64,000 nt of DNA from Pelagomonas calceolata (taxonomy: Eukaryota): NCBI GenBank assembly GCA_918797485.1, contig CAKKNE010000005.1:372001-436000 (forward strand). The letters run 5' to 3'. Below are positions 1 to 64,000 of the stretch, in pieces. The notes beneath the pieces were generated by a model. The model made no database searches and was not told the origin of the DNA. It worked only from the letters and a program-made list of their open reading frames with translations. Every line of letters starts with the position of its first letter. The first letter of the stretch is position 1. The position numbers and the translations under genes are program-made.

Positions 1-7
1 AGTAGCG

Positions 8-946
8 TTGACGCCCGCCGCCGCGTCGCTGGGCGTGGCGGCGTTGGCCCTGTGCCGGTTCGGCTTCGGCGTCGCCTCGGGCCCGGCGTTGCCCGCCTCT
101 CTGGCCGTCGTGAGTTCCCAGCCGGACGCCGACTCACGAGCAAAGGGCATCGCGACCGTCCTGTGCGGCTTCAACGTGGGCTCGGCCGCCGGGTTACTCT
201 CCGCCGCGGCTCTATTAACGTTGCTCGGCTGGCGGACGCTGTCGGTCGTGGCCGGTGGTTTAGGCGCTGTCGTGGCTCTATACGCGCTGACGCAGACCAC
301 AGAACAAACCACAACCATACAAACGACAAAAAAACCAATAAAATTCACAAAAAGCTTCCCATTCCAACTTGCAGCTTTAACCCACGTCCACAACTGCATC
401 AACTGGAGCTTCTTCGTGATGCAGGCGTGGCTGCCCACTTACTTTGCAACAGAGCTCGGGCTCGACATGAAATCATCAGCGTTGTTCTCGGCGCTACCTT
501 TCGCGACGATGGCCCTCGGGTCGTTAGTGTCCGGCCAAGCATCGGCCGCTCTGTTACGGCGGATGGCTCCGTTCGAGGTGCGCAAGCGGATGGTCGCGCT
601 GTCGTCGATCGTGCCCGCGTGCGCGTTACTCGCGCTGTCCTACGTCAAGAGCCCAGCGACGGCTCTTGTACTGTTAGTGACCGCTCTCGGGGCCCACTCC
701 TTTTCCTCGGCTGGTTTGCACGCCCATGTGACCGACGTCGCTCCGACCGCTTCAGGGCGGATCCTTGGGTTTACCAATACCGTGGGCGTGTTGGTGGGCA
801 TTGTCGCGAACGTGGCCACGGGACGGGTCCTGGACGCGACGGGCTCCTTCAAAGCGGTGTTTGCGCTCACGGCGGCGATTTATTTATCGGAAGTGATCGC
901 GTTCTTCGGGTTCGTGCGGGCCGGGCCGCTCGTGGCGGAGGACTAG
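8..946 (+). CDS. MFS transporter, anion:cation symporter (SLC17/PHT4-like); 5' end probably outside the window
   Basis: Multiple TM helices; motifs 'WSFFVMQAWLPTYF..ELG', 'LFSALPF', 'DVAP..SGRILGFTNTVG', 'TGSFKAVF' typical of ACS-family MFS. Confidence 0.85.
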   Translation: MTPAAASLGVAALALCRFGFGVASGPALPASLAVVSSQPDADSRAKGIATVLCGFNVGSAAGLLSAAALLTLLGWRTLSVVAGGLGAVVALYALTQTTEQTTTIQTTKKPIKFTKSFPFQLAALTHVHNCINWSFFVMQAWLPTYFATELGLDMKSSALFSALPFATMALGSLVSGQASAALLRRMAPFEVRKRMVALSSIVPACALLALSYVKSPATALVLLVTALGAHSFSSAGLHAHVTDVAPTASGRILGFTNTVGVLVGIVANVATGRVLDATGSFKAVFALTAAIYLSEVIAFFGFVRAGPLVAED

Positions 947-1046
947 TAAGTTTTCTATCTGTTACAAGCGCTCTGGCTGTTCCCCCATACGCCATCGACG
1001 CGCAGTGCCAGCAATGCCAGTGGCACACGTTACACACAGTCTCCTC

Positions 1047-1871
1047 TTACGGCCTAAGCGGCTCCGTCGAGTTGTAGTGCTCGCCGAGCGCGTAGTAGTC
1101 CCGGTGGTAGGTCACGACGAGCTCCTCACCTTCACCGTCCCCCATGCGCAGCGGCGCGCTATCCCGAGAATAGACGACGATCGGCCTATTCAGAGCCCGC
1201 GCGAGCGCCAGGACCTCGGGCTGGCCGCCCCACTCGGCGCTGCTCCTTACCTTAGCGCAGTGGTCTCCGAAGCTCGCATCCTCAATAAACGGCGCGAAGT
1301 CACTTTCGTGGGACTCCATGAAAGAAGCGCAAGTCTCCCTTATTGATGTATAGGTCGACCCGCTCTGGTCCGCGACGGCGCGGTACAAGCAGTGGCCGTC
1401 GGCGGCCACGTCCTTTATTTTACGATTGATTTCCACGAGTTTTTTGGAAATGGCCTCGCATTCTTTTTTTCTCTCGGAATTCCGTCGGACCTCCTCGGCC
1501 TCGATGGCGTCCGCTTGGGCCTTGGCGCTGTCAGTCTTGGCCCTCGCTTCTCTCTTAGACTTCTTCTTCGCCGCTTTCGCAAGTTTCTTCGCCCTCTGCC
1601 TCTCCTCCTCCTCGCGCCGCTTCGCGGCCGCGTCTTCCACCACAACCGGTTCTTCCACTGTGGCCGCGTCGTCGCCGCCCTCAAGGTCCTCCAACTCCTC
1701 GTGGTGCCTATACCGCAAATCGGACTCCTCCTGCTGCAGCGCGAACTCGATCTGCTTGAGTTTTTTTTTCGAGGCTCCTTGCCGCTGCGTTTCTGCTCGC
1801 TCTCTGAATTCTCTCCACTCCTCCTCGTGTTTTGCTTCGAGTTCTGCTAGTGCTTCGGCCTGGGCGGCCAT
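1047..1871 (-). CDS. OTU-domain deubiquitinase (OTUD6B/Otu2-like)
   Basis: Charged coiled-coil N-terminus; catalytic 'ADGHCLYRAVADQ', 'WGGQPE', 'YHRDYYALGEHYNS'; start set at MAAQAEAL. Confidence 0.9.
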   Translation of the reverse strand: MAAQAEALAELEAKHEEEWREFRERAETQRQGASKKKLKQIEFALQQEESDLRYRHHEELEDLEGGDDAATVEEPVVVEDAAAKRREEEERQRAKKLAKAAKKKSKREARAKTDSAKAQADAIEAEEVRRNSERKKECEAISKKLVEINRKIKDVAADGHCLYRAVADQSGSTYTSIRETCASFMESHESDFAPFIEDASFGDHCAKVRSSAEWGGQPEVLALARALNRPIVVYSRDSAPLRMGDGEGEELVVTYHRDYYALGEHYNSTEPLRP

Positions 1872-2445
1872 TTGTTTTGTTTTGCGCACCGCGACGACGT
1901 CTCTGAGAGCGACGCTCTCTGTGTGAGCTACCCAGCCAGCGGTGCTCTCTGCAGCGACGGTTGATCGATGCTCGCAGCAGCGGTCGTTATGAGTTGTAGT
2001 CTTGCAGAGCGGCCGCGTTAGCACCAATTGCAAGCTGTACCGCTGCAAAGACTTAGTGGAGCTTTTGCTAGTGTCTTACCGCTAGCGTTAACGATTTGTC
2101 AAGCCGGTGCAGGGGATTGCGGCTCGCAGTGGCTCCTGGTCTCTGTACGCCCACCCTCCATGCCCGCGACCGCACGTAGTAAGTGCCGGCCGCGGCCGCC
2201 GCGGCGTCATCGTTGTGCCCGACACGCGCCTTCGCCTCAACCGAAGAAAGTAGGGCTGGCATCAGTGCTGCTTGCATTCAGCCGCTCTACTCGATCGTGC
2301 GACTGTTGATCGCCAATACCCGCACGAGAACGCGTCGATTGAGTCTGAATGCGGTGAAAAACAGCGCTCGGAGCCGGAATCCCTAGGAGAGTCTTAAGTA
2401 ACTGAAAGCCGACGACTCCGAGACCCTGAACTCGATTTCTGAACA

Positions 2446-3248
2446 ATGGGCGGCTGGGTACAGGTCGTGAACGAATCGAGCCTGATCCTAATCAATGGCT
2501 GTCTTTGCTGCAACGCCTCGCTCTACGCGGATTTTCCTGAGTCTCGCGGCCGCGTCCGAAGTCAGTTCCGCGGCGACGACGTCGGCCATGACGCATCGCG
2601 GCAAATGCACTGGCGCGCGCCGCGACGCTGAGGCCCCGACGCCGTCGACGCGTCGCGGCGTCGCCGCCGTCGCGACAAAGAAACGCCGCAGGTGCTGCGG
2701 GGCGTCCTGCAAGGGCGAGCTCTGCTGCTGCGTCAAGCGTTGCTGTTTCAAGGCCGGCGTGCCGCCGCTCACGTGTTGCGAGTCGTTCGTCGACAAGGAG
2801 GTCTGCTGCCAGTGCGGTCTGTGTTGTTGCGCGCTCGGCTGTAAGTGTCCGTCGACGTGCATCAAGCACCAGGGCCAGTGCTGTTGCGTCGTGAATAACA
2901 TCGCGTGTCCGTGCGACGAGGAGGTCCCGCTGACGTGCGCCCTCTGCTTTTTCGCGTGCCACCCCGTCGGGGCCCGGCGTCCATCGCTCCCGCGACTCGC
3001 CGCTCACGCGACGTCCCCCGCAGCACTGCGGTATCTGCGTGCGCACGAACGCGCACTGGCCGTACCACCGCGCGCCCGGCGGCGCGCCGCCCGCGATCGA
3101 GGTGATGGACGGGAAAGAGGAGGTCTTCGTCGTCGAGGCGCAGCCCGGCAGCGTGTCGGCGGTCGCGTCCCTCGAGTCGCTCGACGTCGTCGACAAGTTG
3201 CCGGACAGCGTCGCCACGCCGTTCGCGATGGACGTTATGGAACGCTAG
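2446..3248 (+). CDS. Cysteine-rich protein, 3 exons (predicted introns 2541-2691 and 2966-3023)
   Basis: GT-AG splicing joins 'NGCLCCNASLYADFPE' to 'CCGASCKGELCCC...CALCFFACHP' and then 'HCGICVRT...MDVMER*' into one open frame. Confidence 0.7.
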
Positions 3249-3522
3249 ACGTCGAAAACAAATCCGTCGTCCCCGCCGGCCTTCGCGGCCGTCGACCAGA
3301 CCCACCAACCCTCCCGACCCCTCCCTCCCACCTCTCCCTCATGTAAAAGTTAAAATATTCCTAGTGTCTTACTGCCGCTAGCTCCGCTTTTTGGCTGGTG
3401 ATTTTTTTTTTGGCTGCCTCATTGGCCAACACGCTGTGCTGCGTTGCAGGACAAGCATTTCTTCGGTACTCATCAGTTTTCGAGCACTGGTGCAAGAGCT
3501 GCTGGATTCAGCGTGTGCACAG

Positions 3523-4605
3523 ATGCTGCGCTGCACCGTCCTAGCGGCAGTCGTCGCAACAGCGACCGCCGGCGCGCGCGACGCCTGGCAGGCCTCGCTG
3601 CAAAGCAGTAAGAGGGACCGGCCGCCCCCCAGATCTCCGATCTGGGACAAGTCCTTCCGCTGCGTCATCAACGGCAAAAACGCGTCGACGAACGCCTACG
3701 CCGTGGTGTTGGGTCCCATCTCCGAGGAGCGGAAGTATTCCAAGTGGGTATATCCTATCTTAGCGCTGAAGGCCGCTTTGCACAAACGCGGATCGCGCGC
3801 GGACGTCCTCGCGCTCCTAGCTCTGGAAGAAGACAAGGAACACCATCGCATGCTTCCTGGGGAGGAAGCCATGCTCCGAAAGGCCGGTGTGCGGTACCGC
3901 TACGTTCCAAAACCTAGAATAAGAGGCTTCCACATGGGCCACTACAAATTGTGGGCCTGGCAGCACACGGAGTACCGCCGAATACAAGTCTTGGATGCGG
4001 ACGTCCTGCCGCTCGTAAATATGGACGCGCTGTTCGACCTGCCGATAGCATCTCCATTTGTCGGCTGCCCGGGCAAGGATAGTGTCTTAAACGCGGGCTG
4101 GTTCTCGCTGACACCGGACTGCGAGACCTTCAAGCGCATGACGGACCTGCTCTGGTACCGCGGCATGCGCCGGCCGCGGCAGTGGGACATCTCGAAAGGC
4201 TGGGGCGTGCCGATGCCGGCCTGGACGAACGCTCTTGGGAGAGAAATGAACACCGGCTGGGACTTCTTCGACGCCCGGGGCAACCAGGGCCACATGTACG
4301 CCTACTTTAGGTTTTTTGCGCGGGATCTGGTGCTCTTCTACCCGTCGCAAGTGGTCCGTTATTCATTATCGAGGGAGGTCGTCGTTTCTACGATGGGCGA
4401 CGGCTCGGACCTCTCGCAAAAGGTCTGGGCGGCGTTCCCCTGCCCCTTCGTCCGCAAGGAGGCGCCTCCACCATTAGCGTATTACCACTTCACGGGCAAC
4501 AAAAAACCCTGGTCGAAGTACGACCCCTCCAATTCGAAATTCGCGGAGTGGTACGCGGCGCTGGGCGAGGCCGGCGTCGACCCGTCGGTCCTTTTTGCTG
4601 AGTAA
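3523..4605 (+). CDS. Glycosyltransferase family 8 (glycogenin/xylosyltransferase-like)
   Basis: Signal-like N-terminus; 'KLWAWQHTEYRRIQVLDADVLPLVNMDALF', 'LNAGWF', 'HFTGNKKPW'. Confidence 0.85.
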   Translation: MLRCTVLAAVVATATAGARDAWQASLQSSKRDRPPPRSPIWDKSFRCVINGKNASTNAYAVVLGPISEERKYSKWVYPILALKAALHKRGSRADVLALLALEEDKEHHRMLPGEEAMLRKAGVRYRYVPKPRIRGFHMGHYKLWAWQHTEYRRIQVLDADVLPLVNMDALFDLPIASPFVGCPGKDSVLNAGWFSLTPDCETFKRMTDLLWYRGMRRPRQWDISKGWGVPMPAWTNALGREMNTGWDFFDARGNQGHMYAYFRFFARDLVLFYPSQVVRYSLSREVVVSTMGDGSDLSQKVWAAFPCPFVRKEAPPPLAYYHFTGNKKPWSKYDPSNSKFAEWYAALGEAGVDPSVLFAE

Positions 4606-4694
4606 TTGTTTGTTGTGAGACGCAGTCCTAATGAGGGCCGGCCAGCGCAGCGACATCACGGCGTGGAGGCAAGAAAATCATAAACACAACGTTC

Positions 4695-5507
4695 TTACGC
4701 CGCCGGGCGCCGCGCCCGCACCCACCAGACCGTCTCGCCCTCCCGCCTCCACACTAGAGCGCTCTTCGACGACGCGCGCGCGTCGAGGCGCCAGCCCGCG
4801 TCGACGTCGACGTCGCGCTCGCCGCTCACGACGACGTCCAGGAGCCGCGGGTCGTATCGGCGCGATTCGGGCCCCCACGACAGGCGGCCGCCGGCCGTGC
4901 GCCAGACCTTGCCCGCCTCCGCCAGGGCCCGCTTCGCGTCGGGGCACGCCGCGGCCGCCTCCCTCAGGAGCAAAAGCGCGTCGTCCTCGTACCCGAGGGC
5001 GCGCGCGCGCTCGAAGCACGTCGCGGCGCCGGCGCGGTCGCCGCGCGCCTCGAGCATCCGCCCGCGCCGCATCTGCCAGGGCGCCTCGTCCTCCGGTTCC
5101 ACGCAACCGCCCTTTACGAGTGCCTCGATGGCGCACCGCACCGGGTGGATCGGGATGAGTTCGCCGACCATCATGTCGTTGGTCGCCGGCGACCGGCCGA
5201 CGACGACGCGGTTCGTCGTGTCGAGCCAGCGCGTGATCGCTTCTCGCTCGTAGAGGCGGCCGTCGGGCGCGACGACGGGGTCGACGAAAAGCTCGAGCGT
5301 GATGGGGCAGCGGTGCTCCTCGAGCTGCGATCGCAGAGCCGCGTCGACGCGCGCGCGCTTGTTGGGCTCTTCCGGCGCCGCGTCGACGCGCGCGCGCTTG
5401 TTGGGCACTGGCGACGTGCTGGTTTCTTGTGATAGTTGCGGCGCAGCCTCCGCGCGCGCACGCTTGTTGGTCTGTAGAGACGACGATGGTGCCTTGCGCG
5501 TCGTCAT
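4695..5507 (-). CDS. U-box domain protein with a TPR-like helix (E3 ligase candidate)
   Basis: 'CPITLELFVDPVVAPDGRLYEREAITRWL...SPATN' U-box; N-terminal NKRAR repeats x3. Confidence 0.8.
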   Translation of the reverse strand: MTTRKAPSSSLQTNKRARAEAAPQLSQETSTSPVPNKRARVDAAPEEPNKRARVDAALRSQLEEHRCPITLELFVDPVVAPDGRLYEREAITRWLDTTNRVVVGRSPATNDMMVGELIPIHPVRCAIEALVKGGCVEPEDEAPWQMRRGRMLEARGDRAGAATCFERARALGYEDDALLLLREAAAACPDAKRALAEAGKVWRTAGGRLSWGPESRRYDPRLLDVVVSGERDVDVDAGWRLDARASSKSALVWRREGETVWWVRARRPAA

Positions 5508-5874
5508 GGCTGCGGTCACTGCGTCGCGCGGACTGCGCGTCGACGGCGTTTTTGCTGCGCGCGGTTGCGGAGGCCAGCTATGCTGCCAGCTGAGTGCGCT
5601 CAACTGCAGTCCTCTCGCCGTAACTCGCGCAGCGCTGCGAGAGTACGCGCTGCAGCGCTAGACAAGGACGAATGGCAACTTCTCCTGCGCTTGCAGATGC
5701 CGGAGTGGCCGGCTTTCAGGAACTGCAGCCTTCGTCAGGCTGCTCTTCCAGTTGGCCAATTGGCCATTCTGGCGATATCTTGGTTTGAAGCGGAAGACTC
5801 GTGAGTGCCCTCTACAAGGGCTGATGACAGCTCTAAACCCGCAAGCGAAAATAACGGATAACTAGATACCACAA

Positions 5875-8598
5875 TTACCCCTCACCGGAATCCGACGCCT
5901 CGCCGAGCGACGGCGACGAATCAACATCGTCCAGCCCCTGCGAACACTTCTCGACGACCCACTTTCTCAAAGCCAGCTCCTCGGGCGCCTCCCCGACCTC
6001 GCAGTCGTCGTCGCCCCCGAACGCTCGAGGCAAGTCCCGGGGGTCGACGAGCTCCCGCAACGTCGAAGCGTAGTCCGACCTTAACACAGTCACCTTGGCG
6101 CGGACCTGCGGTTCCAGCAAAGGCGACACGATGGACCAGACCACCCCAAAGGCCGCCGGCGCGTTAATCACGATGGTCCGCCACACGCGCTCCGGCGAGT
6201 GCCTGTTCACCGCACCTACCAAGTTAAAGTACTTCAGGCAGCTCCCCCCACAGTCCCCGAGACCCACATTGCGGCAGTCGATGATCTTCAGAAAGTACCC
6301 GCCGGGATCGAGCGGCCTTCGACCAACCTCGTCCACATCATCCAACAAAGTAGCGTAGGTCCAGCACGCGACGAAATGCATATGTTCTACGATATCTTCT
6401 ATGGAAACGCCCTCGTCAATAAGTTGTCGGAACGTAGCATTCGGTCTATCGATGACTTCGTAGGAGCAGAGGTGTCCTTTTCTGTCCCTTTTATGTAAGA
6501 AATGGATATGTCGCCGTTTAATAGCTTCGAAGTGGGGCTGCGGCCTTAGTTGGACCTCCCTCGGATGGTTCCGTTGCCTCCATACCGTAGTTTCGGCCCA
6601 GCGCCGCCGCGCTTCATCTTTATCGCCTCGCACAGCCAACAAGAATCTTCGAGGTACGTCCGCCGGTAGCGGGATGGAGGCCCTTGCACAAGCCTCCCTC
6701 GCTAGTCGCGCGTCCTCGCTCTCCGGCTTGTCTTCTTCTTCATCACTTACGTCGGACTGGCGCCAGCGCCAGTCCACCAAGCGGACGTCGACGCAGCCGC
6801 CCTTGCTCCGCGCGTAGCGTAAAGCTGAACAGGGCTCCTCGTCGTCGACCTCCGCCGCGGCCGCGGCCAACGCGAAGACGATGAATACTAGAAATGCGAG
6901 ACCCAGCAACGACCCGAGCGACGCCTTGAGGTGGTAGGCGCCGTGTTCCTTCACTAACATCAGACTCCTTCCGAGGAAGTAGCGCCGTATCAAATGCACC
7001 AGAAGCAGCACCGACGCCATCGATGCGATCGATTCGGCGGCGGGCCGGCCGACGTAAGGTTCGAGAAGCGACGCGAGGCCGCGCGCGGGCTCCTTTACCA
7101 AATCGGAGGCACTTCGAGCGAGCACAGCGGCCCAGCGCGGCACGGCGGCGCCGTCGTCGTTCTTGGACGCCTCCAGTAGAACAGAAGCGTCGACGGCCAC
7201 CAGCACCTCCAAATTCGAGTCGTCCGTGTCCTCTTGCTCTTCGGTCTCGACCGACGCCCAGAAGGCGCTTCTCGACACTTTTGCCGCGGCGATGGCGTGT
7301 TCCGCCGACGACGGCGCGCCGAGCCCCCTCCTATGGTCGTGGTGGGCTCTTCGCACCAAATCCCCAACATCCAGGTCGACGGCCGCACCGCAGATCCAAT
7401 CTCGCTTTCATCGAGCGACAGTCGACTCGTAACGGCCTTCTCCAGCCGTAGGCGTCCGTCTCCCTTGACAGCAACGTCTCCTTGTTCCTCGCATCCACTA
7501 GGGTAGCTAAACAGAGGTCGTGGCCCCGCGCTCGCGCGTCGAGCCGAGCCACGGCCCGCAGAGCCCGATCGCGCGCGCGAGCCACGGCTCGTAACCACGC
7601 GAGGCACTCCCTTGCGGAAGACGCTCTGAGTTCTACAGTCTTCGACGCATCCAAACCTCCTAAAGCAAAGCACCGATGATGTAAGGGTGGCGCGTCCACC
7701 CCGGCCTCGCCGTGTCTGAGGATAGAGAGGATGTCCGTGACGTGGACGTGGTGCAGTAACCGCCCGTCACTTTCGTTCACGGGGTCGAACACCAGCAAGG
7801 ATAAATGTGTGAGTAACACGTGCGCGGGGACCCACGCGCCGTTCCTTAAACAGTCCAGGCGGCCTCGCCGCGTGACGCCGGGCAGCGACCTGCGTGGACA
7901 TCAAATTTTACGTTGTCTCGCCTCATGAGATCACGTCGCCGCGACGCCATCGCCGCGACGCCATCGCCGCGACGGCGTTACGGCGCCTTCCTCCTGGATC
8001 ACCGCGTCGACCTCCACGCCATCGACGCGACACCTGCTCACCGCTCGACGGAACCAGCGCGGCCACGCCTGGTTGATTTCCACACCGGCAGCGACTGCGG
8101 GTCGCCCAGAGGATACACCCGTCGTTGCGACGTGACCGAATCTCTATTGAAGAGGCCCCTTTGTACAGGAGCTCTATCAGCTGTGGTCCAGGGGCCCTTT
8201 TTGTCGAGCTCGAGGAAACTCCTCACGGCCTTCTGGCAGGCTAGAGGGAGGTCATCCGTCCTTCTTGTCAACAACTGGAGCCACGCGTCCAGCTGTTGGG
8301 ACTGGTCTGAAGCTTGTCTTGGCGTCGGCCGCAAGCCTAATCTTTGACCCCGAATCTGCTTCGGGAAGCGATCCCTCGCCGCATATAAAACACCACCATC
8401 ATCCCGCAACCGCTCGTGCAACCGCCGGCACTGCTCGTAGGTCACGCCCAACGTTCTTTCGGTCGGACCGCTCGACGCCCGGACGACGAACGTCGCGACC
8501 GTGCCGTTGACGGCGTAGCGCTCGACGCGCGCCTCGATGGATGTCGTTTCTTCTTCTTTCGGCGACTGGGGCTCGGCTTCGAGGAAGCGCGCTTCCAT
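5875..8598 (-). CDS. PX-like + PH-like + TM + CRAL-TRIO (Sec14) lipid-binding protein; introner intron 7890-8095 and an unresolved frameshift near 7381
   Basis: Removing 7890-8095 fuses ORF 8038-8598 in frame with ORF 7331-7819; ORF 5875-7359 has CRAL-TRIO motifs 'PERVWRTIVINAPAAFGVVWSIVSPLL', 'DLPRAFGG'. Confidence 0.7.
7890..8087. mobile_element. Introner-type non-autonomous DNA transposon (198 bp)
   Basis: TIRs CTGCGTGGACATCAA (7890-7904) / TTGATTTCCACACCG (8073-8087); perfect 8-bp TSD GCAGCGAC at 7882-7889 and 8088-8095. Confidence 0.92.
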
Positions 8599-8762
8599 CC
8601 GTCTTTGGCAGCTTTGTGGCTGCTCCTGATCTAGCCCCGTGCCGCAGCTTTTCTTCGTCCAGACCGCTTCGTGTGATTGATAAGGTGATGAAACCTGCTC
8701 GCCAGCGTCTGAGGAGCGCTTGCGGCACAGATCTCGGCGCGAAACTGCAAATTCGATGCGTA

Positions 8763-8789
8763 GCTAGCGGTCAGTAAGACACTAGCAAG
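8763..8789 (+). promoter_or_regulatory. Representative copy of the recurrent GCTAGC-N-GTAAGACACTAGC intergenic motif
   Basis: GCTAGCGGTCAGTAAGACACTAGCAAG; near-identical copies at 54053 and 60871, other copies listed in findings. Confidence 0.7.
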
Positions 8790-8987
8790 GCAAGCATTCA
8801 CGGCATACACTTGTCAAAAGCGCTCCCCGTCGCCTTGACATTGTTGATTGTTCGCTTTATGTAAGGTGATCGCGCCAGCCATCTCTCGACGAGAGTACGA
8901 CGCCTGAACTCAATCAATTTGTCTCTTCTCTTCCTGGTAAATATTTGCACCAGCACTTGTTGCTGAGCACACTGAAACGTTATCACC

Positions 8988-11201
8988 ATGCGTCGACGCC
9001 GATCAACGCGCTCCGTCATCAAACTCCTCGCAGCCGCGGCGGTAGCGACGGCATCCATCGTCAGCCTCGTGCGGCCTCGTGCGGCTTTCGACCCGACCGC
9101 GGAATTGCCGCTCTGCGAGGACATCGAGGAGATCGACACGAGGGTGCTCGCCCAGCCGCCAAGGCGAGGTAATGCGCCGGAGCAGCTCATGGACTTCCTC
9201 AGGACGTATAAAAACGAGCACCGCCCGGGCGACGAAGACGACGACGACGACGAAAAGGAGCCGGGCCCGGTGGCGGCAGGATTAGACACGTATGCGGGTG
9301 AGTGGTACTCCCGCGACGCGGGCGGCACGTTCGTGCTCGCGTTCACGGACAACCCGAAGCCCCACCTCGAGGCGATCCGCCGGCGGCGGCCGCCGGAGAC
9401 CGGTGACTGGCCCGTCGACGTCGTTCGGGCCCCCCACACCCACTCAGAGCTCAAGGCCGCCGAGAAGAAGGTCGACAAAATGTTCGAAAAGTTGCGCGGT
9501 CGCCCAAATTTGAAGAGCTATGCCTACGCTTCCGACCCGCAGCGCAGTCGCGTCGAAATCAGCCTGTCAGGATACACCTTCGAAGATATGGCCGCGATGG
9601 CCAACGCGCTCGACGACGAGGCCCACGGAAAGGTCTGTCTCTGGGGGCGCCCGTCGATACGGGTGCCGACGCTTGAGGACCGGTTGCTGGCCCGGTTCGC
9701 TCCGATGGCCGACGCCGTCGACGCCGATTCGAAGCCGGTCGGGGTGTGGCTCCGCAATTCCGACGGCTATGGCGGGAGGCAGGGGTTACGCCTCGCCCTC
9801 CCCAAAGGCCTCAGAACGGTGGAAATGCGCCTCGACAGGACGAACCCGCCCGACCCGGATTCCACCACCCTGCACCTGCTCGTGAGGCAGAGCGGTTGCG
9901 GCAGCGGCAGGAGCGGCGTCGAGCGCATGCCGAAGCCCGAGGTGATCGAGTCCGCCACCGAGATCCGCATCGCCATGGGCGTGATCCCGCCGGATGGCGC
10001 GGTGGCGTGTCCAGGCCACCCGCTCGACCCGATCAAGATTGAACTCGCCGCCCCGATCGGCCGGCGGAAGATCGTCGACGGGCTCATAGTGCCCCCGGAG
10101 CCCCTCGAGTTCATGCGTCTGCGGAGGGGATCGAGGCGTGAGCTCGATGACGCGTCGACTCGCCGCGACGACGCGGTCCGGCGAAGGCGCCTGGCTCAAG
10201 GCGCCACTCCAAAAAGGGGACTCCCTCGACTCCGACCGCATCGGCGCGATGCCGTGACGTCCCCAGGACTGCCGCTCGACCTCTGCCAGGACATTGTTCC
10301 GACCTCATACAGCCATGCTGAGCTCACTGAAGCCCAGCAGAGGGTGAGTTCAATGATGAGGCAGTTCTTCGAGAGGAAAAACGATGATACATTAATGGCC
10401 GGCTGGTATGTAGGGGGGAGCAATCGCGTCCAGATCGATATTACGTGCCCTGGCCACCCCACCGTCGAGGAGATATCCGCAATGGCCGACGCGCTCGACG
10501 ACGAGTTCCACGGAATGGTCTGCGTCGAGGGGCCCCTGTGGGACGGCTCAATCCGGCTGCCGACGGTCGACGACCGGTTCGCTCCGATGGCCGACGCCGG
10601 CGCTAACCCGCTCGTGGAGTGCGACGACGACGAACGCGTCCCGGATTCAAAGTATACCGGCGACTGCGGGGATGCTCAAGAGGTACGCCTCGTCCTCCCC
10701 GACTTCATCGGCGAGGTGGAAATGCAATTCGACCGGCGGAATCCGCCCGACTCGGACTCGACTACGCTGCACCTGCTCGTGACGCAGAAGGCCTGCGCCA
10801 GCGGCAGGAGCGGCGTCGAGCGCATGCTGAAGCCCGAGGTGATCGAGTCCGCCACCGAAATTCGAGTCGCGATGGGCGTGATCGCGGGGTGTGGCGGGAG
10901 GTGTCCAGGCAACCCCTTCGTCCCGATCACGATCAAGCTCGCCGCCCCGATCGGCCAGCGGAAGATCGTCGACGGGCTCTTTTTGCCCCCGAGGCCCCTA
11001 TGGCCCAAGAGCCTTAGAATCGCCCGGCCCTATCGGCGGAATCTCGTTATCTATGCGCCTTGGCGTTCGCGCTGGCGGCTTGCGATGGCGAGGGCGGCGA
11101 TGGCGGTGCGGCGATGGCGACGCGCGAACGCGGCGTGGCACTGGCGCGCGCGAGATACGCCTCCTAAGTCCCCGACACACACGCCACGCCGCGCATCATA
11201 A
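8988..11201 (+). CDS. Secreted/anchored protein with an internal duplication of a bacterial-like Cys-containing domain
   Basis: Hydrophobic N-terminal segment; two copies of 'DSTTLHLLV.Q..C.SGRSGVERM.KPEVIESATEIR.AMGVI...CPG.P..PI.I.LAAPIG.RKIVDG'; possible in-frame intron 10117-10266. Confidence 0.65.
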   Translation: MRRRRSTRSVIKLLAAAAVATASIVSLVRPRAAFDPTAELPLCEDIEEIDTRVLAQPPRRGNAPEQLMDFLRTYKNEHRPGDEDDDDDEKEPGPVAAGLDTYAGEWYSRDAGGTFVLAFTDNPKPHLEAIRRRRPPETGDWPVDVVRAPHTHSELKAAEKKVDKMFEKLRGRPNLKSYAYASDPQRSRVEISLSGYTFEDMAAMANALDDEAHGKVCLWGRPSIRVPTLEDRLLARFAPMADAVDADSKPVGVWLRNSDGYGGRQGLRLALPKGLRTVEMRLDRTNPPDPDSTTLHLLVRQSGCGSGRSGVERMPKPEVIESATEIRIAMGVIPPDGAVACPGHPLDPIKIELAAPIGRRKIVDGLIVPPEPLEFMRLRRGSRRELDDASTRRDDAVRRRRLAQGATPKRGLPRLRPHRRDAVTSPGLPLDLCQDIVPTSYSHAELTEAQQRVSSMMRQFFERKNDDTLMAGWYVGGSNRVQIDITCPGHPTVEEISAMADALDDEFHGMVCVEGPLWDGSIRLPTVDDRFAPMADAGANPLVECDDDERVPDSKYTGDCGDAQEVRLVLPDFIGEVEMQFDRRNPPDSDSTTLHLLVTQKACASGRSGVERMLKPEVIESATEIRVAMGVIAGCGGRCPGNPFVPITIKLAAPIGQRKIVDGLFLPPRPLWPKSLRIARPYRRNLVIYAPWRSRWRLAMARAAMAVRRWRRANAAWHWRARDTPPKSPTHTPRRAS

Positions 11202-11345
11202 AAAAACAGTAACCGCCATTGGGCGGTGAGTCACGGCGGTCTTGTCGATGTGGGGGGCGCGAGGGAAGGGGTGGCGGCGCGCGCGACTGGCTCGCGCACG
11301 AAATGCCGGGAGGGGGTATGGGGAGATTCCTGATTTTTTTTCTGT

Positions 11346-12087
11346 TCACCGGCGGCCGTACATGGCGATGTGCGCATCAAAAAATTCGATGACGTGCTTC
11401 AGCTGCCACTGGCACTTCTTGAAATCACGCATCGCCTCCAAGGCGCCGGCCTCGTCGCCGGCTAACCGCCTCTTGACCGCTTCTTGCCGATTGACGCAGA
11501 TGGCCCGCCGCAGGTCGTCGCGCAGGTCGTAGGGTCGGGCGCGTCTATGTACATCCACCAACGCGCCGAGCTCGCTCCAGACGTTTCTGTCCAGAGCGGC
11601 CACGAGCGCGTCGAACAAGCCTCGCCGGACGAACTCGTCCGTCGCGTCCGCGAGCTCCGAGCACCGGCCCAATTCCACGGGGCCCAGCGCGCGCCGCTCT
11701 TCCAGGCGCACCAGCAGGGCATCGAGGGCCTCCGTCGCCGGGCGGCGGGCTCGACGCTGGCACGGACGTGTTGCTGTCGTCCGAGACCGTCGGTAACGTC
11801 TCGTCGGGCGCGGCGCCCGGCGCCGCGCGCCGCATGTCGTCCGCGCTCACAACTCTTCGCATGTCGTCGGCGCCGCGCAGCCGTCGCCCGTGCTCCTTGC
11901 CCTTGGGCGAGCCGTCGAACCGGACACCGGTAGAACCAACGTTCTGGCCCTCCTCCAGATTATTGGAGGACGACACGCGCCGCAGCTTGCGCGTGGACTC
12001 CTCCTCGAGCAGCTCGTCGAGCGCGCTCGACGAGAGCGACACGCGCTTGAGGTAGGCGGCCGCGAGGTGGACGTCGAGCTCGCTCAT
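11346..12087 (-). CDS. Hypothetical protein split by an apparent frameshift near 11740
   Basis: ORF 11545-12087 looks coding up to 'PASSPP'; a shifted frame continues 'PATEALDALLVRLEERR...' to the stop at 11346. Confidence 0.45.
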
Positions 12088-12699
12088 GGTGTTATGTGCA
12101 GGCGGCGGGGCTATTCTATGTTCAAATATGTACCGCTGCCGCGTCGCGTCCCAAAAATCGCTCGTTGATCCTCAGAGCTGATTTTTATTGATTTCTACTG
12201 CGGCGGCGCGTCTCCGCGCGCGGCAATTGCACAGGAGTACCGCTGGGATACTGCGAATGCCCTGATGAGGCGCGCCAGCTATGACAGCCCCGCAGGATGG
12301 AGAACCAAAAACGCGCATCCGCCGCCGGCCAGAGCATCGGTGGCATTGGCCTACGTAGCACGGAATTTGCAGCCTCAAGCCGCGCGAGCGAACCAGCGCT
12401 CTTAGGGGCCCTGAGGGCCTCCTAGACGCGCCGCGGGGCCAGAGCCAAAGACCAGGGAGAGCCCCATCTTCCAAATTCAAACCGCGCGTCACGGCCCCAA
12501 CGAGAGGACGTCCCGCAGCGCTCCGGCGCTCCCGGGACGCCCCGTCGCCGCGCGGGCGCTGCGCCAAGTCCAAGCCTGGTGGCCTGCAATATTTTAGACA
12601 GCCGCACCGAGCGCGCGCTTGGAGCCGCAGGCTTCGGCCTCTGTCGCGCAAACGCGTCCTCGTGTGACTGGTGGGCACGCCGCGGCGCGCGGTCGGGGC

Positions 12700-14166
12700 A
12701 TGGGCGCGCATTCACGAAGTTTGCTGCTGCTGGTGGCTGCCCCGCTGGCCGTGCAGGCGGCGGGCGGCGTGCGCGCGGCCGCGGGGCTGCGCACGGCGGC
12801 GCACCGAGCGGCCAGAGACGTCGGGGCAGCGAAACGGGCGGGAAACCCGGCAGTGGCCGCCGGCGCGACGACGGCGCCCGCCGCGCGAGAGGCAGCGGCG
12901 ACGCCGACGCCGACGCAGCGCGTCCTCGACGCGATGCGTTTGTCGCTGCAAAGGTGGGATAAAGTAGAGACGAAGCAAGGGGCCCAGGACTACGTCCGCG
13001 ACATATTGAGCCCCGCGAAGCGCGGCGCGTTAGGCCGCATTCTCATCTTAAATGGCCGCGTCTTCGCGAACGAAGAAGGCGGCAAGGTCCAACAACATTT
13101 AACCATGGTCTCACGAGCCGTCCGCGAAAGGCATTCCAAAGTAAAAAACGTGGCCTACCTCCACAACTCGGAAGCGTCCGGGAGCTGCCTCGAGAATAAA
13201 AAAGGCGAGCTTTTGCCAACCACGCTCATCGCAAAAAAGTACTCCTCGAAGGAATGTGGCGTGTTAGTGCCGAACCCCTACTTCGGCGACCTGGACCATT
13301 GGTCAAATGTGGCGCAGCTGTTGGAGGACGCGTCGCGGAAGCACCCCTACTGGAAGCGCGATCCCAGAGCCTTCTGGCGCGGCCATATTAGATGGAGGAA
13401 CAAGGACTGCGACCACGAGTCCGGGAATATTGCCCGTTTCTTGGGGACGCTGTTGACCTTGCGCCACCCGGACCAATTTGACGTGAAGGTGCGGCATCTG
13501 GAGGCAAGAAAGCGCATCTGGACGAACGCGACGGCCCTCCATGCGACAAAATGCAAGGACGGCGCCGCAAAGTACCCCTTTCGTATTGATGGCCTAGACG
13601 GGCTCGTGCAGCGCCTCTCGGAGGCCCAGGACGTGAGTTGGGTCAATCCCGTCGACTACGCGCGTTATAAAATCCTGGCGCACTTCCCCGGCGGCACGAC
13701 GGGGTCCTACAGTCGGAACCTCAACCACCTCTGGGCCACCGGCTCGACCGTCATGATCTGGGACCACCCGGCCCAGGAGCACTACTATGCTGGTTTAGAA
13801 GAAGGTCGAACGCACCTCGTCTTCAACGCGACGACCGCCGTCGAGGTCGCGAAACAGATCACGGACAACTACCGCCTCGCGCGCCGCCTCCGGGAAGGCG
13901 CCGCGGACGTGCAGCGGGAGTTGGTCTGCGCCGACTGCCTGCACGGCTTTTTGCTGGAGACGCTGAAAGCGTTCCGGGCCAAAACGCGACGTGAGAGCCA
14001 TCACCCACCGTCGCAAAAGTTGTTCCGGTGGACGCGGCGGCGACATTCAGTAGACCACCGTCCCTCGTGTCCAGGTCGATCGGTGCTTCTCCCAAAATTT
14101 CTCCTGTCTCGTAGTTCACGACCGCAACTAATGGTCTTGCGTCATACACACCTACCAACGCTATGA
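12700..14166 (+). CDS. Glycosyltransferase family 90 (CAP10/KDELC-like); native C-terminus apparently lost at ~13983
   Basis: Signal peptide; 'W.KRDPRAFWRG', 'DYARYKILAHFPGGTTGSYSRNLNHLWATGS', 'EHYYAGL..GRTH'. Confidence 0.75.
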   Translation: MGAHSRSLLLLVAAPLAVQAAGGVRAAAGLRTAAHRAARDVGAAKRAGNPAVAAGATTAPAAREAAATPTPTQRVLDAMRLSLQRWDKVETKQGAQDYVRDILSPAKRGALGRILILNGRVFANEEGGKVQQHLTMVSRAVRERHSKVKNVAYLHNSEASGSCLENKKGELLPTTLIAKKYSSKECGVLVPNPYFGDLDHWSNVAQLLEDASRKHPYWKRDPRAFWRGHIRWRNKDCDHESGNIARFLGTLLTLRHPDQFDVKVRHLEARKRIWTNATALHATKCKDGAAKYPFRIDGLDGLVQRLSEAQDVSWVNPVDYARYKILAHFPGGTTGSYSRNLNHLWATGSTVMIWDHPAQEHYYAGLEEGRTHLVFNATTAVEVAKQITDNYRLARRLREGAADVQRELVCADCLHGFLLETLKAFRAKTRRESHHPPSQKLFRWTRRRHSVDHRPSCPGRSVLLPKFLLSRSSRPQLMVLRHTHLPTL

Positions 14167-15355
14167 GCGACCCTGCACCTAGGAACGCTATCGACGACAC
14201 TGTCTCAAATAATCCTTTGGCGACGGTTTTGCCTTCTTGACCGATGGACCAGACCCGCAATCCGTCGACGCCGTGCGCGGCACAAATAGGTTTGGTATTA
14301 TGAGCACAGACGCAGGTGACGCCCGGTACCGTTTCTAGGCGTTGTGTTGTCGTATCTAGTCGTCGCTCCGCAACGAAGCAGCCCGTGCCCACTACTATCG
14401 TCCGGCACGGCCGCGACCAGGCCACCAATTGACCATTCCCGTCGAAGCCGTGCATCGCTAGGGGAGAAGGCGCGCCCAGTGACGTCGTCAAATCAGGTAG
14501 AGGAGCCTTCCAGTCGTCGGCGTGGAGCTTGAGGGGAGGCGATGCCGGTGGCGAAGGCCTTGAAGGCAGGCAGGCGACAGGTTCATCTTCACAAGAGGAA
14601 AACATGTCGCGGCCGAACGCCACGAAGTCGCCCCGGTCGCAGTCGCGCCAGAGCTCCGCCAGATCTTGATCTGAAGGTGGAGGCAGGCCGACGGCGATAG
14701 CTAAGCCTCGAAGAGCCACGCACCACTGGGCCAGCGGTAAGCGTCTCTGGGTCTGTTTCGACCCGCGCTCACAAAGCGCGCGGCACCTCCTTTTTAACAA
14801 TGATCGGGCCGCGGCGTCGACTTCATTAGCATGCGCCATTTCCCCGATACGGTCGCGCTCGACGCGGCGCAGCTCCTCGGCTAATAGTGACCGCAACTTT
14901 GACGACGAGGCATCAGTCGGAGGTGCCACGTTCGCGCCCTGCAAGGGGTCCACGTACAGCCCGTTGTCCTCCGGCGTCCTTACCTCGACCTGCTTGGCCT
15001 TCGGCGGCGTCACGACGTGCTGTGGTTCGCCAGTCGCCGCTCTCGCCACGCACTGCGCGAAGGTGTCGATGGACAGCTTGCCGTGCTTCTGCTGGGCCGT
15101 CAATTGGTCGGCGAAGGCCTCCAGCGAATCACGCTCGACGCCGACGAGCCAGGTCCGCCGCAGCATCTCGGCGAGAGCCTTCGACGACAAAAAGCCGTCC
15201 TTGTCGGCGGCGGGCTTCAGGACGCGGCGCAGCTCCCTTGTGATCTTGGTGGCCGCCATGGAGCCGACCTTTTGCTCGATCTTCTCCGTGAGGAGAGACA
15301 TGACTTTGTCCGCGTCGGGGCGGCCCGGTGAGGCGGCGCATGCTGTAAACTCCAT
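13859..15355 (-). CDS. EF-hand-like + WD40 (EML-like) protein, C-terminally truncated at ~13978
   Basis: EF-like segments 'DKDGFLS', 'HGKLSIDTF'; beta-propeller-like strands ending 'FATVGDGSHVAFW', after which the frame reads the antisense of the GT90 gene. Confidence 0.55.
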   Translation of the reverse strand: MEFTACAASPGRPDADKVMSLLTEKIEQKVGSMAATKITRELRRVLKPAADKDGFLSSKALAEMLRRTWLVGVERDSLEAFADQLTAQQKHGKLSIDTFAQCVARAATGEPQHVVTPPKAKQVEVRTPEDNGLYVDPLQGANVAPPTDASSSKLRSLLAEELRRVERDRIGEMAHANEVDAAARSLLKRRCRALCERGSKQTQRRLPLAQWCVALRGLAIAVGLPPPSDQDLAELWRDCDRGDFVAFGRDMFSSCEDEPVACLPSRPSPPASPPLKLHADDWKAPLPDLTTSLGAPSPLAMHGFDGNGQLVAWSRPCRTIVVGTGCFVAERRLDTTTQRLETVPGVTCVCAHNTKPICAAHGVDGLRVWSIGQEGKTVAKGLFETVSSIAFLGAGSLIALVGVYDARPLVAVVNYETGEILGEAPIDLDTRDGGLLNVAAASTGTTFATVGDGSHVAFWPGTLSASPAKSRAGSRRRPTPAARPRRLPGGGARGGSCP

Positions 15356-15773
15356 TGTCGATGGCGTACGAGCGGTCCTTCGCCGCAGTGACGCTCGCCG
15401 GCGGATGGCTGCGCCGGCCTGCGCGCGCGTGAGTCGATTCCGCTGCGGGGGGCAGCAGTTCGACTGCGCAGTGCAATTTTAGTTTGAAAGTTTGCTGGTT
15501 CGAAGCTGAAGACACACTAGGGCTCAAGTCGAACGAGGGCTGCCGCGGGTCAAGCAGTCCGTCGCGCGCGCGCGAGGACGTCTCGGGCTCCCCTGCTTCA
15601 ATTTTCACGAGTCGGGCAGAGAGGCTAGAGAGGCTGGGCAGGGCAGGGCATAGTGGCAGGGTCCGGCTGAGTAGTATCGATAGCTGCTGCCGCTTGTGCT
15701 GCTTGAGGCGACCGCTGCCAACGCATAACAATTGCGTAGCACCTCACGACCACTTACGCGCTGCCCATCGACC

Positions 15774-17163
15774 ATGGCAGTGAAGAAGACCAAAGTGGTC
15801 CTCAAGGTCGAACTGCCCGCGGGCAAGCTGGGCCTGACTGCCGTCGGGAGCCCGCCCGCGGTCGGCGCGGTCAGGACCGACTCGCCGGTCGTGGGGCGGG
15901 TCGTGCCCGGGGACGTCATCCTCTCGCTCACCCGTCCGGGCTTGGGCGACGTCGACACGACGAACCTGGATGGCCAGGCGGTGATGGACACGCTCATTAA
16001 GTTCGCCAAGCGGGAAGGCCGCAGTCTGACGGTCGAGAAACACGGTATGTACAGGGTCGGCGTCCCGCCTGGGCCGCTTGGAGTCTCGTTCGTAGATGGC
16101 ACGTGCACCGTGCACGCGGTAAAACCCACGTCGCCGCTGCTGAGCACGACGAAGGAGGGCGACACGCTTTTGTCCGTGAATGGCCAGCCGGTGACGCCGA
16201 CGACCATCCTCGACGTCACCAAGGCGGCGGACGATGGAACCAGCGAGTGCAAGCTCGTCTTCCTGGGCACTGGCTGCGAGATTGTGGAGGACATAGTGGT
16301 GGCGGAGGGCCCGGCGCTCACGAACGAGACGCTGCGAGACTGGGTGGGGCGCTGGTGCGGCGGCGTGCGTTGGAATTTAAAGCGGCACCTTCGCCGATTT
16401 GATCCGCATCTCCCGCAACTTGGTAACCGCGAGGGCCTGCCGCCCATATCAAAGTGGAATACGAGCCGCGTCACGGACATGAGCCGTCTCTTCATGGGCA
16501 AATCTAAGTTTAACGACGACATCAGCGCGTGGGGCTGCGTGGAAATCAACCAATGTGTCGGGTGCACCCGACAATTCTTCACTAAGTCATTTCTCGGCGA
16601 TGGCGCTGCCGTCCTGGCTTGGTCGAGCGGCGAGGAACCGGCATCGCCACGCCATCGAGCAGGCGTCGCGTCGATGGCGTGGAGGACGACGCGACGATTC
16701 AGCACGAACGCGCCGTAAAATTTTGATTTCCACACAGGCGTGGGATACCTCCAATGTCACAGATATGAGCTACATGTTCCACGGCGCCAAGTCGTTCAAC
16801 CAGCCGCTGAACGACTGGTGCGTCGACAATGTCACGAATATGCGAGGGATGTTCAGCTGTGTCCGTTACAAAGATGATGGTTATGGTGGTTATTACGTAC
16901 GGGTAATAAGGGGATCGTCGTTCAACCAGCCGCTGAACGACTGGCGGGTCGACAACGTCACGGATATGCGCGAGATGTTCGCCTACGCCTCATCGTTCAA
17001 CCAGCCGCTGAACGACTGGCGGGTCGACAAGGTCACGAATATGGGCGGGATGTTCATTAACGCCTCGGCGTTCAACCAGCCGCTGAACGACTGGCGGGTC
17101 GACAATTTTACGCCCTCACCAACTCCCGGCGGGTGCTGGGTGCTGTGCTGCCCCATCTCGTGA
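15774..17163 (+). CDS. PDZ-like + DUF285 (BspA-like) repeat protein, interrupted by introner intron 16527-16737
   Basis: 'GKLGL', 'GPLGVSF' PDZ-like motifs; 'ISKWNTSRVTDMSRLF', '(S)FNQPLNDWRVDNVTNM..MF' repeats; splicing restores FNDDISAWDTSNV; ends CCPIS. Confidence 0.85.
16535..16737. mobile_element. Introner-type non-autonomous DNA transposon (203 bp)
   Basis: TIRs CTGCGTGGAAATCAA (16535-16549) / TTGATTTCCACACAG (16723-16737), 14/15 match; TSD GCGTGGGG / GCGTGGGA (7/8). Confidence 0.93.
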
Positions 17164-17342
17164 ACTCGCTCGCTTTTTGCCTCGTGCTGTACACGCACGC
17201 ACTTCCAAAGTACTCTCTCTCGCACTTCCACGACTGCACATAGCTGCCGCGGCGGCCCACTTCTGTACACACCATGCACATACACTCCTCTCCTTATCCA
17301 TACTATCTGTAAATATATTTCTAGTTGTCGCTGTGGTTCCAC

Positions 17343-18296
17343 TTACTCCAGGAGCGACTGGCACACGAGGTGCTCGTCGCCGTCGTGGACGACGACGGCG
17401 CGGCCGCCCCGCCGCACCGACAGCCGCGCGTCGCGCAACAGAAAGTCGACGAGCAACGCCTCGGCCTCTTCCGCCGCCGCGGCGCCCTGGCCGACCCGGC
17501 TCCGGGAGGCGTCGGTGACCGCGTGCGCGACCGACGGCCGGCTCCCGAGGCGGTGGCGCAGGATGGCCAGGACGTCGCGGATCCACGTCGTAAGCTCGGG
17601 CCCCTTCGTCGCCAGACGCCTGGCCGTTCCTTCGCGCGAGAGAGTGACGACGTCCCGCGCCGTAGCGTTGCGGACGGACTGCCGCCGCAGACTCTTCGCG
17701 GGCAGCGCAGGTAGCGCCGGCGGCGCCCGGCCGCCGCCGAGAGCTTCGACGCGCATCACGCTCATCGAGAGCCGCGGCATCAATGCGAGTAAATCGCGCC
17801 GCAGGCGATGGAACTGAGAGATTGTCCGCGATGCGCTCGCCTCGACGACAGAATCGCCCGCCCGCACGGCGATGCAACTCACAACATTGAAAGCACAAGT
17901 CGCCGCGTCGAAGGTGCAGCTCGGCCTCCGTCCACCGACGTCCCGCGCGACGAGCGCCGCGAGCCGCTCCGGTTTCCATGAGACGAGGTCGTCCTCCGGC
18001 GCGATGTGGGGCGTGCGCGCCGCGGCTTCGAAGAAGCTGTGGGGTTTGGGCGCGGCGGTCGGCTGGGCCGGCGTCTCCGCGGGCGGCACGATACGGACGC
18101 GCGCTGCGGTTGGCTGGGCCGGCGTCTGCTCCGGTGGGACAATGCTCCTCCACGGCGTACACGCAAGCTGGGCCTTGGCGACGACGGCGGGCCCGGCGGT
18201 GTTGTAGACGGGCGAGAAGGGCGTGCGCCCGCCCGCGGTCGTCGGGCAGCGGGCGCTCTGCGGCGTCGCTGTCTTGTGTTTGCCGGTGGTCTCCAT
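17343..18296 (-). CDS. Hypothetical protein, possible PX-like domain
   Basis: ATG-initiated 317-aa ORF; 'RTISQFHRLRRDL...LPALPAK...ELTTWIRDVL' resembles a PX pattern; short internal repeat 'IVPP.E.TPAQPTAA'. Confidence 0.45.
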   Translation of the reverse strand: METTGKHKTATPQSARCPTTAGGRTPFSPVYNTAGPAVVAKAQLACTPWRSIVPPEQTPAQPTAARVRIVPPAETPAQPTAAPKPHSFFEAAARTPHIAPEDDLVSWKPERLAALVARDVGGRRPSCTFDAATCAFNVVSCIAVRAGDSVVEASASRTISQFHRLRRDLLALMPRLSMSVMRVEALGGGRAPPALPALPAKSLRRQSVRNATARDVVTLSREGTARRLATKGPELTTWIRDVLAILRHRLGSRPSVAHAVTDASRSRVGQGAAAAEEAEALLVDFLLRDARLSVRRGGRAVVVHDGDEHLVCQSLLE

Positions 18297-18773
18297 GGTG
18301 GCCCCTCGCGTTTACGGGGCGACCACGCGGTAGTGTGCTTCCCACAAGCTGGACAAGCTGGCTCGGTGAGCCGCTACCGCGGGCGTCGGGCGCGCGCGCG
18401 CGACCCGGCGGTCGAGTTGGACGTCTTGACGCGCTGTCGTCGTCTGCGCCGCGTCCTACGCTGCGAGTGCCACAGCGGCCAAAAACCAACAGATCACTTC
18501 GTCGCGACGCCTTGCCCAGATTACCGTGCACGATCGTCCCCGAGCCCTGGGAGGACGTCCCGGGAGAGCTAGGACCGCTGCACCACCGAGGCGCGAAGTG
18601 TCGGGTTCGGTTCGTTGGCTCGACCGCCGCATCGATATCGGCGCTGTGAGGCTCCCGTGAGACTCCTCGCGCGCTGCCCCAGTCTCGCTGCGTTGCCACC
18701 TCGCGCGCGCCGGCCGAAACCCCTCAAAAACACGCGCCAGCCCGCGCTGCACACGGCGCTGCAAGGGAGCCCC

Positions 18774-19721
18774 ATGCTGCGGAGCATGGACGCTAGGCGA
18801 AACAGCTGTAGCTACAGCGACGACGACTTCGAGAAGGACGAGGATGATTCGGGGTGGACTCGTATTAGTATCAAGGACATCGACATGGGTAGGGAAATAG
18901 GGGGCGGCGGCGTCGCGTTGGTCTACGAGGGCTACTTTCGCAACGAACCGGTCGCCCTCAAGACGCTCTTCGATCCGAAGGTCGACGCCGCTCTCCAGAA
19001 GGAGTATCTGGACGAGCTGCTGGTGATGGCGTCGCTGAAACACAAAAATGTCGTCCGTTTTATCGGGGGCTGCGTGGACCCCCCAGATCTGTTCTTCGTC
19101 ATGGAGCGCTGCGAGTGCTCGCTGCATCGCGTCATCCACGGGTCCAAGTCCGAGAATGTGGCACCGGAGAAGCTGTCGTTGGCAGACAAGTTGACTGCGT
19201 GTCGCGACGTCGCCGAAGGCATGGCGTACTTGCACAGTAAACATCTCATCCACCGGGACTTAAAAACGGCGAATGTACTAAGGTGTTCCGGTACGTATAA
19301 ACTGTGCGATTTCGGTTTAGTTAGATGCTCAAATGTGGGAGCAGGAACGCCGTCCTATATGGCTCCCGAATTGTTGTTGGGGCAAGCGTTCAATCGAAAA
19401 GTTGATGTGTATGCCTTTGGGGTGTTGCTGGGTGAAGTTATGACGGGTGAGGTGCCCTTCCTGGGCTATGACTACGCTGACTTAAAAAGGAAGGTGCCTC
19501 GCGGCGAGCGGCCGTCTTTGCCGAGGTACGACTGCCCCGAGTCAATAAAACGGCTGGTCGAGGACTGCTGGCACACTTCGGACAAGAACCGCCCTGATTT
19601 CGACGACGTCGTCTATGACCTCGATCGGGTCGAGGCGCCGACGACGTCCCATACGGACGTCCTGTCCTCCCTAGAGTTCGGGGGCGGCGACTGCCTGGAC
19701 ATGCTCATGACGCATAAATAA
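18774..19721 (+). CDS. Tyrosine-kinase-like (TKL) protein kinase
   Basis: GGGGVALVY, VALK, HRDLKTANVL, DFG, GTPSYMAPE, DVYAFG, 'CW...RPDF'. Confidence 0.92.
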   Translation: MLRSMDARRNSCSYSDDDFEKDEDDSGWTRISIKDIDMGREIGGGGVALVYEGYFRNEPVALKTLFDPKVDAALQKEYLDELLVMASLKHKNVVRFIGGCVDPPDLFFVMERCECSLHRVIHGSKSENVAPEKLSLADKLTACRDVAEGMAYLHSKHLIHRDLKTANVLRCSGTYKLCDFGLVRCSNVGAGTPSYMAPELLLGQAFNRKVDVYAFGVLLGEVMTGEVPFLGYDYADLKRKVPRGERPSLPRYDCPESIKRLVEDCWHTSDKNRPDFDDVVYDLDRVEAPTTSHTDVLSSLEFGGGDCLDMLMTHK

Positions 19722-19728
19722 GTTTTAT

Positions 19729-21861
19729 TTATTTCGCCGCGCGCTTCGCGGCCCTCCTCGCCCGGAACGCGTCGGGCGGCGCCTCGGCGTCGTCCTCGTC
19801 GTCGTCGTCTCTTCCCCTCTTCTTCGTGGGCGGCGGCGGCAGCGGCGCCCGCAACAGAGCATCTAGCACAAATTGGACCGCTCTAGGATCGGCGACCTGC
19901 TTCCGGGCCTTCGTGTGGATGCGCTCCGTGAGTCTCCGTAAATTCGGCGGCAAAGTACCCGCACTCAACAATATAGCCACGGCGTCCCCATCATCACCAG
20001 CGTCCAGATCCGAGGCATCTAACCCGCCGTTGTCGATCTCGTCGGCGAGTAGGCCATCGGCTCTAGCCGCTTCGAGCTTCGACGCGTGGTCTCGACAGGA
20101 CGCCAAATCCCGCACCAAAATCGCGGGGATGGCCTCGCGCACGCGCCAGGCCGTGTCCGTCGCATTTAAAGGGAGGATGGCCGCCGACGACACGTCTCGC
20201 CAGAGCGCCATGAGCGCGCCACCCACACCGCCCGCGCCGGCTTTCTTTCTCCTAACTTCCACGGCCCGAGCCTTCATGGCAGCGTCCCGCGAAGAAGCGT
20301 GCCGGTGGTAGATGGACACGAGGGCGTCCCAGAGGACGTGGGGCACGTCCTGCTCCTTCTTATACGCCGCTATACTTCGTTCGATGACCGCAGAGGCAGA
20401 ATCAGCATCTCCACAGTCCGTTTCGAGAAAATGGGCGAAGGTCAACACGTAGACCGCGTCGTGCCTCTGTAACAACTCCGGTCTTTGATCCAAGCCCAAT
20501 TCAAACACTCTACGAGCGGCGAGCTTGTCATTATTTGCCCGCGATTCCACGACCGCGTGACCTTCGTAGATCCGCGCGTCGATCTTCTTGGCTTTCCGCA
20601 GGTCTGCTGTTCTAGCGAAGACGTCCCTGGCTGCCTCCTTGCCTCGGTGGCGGCGGCAGTGGCGCTCGAGCAAGACCCACGGCGCGGCGCAAAGTTCGCC
20701 CTCCTTCGCCTCGGGGTCGTCCGTCTTCAGTTCTTTGGCCACGAGCGCCTCGAGAGCGGCTTCCGCTTCCGCCGGTCGACCCAACCGCTCGAGAGCCGCC
20801 GCGTGGGCCGCCGCGGCCAGGACCGAGGTCGAACACGTCTTTGCGGCATCTGCTAAAATGTGAACCGCCGCGTCGGGACCACTGGGAGCCGCCTGGAAGA
20901 GGGGGGATTCATCTTCTAGGGAGAAGGGTGACGCTATCAACGCCTCATCTTCCGGACAATCCGTGTCGGCGCCGCCCGGAATCGCCTCCGGTCTCGCTAA
21001 GTCCTCGGCGTGGCACTGCTCAGCCCAGTCGGACAGTTCGAGAAACAATTCGGGCGCCTGGTCCGCGCAGGCGTCGATGGCCGCGCGGTAGGCCGCGGCG
21101 ATGCGCCTTCGCCCGGCATCGATCGACAGAGCATGCGCGCTCTTCTCGGCGGGCGTGGCTTCCTGCCTCCTTTTTTCGGTAGGCATAGAAGCTCGTTCGT
21201 ACGCGATGACGATGCGCCATCTTCCTAAATCATCGTCGGTCTGGGCGTGTCTCGCTGCGCGCCAGATTTGGGCTCGTGCCGCCCCATCTCGCCTCGCAGC
21301 CTGCGCCAACGGATCCAGCGCTCGCGCCCGCTCCCGGTCCTTTTCGTCGCCACCTTCGCGCGCCTCCTTCTCGATCTCGCGCCAAAATTCGTCGTTGCCT
21401 TCACCGGGAATTAGTGAAGCCCTTCTAAGGAGAGAAGCCTTGGCCTGGGCCCGTTGCGCCACCGGGGCGGAGTTGGCGGCCCAGTCCCGATACGCGCGCC
21501 ACAGCGCCGTGGCCTCGGGCGCGGCGCCGGCCGCGGCGACGGCTCGCTCGAAGGTCCGGCCAACCAACTCCGTAGACTCCGATGCGCGTTCCTCGCGCGG
21601 ATGCGCATCTCTACAACACTCGGCGGCGACGCGCCACAGGTCCGCGTCGCAGCGGCACCAGCACAGGGCCTTCTCTTCATTTTCGTTTAGTAACTTCCAG
21701 GCCACTTCCGGGCCCCGCGTCGCGCGCTCGTGCTCCGCATATAACCGCCAAAAGAGCGCAACTCTAGGAAAGTGCTCGACGCCGTGCTGGAGCATGTCCA
21801 CGTATTCTTCCGGAGATCTCGCTTGCGCGAGCTGGGCCTGGAGGTCGCGGGCGGTGGCCAT
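19729..21861 (-). CDS. CSTF3: HAT-repeat protein, CstF-77/Rna14-like
   Basis: HAT-like helices 'FPRVALFWRLYAEHE', 'WRIVIAYER', 'RRHRGKEAARDVF', 'ARRVFELGL'; C-terminal 'DAFRARR'. Confidence 0.7.
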   Translation of the reverse strand: MATARDLQAQLAQARSPEEYVDMLQHGVEHFPRVALFWRLYAEHERATRGPEVAWKLLNENEEKALCWCRCDADLWRVAAECCRDAHPREERASESTELVGRTFERAVAAAGAAPEATALWRAYRDWAANSAPVAQRAQAKASLLRRASLIPGEGNDEFWREIEKEAREGGDEKDRERARALDPLAQAARRDGAARAQIWRAARHAQTDDDLGRWRIVIAYERASMPTEKRRQEATPAEKSAHALSIDAGRRRIAAAYRAAIDACADQAPELFLELSDWAEQCHAEDLARPEAIPGGADTDCPEDEALIASPFSLEDESPLFQAAPSGPDAAVHILADAAKTCSTSVLAAAAHAAALERLGRPAEAEAALEALVAKELKTDDPEAKEGELCAAPWVLLERHCRRHRGKEAARDVFARTADLRKAKKIDARIYEGHAVVESRANNDKLAARRVFELGLDQRPELLQRHDAVYVLTFAHFLETDCGDADSASAVIERSIAAYKKEQDVPHVLWDALVSIYHRHASSRDAAMKARAVEVRRKKAGAGGVGGALMALWRDVSSAAILPLNATDTAWRVREAIPAILVRDLASCRDHASKLEAARADGLLADEIDNGGLDASDLDAGDDGDAVAILLSAGTLPPNLRRLTERIHTKARKQVADPRAVQFVLDALLRAPLPPPPTKKRGRDDDDEDDAEAPPDAFRARRAAKRAAK

Positions 21862-22258
21862 CTTTCAGTACTGTCTTCTGCTTTCGTAGCGCCGCGTTTG
21901 CGCACGGCTTGTCTTAGCTCGCCGCCCGTGGCAGTACGGGGCGCGCGCCTTGACAGCGAGGCTGGAGGGAGTTTTGAGCTTGGATGCGCGCCTGGGGCAC
22001 TGCGTGCAGTGAGATTGCGAGGAGGCGTCTGTCAGATCACTATGGTGTTCTTCCAGCTCTCACGAGTCCAGCCTGTGGCTGCACGCAGCGTACGAGGTAC
22101 GGCGAGCTCGAGCGCGCTTGGCAAAAACTAAAGGCACAGACATACTAGCAATACGCAAACGCAGAACAATGACGCCTAGACGCCGTGGCGACACCCGGGT
22201 CCCGTCCCCGAGCCTGAGGAGGGGCTAGCCAGGACAAGTAAACAAACAAGCACATTCA

Positions 22259-23473
22259 TCAGCTTACTCGCGAGGGGGCATCCCGCTCACGGTCGATCTG
22301 AGTTCCCACGGGCGCCCAGAATCGAAGCGTCCGGTCCATGGATCCCGAGACGATTCTACCGTCCGGCAGCGCGGCGAGGCAGAAGGCCGCGCGAGCGTGG
22401 CCCCGCAGCGTCTGGAGGCAGGTCAAGGGAAAAGGACCGGAATAGAAAGCGCTGTAATCAGAACCAGAATAATCAGAATCGATATCGGGAAAACGTTGCG
22501 ACCGAAGGGCCTCGGGTACGAGAGCCAGGTCGGCGCGCCAAATCTTCAGTACTCCGTCGCCGTCGGCCGCCAAGAAGCGTTTGTTTGGCAGGCTCGCCAA
22601 GGCCCAGACAGCTGCATCGTGTCCACGTGTCGTGAAGACATTATCTATATCATCTATATCTATGAGGTCCTCGTCTGCATTAAGGTCCCAGAGCGAAAGC
22701 GAGCCGTTCCCACGGCCAGCCACGACGACGCTTTCGAACGGAACAGCAACCGACGTGATGCTCCCCTCATGTGGCCCCGTGTGGCACCGCGATTGTATGA
22801 TGTTTCCATGCTTTCCCTGCGCCACGTCGAAAACGTTTAGTCTGCCCTCTCCTCCATCCGCGATCAACGTACCGTCCGGCAGGGCCGCGAAGCACCGGAC
22901 GGCGCTACCCGCTCCAAACATCTCAATCTCGCGACCAGAATTCACGTCCCAAAGATATATTCTCCCACCCCTACACCCGGAGACGACGCGGTCTTCGGAC
23001 AGTGCAGCCACGCACCAGACGTAGTCCGTAGGTCCTTCTTCCAGCGTTCGGAGGTGGCTGCCATCTCGCGCCCACACGATGAGCGTCCCATCGCGCGATC
23101 CGGACACGATGCGCCCGTCCGGCATGATACAGACGCACCGCACGCGGTTCATATGCCCCTCGAGGATCGCGCGACAGCTCCCGTCGGTGGCGGCGAGGAT
23201 CCTCAGGGTATGGTCCTCGGACGCCGTGACGATGCTGTCGCCCGTCACGGCGACACCAAGAATGCTCCGTTCGTGTACGTCCTCCCATACGCCGTCGCAG
23301 CGTAGCAGTTGTCGAAACGCGGGGCTGCCCCGCACCGCCGTCCGCACGTCGCGGCTCGTGCGCGCGAGGCGGCCCAGTTGCTTCGGCACGAGGCAGTCGC
23401 AGACGAGGCGCCAGATCTCCGGCGGCAGCTCGCGGTCCTCCTCTTCAGAGCTGTCGACCATCTTGTGCTCCAT
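22259..23473 (-). CDS. F-box/WD40 repeat protein
   Basis: 'LPPEIWRLVCDCL' F-box; repeated 'GH...V.C...PDGRIVSGS.D.TL..W'. Confidence 0.88.
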   Translation of the reverse strand: MEHKMVDSSEEEDRELPPEIWRLVCDCLVPKQLGRLARTSRDVRTAVRGSPAFRQLLRCDGVWEDVHERSILGVAVTGDSIVTASEDHTLRILAATDGSCRAILEGHMNRVRCVCIMPDGRIVSGSRDGTLIVWARDGSHLRTLEEGPTDYVWCVAALSEDRVVSGCRGGRIYLWDVNSGREIEMFGAGSAVRCFAALPDGTLIADGGEGRLNVFDVAQGKHGNIIQSRCHTGPHEGSITSVAVPFESVVVAGRGNGSLSLWDLNADEDLIDIDDIDNVFTTRGHDAAVWALASLPNKRFLAADGDGVLKIWRADLALVPEALRSQRFPDIDSDYSGSDYSAFYSGPFPLTCLQTLRGHARAAFCLAALPDGRIVSGSMDRTLRFWAPVGTQIDRERDAPSRVS

Positions 23474-23604
23474 CAGTGCTCGAGAGCCAGCCCATCCAAA
23501 ATCTGAGTTTATTGCGGCCCCGCACGAACATGTTTAACAGCGGAGGCGTCTCCAGAATAATAATTCAACTAACTTTTACTACCATACTACTCCCACACAA
23601 GAAA

Positions 23605-24009
23605 TCAGAGGCCGAGGAACGGCTCCTCGAGCGCGTCGTACCGGAGCGCGCGCGCGCGCGCGGCCCGCGCCTCGGCGGCGCGTGCGGCCTCCGCGCGGCG
23701 CTCGCGTTCGCGCCGCGTCTTGTCATGAATCGTGTATGCCAGGTTGCGCGCTATGCACTTGTTGGCCGCGGCGGCCGCCTCCGCGCGGTCCGCGCGGCGC
23801 ATCGCATTGCGTAGGTCGCGCTTGACCTGCGCCAGCTCGCCGCCGTCGCACGCCCGCGGCGGCGCGATGTCGTCCTCGCTGACGCGGGGGACGGCGCCGT
23901 CGGGCAGCCGTTCCTTGCCAGCATCGGAAGGCAATGCACAGTGGCGCGGCGGCGTGACGAGCGGTGCGGCGGCGGCCGCGGGGATGAGCAGGGGCGACAC
24001 GGTGGCCAT
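23605..24009 (-). CDS. Hypothetical coiled-coil protein
   Basis: ATG-initiated ORF (MATVSP...) with Ala/Arg/Glu-rich helical content; no recognisable domain. Confidence 0.4.
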   Translation of the reverse strand: MATVSPLLIPAAAAAPLVTPPRHCALPSDAGKERLPDGAVPRVSEDDIAPPRACDGGELAQVKRDLRNAMRRADRAEAAAAANKCIARNLAYTIHDKTRRERERRAEAARAAEARAARARALRYDALEEPFLGL

Positions 24010-24309
24010 GGCTGCGGTTCTGTGCGCGTTGCAGCTGTGCGGGCCTGGGCAGCCCAAAAATGATGGCAGTGCCTGTGAGCCCAAAAAATTCCAAATGTGA
24101 TGGGCAGCTGAAAAAATTCAGGCTGGGCCCCCTAAATGCCCCCGAACATAGCAAAGCACGCCAACGCCGCCCAAGGGCCGCCCTCGCTGGCGCTGCGGTG
24201 TTTTTTGACGCCTACGGACGGCTCCCGCGGTTGCGCGCGGAGGCCCCAAAATATTTGGGGCTAGGGCAAAAGACGTTCCCCGGAGCGCTCCGCCCCGGGC
24301 CCCGCAGCC

Positions 24310-24672
24310 ATGGAGGGGTCGGGCTCGTTAGCGCGGCTCCCGGAGGACATCGAGCGGGAAATCGTCGCCGCGTACTGCGGCCTCGCGTGTCTACTGCCCG
24401 AGGCGCTGGGCCGAAGAAACACCTACAAAGCGTGCTTGGCCGAGCTTGATTACATCAGGCACAACGTCCAGGCGGGCACCAGTATCAAACAGCGAACATT
24501 AAGGGAGTGGGCCGAACGTCCCGTCGCGAAAAAGCCCGACGACGTCATGTGGCGCCTCGAGCAGTGGCACCGCCAGCGTACCCGTCCACCTCCCAGAAAT
24601 TACGCGGCGTTCCGCGGCCTCGCGACCGTGTCTCTACTCGTCGCCTTCCTCATCCTACATAGCATATTCTAA
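24310..24672 (+). CDS. Small hypothetical tail-anchored protein
   Basis: 120-aa ATG ORF; F-box-like 'LARLPEDIEREIV'; hydrophobic C-terminus. Confidence 0.45.
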   Translation: MEGSGSLARLPEDIEREIVAAYCGLACLLPEALGRRNTYKACLAELDYIRHNVQAGTSIKQRTLREWAERPVAKKPDDVMWRLEQWHRQRTRPPPRNYAAFRGLATVSLLVAFLILHSIF

Positions 24673-24676
24673 GTAC

Positions 24677-25807
24677 CTACAGCCCCCGCGCCCCCTCCGC
24701 CGTGTAGAAGGGCTTCTTCGGCTTCAGCCCTAATGAGGTAGACTGCGGGTCGCGCGCCGACTGCGCCGCCAGCAGGTAGCCCTCGATCTCGTCGACCGTT
24801 AACGTTTGGGAACCGTCAGTATCGATGTCGTCGACCAGCAAATTCACTTGTTTTTCCTCAATACCAGGAACTAACCCAGAAAACGCTTTGGCGCACTCGG
24901 CGCGGTCCAATTCTCCAGACCCGTCGCCGTCGTACTTCGTCAATTGATCTCTAACGGCCAAGCGAAGAGGACCGCCCATGCCCACGAACTTATCTAGTAG
25001 TAAAGTTCTCAATTTGAGCACCTCCCTCGGGACATCATTTCGCGCCCTCAGAGCGTTGCCCTTCTTGAACCTCGACATAATGTCCTCGATGTTCCCATTG
25101 TTGCAGGCCGCCCAGACTCGAGCTGGCAGGCAGTTCTCTTCGTCAAAGACGCCGCCGAAGGGGGCCAATGCTTCTTCGAATTGCGCCGCGGTCAAGTGAG
25201 TAGCTGAAGGTGTACTCCGCTGCCGCTCCAGACTTCGTTTGAGGAGTTTCCCATCAATACCATCCTCTCGCAGCGATGATTGGAATGCCAACGTCTTGGC
25301 CTTCGCCCTTAGTTCATCAAAGAACACATCTAATGCAGCCGTCGGCGTGGGGGCTTTACTAGCCTCAGAAAATGACAATCCACCACCGTAGCCCTCGAAC
25401 TCCGACGGGTCCGTCTTCCTCAAGCCACACGCTCGCGGTCGTCGCGTATTCGTGGTCTTCTGGGACGGAGGCGGCCGCGCCGGCGGAAAGCCCCCGTTCT
25501 CCTCCTTTTCTTGCGCGAGCTTCGTTAATTCTGCCGTGAACTCCGGGATACTGACAGAACCACTCCCGTCGCTGTCGAAGCGTTGCGCTAGAGCTTCGAA
25601 CTCGCAGTCCTGCAGCCCGGCCAAGAAATCTTCGAGACAACTGCGGAACTCGTCCATTTCCAGCTCGCCGCTGTTGTCGAGGTCGAAGCGCGTCAGGAGC
25701 GTTTTCACTCGATTGGAGACGGAGCCGCCCCGCTCCGTGATCTTCTCCAGGAGCGTCGCGAGCATCCAGTCGAGGCGCTGCTCGCTCACTGTCGTCTGGG
25801 CGGCCAT
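24677..25807 (-). CDS. EF-hand calcium-binding protein (4 canonical loops)
   Basis: DLDNSGELEMDE, DSDGSGSVSIPE, DGDGSGELDRAE, DTDGSQTLTVDE. Confidence 0.85.
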   Translation of the reverse strand: MAAQTTVSEQRLDWMLATLLEKITERGGSVSNRVKTLLTRFDLDNSGELEMDEFRSCLEDFLAGLQDCEFEALAQRFDSDGSGSVSIPEFTAELTKLAQEKEENGGFPPARPPPSQKTTNTRRPRACGLRKTDPSEFEGYGGGLSFSEASKAPTPTAALDVFFDELRAKAKTLAFQSSLREDGIDGKLLKRSLERQRSTPSATHLTAAQFEEALAPFGGVFDEENCLPARVWAACNNGNIEDIMSRFKKGNALRARNDVPREVLKLRTLLLDKFVGMGGPLRLAVRDQLTKYDGDGSGELDRAECAKAFSGLVPGIEEKQVNLLVDDIDTDGSQTLTVDEIEGYLLAAQSARDPQSTSLGLKPKKPFYTAEGARGL

Positions 25808-26235
25808 CTTGGGCTGCCCGGAGCTTGCGGCGGCCCTGCAGCGCGTCGATTCCGCTGCGCGCCTGCCCAACGTGCTCATCCCGCACGTTTGCCGATCCGC
25901 GGTCTAGTGCTCCTGGAGGCGTCCGCCGTCGACAGAAGCCTGTAAAGGCACGAGAGCGCGCTTCGAGTCTTCGACAAAAATGCTAGTGTGTCTCATACAC
26001 GCTAGCTGGCTCTCATTGCACACGCTGTGTTCACCACGCAGACGACCTCTTTGCACGCACTGATACGGTGCAGCAGTGCTCACTCCAGCCGTGTTCAAGG
26101 TGGCAAAAAACGAGAACGCGCCGGCGACCGCGTACGGAGTTTGCAAGGCTGCACGCGCTGTGCCACCTTTTGGGCGAGCGCACAACGAGGGGAGCGGCGC
26201 CGACGGCGTAACCCGGCAGCCGCACGCACTCAATC

Positions 26236-26619
26236 ATGGCGAAAGACAAAAAGAAAGCCAAGAAACGGAAGGCCGAGGCCGCCGCCGCCGCTGCCGCGCA
26301 GTCGTCATCCGACACAGCATCTGCCGCCGCCGAGGAGAGCGTCGACGACATCTTCGCCGCGCTCAAAAAAGAGAAACGACCACCGAAAGCCGAGAAGCCG
26401 ACGAAGAAAAAGCCGCGGCGCGACGCCGAGGCCGAGCGAAAAGAGGACGACAAGTGGCGCGCGGGCCGGCCGCCGACGCCGCCGGGCCGCCAGGAGAACC
26501 CGCAGGTGCACCGGTACGCCGCCGACGGCCTGCCGGTGTACAAGTACTTCCATCTGGGCATGGACCAGCAGGACGGCGGGACGCCGCTCTGCCCCTTCGA
26601 CTGTGACTGTTGCTTCTAA
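26236..26619 (+). CDS. DUF1764-family protein
   Basis: Lys-rich N-terminus, 'VDDIFA', 'DGLPVY', C-terminal 'GGTPLCPFDCDCCF'. Confidence 0.85.
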   Translation: MAKDKKKAKKRKAEAAAAAAAQSSSDTASAAAEESVDDIFAALKKEKRPPKAEKPTKKKPRRDAEAERKEDDKWRAGRPPTPPGRQENPQVHRYAADGLPVYKYFHLGMDQQDGGTPLCPFDCDCCF

Positions 26620-26649
26620 ATTTAATTTTACACAAACTATAGACATTCT

Positions 26650-28760
26650 TCAGGCCGACCGTAATCCTTCGAGCGCGTGCTCGACGTCCCTGCACGAGTT
26701 GTAGTGCAGGAACGAGATCCGCGTCACGTCCGTACTAGAACCGAGGGCCTCCCAGAGCGCGGGGCAGTAGTGCGTGCCGTGCGTCGCGTAGACTTTGCGG
26801 GAGCGGAGGTGCTCCACGAGCGCCGCGGGCGCGACGCCTTCTTTGGCGACGGCGAAGGTCGCGGCGCGCGCGTCGAGCGCGTCACTCACGCCGTAGACGC
26901 ATAGGCCGGCGATATCGTCGACGCCGGCGAGGAACTGGCGTTTCAGGAGGTGCTCGTGGGCGCCAATGGCCGCGAAGCCGGCGCGGAGGCGGTCGCGCCG
27001 CGTCAGCGAGCCGCCGTCGGTGATGCCGCCGAAGCGGTCGCCCAGCGCCGCCAGGTAGTCCACGGCGGCCGTCGCGCCAGACAAAGCTTCGAAGGACGGC
27101 GTCCCCAGCTCCCACCGCGATAAGTAGCACGACTCGTCCCGCGGCAGGCCGTCGTCCGAGACCCTCAACTTGTCCGGTTTCAGAGATGACAGTAATTCCC
27201 TTCTCCCATACAAAGCCCCGCAGTGGGGCCCGAAGAACTTGTAGGGGCTCACCACCAAAAAATCCGCGTCTAGCGCTTGCACGTCTATCAAGTTGTGGGG
27301 CGCGTAGTGGACGCCGTCGAAGAACGTCAGCGCGTTCTTTTTGAGCGTAGCGATGCGGTGGCAGTCGTGGATCGTGCCCGTGCCGTTGCTCGCGAGGCCG
27401 CAGGCTATCAGTCGCGTGTTCTCGTCGACCAGCGTCTCCAGAGCGTCCACGTCTAACGAGCCGTCCTCGCGCACGGTCATGTATCGTATGTCACAGCCCG
27501 CCCGCTGCGCGGCGAGGACCCAGGGCTGGACGTTGCTGTCGTGGTCGGCCTGTGTGAGTTTTCTTTTGTGTGGCGGCGACGGCGTATGAAGGGTGTGAAG
27601 ACGCGGGCCGCCACGATGGAAAGCACGACGTTGTCCCCCTCGGACCAGGTCCCGCCCAGCGCCCGCGCGACGTGGACCACGAGCGCCGTCGCCGAGGGCC
27701 CGAACACGACTTCGTCGCTCTCGCAATGCAACAAGTCCCCCAGCGCGCCGCGCGCCTCCCTTAATACATCCGTCGACGCCAGCGAGTGCGGATGCTGCCC
27801 GCCGACGTTCGCCCCGAACGCAATTTGGCGGGAGACGGCCTCGACGACGGTATGATGACACTGCGAGCCCGCGGCGCCATCCAATAAAGAGGCGTCGGCC
27901 GGCAGGCCCGGGAACTCCGCGCCGACGTCGAACGTCCCCACTTGTTGCCGCAATTTGTTTAAAGATCGAAAGGCCTCGAAGTGCGTGTCCGCCTCGACGT
28001 CGGCCCGGCGGTACGAGAAGTAGCCCACGGCCCGGTCATTCAACGAGTGGTTCGCGCCGCCGCGGTGCAGGATGCGGTCGTCAAAAATCACGGCCCCGCC
28101 CCGCGGCACCTTCGCCGCGACCACGTCGGCCAGCGTGAAGCCGACCGTCTCCGGCTGATGATCTCGTTGATACACGATGTCCTCATCAAAGCTCCCCGTG
28201 TGGTGGTTCGTAGAGACGTGGCTTCGGGGCACGAACTCCGTGGGCCCGCTCTCGTAGTCGGCGCAGGCGTCGTCCAGCGCTATAAGTACATTAAGGATCT
28301 TCGCCGATTGATGCTCCGCGGAGTCGTGTCTGGAGTCCGCGTGCCAGCCCTGCGCCGGCGCGCCCGGTTTTGACAGCACAATCCCGCAGAAGGCCTCCTT
28401 GCAATCAGCACCTAATGTAGCCTCGGCGACGGCCCTACACTTCGCGAGGTCTCCCTCGGAAAACGCTGCAAAGGGCGCGGGCACGTCGTAGCGGTGCGGG
28501 CTCCTCAGTACGACCTCCTCGAAGGAGTCTCGGGAACCGACGCCGAGGGGCACGCCCTCCGTTAACGCCATCGCTTCATTGGTCTTCTCCAGTAACGTCG
28601 TGGCGACGCGGTCGAGTTCGGTGGTGAGGAAGTCGTCGATGACGACGACGCCGTGCTCGTCCAGTAGTGAAGCTATTTGGTGTGGCGGTGTTGCGCCGCT
28701 GACGGCGAAGGCGTGCAGGCGGCGCGTGGTGAGGCGGCGGGCCAGCCGCAGAGCCAGCAT
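26650..28760 (-). CDS. Fusion: PhyH-family Fe(II)/2OG dioxygenase + class-V PLP enzyme (cysteine-desulfurase-like); intron 27550-27614
   Basis: 'QGWHADS', 'GPTEFVPRSH', 'FDDRILHRGGAN..DR'; then 'LDGAAGSQ', spliced 'SI|ADHDSNVQPW', 'FDGVHYAPH', 'SPYKFFGPH', 'WELGT', 'RISFLHYN'. Confidence 0.88.
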
Positions 28761-29048
28761 CTTGGGTTACGGCTGCTGGCGCGCGCGGAGATTTCAAGAG
28801 GCGCGCTGTGACGACGCGCTGGGTGGCACAGACGACACTGTAGCCTCTATTTAGATCGATAGACGCGCGTGCGCGGCGCTTAGAATTCAAATGAATAGCT
28901 GCCTGCCAGAGCTGTTTTGCAGTCTGCAGTGCTCCTCGCGCGACCGAGCTTGAAGCCATTCGTGCGAGCTCTCTGACTCTCCAGACATCGGTGAGCACTG
29001 ATAAGAGCTGAGAAACCGCGTGCCGTGCCGGCAGAGCAAACACCAGCC

Positions 29049-30739
29049 ATGCAGCGCTTCACAGCCCTGGTGAGGCGCCGCTTCGCCACGACGTCCACGC
29101 TCTACGTCGACGGCGCCGCCGCGCCGGCAAGCGACAACGCTACGATAAATACGCGCAGCCCGGCCGACGGCTCGGTCCTCGCCGAGCTCTCGGACGCGTC
29201 CGCCGACGACGCGCGGCGCGCGGTCGCCGCGGCGGCGCGGTGCCATGCGTCGGGCGCGTACTTCCGCGACGGCGCGGCGCGGCGCGACGCGCTCGAGCGG
29301 GCCGCCGCCGCGCTGCGCGAGGACGCGACCGTGTACGCGACGAACGAGGCGCGCGCGCGTTTGCGGCGTCCCAGGGATTTTCGTTGATTCTTCACGTTGT
29401 TCCTCGATTGCGCGGAGTCACGCCATCGCCGCGGCGTCGTCTCGACTCCTGATCCGCGCAGGACTGCGGCAAGACGTTCGCGGAGGCCGAGGGCGACGTG
29501 GCCTACTGCGCGGACATGCTCGACTACTACGCGGGCCTCGTGGTCGACGGCGCGACACGGGAGCGGCGCGCGCCGCCGCCGGCCGCGTACGAGCTCGACG
29601 CCGCGTGCAGCATCGCGACGTACCCGGCGGGCGTCGCGGCCCTCGTGACGCCCTGGAACTACCCGCTGCTCCAGGCCGTGCTCAAGGTCGCGCCGGCCGT
29701 CGCCGCGGGCTGCCCCTTCGTGCTCAAGCCGAGCCCCCTCGCGTCGCTGACCTGCGTCGACTTTTTGCAAACAATCCTGGGCCCGCTCACGCCGCCGGGC
29801 GCCTGCAACCTGCTCACGGGCGGCCCGCCGCTCTCGGCCGTGGACCGGGGCGCCGGCGCGCTGCTGGCGGACCCGCGCGTCGCCGTCTGCAGCTTCACGG
29901 GGTCGAGCCGCGGCGGCGAAGCTGTTTTGAATGCGGCCGCGCCCTTCGCGCGGCCGTCGGCGCTGGAGCTCGGCGGCAAGGGCGCGCTCGTCGTCCTCGA
30001 CGACGCCGACGTCGAGGCGGCGGCGGACCAGGCGCTGGTCGGCATTTTGTCCTGTGCGTGACAGTGTCTATCTACGCCATCGCCGCGACCCCTTCCCGCC
30101 GCAGGTGCCGGCCAGGTCTGCTCCGCGACGTCTCGGTTACTGATCCAGCGGCCGATCTACGACGCCGTCGTCGAACGAGTGCTAGAGAAGATGGCCGCCG
30201 TGGTCGTCGGCAAGCCACTCGACGCGGCGACGACGATGGGCCCGCTCGTGTCGCGGGAGCAGCAGGAGCGCGTCCTCGGCTTCGTCGAGCGGGCGCGGCA
30301 GGCGGCCCTCGACGTGCGCCAGCCTGCGGCCCAGGCTGACGGTAGCGGCTACTTTGCGCCGCCGACGTTGGTCTTGGGCGACCTCGAGGGGAGCGAGGTC
30401 TGGCGCGAGGAGGTCTTCGGGCCAGTACTATGCGCGATGCCGTTTGAGAGTGATGAAGACGCCATCAACTTAGTGAACGCGTCGCGGTTCGGTCTGGCGC
30501 ACGCCGTGTTCTCGGCGGACGAGGCGCGGGCCGCAAAGTGCGCCGACGCGCTGGACGCGGGCGTCGTCTGGGTGAACGCCAACCAGATCCTCTGGCCGGA
30601 CACGCCTTTTGGTGGGTGGAAGGCTTCTGGGTTTGGCTTCGAGCAGGGTGCCGAGGGGATGGCGCCGTTTTTGCGGCGGAAGAGTGTTGTTGTGGCTCCG
30701 AGTCCTGCGCCTGAGAGGGGGTATGTTGCGGCTTGGTAA
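29049..30739 (+). CDS. Aldehyde dehydrogenase, betaine/aminoaldehyde dehydrogenase-like; introns 29355-29461 (GC-AG) and 30054-30104 (GT-AG)
   Basis: 'TPWNYPLL', 'LKPS', 'SFTGS', 'LELGGK', spliced catalytic 'CAGQVCSATSRLL', 'EEVFGPV', 'PFGGWKASGFG'; Arg-rich transit-peptide-like N-terminus. Confidence 0.9.
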
Positions 30740-31212
30740 ACTATCCAAGTCTGAAACTTAGCGTTTCTAGAGATTCTCGGCGGGGTCTTTGTGTCTTGTC
30801 TGGCGAGTCTTCCTTTACGACGCGCCGCGATCTAGAGATGAACAAACAAGCGATCTACCCAAAGTGCCATTTAGACCTGCCGTTCATCCTCCCCACTCCG
30901 CGACGGGGGCCGGGGGTTTTGGGGGGCCGTCGTCGGCGCCGGCGATGAGCAGGAGCCCGTCGACAATAATCTGGAGTTCGGCCGCTGACGTGTTCATCCC
31001 GACGGCGAGCTCTTCCAACTGTTCTTCCCAGGTTGGTGGGGGAGCCTGAGGCGGAGGCGGCGGGGCCTGCGCGAGCCCGCTGTCCACGAAGTCGTACGGG
31101 CCGAAGAGCTCGTCGAGCTCGCGGGCGATGTCGTCCCGGTCGTGAGGACGAGTCGATCACGTTTACGCACGGACTCTTCGGACCGGCGTCGGGCCCCGAC
31201 CAGTTCCGGCAG

Positions 31213-31980
31213 ATGGCTCGAAACAACTCGTACGCTCGACGGCGCATGTCGCCGGCGTCGGAGCGGCGGCGCACGTTGCTGGCCGGCGCCGGCGGCGTGG
31301 TGCAGCTCCGTCGCCTCGCGAGCGGCCGGTGCCGCGTATCTCGGGTCGGCGAGACGCGGCGCGCGCAGTACCGCGAGGAGCGCGACGCGAAGCGCCGCGA
31401 GCGGCTGGAACGCGCACTGGACGAGGCACGCGCGGCGAGCCAGGGGCTCGGGAAAAATTTCTGGGCCCTCTACTACAGTGCCTGGGCCATTTTCCTGGCC
31501 TGCCTCACGTCGCTAGCGTTTTGCGTGTGGTGGAGGCGGTATCTTACTTTCGGGAATCGCGCGCTGCTGCTCGTCCTGGGGCTCGCGACATCTTACATAG
31601 GCGAGCAAGTCGAGTATGGACGGCCTATATTCGGTTATGATCTTGGAAATTGGATTCCCGGGCTGCTCGGTGTCGCCACGTGGACAGGGGTGCTCACTTG
31701 TCTTTTCGCTACGTTCGGGTGTTTTTCGGCGCCATGCACCCTTGGCCTCTTCGTTTCGAGCCTGAGCTTCGAGCTGTGGCGGCGTAGGACTATTGACTCC
31801 AGGATGGGAGAGTGTGAGCCGGACGCAGAAGATGAATTGGAATGTGTGCCCTACTTCATCCTTATCATAGGCTTTGCCGTCGGCCATTGGTGGCAGGGGC
31901 GCGTCGCGGAGGGCGCGGGGCTCTTCGCACTTTACGCCGTGGCGATCTGGCTCGCTTCCCGTAGAGTTGGGGAGGGTTAA
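31213..31980 (+). CDS. Hypothetical multi-pass membrane protein
   Basis: Long open frame with ~5-6 hydrophobic segments; start uncertain. Confidence 0.5.
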   Translation: MARNNSYARRRMSPASERRRTLLAGAGGVVQLRRLASGRCRVSRVGETRRAQYREERDAKRRERLERALDEARAASQGLGKNFWALYYSAWAIFLACLTSLAFCVWWRRYLTFGNRALLLVLGLATSYIGEQVEYGRPIFGYDLGNWIPGLLGVATWTGVLTCLFATFGCFSAPCTLGLFVSSLSFELWRRRTIDSRMGECEPDAEDELECVPYFILIIGFAVGHWWQGRVAEGAGLFALYAVAIWLASRRVGEG

Positions 31981-33286
31981 TGAGCTTGCTTAGTGCTTAC
32001 TACTAGTACCTAGGTCCGCGTCCCCGTACCCCGCGCGGGCGGCCCACCGACCCGCGCAGTCGAGGCGATCTGCCGACGGTCCGCGCTGTCGCTGTGACCG
32101 CCAGGTCCGCGCGCCAGCGGTGCGGCGCCGCCGGGGGATGGCCTGGTGAGGCGCGGCCGCGATCGCGTGCGGGACGGCGTCTCGTCGAACGAGCTCCAAC
32201 GCGTGGAGCGGAGCACCCCCGGGCTAGAACCGGCTGCCCACGCCGCGTTGGCGTGCCGGGGGCTGCATCCGTGGCATCCTCGGCTCCTGTGACGCCCTGT
32301 GATGCCGCTGAAGTGCTTTTTTGGGGACCAATGGGGGGTCTTCGGCCCGGCTGCCGCCTCGCACGCCCTACGTAACGTAGCAGGCTGGTGCCAGGCGACT
32401 TGCACGGGCCAAATTCTTTTTTTGTGTGGCATACACGGCGCTTGACGTGTCTCTTTCTGGCAGCTTCACTCTGAGGCAAGAACACTAGGAAAAGGCTAGT
32501 AACAGGTGAAGTGCGCCGCCGCGCGTCCCCACTCGCCAGGGTGGGCCAGAGACAGTTGGGAATCGAAAGGGCGAATATACGAGTACGACAGCGGATGGTG
32601 TTATTCGGGACGCGGTGGGCCGTAACGCTCCAGTTTTACCACTCGCAGGAGTCGTTTCTTCGCGCGCCGAGGCAAGTCTGAGCAGCGAGGCTTCCAGCAG
32701 AACGATTTTACCGCGCACACGCCTCCGGGAAGTGCCAATTTAGCGACCGGTGATGACAGGGACGTACTTCGACTGCTACACCAAGAAGGCCGTGAAGAAA
32801 GGCTAGTTTTGCCGTATTGACTGCTTCAAAGACACGGAATTCTTGCCAAGGACTCCCTGGACAACATCCACGCTGCTGCGCGGCGTCACTCCGCCGCGCA
32901 CCGCGAACTTGTACCTCAGAGTGTTGCTGTTAAATTTGACTGAACGCACGTGCCCGCGTCTTCATACACGCTGCGCGCGGCCTTCTGCAATTGCAATCAA
33001 CCAAAGAGACTGCCGCGGGCAAAAACAGCAATCAAAGTCGGACTTTCAGCACCTGCGTGGGGCGCCGGAACTCGACCGAGCGCTGAGATTTTTTTCAGAA
33101 CACACATCCGCGCCGCGCGCCCGCGCGCCCCGCCTCAGGCCGCGCTCCGAGCCCTGGAGACGACGTCCGAGCGCCCCCGGCCGCCCGAATCCCCCTCCAC
33201 ACACCTGCCGCGCCGCCGCGCGCCTCGCAAACCCGCGACCCCCACAAAACACAAGCAACCCGCGCAGGCCCCCCAGAAGAAGCGCC

Positions 33287-34738
33287 ATGGCGACGCCCCC
33301 GCCGACCGGCTCCGCCGCGGCCCGCTCCGCCCTCGCCCAGAAGCTCTCGGGCGTGCCCCCGGACTACTTCGTGATCAAATTGTACCAGATGCTCCAGGAG
33401 CAGCGGGAAGTGCTCACGTGGGACCCGGATGGAGGCATCATCATCCACGATCGCCAGCGCCTGGAAGCGACGCTGTCTGTTTATTTCAGACACAACCGGT
33501 TCACGTCGTTTCAGAGACAACTGAACAACTTCGGCTTCCACAAGAAGCGCAAGCCCACGGCCTGCCTGTCGGGCACGGCGGCGCAGCAACGGAAAGGCGC
33601 GGCCTACGACCACCCGCTCCTCGTCGGGCAGCAGCCCGAGGCCGTCCTCCGCCTCCGCCGCGACGCGCGCCCGCGCCAGCCGCGCGGCGAGGCCTCTCCT
33701 AGGAGATCGACGGCGCGCCAGCGCTCGGCCCGCGCGCCGCCCGTCGGCGAGGGCGCGTTCAATCTGCTCGCGGACGTCGCCGCGACGGAGCTGCGGAGAG
33801 AAAATTCAAGGGGAGAGCTCGAGGCCGACGCGGAACTACTGACGAGGAACGCTAGTTCGTCGGAAGACCTCGAGGATAGAGGCGCATCCGCCTCGCCTCC
33901 CAGAGTCTCGGACTCGGAAGGCCGAACCTCGTCCGAGGAGAGAAGTTCCTCAGTAGCCTCCTCCGAAAACCGCAACGAACGTTCAAGTTCAAGAGACGAC
34001 GACGGCTCCGGTTCTGGTAGTGACGACGGCCACCGGAGGCAGCAGCACCCGGACGCGCCCCCCGCAATAGTGGGCGGCTCGCCGCGAAGAAGCCCTCAAA
34101 AGCCCTTCCCCGTCTTACTAAAAGACATGCTCGACGCGACTTCTGATCAAATCCTGGCCTGGTCGGCCGACGGCGCGGCCTTCGAGATCCGCGACGCCGA
34201 GGCGCTGCAAAGGGACGTGCTGCCCAAGTTCTTCCGCCACGTCCGCGCCGGCGTCCGTTCCTTCGCGCCGCCGCGGCGACGGCGTGCAGGTGGTGTAGGC
34301 TCGGCGCACGCCATCGCCGCGCCCGCCTCGGAGACCAACGGGGGAACAACACAGGCGCGCCTCGCGTCGTTCCAGCGCCAGCTCTCGCTCTACCAGTTCC
34401 GAAGGGCCAAGGCCGCGCCCGGCGCGCCCGCGCCGCCCATGGCCTACGCGCACCCGCGCTTTACCAGAGACGCCGACGCCGCGGCCTTGTCGAGCGTCAC
34501 GCGCGCGGCGTCGCCGAAATCGTCGCCGCCGTCGTCACCAAAAGCGGCCGCGCCGGGCTCGGCCGAGGCGCCGACGTCGCCGCGCGTGCGGCCGCGGGAA
34601 GCGAACGAAGAAAGCGCCCTGACGGCGCTCTTCGCGCTCTCCGGCGTGTCCTCGTCCGACGCGGGCGGCGGCGGCGACGCCGCTCCCGTCGAGCCGAAGC
34701 GGCAGAAGGTCGACGAGCCCGTGCGCGTCGTCGGCTGA
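33287..34738 (+). CDS. Heat-shock transcription factor with two HSF DNA-binding domains; in-frame intron 34241-34354
   Basis: 'FVIKLYQML...W..DG...YFRHNRFTSFQRQLNNFGFHK' and 'FPVLLKDML...WSADG.AFEI...LPKFFRH|ARLASFQRQLSLYQF'. Confidence 0.88.
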   Translation: MATPPPTGSAAARSALAQKLSGVPPDYFVIKLYQMLQEQREVLTWDPDGGIIIHDRQRLEATLSVYFRHNRFTSFQRQLNNFGFHKKRKPTACLSGTAAQQRKGAAYDHPLLVGQQPEAVLRLRRDARPRQPRGEASPRRSTARQRSARAPPVGEGAFNLLADVAATELRRENSRGELEADAELLTRNASSSEDLEDRGASASPPRVSDSEGRTSSEERSSSVASSENRNERSSSRDDDGSGSGSDDGHRRQQHPDAPPAIVGGSPRRSPQKPFPVLLKDMLDATSDQILAWSADGAAFEIRDAEALQRDVLPKFFRHVRAGVRSFAPPRRRRAGGVGSAHAIAAPASETNGGTTQARLASFQRQLSLYQFRRAKAAPGAPAPPMAYAHPRFTRDADAAALSSVTRAASPKSSPPSSPKAAAPGSAEAPTSPRVRPREANEESALTALFALSGVSSSDAGGGGDAAPVEPKRQKVDEPVRVVG

Positions 34739-34947
34739 CCAACCCTCCCGACACATCCTTCCATCCCCGGGGTCCTTTCAAGGTCCGGGGCATCCGCTAA
34801 GCACGCGGTTGGTGTGTATCCTAGCGTCGACGGCGTGACGGTCTTTCGAATTAAATTACACGCACAGCAGCTAGTAGTAGGCCGGACGGCGTCGACGGCG
34901 TCCAGCTCGACGCCGTCGACGCGACCGAAGGAGGGACGGCACAGCAG

Positions 34948-35757
34948 CTAGTCGCCGTCGGCCCAGTCCAGCGCCTCCGTCGCGTACCGGTACCCGAAGA
35001 AGCCCGCACATCCTACAACCGGCAGCGCCCCCACGAACCACGGGAACCCGTCCACGTAGAAGACGCCTCTCGCCATCAGCGTCGCGACGAACGGAATCGA
35101 CAGCACGCCGAGCAACTCCGCGTTCACGATGGACGTCATCCTCTTCACCAATGCTGGAGACAAGGGCGGCACGTCGCCTTTTTGCTTCGCCACGGCTCTT
35201 TGTACGATCTTGATCGTTGGAAAATAGGACGCACTTCCGACGACCGCCAACAGGGACATCTTCACCCAAAACAGGGGTTCGTGCGCGTAGAACTCCCAGC
35301 CCTTGGCGTAGGCCGTGGCCCGGAAGTAGCCCGAGACCAGTATGAGTAACCCGCTTAATCCATAGACTATATCTGCGGTCGCCAAGAGATCAAACGATTC
35401 TTCACTCATGTCTTCTTTTAGTAGTAATCTTTCTGTCGTCAATGAACCAACTATGCCCATCAACGCCAGATAGTGCGAGTACGCAGCTATCGCAGAGGGC
35501 AGCGCGTCGGCGGCGAGCGCCGGTCCCGCGGTGACGAGTGACGCGGCGGCCAGCGCGGTTATTGCAGGTGCCCTGTGCCGCGGCGGTGCGTCGACGGCGT
35601 GGTGCTGCGGCTCGTTTGCTGCTGCATGGCCGCAGGTGCGTGGGAAATGGCGTTTGTAGAGTCGCAAGGCTCGCGGTATCGGCTGCTGCACATAGGCACA
35701 AGTCGACACGAATCCCAAAGCGAGCAAACTCGCCCTCGAACGGGCCATCGTGAGCAT
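34948..35757 (-). CDS. DUF2214-like membrane protein with a signal/transit-like N-terminus
   Basis: 'AYSHYLA', 'ADIVYGLSG..ILVSGYFR...AKGWEFYAHEPLFWVK', 'SYFPT', 'ATLMARG'; possible in-frame GC-AG intron ending at 35573. Confidence 0.75.
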   Translation of the reverse strand: MLTMARSRASLLALGFVSTCAYVQQPIPRALRLYKRHFPRTCGHAAANEPQHHAVDAPPRHRAPAITALAAASLVTAGPALAADALPSAIAAYSHYLALMGIVGSLTTERLLLKEDMSEESFDLLATADIVYGLSGLLILVSGYFRATAYAKGWEFYAHEPLFWVKMSLLAVVGSASYFPTIKIVQRAVAKQKGDVPPLSPALVKRMTSIVNAELLGVLSIPFVATLMARGVFYVDGFPWFVGALPVVGCAGFFGYRYATEALDWADGD

Positions 35758-36306
35758 TTAATCCTGACGGCAAACCAAGGCTGTGTGAGGGAGAGAGGCA
35801 GAGAGGCGCAAAGGGATGTACGGAAGCGCCCAGCTTGGCGCCGCCAGGCCTCAAAGCAACAATATGACAGGTCGCGAGACCTCGGGGGCTGCAGAAACTA
35901 CAGTAAAGAGCAGCAGACCGACCGCCCGCCCCACAAAAGCGGGATCGCTCCGGAGGGCTCCTCCACTCCACTCCGCCGCCGCCGGCCGCCGCATGGCGAG
36001 CCCCGACCGGGCTTCAAGGAACCTGCAGCTGAGCCAAAATCGTACGAGCTTGGCGTTCAGATTCCTCTTCCAAGCGCAGCCCGCGGCCCGCCCGCTCGCC
36101 TCGTGGACGCCTGGCCCTCGCTGGCACCCAAAGCGCGCGGCGGGGCTGCCCCCGGGCGCCCGCGCGGCCGCCGCGGAGCCAGCAGCTGGCAGCCAGGGTT
36201 CGGAGCCACGAGCGTGCCGCCCCGTGGGCCCGGGGAGCGTGCCCACAGCGCGCCACCGGGCCAACCTCGGAACGCGAGGCGCGGGCCCGCCGCGGCCGTT
36301 CCCGCG

Positions 36307-37191
36307 ATGGCGGAGCGGCCCGCCGGCCGCCGCGCCGAGCTCGACCTCCTGAAGGATAAGCTCGCGGAGCAGAGGTCCGTCCTCGACGCCCCGTGCGTCT
36401 GCCCCGACCGGCCGTGCAAGCGGCACCGAACGTCGCCGCTGCCGCGCGAGCACCACCGCGGCGCGTCCCTCGAGGCCATCTTCGAAGGGACGGATACGAC
36501 GTGCAAGCACACGGCCGTCGCGCTCGACTACCTGCGGTGCACGACCGAGGCTTCGCAGTACCAGGTCACGTCCACGAAGGACGACACCGTCGTGAGCTGC
36601 TCGGCGGCCTGGCTCGACACATGCGGGTATGGTCTCGAGGACGTGATCGGTCGCAATTTCCGGCACCTGCAGGGGCCGAAGACGGACGCGTGCGTCGTCC
36701 GGAGACTCGCCGCGGCCGTCGCCCGGGGCGAGCCCTGCGAAGGCACGCTGATCAATTATAGAGCGGACGGGTCGACGTTTGAGAACGAGTTTGTCATCGT
36801 GCCCGTGCGCCGGTGTCATAGCAGTGAACCGAGCCACTGGCTCTCGGTGCACGGCGACGCGTCGGCGCTGCACTGGTCGGCGCGGTCGTCTCCAGAAATA
36901 CAGCACCGCGCCGTCTCGGTCTCGGGCTCGCGCGGCTCGGACCGGTCGCGGTCCAAATCCTCGGAGACCGACTCGGACCCGTCGGGCGGCTGGCTCGACC
37001 TCGAGCGCGCGCGGTCGCGGTCCGGCTCGCCCGGGTCGTCGTCGGGCTCGTCGTCGGGCCTGTCCGGATCGGGGTCGCCGGCGGCGCTCGAAACGGCCTT
37101 ACGGCGAGCGGAGGCCGCCGAGGGCGCGCTGGCCTCGATGACGCGCCGCGCGGAAAAGGCCGAGAAGGCGCTCGCCGAGCGCGGTACATAG
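36307..37191 (+). CDS. PAS/LOV-like domain protein lacking the photoactive Cys; start uncertain
   Basis: 'CGY...DVIGRNFRHLQGPKTD', 'LINYRADGSTFEN', Ser-rich linker, C-terminal coiled coil. Confidence 0.75.
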   Translation: MAERPAGRRAELDLLKDKLAEQRSVLDAPCVCPDRPCKRHRTSPLPREHHRGASLEAIFEGTDTTCKHTAVALDYLRCTTEASQYQVTSTKDDTVVSCSAAWLDTCGYGLEDVIGRNFRHLQGPKTDACVVRRLAAAVARGEPCEGTLINYRADGSTFENEFVIVPVRRCHSSEPSHWLSVHGDASALHWSARSSPEIQHRAVSVSGSRGSDRSRSKSSETDSDPSGGWLDLERARSRSGSPGSSSGSSSGLSGSGSPAALETALRRAEAAEGALASMTRRAEKAEKALAERGT

Positions 37192-37351
37192 CCCCCCGGC
37201 GCCGTCGTCAGGCGGCGCCGACCCACCCACTTCCACCCACTTTCCCCGAGCTGCTGTGCTGTTCGTAAATTCGAAGAATGAGAAAAACACATCTATAGGC
37301 AGTATCCCGCGTCCATTGTAGCGTGGCACATCGACTGGCATAGTACTCGGG

Positions 37352-38395
37352 TCAGACGAACGCGCTCGGCGGCGCGTCGAAGTACGTCAGCGCCGCCCAC
37401 GCGACGGAGGCCAGGCCCACGGCCACGAGGTACAGCGGGCACGCGTGGGCGTGGATCTCGAGCATGTCGCCCACCGTGCGCATCGTGCCCAGGGCGTACC
37501 ACCGGCCGGCGGCGCCCACCGCGAGCACCTGGCCCGTCCAGGACTCCTGGGGCGAGTGCACGACCGCGGACACGAGCGAGAAGTCGTGGAGGCGGAGGTG
37601 GCCCGGCTGCGCCGCGAGGATCGACGCGGCGCTCGCGCGGCTCGCCGCGACGCCGGCGTCGACGAGGAGCCCGGCGTCGACTTTACCGGCCTCGAGCGCC
37701 GGGTTCGAGACGGCGAGCGCGGCCAGGGCCCCCAAGGCGAGCACCGGCGCGGCGCGAGGCCTGAGGCAAGCGCAAAACGCCGTCGCCGCGCCGACGAGGC
37801 TCAGCCTTCCGGTCGCGTCGTTGCGGCGCATCAGGTCGCCGACGCCGTCCGCCACGGCCTTCACGGAAAATGCCGACGGCGCCGGGCCGTAGAAAGCAGC
37901 AGCGACCAGCGGTACGATGTAGCAGAGCGCTCGCAGCCGCGCGCGCGGCGACCCCGGCGGCGGCACGGCCAGGAACGCGAGCGCCGCGATGACAAGACCG
38001 GCGCGCCAGGCTCTGGCGCCCTTCGATTCGCTCTTCAGCCTCTGAATCCCCTCGGCCGCGAAGGGCGACGTCATCGACGCCTGGTGGGCCGCGAGCTCGA
38101 GCGCCGCCCGCAGGGCGGACAGCGCGTCGACGCGCCACTGCGGAGAAACTTCGTATTTCGCAGCCAGCTTGCGGTAGAGCTCCTGTTCCCGGCCGGCGTA
38201 GCGGTCGAGGACGTCGGGGACGCTGTGGACCTTGTCCGGCGCGTGCTGGAGGTAGAACCGCGTCAGGCGCGCCGCGTGGACTGGCTTCGCGAAAAATCCG
38301 CCCGCGAGCGCGTCGCTCTGGCCGGACTGATCCAACCACTGGACGCCGACGGCGAACAGTGCGACTAACACTGCGGAGGTCTTGACGAGACCCAT
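37352..38395 (-). CDS. Hypothetical membrane protein
   Basis: Signal-like start MGLVKT; helical 'RLTRFYLQHAPDKV..V..VLDRYAGREQELYRKLAAKY' module; several TM segments. Confidence 0.6.
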   Translation of the reverse strand: MGLVKTSAVLVALFAVGVQWLDQSGQSDALAGGFFAKPVHAARLTRFYLQHAPDKVHSVPDVLDRYAGREQELYRKLAAKYEVSPQWRVDALSALRAALELAAHQASMTSPFAAEGIQRLKSESKGARAWRAGLVIAALAFLAVPPPGSPRARLRALCYIVPLVAAAFYGPAPSAFSVKAVADGVGDLMRRNDATGRLSLVGAATAFCACLRPRAAPVLALGALAALAVSNPALEAGKVDAGLLVDAGVAASRASAASILAAQPGHLRLHDFSLVSAVVHSPQESWTGQVLAVGAAGRWYALGTMRTVGDMLEIHAHACPLYLVAVGLASVAWAALTYFDAPPSAFV

Positions 38396-38771
38396 TGCTT
38401 GCGCGTCGACGGCGCGCACGCTAAGGAGAGATTTTGCTGCTGTGCAGAGTTGAGGCCTTTAGACGTCCTGCACGCAATTCTTTCCGCTCCTCGCAGAAGA
38501 CGCACAGTGTAGATAAATTAGCGACCACCGCTGGTGCATGTATAGTCCCCAGCGCGCCGAAACCAAACTCGGCGGTGGAAGCGAGCTAGCGTCGGTAAAG
38601 GCGCTAGCGAGCGACACATAAAACGCTGTGCAGCCAAAGCTGCGCCACACGCGCAGAAGTATAACATTGAGCCAGTTTTTCGTGCCCCCATACCACTCCT
38701 TGGCCCAACTATCCAGCGTTTCCGCGCTCTTATCGCCGCACCAGGCTCCCACAAGGCGCTGCACGGCAACC

Positions 38772-39491
38772 ATGGCGAAACCCAAGCGCACCTCTCATAA
38801 AAAAACCGTGACAAAGAAACCCACGACCTCGAACTGGGAACGCCTGCGGCCGCAGCTCACGAAGGGCGCCAAAAAAAAGGGGTCGAAGCACGCCGCGCGC
38901 GACCTCGCGGAGGCACTACAACAAGCTAAAGCAACAAAGACGGTCAAGAAGCCCCACACGGTCGCGCCCGACACGTACGTCGCGTTGGACTGCGAGATGG
39001 TCGGCGTCGGGAGCAATGGGCGCGAGAGCGCCCTCGCGCGGTGTTCGGTCGTCGACGAGCAAGGCAAGGTGTTGTACGACCGGCACGTCCAGGTCGACGA
39101 GCGGGTCACGGACTTCCGGACGAAGTATTCCGGTGTGCGAGCGAAGGATTTGAAGCACGACAGCGTCACGTTTCGCGACTGCCAGCAAAAGGTCGCGGCG
39201 TTACTGCGAGGCAAGATTCTAGTGGGTCACGCGCTGTCGAACGACCTGAAGGTTTTATTATTACCACATCCTAGACAGCAGATGAGAGATACGGCCCGGT
39301 GGCCGCCGTTGATGCGGACGACGCGCCACGGGAAGCGCCGCCCGCGGAAGCTGCGTGATCTAGTGCTGGAGCATCTCGACCGCAAGATCCAGGAGGGCGA
39401 GCACGGCTCTGTCGAGGACGCGACGGCCGCGATGGACCTGTACAAACTGTTCGCGGCGGACTGGGAGGCGTCGCTCCGTTTGTCGGCGTAA
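38772..39491 (+). CDS. REX4: RNA exonuclease 4 (DEDDh)
   Basis: 'YVALDCEMVGVG', 'VTDFRTKYSGV', 'ILVGHALSNDL', 'RDTA', 'IQEGEHGSVEDA'. Confidence 0.92.
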   Translation: MAKPKRTSHKKTVTKKPTTSNWERLRPQLTKGAKKKGSKHAARDLAEALQQAKATKTVKKPHTVAPDTYVALDCEMVGVGSNGRESALARCSVVDEQGKVLYDRHVQVDERVTDFRTKYSGVRAKDLKHDSVTFRDCQQKVAALLRGKILVGHALSNDLKVLLLPHPRQQMRDTARWPPLMRTTRHGKRRPRKLRDLVLEHLDRKIQEGEHGSVEDATAAMDLYKLFAADWEASLRLSA

Positions 39492-39566
39492 ATGTGTAGT
39501 TGTTATTTTTGCTCGATGGCGTTGAGGGGCTATCCAAGAAATCTGAAGCAACAAAACAATGATTAA

Positions 39567-41054
39567 TTACTCCTCGACCCGCAACTGCAACTCGGGCGGC
39601 AGCTCGCCCTGGTCCTCGAGCCAGTCCCCGAACGCATCGATGCGCTTCTCCTCCCCGCCTTCCGCCGACTCCTCGGCCTCCTTCGCGACGCGTTTGAAAT
39701 CCGTCACCCCGTCCCAAAAAGCAGCCTTCAACTTTCGACCCCGAAACTCATGTGAATCCCACACCTTCACGGACTTCTGCGCGTCCGAGGGCTCCTTGAA
39801 CTTGAACACGACGACGCCGTGCCGGTGGACCACGGCGCGATCGAGCGGCGCGCCGCCTCCCTCGAGCAGACCCAACAGCTCCTTCTGAACACTTTCAGCG
39901 AAGAGATCATACTTGGACTTCTCCTTCTCGTCGAGCACCTCCTGCACGGGAGCCTCGTCCAGCGAGAAACAGCTCTCAACAACCACAATCCGCATCGCGT
40001 TCTCCGGAGACGCACCTGAGTCGGCGTCGTACGCCCATGATTGAGCCTGCCGCTGGGCCCGCCGCGCCACGTGGGCCTTCTGGGGGTTGACCTTCTTCAC
40101 CTTGGATTGGTCGAAGGCCCCATATCTCGCACTGCCGAAGTCCGCCTTCGTGACCCGTAGAGGCACGTCAAACCTCAAAGAACCTCCATCCAAGATAGAA
40201 CAAGCGACGTCTACGGACGACGCATTCGCATAACATAACGACGCGTCGCCTTTCAAGGCGCCGGCGTCGTCTTTATATAATTTAATTTTTGGCGCGTTCT
40301 CCAGATCTCTCGCGATCGCGCCGCACTTGCCAAAGTGCTCCGCGAGCTCGTCCGTTGACACGTCGGGCGGTAGGCCCGTGACGTAGATCCAGCACTTCGT
40401 CGTCTTCGCGTCCCAGCCGGCCTTCTTTTTTCTCTTTTTTTTCTTGGGTTGATCGGGAACTTTCTCGGGAACCACCTCTTCCTCGTCGGACGAGGCCTCG
40501 CCGGGCACCCAGTCGCCGTCTCGAAACACGTAGGACACGCCGTCGTCGCCCTTGAAGCTTCGGGTTTTCTCCCTCGGCAGTTCTTCCGTTTGATCGGGCT
40601 CGTAGGCCTCTGTCTGCATTTCCTGCTGGAGCTGGGGCGGCTGCAGGACGTCCCGCAAGCCCTCTACGGACGAGAGCTGCTGCCACGCTTCGGAACCCTC
40701 CACAAAAATCTGCGAGAGGCCGTCGACTTCGCCGTTCTCGAAGCGCCGTCGCAGTTCGCCGAGAATGAAGGGACCCCGCCGTTCCTGCTGGTCCATGACG
40801 TAGAAGCGCTTCCTGCATAAGTTTGCGCGCACCGCGAGGCCGTCCGCTTCGGTTATTGTAGCCCACTCTGTTAGATGCGGCGCCCACACCGTCGCGGTCG
40901 GCGGCACGACGCCTCTCTCTAATAGTCGGAGGAGGGAGAACCCTGGTAAGGGGCCCTTCGGTTGGCCGTCAGACGAATACATCCAGCTGTCGGGCGGCGC
41001 GGCGGCGGGCGCGGCGGGCGCGGCTGCAGGGGCTGTAGGGGCGGCGGTCGCCAT
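39567..41054 (-). CDS. HTATSF1: HIV Tat-specific factor 1 / Cus2-like splicing factor with N-terminal GYF_2-like domains
   Basis: 'IYVTGLPPDV', 'FGKCGAI', 'KIKLYKD..G.LKGDA...Y', 'FRGRKLKAAFWDGVTD', 'RIDAFGDWLE'. Confidence 0.88.
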   Translation of the reverse strand: MATAAPTAPAAAPAAPAAAPPDSWMYSSDGQPKGPLPGFSLLRLLERGVVPPTATVWAPHLTEWATITEADGLAVRANLCRKRFYVMDQQERRGPFILGELRRRFENGEVDGLSQIFVEGSEAWQQLSSVEGLRDVLQPPQLQQEMQTEAYEPDQTEELPREKTRSFKGDDGVSYVFRDGDWVPGEASSDEEEVVPEKVPDQPKKKKRKKKAGWDAKTTKCWIYVTGLPPDVSTDELAEHFGKCGAIARDLENAPKIKLYKDDAGALKGDASLCYANASSVDVACSILDGGSLRFDVPLRVTKADFGSARYGAFDQSKVKKVNPQKAHVARRAQRQAQSWAYDADSGASPENAMRIVVVESCFSLDEAPVQEVLDEKEKSKYDLFAESVQKELLGLLEGGGAPLDRAVVHRHGVVVFKFKEPSDAQKSVKVWDSHEFRGRKLKAAFWDGVTDFKRVAKEAEESAEGGEEKRIDAFGDWLEDQGELPPELQLRVEE

Positions 41055-41283
41055 TTGCAGCGGCTGGAGCGCTGCTGGCGGCGGAGCAGCGATCAATGCA
41101 GTATCAACGCGCTGCAGTGAGCGGTACGCCGCGGTACGTCGCCCACGGCTAGCCGGCTTGTTTTGGTAAAGGCGGCTACCGAGGTATAAGGTACCATACC
41201 GATACCTTACCCGGCGGCCGGTAAGGTATTAATCTCAGACTACTGGCAAGTAGTAATTGAATTAAGCGCGCGAGCCAGGCGAG

Positions 41284-42786
41284 TCACACGCGTCCGAGGG
41301 GCGACGCGCCCGCGTTGTGCGCCTTGAGCTCCTCGTGGCGGATGCCGGACTTTCCGCCATACAGCTTCTTTTCCGGTTTTTCGGGAGGGAAGAAGTCCTG
41401 GGCAAAACTGGCCGTCGCGAAGGGTAGCACGAGTAAGGTCATGTACGTAAAAACGGCCGCCGCCACCACCACAGCCCATATAGAATAAAGGCCTTCGACG
41501 GCCTCCTCACAAACTCCATCATAAAACGCGTGCTCGATGATCGGTTCGAAGACGGAGCAGTTCAATACGTCCCGCTTCAGGTCCAAAACGGCCTGGTCGA
41601 GCACTAAGCGAGCATCCTCCAATGCCTGGGACGCCTCGTCGACACCCGAACAGATCGGCTCGTCCGGGCAGATCTCAATACCATTAATGTTCCCGCAGGC
41701 CGGGAGGGCGTCCAGAGCCGTCGTCACTGCCGTTAAATTGGAGACCGAGGCCGCGACGTTGTTCACTTCCGCCCCCAATGGATTTTCACCCATACACCCA
41801 CTCAGGTAATACCCCGCGTATTCGTTCCCTTCCGCCCGCTGCGTCAGGACCTTCGACGGCCCCAGATAACAAAAGTCGGCCGCCGTGATACTAATGACAA
41901 ACAGCGCCACGAAGATCACCAGAGCCATCGTCAGGCCCGGCCCGCCGGCCCAGCACGCGCCCAGGTTCAGGCAACACGACGTCGGTCGCTTGCACTTGCA
42001 GCACGAGAAGAAGAGGCCGACGATTGTCAGCATAACGAAGACGACGAAGGGCGCGGAAACGAAGGCCGGCACGCCGACCTCGAGCCAGTACTGGACGCGG
42101 CCCTTGCCGTTCCAGGGCTCCGCCCCCTGCGGGCTCGTGACGAGCTCCGCCTCGAGGTCGTCGGCGGCGTCCTTGAATCGAGCCAAGCCCGGTGCTAAGG
42201 CTGTCAGGGTTTTGTTCACCTCCGATAGCGTTGCTAGGGAGCTGTTCAGGAGGTCCGTGGTCTGTTGGTCCGCGACGGCGCATTCGATGGTATTGATCCG
42301 TCGCGTCACGTCCGCGACGGACGACGAACAGCTCCCTAGAATGGCCTGGAGGCTGCCTATGACCTTCGATACCCGCTCGACGCTCTTCGCGACGGAGAAG
42401 ACGGCGTCCACGACCAGCCGCTGGCCCCGCGAGTAGGCCAGCAGGGAGCAGAGCGTCCCCAGCAGTAGGAACATCAATACGAGTCGGAACGCCGCGCCCT
42501 TGCCCTTCGTCTTCGTCTCGACGCACGTGCAACATTTGTCTTTGCAGCAGCACGCTCGGAACGACAAGCAGCAGCGATACAACGCGTAGAAGATCAGCAG
42601 CGCTAAACCGACTCCGGTGCAGACGACCGCGAGCTCCGCGAGTTGCTGGCCGTAGGGGTCCCGCTCGCCCCAGTCCTCGAGGTCCGGCTTGGGGCCCATC
42701 TCCCACAAGAGCTCGACCGTGTCCGTCTTGGCCTCATCATCCGTGGACTCGAGTGCCGCTTGTAATCGACGGAGAGGGGGCCTCAT
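41284..42786 (-). CDS. Tweety-like 5-TM membrane protein (paralog 1)
   Basis: TM-CC-TM, long extracellular helices, 'ADFCYLGP', 'YYLSGC.GENP', 'LNC..F.PI....FYDGVC..AVEGL'. Confidence 0.65.
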   Translation of the reverse strand: MRPPLRRLQAALESTDDEAKTDTVELLWEMGPKPDLEDWGERDPYGQQLAELAVVCTGVGLALLIFYALYRCCLSFRACCCKDKCCTCVETKTKGKGAAFRLVLMFLLLGTLCSLLAYSRGQRLVVDAVFSVAKSVERVSKVIGSLQAILGSCSSSVADVTRRINTIECAVADQQTTDLLNSSLATLSEVNKTLTALAPGLARFKDAADDLEAELVTSPQGAEPWNGKGRVQYWLEVGVPAFVSAPFVVFVMLTIVGLFFSCCKCKRPTSCCLNLGACWAGGPGLTMALVIFVALFVISITAADFCYLGPSKVLTQRAEGNEYAGYYLSGCMGENPLGAEVNNVAASVSNLTAVTTALDALPACGNINGIEICPDEPICSGVDEASQALEDARLVLDQAVLDLKRDVLNCSVFEPIIEHAFYDGVCEEAVEGLYSIWAVVVAAAVFTYMTLLVLPFATASFAQDFFPPEKPEKKLYGGKSGIRHEELKAHNAGASPLGRV

Positions 42787-43179
42787 CGTCGGGGGCAGCT
42801 TTCTTGGTTCTCCGCGGTGTTGCGTGAGGCGGTGGCAGCAACGCCCCTACGTTATGCGTCGACGGCGCTCGCCGTGCCTCCGAGAAATGGCGCCCGCGCG
42901 AGTGCAGCGGCGGCCACCCCGCACGCTCCGGGGAGTGCGCGCTCCGGGAGACGTCTCCGGAGTTTAGTGATTGATCCCTCTTTACCATTTCAATATGAGA
43001 TGAATCACCATCCGTCAAGCTCCCGACAAAAAAGCATTGCAATGGGCTGCCCGCCATTGCACGCCCTTTGCGAGGCACACTGGTTCGTCTGCGTTGGGCC
43101 ACAGCGCCAGTGTCGTCCCCGGACACCAGCAACCAACAGCACGCATCGATAGAGGCAGCCCTAGCATGATGGCACGACG

Positions 43180-44304
43180 ATGAGAGCACTAGCAGTGCTG
43201 CTCGTGCGAGCGGCGGCCGACGACTGCTGCTGGGTCCAGCGCTCTGTCAAGGGCACGACCTTCAAGAAACCTATGCAAACCATCGAGGCGTGCGACACGA
43301 AACATCGGTGCTTCGTGGCGTGCTCCGTCTCGCGCCTGTTCGCTGCGCCCAAGAAATGCACCTGCGACCCAACCATTGTGGCGAGGGAGGCCAACTTCTC
43401 TCTAGCGAAAACGCTCGTCTCGCAGCACATGCGGAGCGTCTACGCCGGGGCCTGGCTCGCTCCAATGAATTTGGCGCAACGGGTCCCCTGGAACGCGTTA
43501 ATGGGAGCGCCCCTCGAAGCTAGTTCATACGGCGTCTTCAAGGAGGCATCCGCCGTCTGGCGGTCGGCGTTGCCCGAGTCGTTGTATGTCATGCACCTCT
43601 CGGCCTACGAGCATTCCGTGGTGGCGAGAAACCCCTGGGCCGAGGCGATGCGGCGCGTCGACGCGGTGATAAATTGGCAGCTTCGGGATTTGTGCGGTAC
43701 GACGCCGCGACGGTGGCCTTTATATGAGAAGACAGGGGCGATTGTCGCGTTCTTCGGCGGCGTGTCTCGGGTGCGGTACGTGGACGTCGAGGGCGCGTCA
43801 ACCACGAAAATGGACACGGGCAATGCGCATAGTCTACAGCCGCGATCGATCAAGGTACGAGCTCTCAAAGCTTCTGTTTGTTCGTTGCTGCGGGACGTGG
43901 CTTCTGTGGTACGCGTCGCGGTCTGCGACGAGGATGACAAACGAGCTGCCTCTGAGGCGCTCGGTGAGCTGGCGGATGTTGTGGTAGTGCCATGCGGGAA
44001 TAAACCGAGGAACCTCCCCTTCCTCGCGCTGCACGACGCCGTATCACAATTCGCCGGCAAGGCGTACGTCGCGTTCAGTGAGTCGGACCTGACCTGGCGC
44101 TTCGCCTCCAATGAAGCGGCCGAGGCGGCATCAAAGTTATTCCGAGCCGCCCCCTCATCGGTCCTGACGCCCCACCGCTGGCACAAGCGTTATGGGAGCA
44201 CGGCCGAAAAGGGCGACGCCTTCGGCTCCCAGCCGACGGGCCAGAACCTCTGTTCGCTGCGGGCGGGGGCGCGGATGGCCGCGGTCGCGCGCATGCCGGG
44301 GTAA
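43180..44304 (+). CDS. Secreted hypothetical protein
   Basis: Signal peptide MRALAVLLVRAAA, Cys-rich N-terminus, 374-aa open frame. Confidence 0.55.
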   Translation: MRALAVLLVRAAADDCCWVQRSVKGTTFKKPMQTIEACDTKHRCFVACSVSRLFAAPKKCTCDPTIVAREANFSLAKTLVSQHMRSVYAGAWLAPMNLAQRVPWNALMGAPLEASSYGVFKEASAVWRSALPESLYVMHLSAYEHSVVARNPWAEAMRRVDAVINWQLRDLCGTTPRRWPLYEKTGAIVAFFGGVSRVRYVDVEGASTTKMDTGNAHSLQPRSIKVRALKASVCSLLRDVASVVRVAVCDEDDKRAASEALGELADVVVVPCGNKPRNLPFLALHDAVSQFAGKAYVAFSESDLTWRFASNEAAEAASKLFRAAPSSVLTPHRWHKRYGSTAEKGDAFGSQPTGQNLCSLRAGARMAAVARMPG

Positions 44305-44320
44305 GTACGTACTTAGTACT

Positions 44321-45976
44321 CTAGAGGACCGGCTCGTCAGCCTCGGGCTGGTCCGCGACGGCCGCGGCCTCCATCAATTTGCCCGTCTCGTCGTACTCGC
44401 TCTGGTCCCCGAAGATGCCCTTCTCGGGGTCCGTGTCGGCGACGCCGACGACGCCGCCCCCCTCCTGCTTGAAGGCCGCCGTCGCGAAGGGCACGAGCCA
44501 GATCCCTATATAGGTAAACACGCCCGCGGCGGCGACGACCTGCCAGATGTAGTAGAGGCCCGCGACGGCCTCGGTGCAGACGCCATCATGAAAAGCCGTC
44601 TCGATGATGGGCTGGAACTTCGTGCAGTTGAGGACGTCGGCCTTAATATCGGCGACGGACGCGAGTAATGATGCGACGCTGGTGGTGACGGCCGTGTCGG
44701 CGGCGGGCACGTTGGCGCAGACGGGGTCCCCGATCACGCACCCGGCCGTGTGGCTCGGAGTGCATGCACTGGTGGCACCTGAAGGTACCTCCAGCAGGTT
44801 CATGTTTACGTCATGGGTACAGAGTTGCAGGGCGGTATCCAGGTTCGCGTCGCACGTCGGCAGGCTCGTCAGCGACGCCGTCGCGTCCGTCAAATTCGCC
44901 ACGGCCGCGGCCATGGCGTCGACGTCTTTGGCCATCGGGTTCTCGCCCGCGCACTCCAAGTAATACGTTAAAGCGGACGTCTCGTTGTTGTCGCGCGCGG
45001 CCGCGAGCATGACGGGCCCCGGGCCGACGTAGCAAAAGTCCGCCAATGCGATCGAGACAATAAACAGCGCGACGAAAATCACTAAAGCCAGAATTAACCC
45101 GGGCCCGCCGGCCCAGCACGCGCCGGTATTTAAATGGCACCAGGCGCAGTTCTTGCTCATCTTCTTGACCTTGCCCTCGGGCATGACGCTGCGGCAGGCC
45201 GTGCACGCCACGCCGAGGCACGTGGTCAAAATGTAAATGATGAACGGCAGCGACACCATCAATGCGATGGCGTAGTTGATCATGTCCTGCACCTGGGGGT
45301 CCTCGGCGCGTTTCCTATATTTCTCGACGTCGGACTTCATGTCGTAGATCGACTGCTTCATCGTGGCGATCGTCGTGTTCGTTTTTGTGAGGTCGGCGAC
45401 GATGTCCGGCGTCGGGTCCGTCTTGCCCGCTAACAACATCGCGTTCGCGTCGCAGGCGATGCCGTTCACGCCCACCGTCATGTCCGTCACACTATTCACC
45501 ATATTCCCCAGGATCTGCTGCAGTCTTCCTAAAATAACCTCGAGCTGTTTCATCGCGTCCGCGACGTCCTCGACGGCGGCGCCGATCCGGTCGGACCCGG
45601 CCGTGTAGCTTAATAAAGAGAGGACGACGCCCACCAATATCAAAGCTAGGGCGATCTTTAGGATAAGGGCCTGCCTTTTACAACACTTCTTCTCGACGCA
45701 CGGGCAGCACTTCTTCTGGATCGGCTTGCCCTTGCAGGCAAAGTGTTTGCAACATAAGCCCAACCGGAAGCACGCGTGGACCAAAAGTAAGATGACGCCG
45801 ATCGCGATGACGGTCGCCATCAGCGTGGTCATGTCCATGTCATAGCTGCCCTCGGCGCCGACGACGACGTCGGGGTCCTCCGGCTGGCTGCCCATGCCCC
45901 AGAGACTTTCTACGGTCTCCGTGCAGGGCGGGTCCGCGTCGCAGGGCGGCGTGGCGGCCGGGCGGGGCGTGGCCAT
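44321..45976 (-). CDS. Tweety-like 5-TM membrane protein (paralog 2)
   Basis: Shares 'GACWAGGPGL..ALVIFVALF..SI..ADFCY.GP', 'GENP' and 'DVLNC..F.PIIE.AF.DGVC.EAV.GLY.IW' with paralog 1. Confidence 0.65.
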   Translation of the reverse strand: MATPRPAATPPCDADPPCTETVESLWGMGSQPEDPDVVVGAEGSYDMDMTTLMATVIAIGVILLLVHACFRLGLCCKHFACKGKPIQKKCCPCVEKKCCKRQALILKIALALILVGVVLSLLSYTAGSDRIGAAVEDVADAMKQLEVILGRLQQILGNMVNSVTDMTVGVNGIACDANAMLLAGKTDPTPDIVADLTKTNTTIATMKQSIYDMKSDVEKYRKRAEDPQVQDMINYAIALMVSLPFIIYILTTCLGVACTACRSVMPEGKVKKMSKNCAWCHLNTGACWAGGPGLILALVIFVALFIVSIALADFCYVGPGPVMLAAARDNNETSALTYYLECAGENPMAKDVDAMAAAVANLTDATASLTSLPTCDANLDTALQLCTHDVNMNLLEVPSGATSACTPSHTAGCVIGDPVCANVPAADTAVTTSVASLLASVADIKADVLNCTKFQPIIETAFHDGVCTEAVAGLYYIWQVVAAAGVFTYIGIWLVPFATAAFKQEGGGVVGVADTDPEKGIFGDQSEYDETGKLMEAAAVADQPEADEPVL

Positions 45977-46387
45977 CGTGTCCTGTTGCGGGGCAGCCTG
46001 GCTTGGCCGGAGTGGTTGGCCGGCGGGGCTGCTGAGTCCTGCAGTCACCGACTTCTCTCGGTGCCGCTGCCGGGTCCTGGGCGCGGCGGATCCCGGCGCG
46101 AACGGCGGGCGTTGATGGTCCTTTGCCAGGCAAAGGGCACTAGGGCGGCACTAGGATGCACGTGGGGCGCCTATCTCGGGGGATGCCGACTCGTACGGGA
46201 GCGGCGCGTCGACGGGAGAAGGCCCTGGGCGGCGCCGGCGCGCGCCGGGCGCGCGGCGTCTTCGTCGGAGCGCGGCGCGCGGAGCCCTCGCGCTAGACCC
46301 TCCGCTCTAGTCGCACCTCCATCTCTACCACTGTCGACGCATGTCATCTGCGTCCTCCCCAGGGCACCTGCACCTTATTTAAACAAC

Positions 46388-46672
46388 TTATGACTGCGCC
46401 TCGAGCATCTTGCGCATGCGCCCGATCGTCGTCTTCGCCGTCACGGCGGGGGGCGTGTTCAGCATGTACGCGCCGCCGGCGATCACCTTCCGGCACGAGC
46501 CGCACTTCCAGATGCCCGTCGCCTGGCGCTTGACGTTGTCCTTCCCACAAAAGACGCAGTTGTACTTCGAGTGCTGCGAGACCTCCATCTTCTTGATGTT
46601 CTTCCGGATCGACGCGCCGTACCGAATGCCGTACTTGCCGCAGATCCCTACTTTCTTCGTACGCTTACCCAT
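46388..46672 (-). CDS. RPL37A: 60S ribosomal protein L37a (eL43)
   Basis: '[24 protein letters not shown]...[22 protein letters not shown]...AGGAY'; probable 5'UTR intron 46690-47012 (GTACGT..CTCAC..CAG). Confidence 0.97.
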
Positions 46673-47304
46673 CTTGGCGCGGCGTCGACCTGCGTGAGGG
46701 GCGGGCGGTGAGTGTCTGCGTCCGCGGGCGGCGCGCTCGTCTCGTGTGTGGTGGGGCTACCCGCAGCGACGCCGGGTGCCGTCGCGGGTGTTACCGCGCA
46801 GCCGACGGCCCGTCGCTGGCGTTACTGCGCCGCCGACGGCCGCAGACGGCCAATCGAGCGCGCTTGCAGCACGCGGCTCGGCCGCACAGGGCTGGGCGCC
46901 CGGCAGGGATGCCGGGTGCCCCGTGCTGGCGCAGGCGGGCGCCCAGACGGCCGTACAGGGCAACTCGCGGTTTGCAAGCCAAGTCGCTTATTTTAGCCCG
47001 TGCGGCACGTACGGCGACGCGATTGCAGCAGCTGCGCCTCTGACCAACAGAGCGGCCTCTCGTAGATCGACAGTGTGAACAAGACGCCGTAAGCACGGTT
47101 TAAGCCCGCTTTTGATCGAGTCCTGGCGACGGCACCTCTAGTGCCTCTATAGACCGCTAGCCGAGACTCGTAGAAGACGTCAAAAATCTCTCCTCGCACG
47201 CGCCACAAGCTGCTTCGAGGGCTGGTTGTCGCCCTGAACCCGGCCGGCGCGGAGAGCTTGAGAAGTGAGTGCATGGCAAAAAAGGGCAGCCCAAAATCGC
47301 ATCG

Positions 47305-48177
47305 ATGTCGCACGGCCGCGCCCAGCCGCGTCATCGACGGCGCAAGAGCGATTTCTTCGGCTCGCCCGCAAAGCAGACCAGCGCAGCGCCACCGGTGGCA
47401 GTACCAGAGGCTGCCGATGATGAGTGGGTCCGGTGCCACGACGCGGCGACGGGCGCAAGCTACTACGCGAACCGCCGCTCCTTCGAGGTAAGCTGGACGC
47501 CACCAACGGCAGCAGTTTCGCCGCCGCCGCCGGCCGCCGCCGAGGCGTCGGTGGCCGCCCCGCCGCCGGCACGGGCGCGGCGCGGCGCCGACGCGGCCTG
47601 GATCGGCCGCGGCGGCGCCGCGCTGGCCAAGGCTACGCACGAGGCCCCGACGCCCGTCGTCGCGCCGCCATCGCCGCCGGCTCCCGAGCCGCCGTCACCG
47701 CCGACGCCAGAGCCGCCGCCGCCGCCGGAGCCCGACGACGAGCCGTCCTACGAGGAGTTCGTCGTCGTCGACGAGCGCACCGACAGCGGCACCGAGGAGG
47801 GCAGCGGCGCGTCCTACGAGGAGTTCGAGGAGCTGGAGGAAGTTGTGGTCGTGGCGCCGGAGCCCCGCGCCCCGCTGACGCCCGAGGCTGCGACGCCGGA
47901 GCCTGCCGCCGAGGCTCCGGCTGCGCCGGCCGAGCCGACGCCCGAGCCCTCGCCCTCGCCGCCGGAGCCCGCGCCCACAACACACGCGGCGCCGCCCGCG
48001 AGGAGGAAGACGGCGCAGGAGCTCCTCGCCGCGCTGGCGGAGGTCTCGGAGCGGCTGGCGCCATACGCCGCGGCGTTTGCGCCCGCGCCGCGGAAGCACG
48101 CGCTCCTCGACGTGCGCGGCGCGCCGACGCGGCGCGGCCGCGCGCTCCTCGCGGCGGCGCGGCGGTGCCGTGCATGA
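47305..48177 (+). CDS. WW-domain, Pro/Glu-rich protein; start uncertain
   Basis: 'EWVRCHDAATGASYYANRRSFEVSWTPP' WW signature. Confidence 0.6.
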   Translation: MSHGRAQPRHRRRKSDFFGSPAKQTSAAPPVAVPEAADDEWVRCHDAATGASYYANRRSFEVSWTPPTAAVSPPPPAAAEASVAAPPPARARRGADAAWIGRGGAALAKATHEAPTPVVAPPSPPAPEPPSPPTPEPPPPPEPDDEPSYEEFVVVDERTDSGTEEGSGASYEEFEELEEVVVVAPEPRAPLTPEAATPEPAAEAPAAPAEPTPEPSPSPPEPAPTTHAAPPARRKTAQELLAALAEVSERLAPYAAAFAPAPRKHALLDVRGAPTRRGRALLAAARRCRA

Positions 48178-48565
48178 CCCGTTCCTGTATGTCAAGTCGT
48201 GTTATAGTACTGTGGTAGGAGTGCTCCGGCGACCCTCGCGCGGCCTCCTTCTCTCGAAACTGCCCTACTCCGGATGTCGTTTCGGAGACTTGTGCTCCGA
48301 GTCCTTGACGTCTCATCGACGGCTCGTGGGCGGGCGAGAGGCGACCGCGCAGAGCGGCAGAGTTAGCGCCATCTCCCGCACGACGAGCGCACGGCGGCGC
48401 GCGAGACGCACGCACCGCGGCTCGCGGGCGCTGCACAGCCTCTCCGATCCGGGACGAATCACTACCGCGCGCCGGGGCAGCCGTGGCTAGCCCTTCGCTG
48501 CAGCCCCAGGCAGCACAGCCCAGCCACCCTGCACGCCGCCAGCGCGAGGCAGCCCAAACGCAACG

Positions 48566-50605
48566 ATGGGCGCCCCCCGCTTAGTATTCGATGAGCAAGG
48601 CCGAGGCATGGCCTACTACGCGAGTGGAAGAGTCGCGGCCTGCTGCACGGCGAAGACGTCGTACAGCAGCTGCTTCTATTTTTATAGAGACGACAAAAAA
48701 AATACGCCCCTGTGCACGATCGACGACAAAATGTGCGGCTTCGCCGATGCGAAGGACGGCAGTCGTTTTGTCCTGTCGAAGAAGGGCGGGATCTGGTCCG
48801 ACGGCGACGGTACCATCCGAAGGGAGTGGACCTGGGGCGAAGGCTCGAAACCGCCCTTGGTCACTCTGAAGCTCAGCAATGAACTGACGCTCGAGTTTGC
48901 TGATAGAGAAACGTGTGAAGTGCGCTTAAGGTTTGCCAATTGCAGTCGCGACTTTGACGTGTCTCTCAAGGTGAAACGGAAGGGTTCGTACCTCGACACG
49001 GCTACTCGCGGATTGAAGGGAGCCCTAGATCCGCAGATAGATCGCGTTTCTCTCTCCCAGAGGGTCGCGGAGGTCGGGCTGAAGTCTCAAGCGTTGAAGA
49101 ACACGCTGCACCCCAAGAGTGGTGTCCTGACGAACGCCGGCACGCGATCCATCGTCGCGGCTTTAGAAGCGGGATTCGACACGTACGATGAAACACATAA
49201 CCCGGGCGCCGTCTTCCGAGGCAGGCAGGCCTTCCAGAATTCGGTAGCGATGACGCGCAGTGAGGTGCCTCGCATCGCTCTTACGGGAGACGAGACCGGT
49301 CCGGTCGTCGGTCTGGGCGACACTATATACTCGTCCTCGAAGTGTGAACCTTCTAGCACATTATCGTTGGTCGGTCTGGAACTAGCACATGAGCTAGAAA
49401 GGATGAATCCAAAACTGAAGCGGTCGCAGATGATCCGGGGCGCGTCCGGGCGCTACGACGAGGTCATCCCCGTGTATGGGGGCGTGCCTACCGCGAGAAA
49501 CCCGTCCGGGAAGTTCGAGAGCGGTCGGATGGCTCTACCTCGCATTGAGCCTGCAGATCTGGAGTCTTACGTCGGCTCGAAGGGTGACCAGCTCGTCTGT
49601 GTTCTGTGCACGCGTTTTGATGATCCGGTATGTTGCAAGGCCGAAGCTGTGGCCGAGGCGTGTCGGGGCGAGGTGGTCCGAGGCGAAGTGAGGGATGCGT
49701 CGAAATACGACTTGGTGAAGGTCGAGATGGCCGCGTCCCGCCGCATCGCCGACAGGTACGGCGTCTATGCGCTACCGGCGTTTCTGATGTTCTACAAAGG
49801 GTCATTGGTGTATGCGGGCCAGCTCGGAGGCGAAAAGATTCGCGTCGCGTCGGAGTTCAAGCCCTACAAGATGTTGTACGTGGAGCCGACGTTTTCGGAC
49901 ATGATCTGGGGCGAGAAGTTATTAAGGAAGCTGCGCTTCTCCTGGGATCTGTGTAGTTCTGCGTCTGAAGCCCAGAATTTGAAGACCGTAGCTGAGAGAG
50001 CGTCCATCGAGAAGGGCGAGCGAAAAGCTGCGTATGACGTCGTTCTGGTCGCCGATTCACTTGCTGTAAGTGATGCGGGGCCTTTACAACGGCTGTTCAA
50101 GCAGGGCGACGGCGACGCTTTGGTCGTTGGTCTGGCTGCTCTCAAAGGTCCCGAGGGTGCTTTAGCTTTATCAAAAGCGCGGTTCAACTCCAAGAAGCAG
50201 GGGCTCACGAAAGACGTCGAGGCCGTCCTACCGTCGCACGTCGCGTCTATCTGTGATATGGCGATGACGAAGCCTCTGAAGGGTGGGGCGCTCGAGGACT
50301 TGCTCGAAGTCCTAGGTGATCGGAGGCAAAAACTAGCGGATAGTGATGGAGCGCCGTCGCAGGATTTAGACTACCGAGGCCTCACCACGAAGTCGCTGAT
50401 GCGGAAATGCTACTCAGCCTTGCAGGCCGGCCAGTCGGGCCGGACCATAGCAGACCCGTCCAAACAAAAAAAGCGGAAGAAGATACCTCTCGCGCCGTCG
50501 TACCCCGTGACGAAGAAGTGGACCTTCCCCGCGCCGCCGCTGGACCAGAAGATCGAGCCGCTGATCGATCTGACGTTTCCGGTCGCGGGGCACACGACAC
50601 TCTAA
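48566..50605 (+). CDS. FAM194/ERICH6-like N-terminus + thioredoxin-like + receiver-like domain protein
   Basis: 'GMAYYASGRVA...FYRDD', 'G.IRREWTW'; 'IADRYGVYALPAFLMFYKGSLVY' (Trx fold); 'KMLYVE...YDVVLV...MTKPL' (REC-like). Confidence 0.55.
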   Translation: MGAPRLVFDEQGRGMAYYASGRVAACCTAKTSYSSCFYFYRDDKKNTPLCTIDDKMCGFADAKDGSRFVLSKKGGIWSDGDGTIRREWTWGEGSKPPLVTLKLSNELTLEFADRETCEVRLRFANCSRDFDVSLKVKRKGSYLDTATRGLKGALDPQIDRVSLSQRVAEVGLKSQALKNTLHPKSGVLTNAGTRSIVAALEAGFDTYDETHNPGAVFRGRQAFQNSVAMTRSEVPRIALTGDETGPVVGLGDTIYSSSKCEPSSTLSLVGLELAHELERMNPKLKRSQMIRGASGRYDEVIPVYGGVPTARNPSGKFESGRMALPRIEPADLESYVGSKGDQLVCVLCTRFDDPVCCKAEAVAEACRGEVVRGEVRDASKYDLVKVEMAASRRIADRYGVYALPAFLMFYKGSLVYAGQLGGEKIRVASEFKPYKMLYVEPTFSDMIWGEKLLRKLRFSWDLCSSASEAQNLKTVAERASIEKGERKAAYDVVLVADSLAVSDAGPLQRLFKQGDGDALVVGLAALKGPEGALALSKARFNSKKQGLTKDVEAVLPSHVASICDMAMTKPLKGGALEDLLEVLGDRRQKLADSDGAPSQDLDYRGLTTKSLMRKCYSALQAGQSGRTIADPSKQKKRKKIPLAPSYPVTKKWTFPAPPLDQKIEPLIDLTFPVAGHTTL

Positions 50606-51035
50606 GGGTACTTTATGTATTTGTTTCGAGGGCGTGGGCCCGCGCCCGCGGATTTCGATTTTGGGCTCTCGTCCCGCTGTATTGTGCTAGAGCTGGTACG
50701 GCGCGGCCTAGAGCGGTCGTTCGAGGGGTGTTCGGGCTGCCCGGCGATGCACGCATTCGAGCTCGAGACTTGTGCGTGGTGCGTTTGCGCGCTGTGCAGC
50801 TGTCGCATCGATCATCTACTGACGCTGCCGAGGTCCGAAAGACAATCAGGCATAGCCGTGCGCAGCTCACTGCGAAAACGCTACGCAAAACCGTGCTCTA
50901 CAGCCTGCACGAGGCTGCACGAGGCTGCTGACCTGTACGCCGTCGACGCGCGCTCTGTACAGCTGACCAGCTCATCCCGCCTGAGTTCACAGCACGGCGC
51001 ACACCCGGTGACTCCTACGCCATCGACGACGCATC

Positions 51036-52868
51036 ATGGAGCTCACCCACGTCTTCGGCTTAGCGTCCATTGTCTTCTTACTAGCAGCTATTTACGTGCT
51101 CCGAAGCGGCGACAAGGACGAACAACCAGTAATAAAAAAGCGAGTCAAGAGAGAAGCCCCCAACGGCCGCGTCCATATCTACTTCGGCTCTCAAACGGGC
51201 ACCGCCGAAGGCTACGCCAAGACCATCGCGGACGAAGCGAATAGAAGAGGTTTTGATGCCGAGGTCATCGACCTGGAAGATTTTGATGATGACCACATGA
51301 CGGCGCCGCTCCAGCTCTTCGCCATGGCGACCTATGGGGAAGGCGAGCCGACGGACAACGCGCATCAGTTCGTGGACTGGCTCAAGGCGTCGAAGGATTC
51401 GGGGATTTTGGATGGCAAAAGATTCGCGGTCTTTGGCCTCGGAAACAGGCAATATCAACATTTCAATTCCATGGGCAAACTCACAGATAAATATCTGGAG
51501 AAGGCCGGCGCGGAGCGCGTGCTGGAGGTGGGTCTTGGTGATGATGATGCTGACCTCGAAGCTGATTTCGATCAATGGCGGGAGAACCTCTGGTCGACCT
51601 TGGGAGTCGTGGAAGAGTCGGGAGACGTCCAGGCCTCCCTGAGAGTGGTGTACGGTACTACTCCGACAAAGCCGCTGCAGTCGTCGACGCAGTTTTACGG
51701 GAGCAAAGCCACGTTCACCGTAACAGCTAAAAGAGAATTGAGGACACCTAAGGACGGCGGCTCGACGATCCACGTCGAGTTCGCGACCGAGGCTCCGTAC
51801 GAGACGGCCGATAATTTGAGTATCTTACCTCGCAATTGTAGTGAAGACGTCTCGATGGTTGTGGACGCGTTGAGGCTCGGCGGGTCAAAACAGTTCTCGC
51901 TCGACACGGACGAGGACCGGGTCCCCTTCCCGTCGCCAGTTGCTATTCACGACGCGCTGGCGCAGTACTGCGACCTGACGGCCTTTCCGAAGCGCGGCAC
52001 TGTTGCCGCTCTCGTGCGAGCTGCTATCCAAGCGGGCGCTTCACCAAGTGATGCCCCGCCTTCTATAGACCAGAAAGATGTCTTTGGGAAGTGGGCCAAG
52101 GACGCGCCTACTTTAGCAAGGGCCGTGGCGAAGCTCAAGCCGTTATTTTCTTCCGTCGAGGACACGACTTCCGTCTTCGCCACGCTCCTAGAAAAAGGGC
52201 CTAGGTTACAGCCCAGAGCCTACACGATCTGCTCCTCGTCGAAGGCCGATGCGGAGTTGCATGTCGTTTGTGCCATCGCCGAACTGCCGCATAAGCAGAG
52301 AGGCGTCTGTAGCGCTTATTTGGCCGATTTACAAGTAGGCGACGTGGTACGAGGCGTCGTGAAGCCCTCGGCCTTCCGGGCGCCCATCACGAAGGCGCCC
52401 GTCGTGTTGATTGGGCCTGGTACTGGTATTGCACCCTTCAGAGCTGTTCTGAGGGAGCGCGCCGCGGCGCTCAAGGGTAACGGAGCATCGGGCGCCCCGT
52501 GGGGCCCCGCTCGCGTGTCCTCGGCCATCCTCTACTTCGGTTGTAAAAGGAGAGACGAGGACCACTTATATAGGGACGAGATGAGCGACTGGGACTGTAC
52601 GTTACACCTCGCGTACTCTCGAGAGCAAAAACATAAGGTGTATGTGCAGGATTTGATGCGGAAGAAGAACAACAGTGAGGCGTTAGCTTCGGCCATTATT
52701 GATGGCGGCGGCTCGGTCTATGTCTGTGGTGGGACGAGCATGGGAAGTGCCGTGCTGGAGGCCGTGAAAGACGCGCTGGAGGCGCGGCTGAAGGATCGGG
52801 CGCAGGCGGAGAAGTACGTGCAATCAATGCATGACGGAGGCAGATATGTGCAGGAGCTGTGGTCCTAG
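51036..52868 (+). CDS. POR: NADPH-cytochrome P450 reductase
   Basis: N-terminal anchor; 'FGSQTGTAE', 'ATYGEGEPTDNA', 'VFGLGNRQY.HFN', 'LQPRAYTI', 'GPGTGIAPFR', 'YVCG', 'RYVQELWS'. Confidence 0.93.
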   Translation: MELTHVFGLASIVFLLAAIYVLRSGDKDEQPVIKKRVKREAPNGRVHIYFGSQTGTAEGYAKTIADEANRRGFDAEVIDLEDFDDDHMTAPLQLFAMATYGEGEPTDNAHQFVDWLKASKDSGILDGKRFAVFGLGNRQYQHFNSMGKLTDKYLEKAGAERVLEVGLGDDDADLEADFDQWRENLWSTLGVVEESGDVQASLRVVYGTTPTKPLQSSTQFYGSKATFTVTAKRELRTPKDGGSTIHVEFATEAPYETADNLSILPRNCSEDVSMVVDALRLGGSKQFSLDTDEDRVPFPSPVAIHDALAQYCDLTAFPKRGTVAALVRAAIQAGASPSDAPPSIDQKDVFGKWAKDAPTLARAVAKLKPLFSSVEDTTSVFATLLEKGPRLQPRAYTICSSSKADAELHVVCAIAELPHKQRGVCSAYLADLQVGDVVRGVVKPSAFRAPITKAPVVLIGPGTGIAPFRAVLRERAAALKGNGASGAPWGPARVSSAILYFGCKRRDEDHLYRDEMSDWDCTLHLAYSREQKHKVYVQDLMRKKNNSEALASAIIDGGGSVYVCGGTSMGSAVLEAVKDALEARLKDRAQAEKYVQSMHDGGRYVQELWS

Positions 52869-52908
52869 GAGTTTGCATCGGAATAACAGCATTCAAGTTA
52901 CTAGTATA

Positions 52909-53889
52909 TCACAACACGGCGGGCGGCACTTCGGCGCGCGCGCGCTTCGGCGCCGGCGCGGCGACGTCGTCGTGCGCGCACGAGAGGCCGGGAAAGGCCG
53001 CGTAGCATCGATTCGAACCATCTATCTCGGCCCCGAAGAACGCGCGGAGCCGCTCGTCGGTGCCGGACCGCGCGCCGCAGAGCAACGACGCGCGCCGCAG
53101 CGCCGCCCGCGCGCCGTCGCCGCCGACAGCCGCCCAGAGCGCGGAGACCTCGTCCGCCGTCAACGCGCGTGACGCGCCCGCGGCTAGATCACCGAGCGCG
53201 ACGGGCCCAACCGCCGAACGGTGCAGCGTCCGCACGGCCTGGCCGGCGCGGTGGTGGAAGAGCCTTTTGACCACGTGGTTCGCCCCACTCTGGACGACGA
53301 CCTCGTAGGCGAAGCGGCTCTTCGGCGCGCAGCCCGCGGGGCGCGTATCGTCGCCGATGGGCTTCGAACTTTGAAACGTGACGGACTCGAAGCCTACCGG
53401 CGTACCGCGCTCGTTGCGGCCCTTCCGCCGCTCCGTCGCATTCTGTGGGAGGGGCTTCTTTTCGGTCAACGCTACAAGTTGCTCGGCCGTGAGCCCTTCC
53501 GACGCCCGCGGCGCGTCGATTTCGACGACGTAGGTCTTTGGTAGTAAACCAGGACACAGGATCAAACGGGAGAGCTCGAAGTCGTCCGTGAAGAGGAGCA
53601 GGCCCGTCGTCTTCTTGTCCAATTGGCCCACGTGACTCAGGGCCGCGCAGCCCGCCGGTCGGATGTCCTCGATCTTCTCGCCGGCTACCTTGTGGTAGGC
53701 GTGGACGCGGCTCGGTCGTTCCTTGCGTTCAATGGTCGCGCCGTCGACCTTGACTTCTTCTCCTGGGTACACGAGGCGCGCGCCGTCGGCGGGCGCGCCG
53801 TCGATCGTCGCGACGCCTTCGGTAATACCCGCGGCCGCGAGATATGCGTCGAGGCGCCGCGGCAGCGCGGCGAGCTCGTGGTCGGGCAT
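52909..53889 (-). CDS. RsuA-family pseudouridine synthase
   Basis: S4-like N-terminus; 'HVGQLDKKTTGLLLFTDD', 'KTYVV', 'GANHVVKRLF', 'LHRSAVG'. Confidence 0.85.
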   Translation of the reverse strand: MPDHELAALPRRLDAYLAAAGITEGVATIDGAPADGARLVYPGEEVKVDGATIERKERPSRVHAYHKVAGEKIEDIRPAGCAALSHVGQLDKKTTGLLLFTDDFELSRLILCPGLLPKTYVVEIDAPRASEGLTAEQLVALTEKKPLPQNATERRKGRNERGTPVGFESVTFQSSKPIGDDTRPAGCAPKSRFAYEVVVQSGANHVVKRLFHHRAGQAVRTLHRSAVGPVALGDLAAGASRALTADEVSALWAAVGGDGARAALRRASLLCGARSGTDERLRAFFGAEIDGSNRCYAAFPGLSCAHDDVAAPAPKRARAEVPPAVL

Positions 53890-54357
53890 CGATCGGTCCG
53901 TAGTGGCTTTGCGCAGGTGGCTTTATCGATGCGAGTTGGGCCCAATCGCTGCGCGAGACGACTTGTGCTATAGCCTAAGTAGTTCCAAATGCACCAGCGC
54001 TATGATGCACCGCACAGCTTGCCTTTTTTTGTGGGGCCTCGAGGCGCTGCGAGCTAGCGTCCAGTAAGACACTAGCAAGCGAAAGCCAAGCACAGTCCTG
54101 GCTTGCCCACGGCTAGCGTAAGCATAATATCCACCGGTAATCAAGCAAAGACAGACCATCGATACACGTGAAAAACCGTACGCGTCTCCTTGACTATTGA
54201 TCGACCGGGACAGAGATTTCCTGAAATCAGCCTGCTGGTGGTTACGACAAAAGTCACGCCGCGGCGTGCTTGCGTGGCGTGAGGCCTGCGTCGACGTCGC
54301 CTACATAAAGCGCCGCCGCCGCGACGTCGCATAAAAGCGCCGCCGCCGCCGCGCGAG

Positions 54358-55476
54358 ATGATGCATGAGGCGCCCGCGACGCCGCGCCGCCGGAGCTCGT
54401 CGGACGAGGACGCCTTCGCCGACGCGAATAAATATGATGACCTCGAGGAGGCCCAGGCGCTCTTGGCCGCCGAGAGCGGCGAAAAGCCGAAGCCCAAGGC
54501 GCCGCCGCGGAATTTATTTGGATTCTACCTCCAGTACTTCGCCGTGGGAGTGGTGTATGGCGGCCTCCCGTCGACGATCTACGGCTTCTTTTTGGGCTAT
54601 TTGAATGTGGAAGGTTATGTCTACGCTACCTGCGCGACAATCGTAGGATTGCCCTGGTCCTTCAAGTTCATCTTCGGCGCCATCAACGACTGCTTTCCAA
54701 TTTTAGGATATAGACGAAAACCGTACATGGTGATAGGCTGGTGCCTTTGTGCTTTAGCCCTTATTAGGTTGGCAACAATGCCGTTACCGGAGCCCTACTG
54801 GTGCGTCAACGCCGAGGACACGGCCTACGTGAGGGAAGAAAATGGCTTAGCCGCGGCCGCGTGCAACGCGGACGCAAAAAACATGGGTGGACAATTCGCG
54901 TTCTGGATGATGCTCGCGTCGCTGGGGTACTGCGTGGCCGACGTCGCGGCGGACGGGCTCATGGTCGCGTTGGCGAGGGCCGAGCCTGTCGCTTCGCGAG
55001 GCACGACGCAGACCTCGGTCTACATGGTTAGAACGTTCGGCAACGTCGTCGCCGTGTTAACGGTGGGCCTGTGCATGAACTCGTGGCGCTACAACGGCTC
55101 GTTTTCTTGGGGTCTATCGTGCTCGTGCTGAATCGTCGCGTCGTCCTCCACGCCATCGACGCGACTCCTGCTCGACGGCGTGGCGGTGTGAATTCCTCAC
55201 CGCTCGACCGAGCCAGGACGGCCGCGTCATCGCCGAGAAACGACTTAGTGAAGAATTGTCGGGTGCACCCGACGCACTGGTTGATTTCTACACAGGTCGC
55301 AACGGGCGGAAGCGCAGGCTAGGAAGAAATCATGGGACAAGTCCGACGCCTACGCGTGGACGTCGGTCGTCCTCATCAGCGTGGGGCTGGTCTACTCGGT
55401 GACGATCAACTTCCTCGCGATGTTTCCCTCGACGATGTGCCTGCGCATCGCGGGCGGGAACGGGTGCGGGGGGTAA
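54358..55476 (+). pseudogene. BT1/folate-biopterin-family transporter with its central part missing
   Basis: N-half 'LPWSFKFIFGAINDCFPILGYRRKPYMVIGW', 'ADVAADG', 'EP..SRG.TQ' stops at 55131 inside a truncated introner; a C-terminal exon 55296-55476 reads 'SQRAEAQ...FPSTMCLRIAGGNGCGG*'. Confidence 0.65.
55123..55295. mobile_element. 5'-truncated copy of the 16535 introner, in opposite orientation
   Basis: About 157/173 identity (manual count) to the reverse complement of the 16535 element; right TIR TTGATTTCTACACAG present, left TIR and TSD absent. Confidence 0.9.
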
Positions 55477-55777
55477 CGATAACTGTGCTAATCTTATAAG
55501 AGCTCCCCGGCGGCTCTCGCGGGGGGTGAGGGTTATTTTTTGCGCGGCGTACCGGCGTTCGACGACGAGTTCGTCCCCGCGCCCTGCAAAAGCGGCCTTT
55601 GGCTAGTGTGTTACAGGCTGCTAGCTCGATCCCGGGGAAGCGGGATTAAGCTGCAAATTCTCTACGACTGCACTTCACGCAACTTTCGCAGCACACTGCG
55701 GTCCCGGCGCTCTCGGAGCGGGGGTCACTGCGGTGACAGATTCTCTACGACTGCGGGTCAGCACGCCTGCAAGCAGC

Positions 55778-58006
55778 ATGGGTAAGAAACATAGAACCAA
55801 GAAGGATCCGTGCCCCAAGGGCTGCGGCGGGAGATTTGCGGCCGGTCCCATGGTAGCACACCTGAAGAGCTGCGGCCGCAACACGCCGCCGCCGAGCCAG
55901 ACCTACACGCTCTCGCCGGACGAAGATGTCTGGCCGAACTCCGAGATTAGATGCGTGCTCTGCGGGGGCCAGGCCCCGATGATCGCGCACCCTGTTACCA
56001 AAAAGCTCTTTGCCAGCTGCGCCAAGTGGTACGACCCGCGGCACCGAGACCGCGACGCCGCGCGGCGGGCGAGAAACGACAGCAAAGCCGCGCGGAGCGC
56101 CTTGGGCGGCCACTCCATGATTCAGGCGCGCGGCGACCAGATCATTGAGTGGCGCGCGCGGATCGAATCGTTGAACGGCTCGCGGCTAGACGAGCTGGTC
56201 GCGTTTACGTCAGAGAACCAGGACTGGCGCACCGACGACAACCGCTCCGTCCTCTTAGAAGCGCTGGCGCGGCGCGTCGAGATCACCGACAAGGAAGGCT
56301 ACTACTCGCGGCTCGAGACGCGACTGGGCGAGGTAGACCCGGCGGACGTGCCGAAGCTGTGGGGCGGCACGAACTACCGCGAGGTCTGCCAGAGCGTCCA
56401 GACGCTGGTGCGGTGCCCGCGCGGCGACCCCATGTTCGGCCGCCTCCCGCCGCTCACCACTTTATTGACATTCGGCACTGTAGAGTCCAGCCTGCTCGCG
56501 CTCGTCGACAAGGAGGTGCGGCGGATCAGGGCGTCCATGCGGAAGGCCGCGTCGGGTGCAGCGTCGCGACACGTTGTCCGTGAAAGATCACGTCTATCGA
56601 CGAACGTGCGCGGCCTCCTCATCTTCGACGTCAACCGGAGGTCCGCCGGCGTGCAGACGACGTCGGCGCTCGCGCAGCGGCGGCGCTGGCGCGACGGGCC
56701 GAACGGCTTCGGATTGCGCCTCAAGGCGGAAGGCGTGGGCCTCCTCGCGCAGTGCCTCCCGCGGCAGTTGCGGGTTGCAAGCCCTAGGGCCGTCAAAAAC
56801 CTCGACTGCGACTTCGGCGGCGTGGCCAACAACCAGCCCATCTACCAGGGGCCCAACGTCAAGTTGGACGGCGAGGGCCTCGTGGGCGACGCCACGACGC
56901 GCGAGTACTCCCGACCGGCCAATGTAGGCATTGCGCGCGTGCTCCAGACTTTGAGCAGCGGCGACCACGTCGTCTTGCAGGTCTGCTGTTTCGGCGAGGA
57001 GGTCGTCGAGTACCCGACCGACGGTGGGACCTGGCGCGACGATTTTGGGCGGGCGGCGGTCCACTTCCTAGCGACGTACGACGCGGGCGTCTACGACAAG
57101 CACGTGGCGCCGAATCCCAGAGAGTGGGCGCGCAACTGGACGCGCCACCTCCTCGAGGAGGACGGCTGCGGCGGCGTTATCTACGGCCGGCCCTGCAGCT
57201 TAGTCGTCAACGGCGAGACCTACGGCCGGTGCCCCTACACGGACCCGCTCTTCTGCCTCCTCGCAAATTCTTTAGATAGAACCGTGTGCCGCGTCGCATT
57301 GGACTTGGACTACCGCTGGGACCGCGACCAGCCGCGGGACGACACGTCCGTTCTACCGGCGTGGGCCGGCAACCGGGACTGGCGCGAGGCGCTCCTGCGG
57401 GCGGCGACGCCGCACGCTGACGACGCCCTGCGCATCGCCGAAGTCGAGATCCTGCCGCGCGTCGCGGCCGCGTTCGCGGACGAGGACGGCGACCCCTGTG
57501 CGGCGCTGCGCGAGGGCTACGCCGCCGTGGCGCTCGGCGCCGAGACGATGGGCCCGGGCCCCTATTTAGCTGGCGTCCGCCAGCGCTACGTCGATACCGT
57601 CGCGCCGACGGTCCTCGAGGAGCTCGGCCGCGCGCGACGCTTCGTGATCGAGACGTACAACGTCCACGACCTCGACGCCGGGCCCGTCAGCACGCGCTAC
57701 CGTTTCGAGCCGCGGACCGGGCTCGACGACCTCCTGGGCGCGCCGGACACCTCGCGGCTGCCGCCGGTGCCGAGGGCGTCGTCGCCCGGGCGCGGCGGCG
57801 TGGACGCGCTGACGAGCGCCCTCGCGGCGTCGCCCAGCAACTTCCAGGCGTCGTCGGACGACGACGACGCGGCGCTGCCCGAGGTCCCCAAGTCGCGCAC
57901 GCGCCGCCGCCGCCGGGCGCGCCGCCGCCGCCCGCCGGACGGCTCGACGCAGCCGGACTCGACGGCTCGGTCGCTGGGCGCGGGCGGCTTGCCGCCGGTC
58001 CTCTAG
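55778..58006 (+). CDS. Large hypothetical protein with N-terminal Zn-binding motifs
   Basis: ~740-aa uninterrupted frame; 'CPKGCG...HLKSC' and 'CVLCGG...FASCAKW'. Confidence 0.6.
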   Translation: MGKKHRTKKDPCPKGCGGRFAAGPMVAHLKSCGRNTPPPSQTYTLSPDEDVWPNSEIRCVLCGGQAPMIAHPVTKKLFASCAKWYDPRHRDRDAARRARNDSKAARSALGGHSMIQARGDQIIEWRARIESLNGSRLDELVAFTSENQDWRTDDNRSVLLEALARRVEITDKEGYYSRLETRLGEVDPADVPKLWGGTNYREVCQSVQTLVRCPRGDPMFGRLPPLTTLLTFGTVESSLLALVDKEVRRIRASMRKAASGAASRHVVRERSRLSTNVRGLLIFDVNRRSAGVQTTSALAQRRRWRDGPNGFGLRLKAEGVGLLAQCLPRQLRVASPRAVKNLDCDFGGVANNQPIYQGPNVKLDGEGLVGDATTREYSRPANVGIARVLQTLSSGDHVVLQVCCFGEEVVEYPTDGGTWRDDFGRAAVHFLATYDAGVYDKHVAPNPREWARNWTRHLLEEDGCGGVIYGRPCSLVVNGETYGRCPYTDPLFCLLANSLDRTVCRVALDLDYRWDRDQPRDDTSVLPAWAGNRDWREALLRAATPHADDALRIAEVEILPRVAAAFADEDGDPCAALREGYAAVALGAETMGPGPYLAGVRQRYVDTVAPTVLEELGRARRFVIETYNVHDLDAGPVSTRYRFEPRTGLDDLLGAPDTSRLPPVPRASSPGRGGVDALTSALAASPSNFQASSDDDDAALPEVPKSRTRRRRRARRRRPPDGSTQPDSTARSLGAGGLPPVL

Positions 58007-58364
58007 TCGCTGGCGCGGCACCCTTCCCCTTTCCCGCTTCGCAGAGTCTGTGCAACTCAGCGTCGTGTCGACGGCATATCTGTTGAATTAATGATATATG
58101 TCGTTACTTTAGTTGTCCCGCCCCACGTGTCGTCCCGCCCCGCCGGCAAACGACAGAATCAACAAATTGTGGTAGGGCCAGAAGAAGGACCCCGTCGACC
58201 TCACGCAGGACGCAAGCCATCTCCAACCAACTGTTCGGGCTCTGGCGGCCGTCGTTATCGGACTCGTCGAACTACATCGATGATACCCCTGAATTTCGGA
58301 GGACGCCGACGCCGACTTCGCGCCGCCGAAGAAGAAGCGCCGCCGCGGCGCCGCGAACAAGAAG

Positions 58365-59508
58365 ATGTCGGCGAGCGCCCGCGCAGACGCCCTCGCGGCG
58401 CTGGAGGCCGCGTGCCGCCGCGTGCCGCGGCGACCGACGCCGTCGGCCGCCGCGGTGCCGACGACGGCTCTTCTCATTCTGCCCGAGTGGCTGACGCCGA
58501 TAATGACGGGCGAAAAGACGGTAGAGCTGCGAGCGATTAGCTCGCTGAAACGTGGTGTACGCATCGGATTCTGCGGGTCGGGGACGGGGCGGTGCTGGGG
58601 TGAGGCTACGTTCTTGCACTGTGAAGGCCCGCTCGACGACGCGCGCCTCGCGGCGCTCCAGGACGCGCACGGCGTGAGGGCGCCGGAGGGTGCGGTCGAT
58701 GCCGGCGCGGCCATCCGGACCGCGCTCAACTGGAACAAGGTCGTCGTCGGCGTGGGAAACTTTCGCCGCGACGCCGTCACCGCGACACTCGCAGGTCTAC
58801 GCGTGGCACCTGACGGCGGCGGCGCCCTACGAAAAGCCGCTCGACTACGTCCATCCGTCGGGCGCCATCACCTGGGTCGACCTGCCGGCCGCCGTCGCCG
58901 CCGCCACGGCGCCGGGCGTCGCGACCGACGCCTGGCCGTGCCCGCAGTGCACGCTCCTGAACGCGCCGGCCGCGGCGGCCTGCAGCGCGTGCGACACGAG
59001 CCGGCCGCGCGCGACCGACGCCGCCGCTCCGGAAGGCTACGACGTCGACTCGGACAGCAGCGGGCCGCCGCGGCCGCGCGCCGCAGCGCCGGTCGTCGGC
59101 GATCGCGTGCTCAGACTGGACGACGTAGAAGGCGTCGTGAGGGCGCGGGGCCGCCCTGGCTGGTTTATGGTAGACCTGGACGGTTATGATAGCGCCATAG
59201 AGTTCGAGGCGAGCGAGTTGCGCGTTCTCTCGCCGGCCGACGCGAGCGACGACAGCGACGACGATCGGAATGCGCCGCGGGCCGCGGGCCGCTTCGACGA
59301 GTTCGCGTTCCGCGAGGCCAGCGCGCCGCCCCGTTCGCCGCGCCCCGAGGCCGTCCCCGAGAGCGTCGGCGAGATGCGCTCCCTAATCTCGAGCGCGGGC
59401 CTGTCGAGCGCCGACTGCGTCGAGAAGTCGGAGCTGCGGGCCCGGAGCGTGCTCGCGCTCGAGCGCCTCGCCGAGGCGAAGCGGCTCCGCGATGCGCGTA
59501 ACGAGTAA
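58365..59508 (+). CDS. ASCH/PUA-like + RanBP2 zinc finger + C-terminal helical domain protein; intron 58740-58794; true start probably upstream
   Basis: 'LILPEWLTPIMTGEKTVELR', spliced 'NK|VYAWHL...YEKPLDY.HPSGAITWV', 'WPCPQCTLLN....ACSAC', 'DCVEKSEL'. Confidence 0.75.
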
Positions 59509-59549
59509 TGTACATTACGGTCGGGCTAAAAATAATGCGAGCGATCGAA

Positions 59550-60614
59550 CTAAAGGTGGTGGTCGGGCGGCGGCGGCCCGTCGACGACGGCCGCGACGCG
59601 CTGCGACAATTCGAGGGCGAGGTCGTGGAGCGGGAGCACCGCAAACGGCTCCTCGATCTGCATGCCGATGTCCTCGATGCCCAGGACGAGAAAGGCCGTC
59701 AGGCCCGTCGACAGCGCGAGCGTCCAGTCCGAGGCGTGCAAGGGTGCCGTTGCCAATGGTAGACAGGCCAACCACGCCACCAGCGCGCGCGACGCGTGTC
59801 TGGAATAGGTCGGCGGGATGGGCGTGGAATAAATACGTTTGCAGCCGCCGAGCGCCGTGGCAACATCATCAATGCACGACTCATACCTATCGCGGGCATC
59901 TTTATCCGAACACCGCGCGCCCGCGTATCTAAGTCTCAGCACGATCGTCGCCGGCGTCACGAGGGGCTTGCCCTGCCTTTCTAGAATCCAGTTCCGCTCG
60001 GCGTCGTCGAGAAACGTCGCCTGGGCCGCCTCGAACGCGGCGTCATGATTAGGCCGCACGGCGCCCTTGAGCGACCACAGCATGAGGGCCAGGTAGGCCG
60101 CCGCGGTTTTCGCCGCCTCCTTCGCATTCTCATCAACCGCGGCCACCCAGAGCGTCGCGCAGGCGTCGATGCCGCGCGTCTTCACGACCCCCAGCAACCG
60201 GCGCGCGTCGTGGACCCGAGACGCCGCCTGGTTCGTGCGAAAAACAAGTAACAGACCGATGGACGACGCCTGGAAGCCCAAGGGTGCGAGCGGTAACGGC
60301 GGCAGGTCCAAGCGTCTTACAATTAACGCCCAGCCCATGGCCACCAACAACGCCGGCCAGATCTCCAGCAAAATTGTGCTTCTAAACCAGCCCACGACGT
60401 TCCGCACGTGCCTGCTTCTCCGAGAATGGGCCCGCCACTGGCGCGCGCCCCAGACCATTGACATCGATAAATGGGATGAGATCTTCCTCTTTTCGGTGTT
60501 GTCATCATTATGATGCTTCTGGGCGAGGCGTTTGCACGCGACGGCGAGGGCCGTATCACCTAAACGCGGCGACGCGGGCTTCGTGCCGTTCGTGTGCGTG
60601 GGGCGGCGGCGCAT
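59550..60614 (-). CDS. Bestrophin-like (UPF0187/VCCN1-type) anion channel
   Basis: 'IGLLLVFRTNQA.SR..DARR', 'RIYSTPIPPTYSRHASR', 'GIEDIGMQIEEPF'. Confidence 0.88.
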   Translation of the reverse strand: MRRRPTHTNGTKPASPRLGDTALAVACKRLAQKHHNDDNTEKRKISSHLSMSMVWGARQWRAHSRRSRHVRNVVGWFRSTILLEIWPALLVAMGWALIVRRLDLPPLPLAPLGFQASSIGLLLVFRTNQAASRVHDARRLLGVVKTRGIDACATLWVAAVDENAKEAAKTAAAYLALMLWSLKGAVRPNHDAAFEAAQATFLDDAERNWILERQGKPLVTPATIVLRLRYAGARCSDKDARDRYESCIDDVATALGGCKRIYSTPIPPTYSRHASRALVAWLACLPLATAPLHASDWTLALSTGLTAFLVLGIEDIGMQIEEPFAVLPLHDLALELSQRVAAVVDGPPPPDHHL

Positions 60615-61098
60615 CTTTCGACTGCTTGTGGACGTGCGCTATCGCGTCGATTGCGTATCGCTCGCTGCCTTGGGCGGGTTGCTCTTTACCTCTGAGCTAC
60701 AGTGTTGCTAGCGACGACTCTAGAGTCGAAAGCGGCTGCAGCAAATGCTGCCGAACTAGCTCGCAGCTTTCCGATAGCAGCACAGCAGCAGGCGTTCAGT
60801 TGCGACTGCTGTCCAGCGCTTCGTCTCTATTGCGTGCGCCTGCAGGCGCAAACCTGGAGTAAAAAATCGAGCTAGCGGCATGTAAGACACTAGCAAGTAC
60901 TAAAAATCGGAAGCTCGATCCGCTGCAGAGAGATTGCCAGAGGAACAGGGGCAGCCTGACCTCAGAGTGAGGGAAACGCTGCCCGTCTGCGCAGCACACA
61001 TCCAAAAACGCAAGCGCAGGCAGCTCCAGGGCAGCCTCTGGCCAGCCAGAGCGAGGCCGCCCGCCAGGGCAGCGGTCCGCGGTCCATGAGCAGCAATC

Positions 61099-62136
61099 AT
61101 GATGGGCTTCATAGAGCCAGAGCAGGCAGAGCAAGCGCCGGCGCCGATGAGGATGGAGCAGGAGCAAGCGGCGGCGGCGGAGAGCGAGGCGGCGCCGCGG
61201 GAAGGAGAAGTCGTCCCGGAGGGGACGGCGGAAGCAGAAGCTGGCGGTATCGTTCTCGCAGAGGAGCTAGAACGCCAGGGCCCGGCGCTCACGAACGAGA
61301 CGCTGCGAGACTGGGTGAAGCGCTGGTGCGACGGCTTCCACGAGGGCCTGCCGCCGATCTCGACGTGGAATACAAGCAAGGTCACGGACATGTCGTGGTT
61401 GTTTGCTGTACGGCAGGGTTGGATGAAAGGCGACTCGTACTATGATTCCTGCGTGCCTGAGACTGCGTCCTTCAACGACGACATCAGCGCGTGGGATACC
61501 TCTAATGTGACGAATATGAGCTGGATGTTCCACAGAGCCTCGTCGTTCAACCAGCCGCTGAGCGACTGGCGGGTCGACAATGTGACGAATATGAGCGGCA
61601 TGTTCGAATGCGCCTCGTCGTTCAACCAACCGCTGAACGACTGGCGGGTCGACAACGTCACGGATATGCGCGAGATGTTCGAATGCGCCTCGTCGTTCAA
61701 CCAGCCGCTGAACGAATGGCGGGTCGACAACGTCACGGATATGCAACGGATGTTCCGCTACGCCTCGTCGTTCAATCAGCCGCTGAACGACTGGCGGGTC
61801 GACAACGTCACGAATATGTACGAGATGTTCGAGGGCGCCTCGTCGTTCAACCAAGCGCTAAACGACTGGCGGGTCGACAAGGTCACTAATATGTGCGACA
61901 TGTTCCGCGACGCCTCGGCCTTCAACCAGCCGCTGAACGACTGGCGGGTCGACAAGGTCACGAATATGCACGCGATGTTCAAAGGTGCCAAGTCGTTCAA
62001 CCAGCCGCTGAACGACTGGCGGGTCAACGACGTCACGATTGTGACCGGGATATTCAAGGGCTCGGCCTTAAAACCCTGGCAGGACGTTGGTGACTCGAAA
62101 CTTAGGTCACAGAAGCCATGCTGCGCCGTCTCGTGA
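61099..62136 (+). CDS. DUF285 (BspA-like) repeat protein, paralog of the 15774 gene
   Basis: Tandem 25-aa repeats 'ASSFNQPLNDWRVDNVT.M..MF'; ends CCAVS. Confidence 0.88.
   Translation: MMGFIEPEQAEQAPAPMRMEQEQAAAAESEAAPREGEVVPEGTAEAEAGGIVLAEELERQGPALTNETLRDWVKRWCDGFHEGLPPISTWNTSKVTDMSWLFAVRQGWMKGDSYYDSCVPETASFNDDISAWDTSNVTNMSWMFHRASSFNQPLSDWRVDNVTNMSGMFECASSFNQPLNDWRVDNVTDMREMFECASSFNQPLNEWRVDNVTDMQRMFRYASSFNQPLNDWRVDNVTNMYEMFEGASSFNQALNDWRVDKVTNMCDMFRDASAFNQPLNDWRVDKVTNMHAMFKGAKSFNQPLNDWRVNDVTIVTGIFKGSALKPWQDVGDSKLRSQKPCCAVS
61492..62040 (+). repeat. Coding tandem repeat, ~75-bp unit, ~7 copies
   Basis: Repeated 'TCGTTCAACCAGCCGCTGAACGACTGGCGGGTCGACAAYGTCACG.ATATG'. Confidence 0.9.
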
Positions 62137-62188
62137 CCCCGCGCCCGCACCATCTAGATATACTAGTAAGATAAATTAACAAAAGTCG

Positions 62189-62758
62189 TCAGCGCACGCG
62201 CACGGCGCCCTTGTTCTTCTCGACCTCGCCGGCGAGCCACGCCTCGAAGCCCGCGCGGTCGCCGTGCTTCGCGGTTTTCTTCTCCCGAAAGGCCTCCTTG
62301 GCGTCGAACTTCTCGAGCTGCGCCGCGCGCCAGCTTTCTAGTTTCGTCACGTAGCGGTCGAATTCATCAGCCGTATAGAAGGCCTTCTTGCCGTTGATCG
62401 CCAGCACCTCGACGTCAAAGACCAAATCAGCGTCCTCGGGGATGACGGGCGGGTGGCCCTTCTCGCCGTACCCGTAGTCCGACGATATTTTTAGAGTGGC
62501 CCGCTGGCCCAGCGACAACTTCATGACGCCCTCGTCCCAGCCCTTGATGACCTGGCCCGTGCCGATCGTAAATTCGAACGGCTTGTCCCGGTCCCTCGAA
62601 CTGTCGAACTTCGAGCCGTCCTTCGCCAGCGTTCCGGTGTAGTGCATGCGCAGCGTGTCGTTCTTCTTCGGGAACGTGGCGCCGTCTCCTGGTTGTGCAG
62701 TGGCGCAGGTCGTGTCGACCTCGACGCCGCGCTTGAATTTTTCCGTGAGGGCGGCCAT
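62189..62758 (-). CDS. FKBP-type peptidyl-prolyl isomerase with a C-terminal extension
   Basis: '[39 protein letters not shown]', '[19 protein letters not shown]'. Confidence 0.93.
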
Positions 62759-63173
62759 GGTCTTGCGTCGTGTGCTGCTCTATCTGTCGCTGCTTATTGT
62801 CTGTCGCTGCTTTATCGTCTGTCGCTGCCTTAGCGTGTCGCGGTGGCGGCGTGGCGCTCTCGGGCTGGAGAGCTGGTGTTGTTGTTGTGATGCAGGCTTC
62901 AAGCGCTCGCGAGCTCACGCTGCGTATAGTAAGCAATGCAAATGCAACACCGTGTGATTGTATGAGAGCTTGCAGCGTGTTTTTTAGAACTCGACGCCAA
63001 AAAGTTGCTAGCGGCAGTAACACACTAGCCATTCGAAAACTGTGCCGGCTTATAGATTGATTACAGGACCTGCAGGGCAGCTGCAGCCATTAGAATTGGC
63101 GCGTCGATCACTCCTCGCAGCCTACTAATCGCATCACGCGAAGAGAGCCGCTTCTGAGGCCAGTCTCACAACC

Positions 63174-63722
63174 ATGGCCGCCGACGCCGTCTCCATCCGC
63201 GTTAGGGTAGGCGACCGCGACCACGCCGTGCTCTGCTCGAGCGGCATGCTGGTGGACGAGCTCCGCTACGTGCTGGGGAGCGCCTTCGAGGTCGACGCGG
63301 CGCACATCGCGGGCCTCGTGAGCGACGCGGGCGTCTGCAGCCCGCTGTCGCTGGTCGCGCGGGCGCCCCAGGCCTTTGCGTCCAACACGTACACGCTGCT
63401 GGTCAAGCCCGAGGCCTTCACGGAGAGTAGTGCGGAGCCGGCCCAGCCGCCCCAACCGACGCCGCTCGCGACGATCGCCGGCGCCGCCAACTTAAATGCG
63501 GTCGACGTCGACGACGCGATGGCCATATTGCGGGAGCAGAGCGACGCGAGCGGCCGCCTCGACAAGGCGGCCTTCGTCGTGGGCCTCGAGGCGGCGCTGG
63601 GGGACAACCAGACGCCGCGGAGCCGCGCGGCGCTCGCGGCGCTCTTCGACGTCGTCCGCTCGCGCACGGCGATCCACGCGGCGACGCGCGTGCCGCCGGA
63701 CTGCGTCCGCGCGCGCGCGTAG
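63174..63722 (+). CDS. Hypothetical protein with an EF-hand-like segment; 3' structure uncertain
   Basis: ATG ORF; 'SDASGRLDKAAF', 'LAALFDV'. Confidence 0.5.
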   Translation: MAADAVSIRVRVGDRDHAVLCSSGMLVDELRYVLGSAFEVDAAHIAGLVSDAGVCSPLSLVARAPQAFASNTYTLLVKPEAFTESSAEPAQPPQPTPLATIAGAANLNAVDVDDAMAILREQSDASGRLDKAAFVVGLEAALGDNQTPRSRAALAALFDVVRSRTAIHAATRVPPDCVRARA

Positions 63723-64000
63723 ATGCTGTCGCGCCTAAGGCCCTTTTTCGTCGACGGCGTCGTCATAAATCACATTACTCACACCTAAGAAGGACTCACC
63801 ATTTGTTGCCGAGCGACAGCGACGAAGAAGCCGAAGTGTCCGCGTCGGGCACGCGGTGGTGCCGCGTGTGGAGCCGCGGCCGCAGCGCCGCGCGCTGTGC
63901 AGGGTCGTCGCTGGCCCGTGGGTCGTTGGTCGGCGCTTCGTGCACCTTGAGAAGTGTCGCCGCGACGCGACTCTGGGCCTCGTCGCGGCTCTCCTTCTCA

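Follow-up and report, generated by a model that had tools for sequence, protein, structure and literature searches.

Introners are one of the main sources proposed for new spliceosomal introns, and those of Aureococcus anophagefferens are reportedly the subject of Huff, Zilberman and Roy 2016, Nature 538:533. The stretch of Pelagomonas calceolata DNA analysed here, a window of 64,000 nucleotides, includes two repeats of about 200 bp, E1 and E2, each located within a gene, and raises the question of whether both are introns made by the insertion of a transposable element. Our confident reading is that E1 and E2 are non-coding copies of an inverted-repeat element, spliced as GY-AG introns (GY being GT or GC) together with one copy of an 8-base target duplication. 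Their insertion was likely the work of a cut-and-paste transposase that is encoded elsewhere and probably belongs to the hAT kind.

E1 and E2 are spliced out of their host transcripts

The features of the locus are listed in Table 1. At E1, 94 raw poly(A) reads on the strand of the host gene skip nucleotides 7890-8095, with 27, 15, 4 and 48 reads in the four runs of one sample. Once this segment is taken out the minus-strand gene has a single open frame, while the unspliced frame meets stops. The spliced product is identical to the public protein P0130 and aligns through the junction with eight relatives. The 8-bp direct repeat is exact, reading GCAGCGAC at both 7882-7889 and 8088-8095. E1 is present in genomic DNA, as contigs of DNA run X3 span both borders by 46-75 nt and a contig of run X14 spans one. 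Among the relatives, P0119, P0127 and P0128 are uninterrupted at the E1 site and P0131 runs into family-like sequence, calls that may be genomic or spliced. The best match of E1 to other copies is about 60 nt long, with 87-91% identity. The host had been described as a PX/PH gene; the PH domain stands as a weak match (E 0.0013, below the curated cut-off), the PX label is not confirmed, exon 1 matching no Pfam family at E≤0.1, and a CRAL-TRIO domain is found further along the same gene.

At E2, 54 raw poly(A) reads on the host-gene strand skip nucleotides 16527-16737 (12, 16, 16 and 10 in the four runs, one sample). The plus-strand gene is one open frame without this segment, and its unspliced frame meets stops. 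E2's own letter at 16620 is found in at most 8 sense-strand reads, compared with the 54 junction reads; some retention of E2, or pre-mRNA, exists. Another 42 reads connect 16532/16533 with 16915, with sides of 21-22 nt and unknown intervening letters, and may come from DUF285 paralogs. A GT donor at 16529 was rejected, as it would shift the frame and its joint is absent from the RNA joints listed. The two E2 duplication copies, GCGTGGGG and GCGTGGGA, agree at seven of eight positions, and since the equivalent position in the DUF285 paralog of the window, which lacks E2, reads GCGTGGGA, the changed letter is that of the intronic copy. To its 14 nearest full-length relatives E2 shows 88-96% identity, and to a third copy, E3, 91%. 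Other copies contribute loose ends at 16535 and at 16738-16740, where the flanks are mixed (agreement 0.42-0.56), and the summed X3 contig depth, about 800 times higher at E2 than in its flanks, is no measure of copy number.

The preliminary description had derived the donors from the target duplications (GT at 8095, GC at 16527) and the acceptors from the inverted repeats (CAG at 7890 and 16737), and had proposed RNA-seq at 7890/8095 and 16527/16737 as a check; exactly these two joints are seen in the reads. The 15-bp inverted repeats at the termini (TIRs) and 8-bp target site duplications (TSDs) that it gave are present in both elements, save that the E2 duplication is not exact and that the donor-side end of E1 reads CGG. 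Its span, 7882..16744, starts correctly and ends one nucleotide short of the E2 duplication, which reaches 16745.

Table 1. Introner copies, introns, target duplications and host genes in the window.
Feature	Coordinates	Strand	Remarks
E1 host gene, PH and CRAL-TRIO protein	5875..8598	-	frameshift in the window at 7379 compared with reads and relatives
E1 exonic 8-bp target duplication copy	7882..7889	-	start of exon 2
E1 introner copy, 198 nt	7890..8087	-	internally deleted, diverged family member; nhmmer E 2.5e-11
E1 acceptor-side terminal inverted repeat	7890..7904	-	CAG at end (7890)
E1 donor-side terminal inverted repeat	8073..8087	-	CGG in place of CTG
E1 intronic target duplication copy	8088..8095	-	first two minus-strand bases are the GT donor (8095)
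Intron 1, 206 nt, GT-AG, phase 2	7890..8095	-	94 junction reads
E2 host gene, PDZ-like and DUF285 repeat protein	15774..17163	+	
E2 intronic target duplication copy, GCGTGGGG	16527..16534	+	GC donor at 16527; final base changed
E2 full-length introner copy, 203 nt	16535..16737	+	nhmmer E 8.7e-38
E2 exonic target duplication copy, GCGTGGGA	16738..16745	+	same as the paralog's empty site
Intron 2, 211 nt, GC-AG, phase 0	16527..16737	+	54 junction reads
E3, third, truncated copy	55123..55295	+	one inverted end only; orientation to host gene opposite to E1 and E2
Uninterrupted equivalent of the E2 site, GCGTGGGA	61489..61496	+	in DUF285 paralog 61090-62136

A third copy and other matches in the window

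The earlier list of two elements was incomplete, having overlooked E3 (55123-55295), which sits where a BT1 transporter gene has lost about 270 codons. The 15-nt terminal motif has six matches in the window at up to two mismatches, compared with 0.24 expected, and none of 100 shuffles reaches six. Four of these matches fall at the ends of E1 and E2, a fifth at that of E3 (55281-55295), and the sixth (9113) lies outside any element; partial motifs at 1426 and 12188 were rejected as ends of the family. A search of the window against Rfam gave no matches, as did one of viral contigs with the terminal 21-mer. Folding of the two introns is modest (z -2.16 for E1 and -2.23 for E2), as expected from their inverted ends.

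The family in marine metagenomes

The window includes three copies, and many sequence-similar copies are found at unrelated positions elsewhere, the family set comprising 98 distinct insertion sites among 121 marine-metagenome loci. In DNA runs X3, X9 and X14 at 90% likeness, other copies swamp the junctions and presence or absence is only partly readable; among the X9 pieces listed, none spans E1. Copies range from 54 to 377 nt, with a modal full length of 203 nt. The 8-bp duplication is exact at 43 of the 98 sites and has one mismatch at 19 and two at 13, the target duplication being already altered at 55. Duplications of 7, 9, 10, 11 and 12 bp are exact at 1, 0, 0, 0 and 0 sites respectively, and the length is 8 bp in both orientations of the element.

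At all 86 sites with a duplication at three mismatches or fewer, one orientation offers a GY donor (background 33%, p 3e-42). The donor is in the forward orientation at 37, in the reverse at 32 and in both at 17, so that there is no orientation bias (37 vs 32, p 0.63); the 69 single-orientation donors consist of 56 GT and 13 GC. A codon model assigns the coding strand as predicted in 46 of 48 flanks upstream of the element and in 44 of 48 downstream of it. With the same model, excision of the element plus one duplication leaves the frame continuous at all 44 sites where both flanks agree, in both orientation classes; the exact restoration of the frame claimed for E1 and E2 is found at both elements. 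The terminal AG has been lost from none of 37 acceptor-side ends and from 5 of 32 donor-side ends (p 0.018). Among the small points that the family count adds are that no intact copy lacks a usable donor and that only the acceptor-side AG is kept.

How the introns may have been made

In the mechanism that we propose, a transposase would bind the 15-bp inverted ends and make an 8-nt staggered cut, the repair of which would duplicate the target. As both ends carry CTG inward, a CAG stands at the downstream end in either orientation. Where GT or GC opens the target on the sense strand, the duplication copy upstream serves as the donor, a step seen at E1 and E2 and supported by the rest of the family; the element is then removed with that copy, and the original 8 bases remain with the protein unchanged. 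Selection would probably remove insertions that have no GY on the sense strand, which may explain why the surviving copies are almost all working introns. The interior later decays by deletion, with the acceptor AG retained, a step supported by the pattern of AG losses.

A pure selection model in which non-coding insertions are neutral predicts 28-41% of non-GY copies, compared with none of the 86 observed, so that insertions in non-coding DNA must be eliminated as well, degrade rapidly or be avoided. This deficit, together with the sense-strand coding context at 46 of 48 sites, is what would be expected if the transposase itself aimed at sense-strand GY targets in transcribed coding DNA, intron creation being a targeting trait and not mainly the result of a selection filter. 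We consider this unlikely. A symmetric preference for GY half-sites would make sites with a GY on each strand more frequent, yet 17 such sites were observed and 16.9 are expected under a sense-strand filter alone; symmetric targeting was rejected on this count, and the data fit the filter better. Furthermore, three of 13 inspected single-ended matches (L067, L099 and L110) have no GY and a lost or decayed far end, as expected if copies that are not introns simply decay and so fall outside the criteria by which sites were chosen for this analysis.

The preliminary description had called the family recently active. This needs softening, as the 88-96% identity among copies, the internal deletion of E1 and the altered duplications at 55 of 98 sites fit a past burst of which E1 and E2 would be aged copies. 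It is quite unlikely that a candidate transposase still moves the family, its ends (CTG in, CAG out) acting as acceptors in both orientations and its insertion being steered into transcribed coding DNA. If this were true, the presence of the E1 intron would vary among wild Pelagomonas populations, E3 would mark a gene that cleavage at an element end had destroyed, and this culturable alga would offer a direct view of how introns are gained and at what cost.

Spread by an RNA route, in which the excised intron is reverse-spliced and reverse-transcribed and the flanking repeats are a by-product, is very improbable. Such a route is proposed for fungal introners in passages of 10.1101/2022.06.06.494994 and would suit the location of nearly all copies at sense-compatible coding positions, but it is already largely refuted by the occurrence of both orientations with respect to transcription (37 vs 32, p 0.63). 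In addition, the donor is not borne by the element and differs from site to site, and both the 15-bp inverted ends and the site-specific duplication, with its fixed length of 8 bp, are marks of a DNA transposon. The probability that E1 and E2 disrupt pseudogenes as exonic or UTR insertions, or are repeats that arose by chance in GC-rich DNA, is negligible: loose TIR-plus-TSD patterns are common here (110 window candidates compared with 19-31 in five shuffles, a scan that we rejected as not discriminating) and a broken gene does house E3, but the RNA junction reads refute this for both elements, the terminal motif they have in common is far above chance, and eight relatives align across the spliced E1 junction.

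Transposase and superfamily

No transposase family of Pfam was found among the 105 window ORFs of at least 185 amino acids, which together with copy lengths of 54-377 nt agrees with the earlier view of the family as non-autonomous. No usable Atlas match was obtained for the window ORFs 55778-58003 and 8976-11198, and the ORFs beside the single-ended metagenome copies L026, L067 and L071 include no evident transposase, as judged by reading and not by Pfam. Metagenome matches without a far end within 400 nt number 27; among the 13 inspected, five have a degenerate far end and a duplication, and none is a long copy with a second end. The copies are short, non-coding and numerous, with TIRs and a TSD, as is characteristic of MITEs. 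A typical hAT terminus is CAG or TAG, and the 5′ terminus of this family, CTG, is unlike it. On the other hand, the 8-bp TSD and 15-bp TIR agree with the 8-bp TSDs and 10-25 bp TIRs given for hAT elements in PMC3942097, the relevant passages of which describe hAT-superfamily MITEs with the same features as non-autonomous deletion derivatives.

Comparison with known introners

The making of introns by this mechanism is already known for this algal group, and the locus is a real and well supported instance of it. That the mechanism had been described for pelagophytes, as the preliminary description held, is borne out by published work (10.1101/2021.10.25.465678; 10.1101/2020.10.14.339549; PMC9481584; PMC12130899). 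For P. calceolata, 956 putative introner elements are reported, with a conserved TIR, an intron-length peak near 210 bp, GT or GC donors and an AG acceptor (10.1101/2021.10.25.465678; PMC9481584, Supplementary Note 3). The present introns of 206 and 211 nt resemble them in length, donors, acceptor and TIR; TSDs and the source of the donor are not mentioned in those passages. A table of PMC12130899 (pnas.2414761122.sd07.xlsx) lists a P. calceolata family, fam2, of 340 copies of 202 bp with a TIR of 13, assigned to TIR DNA / hAT by Repbase match, with 281 GT and 42 GC donors, an AG acceptor and the label "co-opt 5′ carry 3′". Species and geometry are the same here (203-nt modal length, 15-bp TIR, 56 GT and 13 GC of 69), and the fam2 row gives no TSD length, which in our family is 8 bp in both orientations. 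By its description the E1/E2 family is likely fam2, and fam1, fam3 and fam39, listed in the same table, may be portions of that family. The terminal 11-mer had no matches in the searched supplements of published introner work.

In the dinoflagellate Polarella glacialis, classes 6, 8 and 10 of introner-like elements have an 8-nt cut site that begins with the donor, and either orientation makes introns, according to passages of 10.1101/2020.10.14.339549. Donors there are GHN6, including GA, and one orientation is favoured, unlike the present family, in which donors are GT or GC only and no bias is found (p 0.63). The introners of A. anophagefferens carry one splice site and take the other from the TSD, in either orientation, with TIRs and direct repeats of constant length (10.1101/2020.10.14.339549 and PMC7789003, in the passages concerned). 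As far as descriptions of two different genera can be likened, E1 and E2 are of this type, with a TIR-borne acceptor, a TSD-derived donor, an unchanged mRNA and, by the codon model, a family in both orientations. The locus can be considered a clean, read-validated example of an introner in an abundant ocean alga, one that leaves the published picture unchanged.

Splicing of E1 and E2

Four raw poly(A) runs from one sample (X21-X24, 6-12% of each used), placed on 7300-17200 at 98% likeness, contained reads for both splice junctions predicted in the preliminary description (7890/8095 and 16527/16737) in every run. At E1, 206 nt (7890-8095) were skipped with CT..AC ends at cut +9 in 27, 15, 4 and 48 reads (X21-X24), the first mate lying on the plus strand in all; at E2, the joint of 16526 to 16738 skipped 211 nt with GC..AG ends in 12, 16, 16 and 10 reads, the first mate lying on the minus strand in all. 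Only these two of the 14 joints listed had splice-type ends. Excision of 7890-8095 and of 16527-16737 unites two reading frames in each host gene, and without splicing both frames meet stops within or past the element. E1 and E2 are real and are spliced as first predicted.

The picture is not wholly clean. The letter private to E2 at 16620 was carried by at most 8 sense reads, which points to some retention or pre-mRNA. Another 42 reads, probably from a paralog, connect 16532/16533 with 16915; their sides are short and the letters in between are unknown. In DNA, both E1 borders were crossed by contigs of run X3 and one by a contig of run X14, and mixed-flank loose ends accumulated at 16535 and 16738-16740. 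The summed X3 contig depth, which is no copy number, was 489,073 at 16607 versus ~570-630 on the flanks, which roughly suggests copies in the hundreds. Poly(A) reads of other family copies pass in thousands, on both strands, from the element (16535-16737) into mixed flanks (2257 loose reads before 16535 in X21), so some copies genome-wide are unspliced or located in UTRs.

The target duplications and shared terminal inverted repeats described earlier were borne out: the flanking 8-bp repeat is identical at E1 and matches at 7/8 positions at E2, and the window contains 6 occurrences of the 15-nt terminal motif (≤2 mismatches) versus 0.24 expected. E1 and E2 are homologous by sequence comparison within the window; on the plus strand they point in opposite directions, so that both face the same way with respect to the genes that host them. 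Generic searching by inverted ends plus duplications did not discriminate in this GC-rich DNA; the claim rests on the shared terminal motif and the splicing and family tests.

Features of the window
Feature	Coordinates	Remarks
E1	7890-8087	introner in minus-strand PH + CRAL-TRIO gene
E2	16535-16737	introner in plus-strand PDZ-like + DUF285 gene
E3	55123-55295	third copy; matches E2 positions 1-173 at 91% identity
DUF285 paralog	61090-62136	
Broken BT1 region	54283-58296	
793-aa ORF	55625-58006	no match in Pfam or Atlas
741-aa ORF	8976-11201	no match in Pfam or Atlas
30-nt motif	8760-8789, 38582-38611, 54050-54079, 60868-60897	closely upstream of four long ORFs
Overlapping convergent ORFs	12598-15478	RNA depth on both strands over ~12900-15500

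Host genes and neighboring features

The E2 host has weak PDZ matches and DUF285 repeats, one unit of which is split by the intron; in the DUF285 paralog the 8-base site is uninterrupted and identical to the exonic copy of the E2 duplication. The PX domain formerly assigned to the E1 host was not found, the gene having a weak PH match and extending into CRAL-TRIO. All 8 relatives found cross the E1 junction without a break, and the spliced product is identical over 353/353 residues to a protein named as Pelagomonas calceolata (P0130), which identifies the species; the E1 intron is thus already in a public gene model. The relatives are 836-aa PH and CRAL-TRIO proteins; the window product and P0130 end at 353 aa. 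RNA reads carry two additional bases at 7379 (23/30, 26/28, 31/34 and 36/41), as does an X3 DNA contig, likely reflecting an assembly error or a strain-specific frameshift.

The 30-nt motif is likely a promoter element; the E1-host RNA ends at 8723, ~40 nt from its first copy, where DNA depth is raised. The 741-aa ORF has an internal duplication spaced ~895 nt and is nearly devoid of RNA depth. At 11055-11238 and 11738-12520 the window differs in clusters from DNA runs X3 and X9 and from X21-X24, and a loose end of 17-20 nt occurs at 11238 (>100 reads per run); another allele or strain, at the 3' end of a highly expressed gene, is the likely source.

E3 lies within the BT1 transporter gene; it carries a single inverted end, and a second duplication is absent. 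Residues 259-524 of a relative (P0001), ~270 codons, are absent there, and a 28-codon piece of them (474-501) matches 58213-58296. Judging from sequence, a deletion probably removed the far end of E3 and ~800 coding bases. The 793-aa ORF lies between the gene and the detached piece.

The family in metagenome contigs

A 21-nt terminal pattern, which fixes one element end by construction, was found in at least 123 stretches (~2300 estimated) of metagenome contigs that may include taxa other than P. calceolata, and had no match in viral contigs. Among the matches listed (126 from 121 loci), the far end lay within 400 nt in 99, giving 98 distinct sites, and was lacking within that distance in 27. 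The 8-bp duplication was exact at 43 of these 98 sites, with one mismatch at 19 and two at 13; no other duplication length fits. We kept the 86 sites with at most 3 mismatches; all 12 left out had GY (a GT or GC donor) or RC in at least one duplication copy. Several loci hold two copies <1 kb apart (L040 at 889-1503, L044/L045, L013 and L025).

A donor in one orientation was present at 86/86 kept sites among those listed, versus a background of 33% (forward 37, reverse 32, both 17). A codon model, trained on genes of the window, was applied to 150 nt of each flank at the 48 unambiguous sites listed; the best frame was on the predicted strand in 46/48 upstream and 44/48 downstream flanks. It was continuous in all 44 sites whose flanks agreed, 39 of which had no stop over 300 nt. 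The far-end AG was lost at 0/37 acceptor ends and 5/32 donor ends; E1 shows the same donor-end loss.

Transposase targeting could also place GY at all copies, and among the matches listed 0/86 copies lacked it versus 28-41% predicted if non-coding insertions were neutral. Nevertheless, we regard targeting as improbable: sites with GY on both strands show no excess over a sense-strand filter (17 observed versus 16.9 predicted), and GY is missing from 3 of the 13 single-ended matches that were inspected, in each of which the far end has decayed. A symmetric target preference is rejected on the same both-strand count, which gives no sign of it. Non-intronic copies have more probably been purged, or decay out of the far-end and duplication filter.

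Age and relation to known introners

The suggestion of recent activity holds in part: a past burst is supported, E2 sharing 88-96% identity with the 14 full-length relatives closest to it among the matches listed; present activity is not. E1 is 87-91% identical to the family over ~60 nt, and listed copies range from 54 to 377 nt, exactly 203 nt in 13/98. In P0131, a protein from a different contig, translation at the E1 site enters family-like yet distinct sequence, so that, from these sequences, the insertion there seems to have been in place long enough to diverge. No element interrupts the site in P0119, P0127 and P0128 (contigs of 1.7-11.5 kb), which may represent empty alleles or spliced products.

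No transposase was found by Pfam among the 105 window ORFs of at least 185 aa, in the window's two long orphan ORFs or, by inspection, adjoining three single-ended metagenome copies. The 8-bp duplication and short ends are compatible with hAT elements, of which both are described as marks (PMC3942097).

The mechanism had been presented as known, and the literature agrees: in Aureococcus anophagefferens one splice site is described as carried and the other recruited, in either orientation (10.1101/2020.10.14.339549), within a wider introner context (10.1101/2022.06.06.494994, PMC9860276, PMC11282704, PMC7789003). For P. calceolata, 956 putative introners with GT/GC donors, AG acceptors, terminal inverted repeats and a length peak of 210 bp are reported (10.1101/2021.10.25.465678; PMC9481584), and 11 families are catalogued (PMC12130899). 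E1 and E2 therefore belong to a known system in a species with introners already catalogued, and by its table description fam2 of that catalogue matches their family in length, splice sites and geometry.
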